A DNA stretch of 10,644 nt, taken from the NCBI GenBank assembly GCA_037133055.1, contig JBAXOY010000102.1, forward strand, positions 1-10,644, read 5' to 3'. Shown here one piece after another: positions 1 to 10,644 of this stretch. Below the pieces are notes generated by a model. That model saw only the letters and a list, made by a program, of their open reading frames with translations. It had not been told where the DNA came from and did not search any database. Source of the DNA: Chlamydiota bacterium (GTDB taxonomy: Bacteria > Auribacterota > Tritonobacteria > UBA1439). The position numbers and the translations under genes are program-made. Within the stretch, counting starts at the first letter, position 1, and each line of letters opens with the position of its first letter.

Positions 1-180
1 AACCGCATCGCCTTCGGCCTGGTCGTGGCGGCCCTCATCATCGGCTCCTCGGTCGTGACCCTGAGCGACCGGGGGCCGCGCCTGCTCGGGGTTCCGCTCC
101 TCGGCCTCGCCGGGTTCGTGCTCACGGGGCTCCTGGGGCTCCGGCTCATCTTCGGCATCATGCGCTCGGGGAAGCTCTGA
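1..180 (+). CDS. 3' end of AarF/UbiB (ABC1) atypical kinase family protein, partial: C-terminal membrane hairpin only
   Basis: Frame 1 reads NRIAFGLVVAALIIGSSVVTLSDRGPRLLGVPLLGLAGFVLTGLLGLRLIFGIMRSGKL*, stop TGA 178-180. Two hydrophobic helices with NR..F.L..AALIIGSS...GP...G.P.LG..GF and a terminal RSG.L match the C-terminus I recognise in bacterial AarF/UbiB proteins. The kinase domain lies outside the window. Confidence 0.75.
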   Translation, partial: NRIAFGLVVAALIIGSSVVTLSDRGPRLLGVPLLGLAGFVLTGLLGLRLIFGIMRSGKL

Positions 181-264
181 GGCGGCGCGGCGGATGGTCA
201 CCGGGCACGGGCCGGAACGACCGGAGAGGAGCAGTGCAGGCATCCCTGCCAGGCGGCATGGCGA

Positions 265-1134
265 ATGCGGACCATCGCGAAAGCCGACATCGTGGCGCAC
301 GGGATATGCGCCGCGGGCGTGGCGCTCTGCGTTATCGCGCTCGCGCGCAGCTTCGGGCGGCCCGCGTGGGGGTTCCTGGCGGTCGCGGCGCTCGCCCTGT
401 ATGCCGCGGGAGCGCTGCGGCGGCCGTTCAGGAGGATGCGGCTCGCGCGGGAGGAGTTTCCCGCGGCATGGCGGGAGGTTCTTCTCCGGGACGTCCGGTT
501 TTACCGCGGGCTTGACAGGGCGGGGCGCGCCCGTTTCGAGCGCGACCTGCGCTGGTTCCTCGGCGAGCACGCGATCGAGGGCGTGGACGGGGTGCGCGTC
601 ACCGGCGAGCTCCGGGCGCTCATCGCGGCGGGGGCGGCGGTCCTCCTGCACGGGCAGCCGGAATGGGAGCTGCCGCGCGGGCACACGATCCTCGTGTACC
701 CGGGGAGCTTCGACGAGGAGTTCAGGTGCGCGCCCCGCGGGCCGTTCGACGGCCAGGCGCACGGGCAGGGGCCGGTCATCGTGGCCCGGGACGCGGTTCG
801 GACGGGGTGGCGGAACCCCCCGGACGCAGGCAACGTCGCGCTCCACGAATTCGCGCACCTGATGGACATGAAGAGCGGCGGGCCGAACGGCGTGCCGAGG
901 ATGCTCGCGCGGGCCGCCGTGGGCGAGTGGCTCGCCCTGATCCGCGCGGAGATGGAGAAGGTGGAAAAGGGCCAGTCGCTGCTCCGCCCGTACGCCGCTG
1001 AGAACGAGGCGGAGTTTTTCGCGGTGGCGGTGGAGTATTTCTTCGGGCAGCCGCGCCTGCTCCGGGCGCGGCACCCGGAACTGTACGGGGCGCTCGCCCG
1101 GTTCTTCAACCAGGATCCGGCGTTGAAGCAATGA
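265..1134 (+). CDS. M90 family (MtfA-like) zinc-dependent peptidase with N-terminal transmembrane helices, 289 aa
   Basis: HExxH motif NVALHEFAHLMD (HEFAH at 844-858), plus LRPYAAENEAEFFAVAVEYFF and HPELY..L..FFNQDP, typical of M90/MtfA. FP.AW and ILVYP.SF also fit the family. Two hydrophobic segments at about aa 9-51. SD is weak (AGGCGG 251-256), so the start is less certain. Confidence 0.9.
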   Translation: MRTIAKADIVAHGICAAGVALCVIALARSFGRPAWGFLAVAALALYAAGALRRPFRRMRLAREEFPAAWREVLLRDVRFYRGLDRAGRARFERDLRWFLGEHAIEGVDGVRVTGELRALIAAGAAVLLHGQPEWELPRGHTILVYPGSFDEEFRCAPRGPFDGQAHGQGPVIVARDAVRTGWRNPPDAGNVALHEFAHLMDMKSGGPNGVPRMLARAAVGEWLALIRAEMEKVEKGQSLLRPYAAENEAEFFAVAVEYFFGQPRLLRARHPELYGALARFFNQDPALKQ

Positions 1135-1156
1135 CAACCAGGAGAAAGGCACACCC

Positions 1157-2503
1157 ATGACACGCAGATCGATTCTTTCACTGGCGCTCGTCGCCGTTCT
1201 CCGCGGAAGCCTCGCCGCGGCCCCCGGGGACCGCGAGGCGCGTATCAACGACGTGATGAAGCGGGTGGCCGAGTGGGCGCGCGTGCGGGAGGAGATCACG
1301 CTCGCAAGCTACCGGGGGCAGCGGACGGAGCTCCGCGAGAAGCTCGGGAAGATGGAGGCGGACCTCGCGCGCGACAACGTCGACTACCGGAGCTTCCTGG
1401 GGATACAGAGCCACTGCGAGGACATCCAGGGCACATTCTTCTTCGACGGCGCCTGGGTGGAGAACACCATCTACTGGCGGTTCCTGCGCGTCTTCAACTT
1501 CCCCCGCCACCTGGGAAGGATGGTCGGAAGGCCCCGCCAAGCCTCCGACCTGACCGCCTCGGGGGGCGTCCCCGACTCCGCCCTCTTCTTCAACAGCGAC
1601 ATCGCCTCGTTCACTCCGGAGTCGCTCGCCGCCGAGGACGCGCTCATCCGGCCCCGGGGGAAGATCACGATCACCGGGAAGAAGGGTGAGGGGAAGTCGG
1701 AGGGCTTTTACGGCAAGGACGAGCGCGGGACCGAGTATATCGTCATCGTCGACCCGCCGAAGATGGAGGAGCAGGAGACCGCCGCGGAGGTTGTCGGCTC
1801 CACGCTCGTCCGCATGGCGGGCTACAACATCGCCACGAGCGCCATCATCACCATCTCCGGGACCGGGAACCCCGAGTTCGACGGGCGGCGAGCGGTCGCG
1901 ACGAAGCTCGTCGAGGGGTACAAGGGCCACTGGTCCTACCGGGACTTCGGCTCCCGCAGGGAGATGCGGGCGACCATGCTCTTCGGCGGATGGATACACA
2001 ACACCGACTGGGTGGACCACAATACCGGCATCAGCGTGACCAGGACGGAGGGCATCCCGCTCACGCGCTACTTCATCTTCGACTTCGGCGGCTCGCTCGG
2101 CTCCTGGAACGTCCGGACCAAGGAGCCGCGGGACGGATGGGAGTACTACGTGGACTTCGGGGAGTTTTTCCTCTGGCCGGCGCTGAGGCCGCTCGATCTC
2201 ATGGGGCTCAGGCACAAGCCCTGGAGCGCCGACGGGGCCCAGTTCAGCGAGGCGGTCGGCTATCTCGACAGCAACTTCCCTCCCGACCGGTACCGCTCCA
2301 ACTACCCGAACATGGCGTGGGCGGAGATGACCCGCGAGGACGCCCTCTGGGCGGCGAACCTGATGGCGAAATACACCGACGCGCAGGTGCGGGCGGCGGT
2401 GGACCTCGCGCGGTACAGCCGGCCCGAGGACGCCGACTATGTCTTCCGCACCCTCATGGAGCGCCGGAAGAGGATCCTGGACTTCTACGGCGTGAAGCCG
2501 TGA
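1157..2503 (+). CDS. Exported uncharacterised protein with atypical kinase-like fold (HipA/PI3K/CotH-like motif order), 448 aa
   Basis: SD-like GGAGAAAGG at 1141-1149. N-terminus MTRRSILSLALVAVLRGSLAA resembles a signal peptide with a twin-Arg-like TRRSIL. Motifs in kinase order: GKKGEGKSEGF (aa 174-184), YIVIVDPP, AAEV (E211), HNTDWVDHN (D284-x4-N289), YFIFDFGGSLG (DFG 309-311), then a helical C-lobe. The CDS is solid; the fold is inferred. Confidence 0.75.
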   Translation: MTRRSILSLALVAVLRGSLAAAPGDREARINDVMKRVAEWARVREEITLASYRGQRTELREKLGKMEADLARDNVDYRSFLGIQSHCEDIQGTFFFDGAWVENTIYWRFLRVFNFPRHLGRMVGRPRQASDLTASGGVPDSALFFNSDIASFTPESLAAEDALIRPRGKITITGKKGEGKSEGFYGKDERGTEYIVIVDPPKMEEQETAAEVVGSTLVRMAGYNIATSAIITISGTGNPEFDGRRAVATKLVEGYKGHWSYRDFGSRREMRATMLFGGWIHNTDWVDHNTGISVTRTEGIPLTRYFIFDFGGSLGSWNVRTKEPRDGWEYYVDFGEFFLWPALRPLDLMGLRHKPWSADGAQFSEAVGYLDSNFPPDRYRSNYPNMAWAEMTREDALWAANLMAKYTDAQVRAAVDLARYSRPEDADYVFRTLMERRKRILDFYGVKP

Positions 2504-2540
2504 TCCCCCGCCTGAACAGTCAACCCGGAACCGCACCCGC

Positions 2541-5500
2541 ATGAGCCTCTCGCTTGAGAAGGTCCTCAAGGTCCGCCGGCCGGAGCAGCCGCTGCTCCTT
2601 CTGATGATCGGAACCATCGCCCTCTTCCAGTTCTGCCAGATCATCAACGAGAACTTCTCCGAGACGGTCTTCCTGAAGCGCTACGGTGTCTCCTACCTCC
2701 CCACGACCTATTTCCTGAACTCGCTCGTCTTCCTCGCCCTGCTCTTCGCCCTGAACCCCGTCGTGGACCGCACGGCGCGGACCCGCCTGGTCTCGCACCT
2801 CCTCCTCATCTTCGCGGGGACGCTCGTGTGCCTCCGCCTCCTCGTCGCCTCCGGGATCACGCTCGCGTACCCGGTCACCTACATCGTCGTCAAGCAGATG
2901 AAGTACGTCTTCTACATCGTATTCTGGACGCTCGCCAGCGATATCTACTCCACTCGGAAGGCGCGTCGCCTCTTCCCGCTCATCGGGGGCGGCGCGGTCC
3001 TCGGGACCATTGCGGGGAGCCTGTCGAGCGGCTGGGTCCGGGGGCTCACCGGGACGGACAACGTGGTCCTCTTCTCGAGCGCCGGGATGCTCGTCTCGTG
3101 GGTCCTGATCGGGCTGGGAAAGCGGCAGGTGAACCGCCTCTCCCCGGTGACCTTCTCCCCATCCGAGTCCGTGACGATCGCCTCGCTGGGGAAGTTCGTC
3201 AGGCGCGAGGTTTTCGGGCAGAAGGGCGGGTCGCTGCTCAACTACCTGATGCTCCTCGCCCTTCTCCCCGGGATCGTCGGCCCGATCTACGAGTATGTAT
3301 TCAACTACCTCGCCGACAAGACCTACCACACCGAGGCCTCGCTCTTCGGCTTCTTCGGCCTCTTCAAGGGGTCGTTCAACATACTCATCCTGGCGTGCCA
3401 GATCCTCATCGCGGGCAGCGCGTTCCGGCGCTACGGGATCGTCAATGTCCTTTTCGCCTACCCGGCCGGGTACCTGTTCGCCTTCGGGAGCCTCCTCGCG
3501 AGCTTCCGCATGTCCGCGGCGGCGGCGGGGCGGACGGGTATCGAGGTGATCGACGCCGCGTTCTACAAGCCCGGCTGCCAGATGCTCTACAACATCATCC
3601 CCGCGCAGCTCCGCGGCAGGGTGAGCGCCCTCGTGCAGGGCGCGGTGCGGAGGATCGGCGAGCTCGCGGGGAGCGGGCTCCTCCTGGTCATGAAGATCTA
3701 CCTGTCGCCGCTTCACCTCAACCTGGTCGGGCCCGCGTTCGCGCTGGTGTGGCTCTACTGCACCTGGCGGCTCCGCCGCTCCTACTCCGCGATACTCTAC
3801 CGCAGCTTGAGCGAGAAGCACGTGAACTTCGCCGAGCTCGAGGGCCGCGACCTTCGCTCGCTCATGTCGGCCCAGGCCCGCGCGGCGCTGGAGAAGAACC
3901 TCGCCGCCGAGCAGCCCGCGACCGCCCTCATGGCGGCCCGCCTCCTCAGCCAGTCCGGAATCGCGGGGTGGCCCGCCCTCGTCTGTGCGCATCTCTCCCG
4001 CCTTCCGCCCGAGGCGCAGGTGGAAATCCTGCGCGTGGCGGCGACGGGCCCGCGGGGCGAGGTCGCGCGGGCGCTCCTCGGGGCGGCGGGCGGCGTGCAC
4101 CCGTCGATCCTGCCCGAGCTCGCCGCCGTCCTGCGGCGCACGGCCCCGCACGAGGGGGCGGCGCTCTTCAGGAAATGGCGCGGAGCCGCGGACACGCGCC
4201 TCGCCGCGGAGGCGCTCCTCGGCCTCCAGGCGGCGGGCGAGAAGGTGGACGGGGAATGGGCCCTCCGGCGGCTCGGCTCCCCGAACCCCGGGGAGGCGGC
4301 GAGCGCGGTCTATTTCCTCGGCGAGACGGGGTGCGGCGGGTGTCTCGAGCGTGTCATCGGGCTCGCGGACTCGAAGGACCCCTCCGTCAGGGCCGCCTGC
4401 GCGAGGGCGCTCGGGAAGCTCGGCCTGCCCCTCTCCTCGGCCCGCTGGCACATGCTCCTCGGCGATCCTGAGCCCCGCGTGCGCCTGAAGGCCCTCGAGG
4501 GGCTCGCGGCGCTGGAGGACCAAGAGGCGGTGCGGAGCGCGGTCCCGGCTCTCGGCGACGAGGACGCGGGGGTGCGCGAGGCGGCACAGGCGCTCATCGA
4601 GGGCCACGGCGAGGCGGCGATACCGCTCCTTACCGAGGCGCTGCCGGGGGCGGGGCTCTTCACGAGGGCGGTCCTCATCAGGATACTCGACGACCTCGGC
4701 GTCAAGGAGCAGACGCTCCTCGCGTTCATCGACGCGAAGGTGGAGGAGGGGTACCGCGCCGTCGTGATGATGCGCTGCGCGGAGGAGATCCCGCCCGGGA
4801 GGTCGCGCGAGGTTCTGTCGCTCCTCTGCCGCAATCGCCTGAGCGAGGCGACCTACGAGATATTCAGGGCGCTGGGGCTTCTCCTGAAGGGCGGGCAGGT
4901 GCAGTTCATCCAGGAGAACTACCACGACCGCGAGGAATCGGTCAGGGAGCAGGCGCTCGAGGCGCTCGAGAACGTCCTCACGCCGGAGATCGCGCGGAAG
5001 CTCCTGCCGCTGCTGGAGGACCTGCCGCTCGATCTGAAACTCGCGGCGGGGGCGAAGCACTACCGGCTCGAGTCGTCGAGCCTCGGCGGCGCGCTCGGCG
5101 ACATGCTGGATTCGCCGCACGGCGCCGACGCGCTCTGCGGTCTCATGTGCATCGGAGAGGCGTGCCGGAGGGGGAAGCCGCCGGTCGGGGCGGAGCTCCG
5201 CGGCCGGGCGGAGGCGCGCATCGCGGCATTGAACATCCAGGGAGGGAAGGCCGTGGAAGACCTGATGGAGAAGGTGCTGACGCTCAAGGGGGTGCCGATC
5301 TTTGCGCACCTCCAGTTCAAGGAACTGCTCGCCATCGCCTCGATCTCGCGCGAGGAGGCGTTCGACCCCGGCGACATCATCATCCGCCAGGGCGAGCGCG
5401 GCTACACGATGTACCTCATCATCTCGGGGAGGGTGCGCATCCTCTCCCGCGCGGAGGATGACAGCGAGGAGGTCCAGCTCGCGACCCTGATGGAGAACGA

Positions 5501-5696
5501 CTACTTCGGCGAGATGGCCCTCTTCGACGACTCGCCGCGCTCGGCCACCGCGGTCGCCGAGGGGCGGGTCGCGGCCCTGAAGATCGACAAGCGCGAGTTC
5601 CGCGACATGCTGCGGGAGTACCCCGGCGTTTCGATCATGATGTGCGAGGAGTTCTGCCGCCGCCTCCGCCGCACCATCGAGAAGGTCAGCGTCTAG
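2541..5696 (+). CDS. NTT (Npt1/Npt2, TLC ATP/ADP translocase-like) nucleotide transporter fused to HEAT repeats and a C-terminal cyclic-nucleotide-binding domain, 1051 aa
   Basis: aa ~1-420 are polytopic, with the NTT-type motif FWTLASDIYSTRKARRLFPLIGGGAVLGTIAGS. aa ~440-830 hold HEAT-like repeats (DSKDPSVRAACARALGKL, DPEPRVRLKALEGL, DEDAGVREAAQAL, REESVREQALEALEN). aa ~905-1051 form a cNMP domain (LKGVPIF, IIRQGERG..MYLIISGRV, FGEMALFDDSPRSATAVA at 5505-5549) with no CRP-type HTH. Stop TAG 5694-5696. Confidence 0.88.
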   Translation: MSLSLEKVLKVRRPEQPLLLLMIGTIALFQFCQIINENFSETVFLKRYGVSYLPTTYFLNSLVFLALLFALNPVVDRTARTRLVSHLLLIFAGTLVCLRLLVASGITLAYPVTYIVVKQMKYVFYIVFWTLASDIYSTRKARRLFPLIGGGAVLGTIAGSLSSGWVRGLTGTDNVVLFSSAGMLVSWVLIGLGKRQVNRLSPVTFSPSESVTIASLGKFVRREVFGQKGGSLLNYLMLLALLPGIVGPIYEYVFNYLADKTYHTEASLFGFFGLFKGSFNILILACQILIAGSAFRRYGIVNVLFAYPAGYLFAFGSLLASFRMSAAAAGRTGIEVIDAAFYKPGCQMLYNIIPAQLRGRVSALVQGAVRRIGELAGSGLLLVMKIYLSPLHLNLVGPAFALVWLYCTWRLRRSYSAILYRSLSEKHVNFAELEGRDLRSLMSAQARAALEKNLAAEQPATALMAARLLSQSGIAGWPALVCAHLSRLPPEAQVEILRVAATGPRGEVARALLGAAGGVHPSILPELAAVLRRTAPHEGAALFRKWRGAADTRLAAEALLGLQAAGEKVDGEWALRRLGSPNPGEAASAVYFLGETGCGGCLERVIGLADSKDPSVRAACARALGKLGLPLSSARWHMLLGDPEPRVRLKALEGLAALEDQEAVRSAVPALGDEDAGVREAAQALIEGHGEAAIPLLTEALPGAGLFTRAVLIRILDDLGVKEQTLLAFIDAKVEEGYRAVVMMRCAEEIPPGRSREVLSLLCRNRLSEATYEIFRALGLLLKGGQVQFIQENYHDREESVREQALEALENVLTPEIARKLLPLLEDLPLDLKLAAGAKHYRLESSSLGGALGDMLDSPHGADALCGLMCIGEACRRGKPPVGAELRGRAEARIAALNIQGGKAVEDLMEKVLTLKGVPIFAHLQFKELLAIASISREEAFDPGDIIIRQGERGYTMYLIISGRVRILSRAEDDSEEVQLATLMENDYFGEMALFDDSPRSATAVAEGRVAALKIDKREFRDMLREYPGVSIMMCEEFCRRLRRTIEKVSV

Positions 5697-5733
5697 GGGT
5701 CGCACATAGGCACACCGCCGGCACCGGTATCTC

Positions 5734-7290
5734 TTACTGGACGATAAGCGTCTCCCGGTCGACGGTCCCGACGTACTGCCCGGTCGCCGCGTCGATCGCG
5801 CCGCCCTCGAGATAGTAGACCCCCGTCGCGATTCCCCTGAACTGCGTGTCAAGGATCGGATAGTCCCATATCGGCGCCGCCACGGTGGTGGTCCCGGGGA
5901 AGCCGAGATACGGCGTCGGCGAAGCCATGAACCCCACCCCCCGCTCGTAGTAGAGCGTCTGCCCGTTCGGCATGACGATCCGCACGAACAGGTAGCACGG
6001 AGTGGAGATGACGGATATGTTCGCCCTCACCGCGATCCAGTCGGTCGTGAAAAACGTCGTCTTGTTCGCCGTCAGGTCGACCGGGGGCGCCGGTGGGACG
6101 GCATACGAGTAGACGACGCCCATATCCTCCGGCCCGCCCGCCAGCGTCGCGCCGTACAGCGTGCCGTTCGAGAGGAGAAGCGTCCCTGTCGGGAATGATC
6201 CGGTGCCCTCGATGAGGCCGTCGAAGCGGTAGAGCTTGGTGTAGCCGGTGCCGTCGGTGTTGAGCGTGAAGATGGCGCCCGCGTCCATGCCCGCGATCCC
6301 GTTGAGGGCGTTTACCCTGCCCCCGGAAGACGTGGTGCCATAGAGCCTGGTGCCGTCCCTTGTCAGGCCGGTGCAGAAGAGGTTATTGTTCAACCTCTTG
6401 CTGCCCTGAGGCTCCGCGGCGGTGTCGAGAGAGAAGTCGTGCAGGGTCTGGAAATTGGCCCCATTCTTGTCGACGGCGAAGATGGTTCCCCCGCCATAAC
6501 CGAAATATGCCCCGCCGTTCGCCCCGCCGGACAGCGTCAGCCCGTAGAGCCTGCTCCCGTCCGAGACGAGTCCGCCCACCGGCTGCGCGCCGTCAGGGCC
6601 GGAGAAGTCGTGCAGGATCGTGTGGGTGCTTCCGTCGGGCGACATGGAGAAAAGGGTCCCGGCTTCCGAGAGGTAACTCCCGCCCCACGAGGTCGCCCCG
6701 TACAGGGTCCCGTTTTCGAGGAGCAGGCCGCCCCAGGGAGAACTGCCGTCGAGCGGTGAGCCGGCGAAATTATAGGCGACGGTGTAGGCGCTGCCGTCGG
6801 TCTTGATGGAGTACGCAGTGCCGTCGCTGGTGGTCCCCCCAGCACTCGTCAATCCGTAGATCATGTCTCCGGACACCACCACAGGGCTCCTCTCCCCTGC
6901 GCCGGAATAACTCCACAGGAGGGCCGTGTAAGCGGTGCCGTCGGTCTTTATAGAATAGAGTGCCCCGAGCGAGTTATCTCTGGTCGTCCCGTACAGGACG
7001 CCGTTGCTCAGCGCGAGGCCGCCGTTCGTGTAGGTGTAGTCGGAAAAGCTGTTGAGGATCGTGAACCCGCTCCCGTCGAGGTTCATCGCGTAGAGGATAC
7101 CGGAGCTGTTCGCGCCGCCGTTGGTTGTGATCCCGTAGAGCTTGACGCCGTCGGATACCACTCCCCCGTCCGGATACTGGCCGTCCGTCGGACCGCCCGA
7201 AAAGTTGTGGAGCACCGTGTACGTCTGCGCGAAAGCGCCCGTCGCCGCAAGGCACAGCGCCAATGCCGCCAACGCAATCAGACCACGCAT
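5734..7290 (-). CDS. Secreted GloVer-type (TIGR03803-like) repeat protein, probable 7-bladed beta-propeller plus C-terminal beta domain; paralogue A, 518 aa
   Basis: Start moved from 7374 to ATG 7290, which follows SD GAGGGAGGGG and gives signal peptide MRGLIALAALALCLAATGAFA|QTY. Seven repeats of Y/F-T-x-L-H-x-F...DG..P.GGL...G..LYG.T..GG....G..Y/F....DG.G, then a PPAPP linker and a 115-aa C-terminal domain (5737-6081). Confidence 0.9.
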   Translation of the reverse strand: MRGLIALAALALCLAATGAFAQTYTVLHNFSGGPTDGQYPDGGVVSDGVKLYGITTNGGANSSGILYAMNLDGSGFTILNSFSDYTYTNGGLALSNGVLYGTTRDNSLGALYSIKTDGTAYTALLWSYSGAGERSPVVVSGDMIYGLTSAGGTTSDGTAYSIKTDGSAYTVAYNFAGSPLDGSSPWGGLLLENGTLYGATSWGGSYLSEAGTLFSMSPDGSTHTILHDFSGPDGAQPVGGLVSDGSRLYGLTLSGGANGGAYFGYGGGTIFAVDKNGANFQTLHDFSLDTAAEPQGSKRLNNNLFCTGLTRDGTRLYGTTSSGGRVNALNGIAGMDAGAIFTLNTDGTGYTKLYRFDGLIEGTGSFPTGTLLLSNGTLYGATLAGGPEDMGVVYSYAVPPAPPVDLTANKTTFFTTDWIAVRANISVISTPCYLFVRIVMPNGQTLYYERGVGFMASPTPYLGFPGTTTVAAPIWDYPILDTQFRGIATGVYYLEGGAIDAATGQYVGTVDRETLIVQ

Positions 7291-7345
7291 AAAACCCCCT
7301 CCCTCTTTTATCGCCGGGGTACATCCCGCCGGACGCGTCACGCTG

Positions 7346-7374
7346 ATGGTGCCAGAACCATGTGCGCGTGTCAA
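7346..7374 (-). promoter_or_regulatory. Possible sigma70-type promoter for paralogue A
   Basis: Minus strand: perfect TTGACA (7374-7369), 17-nt spacer ending TGG (extended -10 TGn), then a weak -10 CACCAT (7351-7346). It sits between the terminator and the ATG at 7290. Confidence 0.35.
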
Positions 7375-7430
7375 ACAGGAAAAGGCGACATGTAGTTACA
7401 CGCGAGGGAAACGCGGGGGAATATCGGGCG

Positions 7431-7463
7431 GGAAGAAGCAGGGGGGCCCTGCGGCCCCCCTGC
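7431..7463 (-). terminator. Probable intrinsic terminator downstream of paralogue B
   Basis: Perfect 11-bp inverted repeat GCAGGGGGGCC (7438-7448) / GGCCCCCCTGC (7453-7463) with a 4-nt loop, followed on the minus strand by TTCTTCC. It lies 35 nt after the paralogue B stop. The U-tract is imperfect. Confidence 0.7.
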
Positions 7464-7498
7464 GTGTGCGGGTAACTGCCCGACGCCGCGGGTATCGC

Positions 7499-9070
7499 TT
7501 ACTCGACGATCAGGGTTTTTCTGTCGACGGTCCCGATGTACTGCCCGGTCGCCGCGTCGATCGCGCCGCCCTCGAGATAATACGTCCCGTCGTCGGCACT
7601 GAACGGCATGGTGAGGATCGGATAGTCCCATATCGGCGCCGTCACGGTGGTGGTCCCGGGGAAGCCGAGATACGGCGTCGGCGAAGCCCTGAGCCCCTTC
7701 CCCCGCTCGTAGTAGAGCGTCTGCCCGTCCGGCGTGACGATCCGCACGAACAGGTAGCACGAGGTGGTGATGACGGATATGTTCGCCCTGACCGCGATCC
7801 AGTCGTTCATGAAGAACGTGGACTTGTTCACCGCCAGATCGACCGGGGGCGCCGGCGGGACGGCATACGAGTAGACGACGCCCATATCCTCCGCCCCACC
7901 CAGCAGCGCCGCGCCGTACAGCGTGCCGTTCGCGAGGAGAAGCGTCCCCGTCGGGAACGATCCGGTGCCCTGGATTACGCCGTCAAAGCGGTAGAGCTCG
8001 GTGTAGCCGGTGCCGTCGGTGTTCAGCGCGAAGATGGTGCCCGGGTCCACGTCTCCGACAAGGGATCGCGCCGTTCCAAGTCCCATCAGGGTGAAGGTGG
8101 TGCCGTAAAGCGTGGTGCCGTCCATTGCCAGGCCGCTGCAGTAGAGGGATCTGAAGGGCCTCGTTTTTACGGGAGACGGCGCGGCGCCGGAATCGAATGT
8201 GCGCAGGGTCTGGAAGTTCGCTCCATCCTTGTCGACGGCAAAAACGGTTCCTCCCGTGGCGTACCCGTAATAGAACCCGCCAACGGACCCCGTCATGCCG
8301 TAGAGACGGCTCCCGTCCGAAACGAGTCCTCCCACCGGCTGCGCGCCGTCAGAGCCGGAGAATTCGTGGAGGTTCGTGTGGGTGGTCCCGCCGGGCGACA
8401 TGGAGAACAGGGTCCCCGCTTCCACGTAGTACTTCCCCCCCCGCGCGGTGGCGCCGTAGAGCATTCCGTCCTCGAGGAGCAGTTTTCCCCACGGGTAGGA
8501 GCCGTCGAGCGGCGAGCCCGCGAACGTGGTGACGACGGCGTAGCCGGTGCCGTCGGTCTTGATGGAGTACGCGATGCCGTCGCCACCAAGGGTATCCACT
8601 TCCTCGATCAATCCGTACATCATGTCTCCGGACACCACCACGGGGCTTTTCTCCCCCCATGCGTCAGGGGCGAAATTGCACAGGATCGCGTAACCGCTGC
8701 CGTCCGTCTTGATGGAATAGATCGTTCCCTCATCCGATGCCCCGCCCCCGCCGGTCGTCCCGTACAGGACGCCGTCGGCCAGCGCGAGGCCGCCGTTCGG
8801 GGACGTGCCGTCAGGCGCGGGGCCGAAGCCGTGGAGGATCGCGAAGCCGCTCCCGTCGAGGTTCATGGCGTAGATGGCACCCTCGTCATCCGCTCCTCCG
8901 TCGTAGGTGGTCCCGTAGAGCTTGGAGCCGTCGGACACCACTCCCCCTGTCGGTCTTCCGCCGTCCGCCGGCTCCCCCGCGAATTCGTGGAGCACCGTGT
9001 ACGTCTGCGCGGACGCGCCCGCCGCGAGGCAGAGTGCGAGCGCCGCCGTCACCGAGATGAACGTGCGCAT
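7499..9070 (-). CDS. Secreted GloVer-type repeat protein; paralogue B, 523 aa
   Basis: ATG 9070 follows SD AAGGGAGAG. Signal peptide MRTFISVTAALALCLAAGASA|QTY, seven LYG/MYG repeats, a PPAPP linker and a 114-aa C-terminal domain (7502-7843) closely similar to paralogue A. Confidence 0.9.
   Translation of the reverse strand: MRTFISVTAALALCLAAGASAQTYTVLHEFAGEPADGGRPTGGVVSDGSKLYGTTYDGGADDEGAIYAMNLDGSGFAILHGFGPAPDGTSPNGGLALADGVLYGTTGGGGASDEGTIYSIKTDGSGYAILCNFAPDAWGEKSPVVVSGDMMYGLIEEVDTLGGDGIAYSIKTDGTGYAVVTTFAGSPLDGSYPWGKLLLEDGMLYGATARGGKYYVEAGTLFSMSPGGTTHTNLHEFSGSDGAQPVGGLVSDGSRLYGMTGSVGGFYYGYATGGTVFAVDKDGANFQTLRTFDSGAAPSPVKTRPFRSLYCSGLAMDGTTLYGTTFTLMGLGTARSLVGDVDPGTIFALNTDGTGYTELYRFDGVIQGTGSFPTGTLLLANGTLYGAALLGGAEDMGVVYSYAVPPAPPVDLAVNKSTFFMNDWIAVRANISVITTSCYLFVRIVTPDGQTLYYERGKGLRASPTPYLGFPGTTTVTAPIWDYPILTMPFSADDGTYYLEGGAIDAATGQYIGTVDRKTLIVE
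8987..9034. repeat. 48-nt exact direct repeat, copy 1 (signal peptide/mature N-terminus of paralogue B)
   Basis: gtggagcaccgtgtacgtctgcgcggacgcgcccgccgcgaggcagag is identical to 10597-10644. Confidence 0.9.
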
Positions 9071-9088
9071 GGAAACTCTCCCTTGTTT

Positions 9089-9111
9089 AAATCCCAAATC
9101 CCAAACCCCAA
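9089..9111. repeat. Short intergenic heptamer tandem repeat (AAATCCC)2 AAACCCC AA
   Basis: Read directly from the 50-nt AT-rich gap between the paralogue C stop and the paralogue B start. Confidence 0.7.
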
Positions 9112-9120
9112 CAGAGGAAA

Positions 9121-10644
9121 TTACCGTATCGTGGCGATACGCTGGACGCCGTAGCCCGCGATGGCCGCCTCGAGGCTCGGCGGCGAGCCGGCCGGGAGCA
9201 GGGCGACGATGACCGTGTACGCGCCCGCGGGCAGCCCCGTGGGCAGCGTCATGGAGAGGAGCTGCGCCGTGAACGCCGACGGGAGGCCGGGGACGTTACG
9301 CGCGAGCGGCGCGGCGCCGGGGATGAGGCGGCCCGGCTGGCCGAGGACCATCGAGTGGTACGTCCCGTCGGGACCCTGGATGACGGCCCACGCGTCGAAG
9401 CGCTGCGTGAGGGGCTGGACCGCGACGTCGATGGTCCAGAGGCTCCCCGCCGCGGGGAAGATGGTGCTCAGCGTCACCATGAGCGGCGGCGTCGGGATGA
9501 CGTACGAGAACACGACGCCCTCGCCGCCCGTCCCTCCTGCGTCCGTTATGCCGTACAGGGTGCCGTTCACGAGGAGGGGCGTCCCCATGGGATACGCGCC
9601 GGTGCCGCTGTAGAGGTTGTCGAACTGGCGGAGCGCGGTGTAGCCGGTCCCGTCGATGTTGAGGGTGAAGATGACGCCCCCGTTGAACAAGGCGCCGCTG
9701 CCGCCGTGCCCCGCGAAGCCGTAGAGCCGTTCCCCGTTCTGCACGACGTTGCCGGGCATGCCTCCGCTCGCGAAATCGAGATTGTACAGCGTCTGGAAAT
9801 CGGAACCGTCCTTATCGACGGCGAACACGGTCCCTCCGCCGTAGAAAAGAAGGCTGGTCGCGCTGCCGCCGACCGCCGTGGTGCCGTAGAGTCGGGAGCC
9901 GTCCGAGATGAGCGTGCTCGAAATCCCGGCGCCGTCCCCGAAGGAGAAGCTGTGCAGTATGCTCTGGCTGCTGCCGTCCGGGGCCAAGGAGAAGACGGTC
10001 CCATCGCCGGACAGGTACGCGCCCCCCTCGTCCGTCGTCCCGTAGAGCATACCGCCATCCAGGAGAAAGCCGGCCAGGGGATTCTCGCCGTCGGAGGGCG
10101 ACCCGGCGAAATTGTGAAACACCGTGTAGCCGGTCCCGTTGGTCTTGATCGAGAAGGCGGTGCCAAAGTAGTGCGGTAATGGGGCACCGTCCGAGAACGT
10201 GCCGCCTTCCTCGCACATGCCGTAGACCGTGTCGCTTGACATGGCGAGGGGCCCCACCGGCCTGGCGCCGTCCGGGGGGACATTGAAAGGGCGGGAATTG
10301 TACATGGTCCCGTCGGTCTTGATCCGGTAGATCGTCCCGAGGCCGAAAGCTCCCCCGCCGTACGTCGTGCCGTAAAGGATGTCCCCGTTCAACAGGGGGA
10401 GGCTGTTCGGGTTGGCGGCGGCGGCCGCATTGCCGAATTCGTGGAGGACCGTGTAGCCGCTCCCATCCATGTTCATGGAGTAGAGGATTCCCTTGTCGTT
10501 CACTCCGCCGTCGTCTGTGACCCCGTAGAGTCTGACGCCATCGGACACCACCCCCCCGACTGGATCGGACCCGTCCGTCGGCCCGCCGGCGAAGTTGTGG
10601 AGCACCGTGTACGTCTGCGCGGACGCGCCCGCCGCGAGGCAGAG
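9121..10644 (-). CDS. Secreted GloVer-type repeat protein; paralogue C, 5' end outside the window
   Basis: The frame is open to the window end and reads ...LCLAAGASA|QTYTVLHNFAGGPTDG..., so the GTG at 10605 in the ORF track is not the true start. Seven LYG/VYG repeats, a PTPP linker and a divergent 120-aa C-terminal domain (9124-9483). Stop TAA 9121-9123. Confidence 0.9.
   Translation of the reverse strand, partial: LCLAAGASAQTYTVLHNFAGGPTDGSDPVGGVVSDGVRLYGVTDDGGVNDKGILYSMNMDGSGYTVLHEFGNAAAAANPNSLPLLNGDILYGTTYGGGAFGLGTIYRIKTDGTMYNSRPFNVPPDGARPVGPLAMSSDTVYGMCEEGGTFSDGAPLPHYFGTAFSIKTNGTGYTVFHNFAGSPSDGENPLAGFLLDGGMLYGTTDEGGAYLSGDGTVFSLAPDGSSQSILHSFSFGDGAGISSTLISDGSRLYGTTAVGGSATSLLFYGGGTVFAVDKDGSDFQTLYNLDFASGGMPGNVVQNGERLYGFAGHGGSGALFNGGVIFTLNIDGTGYTALRQFDNLYSGTGAYPMGTPLLVNGTLYGITDAGGTGGEGVVFSYVIPTPPLMVTLSTIFPAAGSLWTIDVAVQPLTQRFDAWAVIQGPDGTYHSMVLGQPGRLIPGAAPLARNVPGLPSAFTAQLLSMTLPTGLPAGAYTVIVALLPAGSPPSLEAAIAGYGVQRIATIR
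10597..10644. repeat. 48-nt exact direct repeat, copy 2 (paralogue C; runs to the window end)
   Basis: Identical to 8987-9034 and may extend past the window. Confidence 0.9.

Follow-up and report, generated by a model that had tools for sequence, protein, structure and literature searches.

The window analysed here, a 10,644-nt stretch of DNA, constitutes an entire contig of its source genome (G000; 2.99 Mb, 92% complete) and encodes a kinase-fold protein with a signal-peptide-like start, followed by a multi-domain carrier of the NTT family, each present as one gene copy in G000 (Table 1). The two reading frames lie where the original prediction had placed them, co-oriented and separated by a 37-nt gap (2504-2540), and the carrier frame (2541-5696, 1051 aa) combines NTT, HEAT and cyclic-nucleotide-binding (cNBD) domains in one chain. 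Close homologues of both proteins bear the NCBI label Candidatus Aureabacteria, for which a fermentative, heterotrophic lifestyle has been inferred (PMC9324843).

Table 1. Annotated features of the window, with the evidence for each assignment
Feature	Position	Strand	Evidence
MtfA-like M90 zinc peptidase (HEFAH)	265..1134	+	Pfam; hydrophobic N-terminus
Putatively exported atypical kinase-fold protein, 448 aa	1157..2503	+	Export by crude rule; AlphaFold model
Sec-type signal-peptide-like segment, no lipobox	1157..1222	+	Crude hydropathy rule; cleavage after AAA by eye
NTT-family membrane domain, remodelled cavity	2541..3830	+	Profile matches
HEAT-repeat region of carrier	3831..5270 (bounds approximate)	+	Pfam matches, residues 600-701
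Cyclic-nucleotide-binding domain, intact FGEMAL...PRSATA cassette	5271..5696	+	Pfam PF00027
GloVer-repeat (TIGR03803) proteins, three tandem paralogues	5734-7290, 7499-9070, 9121-10644	-	

The M90 peptidase gene stands immediately 5′ of the kinase gene in 7/7 same-family genomes, in all of which the kinase and carrier genes are also adjacent (in one case across a contig break); since the peptidase is not a recurrent neighbour in other phyla, it is doubtful whether it belongs to the module. An ABC1/UbiB-type atypical kinase has its C-terminus encoded at window positions 1-180; over 59 aa this segment is 75% identical to a 559-aa ABC1 protein encoded upstream of the peptidase in G007, and an ABC1/UbiB-type neighbour is likewise present in G003, G004 and G005. 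The three GloVer-repeat paralogues are 46-67% identical, with signal-like starts on the first two and the third leaving the contig end; a C-terminal domain of ~120 aa common to paralogues 1 and 2 recurs at no fewer than 10 further sites in the genome.

The kinase-fold protein comprises signal-like residues 1-22, a helical hairpin (25-72) and a kinase core spanning about 160-446. Its start (MTRRSILSLALVAVLRGSLAAA) consists of a basic N-terminus, a hydrophobic stretch and an Ala-rich end, and neither a lipobox nor a later hydrophobic segment was found in the protein (maximum 19-residue hydropathy of 1.06). From this signal-like N-terminus we infer export, in line with the export signal originally proposed; such a start, called by a crude hydropathy rule rather than by SignalP, recurs in 155/181 kinase homologues versus 18/181 and 5/181 internal control segments. 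Pfam returns HipA_2 alone, below its cut-off (E 0.013, 15.2 bits versus 27), and gives no match to Fam20C, CotH or PI3_PI4_kinase at E values up to 1. The anticipated kinase-like fold is borne out by an AlphaFold model (pLDDT 94.4), which adopts a bilobed kinase fold and, compared with known structures, matches atypical kinases, its nearest folds being those of CtkA, PI4K, Fam20, CotH and HipA.

The kinase-order motifs described beforehand hold up in part. Assigned by motif order and secondary structure rather than by residue-level superposition, K176, E211, the catalytic D284-x4-N289 and the metal-binding D309-F-G are all retained, whereas the site of the β3 Lys, filled by Lys in 224/258 distant members, is I197 (strand 193-198); the β3 Lys/helix C Glu pairing is absent from the window kinase, with E211 present and K176 a possible substitute. 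Two family His residues also differ (N282 and Y305), and an Arg cluster (R245, R267, R268, R271 and R436) is almost invariant (243-257 of 258 kinase-family members), which suggests from sequence conservation that the acceptor may be anionic or already phosphorylated. Further variants were observed elsewhere in the family. The dead kinase copies L018:7980-9335 (from G008) and P0035, devoid of both catalytic Asp, are still full length. A subfamily of 1150 aa (P0180, P0183-P0197) lacks both Lys and mostly the catalytic Asp, with the kinase domain fused to a large C-terminal region that has no Pfam match, and P0156 fuses the kinase to a PAP2 phosphatase domain that matches PAP2 neighbours at other loci. 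The kinases of L151, L158-L162 and L164, which are barrel-linked or on short contigs, have Glu at the Lys positions and have lost some catalytic residues, and no NTT is present in the locus DNA examined.

In the carrier, Pfam identifies cNMP_binding (E 1.5e-23) and HEAT_2 (E 1.5e-16), with TLC (E 0.014, 14.7 bits versus a cut-off of 21) and TIGR00769 (13.6 versus 387) both falling below threshold. NTT membership, the remaining part of the domain composition first described, is accordingly assigned from profile matches and not from Pfam TLC: a 30-carrier profile built without the window family matches carrier residues 4-422 at E 2e-50, and with a 32-row profile that includes the window carrier, solved NTTs are recovered at E 1.8e-47 (9j3n) and E 1.1e-40 (9j3j). 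A family-only carrier profile gave no match in the PDB at E values up to 10. The membrane domain is 68-84% identical between genera, and is thus conserved, not decaying. Within its cavity (E37, S40, K118, K121, S362, Q366, R370, R371 and E374), E37, S40 and S362 occupy sites where other kinase-linked NTTs have K/R (42/43, 40/43 and 40/41, respectively) and where both solved carriers are basic too, and Q366 stands where Asp is found in 32/41; the basic residues K118, K121, R370 and R371 are new in the window carrier and invariant in 17/17 closest homologues. The carrier sits on a very long branch of the tree, separate from the usual kinase-linked NTTs, so its exact placement is unsure.

Mapped by manual count along the 32-row profile alignment to solved NTTs, residues K155, E245, E385 and K527 of AtNTT1, which are given as its ATP/ADP-exchange residues in PMC10654386, correspond to Y57, K118, E251 and E374, leaving one of the four, the acid at E385, in place. 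PMC3306366 reports that E245K nearly abolishes exchange by AtNTT1 and that K527E abolishes its binding of ATP. The same four residues differ in most other kinase-linked NTTs too, and therefore provide a weak yardstick for the window branch. Because basic cavity residues have been lost, and because PamNTT1, a characterised chlamydial NTT, strongly prefers ATP-in/ADP-out with negligible opposite exchange (PMC1951785), the comparison of sequences leans against the ATP/ADP carriage first proposed for the window carrier.

Loss of phosphate-binding basic residues from both proteins in the same lineage would also fit a catalytically retired signalling pair, in which a pseudokinase acts as a ligand sensor beside a transceptor or a cAMP-controlled non-nucleotide carrier. 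Fully dead kinases do exist in the class (P0035, and that of the sister-family genome G008, which has lost both catalytic Asp through D284G and D309N), and the carrier's broader subfamily, including most of its nearest outside relatives, lacks the TM1 basic pair. However, D284, N289, D309, E211 and K176 are kept in 25/25 closest homologues and, with the exception of the G008/P0035 branch, across the wider Lys-less clade, new invariant basic residues have been gained in the carrier's cavity helices, and the dead G008 kinase is no longer linked to NTT, the two genes lying on separate contigs in this single case. We consider retirement of the pair rather unlikely.

Across the phylum, a survey of 61 genomes detected the kinase in 9, with an NTT gene in 9/9 of these and in 4/52 of the others. 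Among 120 Acidobacteriota genomes drawn evenly (centre genome excluded; G131, which has weak partial matches, scored negative), a strong kinase match occurs in 22, with NTT in 19/22 of them versus 32/98 others and the two genes at most 10 kb apart in 6/22; these linkage counts cover related genomes and are not independent observations. Scanning named genomes with 14 kinases of the long form and retaining the best 80 of 582 matches gave 79 loci that are biased to the long-form kinase and derive mostly from Acidobacteriota, and also from Bacteroidota, Calditrichota, Zixibacteria, Latescibacterota and others. Within this set of the best 80 of 582 matches, an NTT gene is present in 33/79 loci (14/33 loci of at least 20 kb), and for the 46/79 without NTT in the locus DNA, 37/38 genomes checked have one elsewhere. 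The expected linkage to NTT genes thus proves conserved across phyla in this gene-neighbourhood survey; the pairing recurs with several carrier clades and far above chance, which argues against the two genes being merely co-regulated or inherited neighbours with no direct coupling. Such an absence of coupling, to which we assign a slim probability, would be compatible with the inheritance of the entire peptidase-kinase-carrier order within the family, with the window carrier and the usual partner falling in separate clades and with the 32/51 sampled NTT-bearing Acidobacteriota genomes that have no strong kinase match. This last count also tells against the broader suggestion that kinase fuelling accounts for NTT fusions in general.

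Two further NTT arrangements were noted. A second, single-domain NTT gene lies at G005:C2:15806-17143, G005 being the only family member showing one, and at L168-L172 (G014, G023, G031 and G039) a cNMP-domain gene lies directly upstream of an NTT-HEAT gene, in genomes that gave no kinase match.

The kinase's commonest partner in the family is an Omp85 barrel, which is absent beside the window kinase. Among the loci from the best 80 of 582 matches, a barrel gene of ~430 aa lies upstream of the kinase, or is fused to it, in 74/79; in four of the five exceptions the kinase starts <200 nt from the locus edge, and in the fifth no ORF of 200 aa was found in the 2.6 kb upstream. The partner barrel was not found in 9/9 class genomes searched, each of which yields a single Omp85 match that is weak and partial; its reading frame measures 763-848 aa (BamA-sized) in eight genomes and 525 aa in one. 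Of 50 metagenome loci, the barrel is present in 23; in another 9 it is missing and the gene immediately upstream of the kinase encodes an NTT-HEAT protein, and the remaining 18, most of which are short, have neither. These nine barrel-less pairs (some of them near-duplicates) keep the β3 Lys and the TM11 Lys; a split with full support places their kinases together with the window kinase on its short side, and their carriers fall in a different clade from the window carrier. Since barrel-less pairs occur with different carrier clades, the linkage of carrier to kinase does not depend on the barrel being present. Judging from these groupings, the pairing has apparently formed more than once, and we view the window pair as a stripped-down version, with two genes and no barrel, of a gene set that is widespread.

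CtkA, PI4K, Fam20, CotH and HipA are forward kinases, and the proximity of the predicted fold to theirs argues against energy harvest in the canonical direction, whereby ADP would leave the cell, be re-phosphorylated from an external phosphoanhydride (e.g. polyphosphate) and return as ATP. Such harvest would agree with the transport preference of PamNTT1, the Arg cluster could bind a polyanion and the usual barrel could let such a donor in; the window copy, however, lacks a barrel and its carrier is non-canonical, and the phosphatase genes neighbouring the kinase among the best 80 of 582 matches (metallophosphoesterase in 13/79 loci and PAP2 in 8/79) fit a writer/eraser cycle, making harvest improbable in our view. 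Low probability likewise attaches to trapping and uptake, in which the enzyme would phosphorylate a scavenged small molecule with available periplasmic ATP and the carrier would import the product. NTT substrates are varied, including NAD and purine nucleotides (PMC5381601), and the remodelled yet basic cavity suits another anion, but the ATP source is left unexplained and most kinase-linked carriers in other phyla share cavity residues with solved ATP/ADP carriers.

In a receptor search that covers PF00027 only and genomes that are incomplete, the carrier's cNBD is the sole match in G000, as is the case in 4/5 relatives, G005 having a second. Class III cyclases number three in G000, where their fusion partners are FHA-GAF, HAMP and CHASE2 domains, and one to three in each of its relatives; the G000 cyclases bear a K-[FY]-I-G-D motif, which we take to point to adenylyl cyclases. 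The sole PF00027 match and the presence of three cyclases lend support to the cyclic-nucleotide gating put forward in the original prediction, and the carrier is probably cAMP-controlled.

The reading we tentatively prefer is that cAMP gates the carrier, through which a nucleotide donor reaches a periplasmic phosphotransferase, the two proteins forming a trans-envelope phosphotransfer module. The kinase-fold protein, whose fold is predicted with high confidence, would be exported by Sec and lie free in the periplasm, and linkage suggests that an inner-membrane NTT-family carrier would supply a nucleotide as phosphoryl donor, ATP being the simplest candidate, and return the spent nucleotide. 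cAMP from the class III cyclases would bind the cytoplasmic cNBD, which would switch the carrier via the HEAT repeats and permit nucleotide exit on signal only. The kinase may employ K176 instead of the lost β3 Lys, and the basic residues of the carrier cavity may have shifted from TM1/TM11 to K118, K121, R370 and R371. The preference of PamNTT1 for ATP import is a real obstacle to the outward direction; outward transport would call for another kind of cavity, and the window carrier has one, yet the same changes fit a retired pair. Also weighing against this reading are the replaced β3 Lys, the carrier's long and separate branch, the 46/79 loci lacking NTT in the locus DNA and the small share (6/22) of kinase-positive Acidobacteriota genomes in which both genes lie within 10 kb. 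ATP/ADP specifically as substrate accounts for much of the credence we give to the module, and is by itself rather unlikely.

Among known systems, Fam20 secretory-pathway kinases work with a lumenal ATP supply; Fam20 is 8-11% identical to the window kinase, with no Pfam Fam20C match, and the window system differs in being bacterial and in that its carrier belongs to another family and is encoded by the adjacent gene. CtkA, CotH, HipA/HipT, PI4KII and MavQ show 10-15% identity to the window kinase and, to our knowledge, none has a dedicated nucleotide carrier. AtNTT1, CpNTT1 (PDB 9j3j, 9j3n) and PamNTT1 have a membrane domain homologous by profile to that of the window carrier; these are single-domain importers, whereas the window carrier is multi-domain. 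The same three-domain architecture as in the window carrier is found in the NTT-HEAT-cNBD fusions of non-parasitic bacteria, of unknown function, in which cAMP may adjust transport (Major, Embley and Williams 2017, PMC5381601); the main text of that work invokes no kinase, barrel or periplasmic role, and the window copy has a remodelled cavity. A literature search, with subscription journals and supplements outside its scope, found no description of such a module, which thus appears new against the literature searched, with a function predicted from sequence.

The periplasm is viewed as devoid of ATP-driven chemistry, and no function has been assigned to NTT-HEAT-cNBD fusions since they were described in 2017. 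For testing nucleotide export and periplasmic phosphorylation, the simplest form is offered by two genes, one for a soluble enzyme and one for a carrier with its own cAMP switch, and a comparison series is at hand, comprising intact barrel-less pairs, the rewired window pair and a naturally dead copy. More speculatively, periplasmic phosphorylation would be switched by cAMP in these bacteria, an NTT-family carrier exporting the donor for use by an exported kinase of Fam20/CtkA-like type; the irreducible part would be the carrier plus the kinase, and not the barrel, a pair assembled on at least two occasions with carriers of different clades. Here this pair would be where the cell's cAMP signalling chiefly leads, and both partners would have been re-engineered, possibly to use a non-ATP donor.
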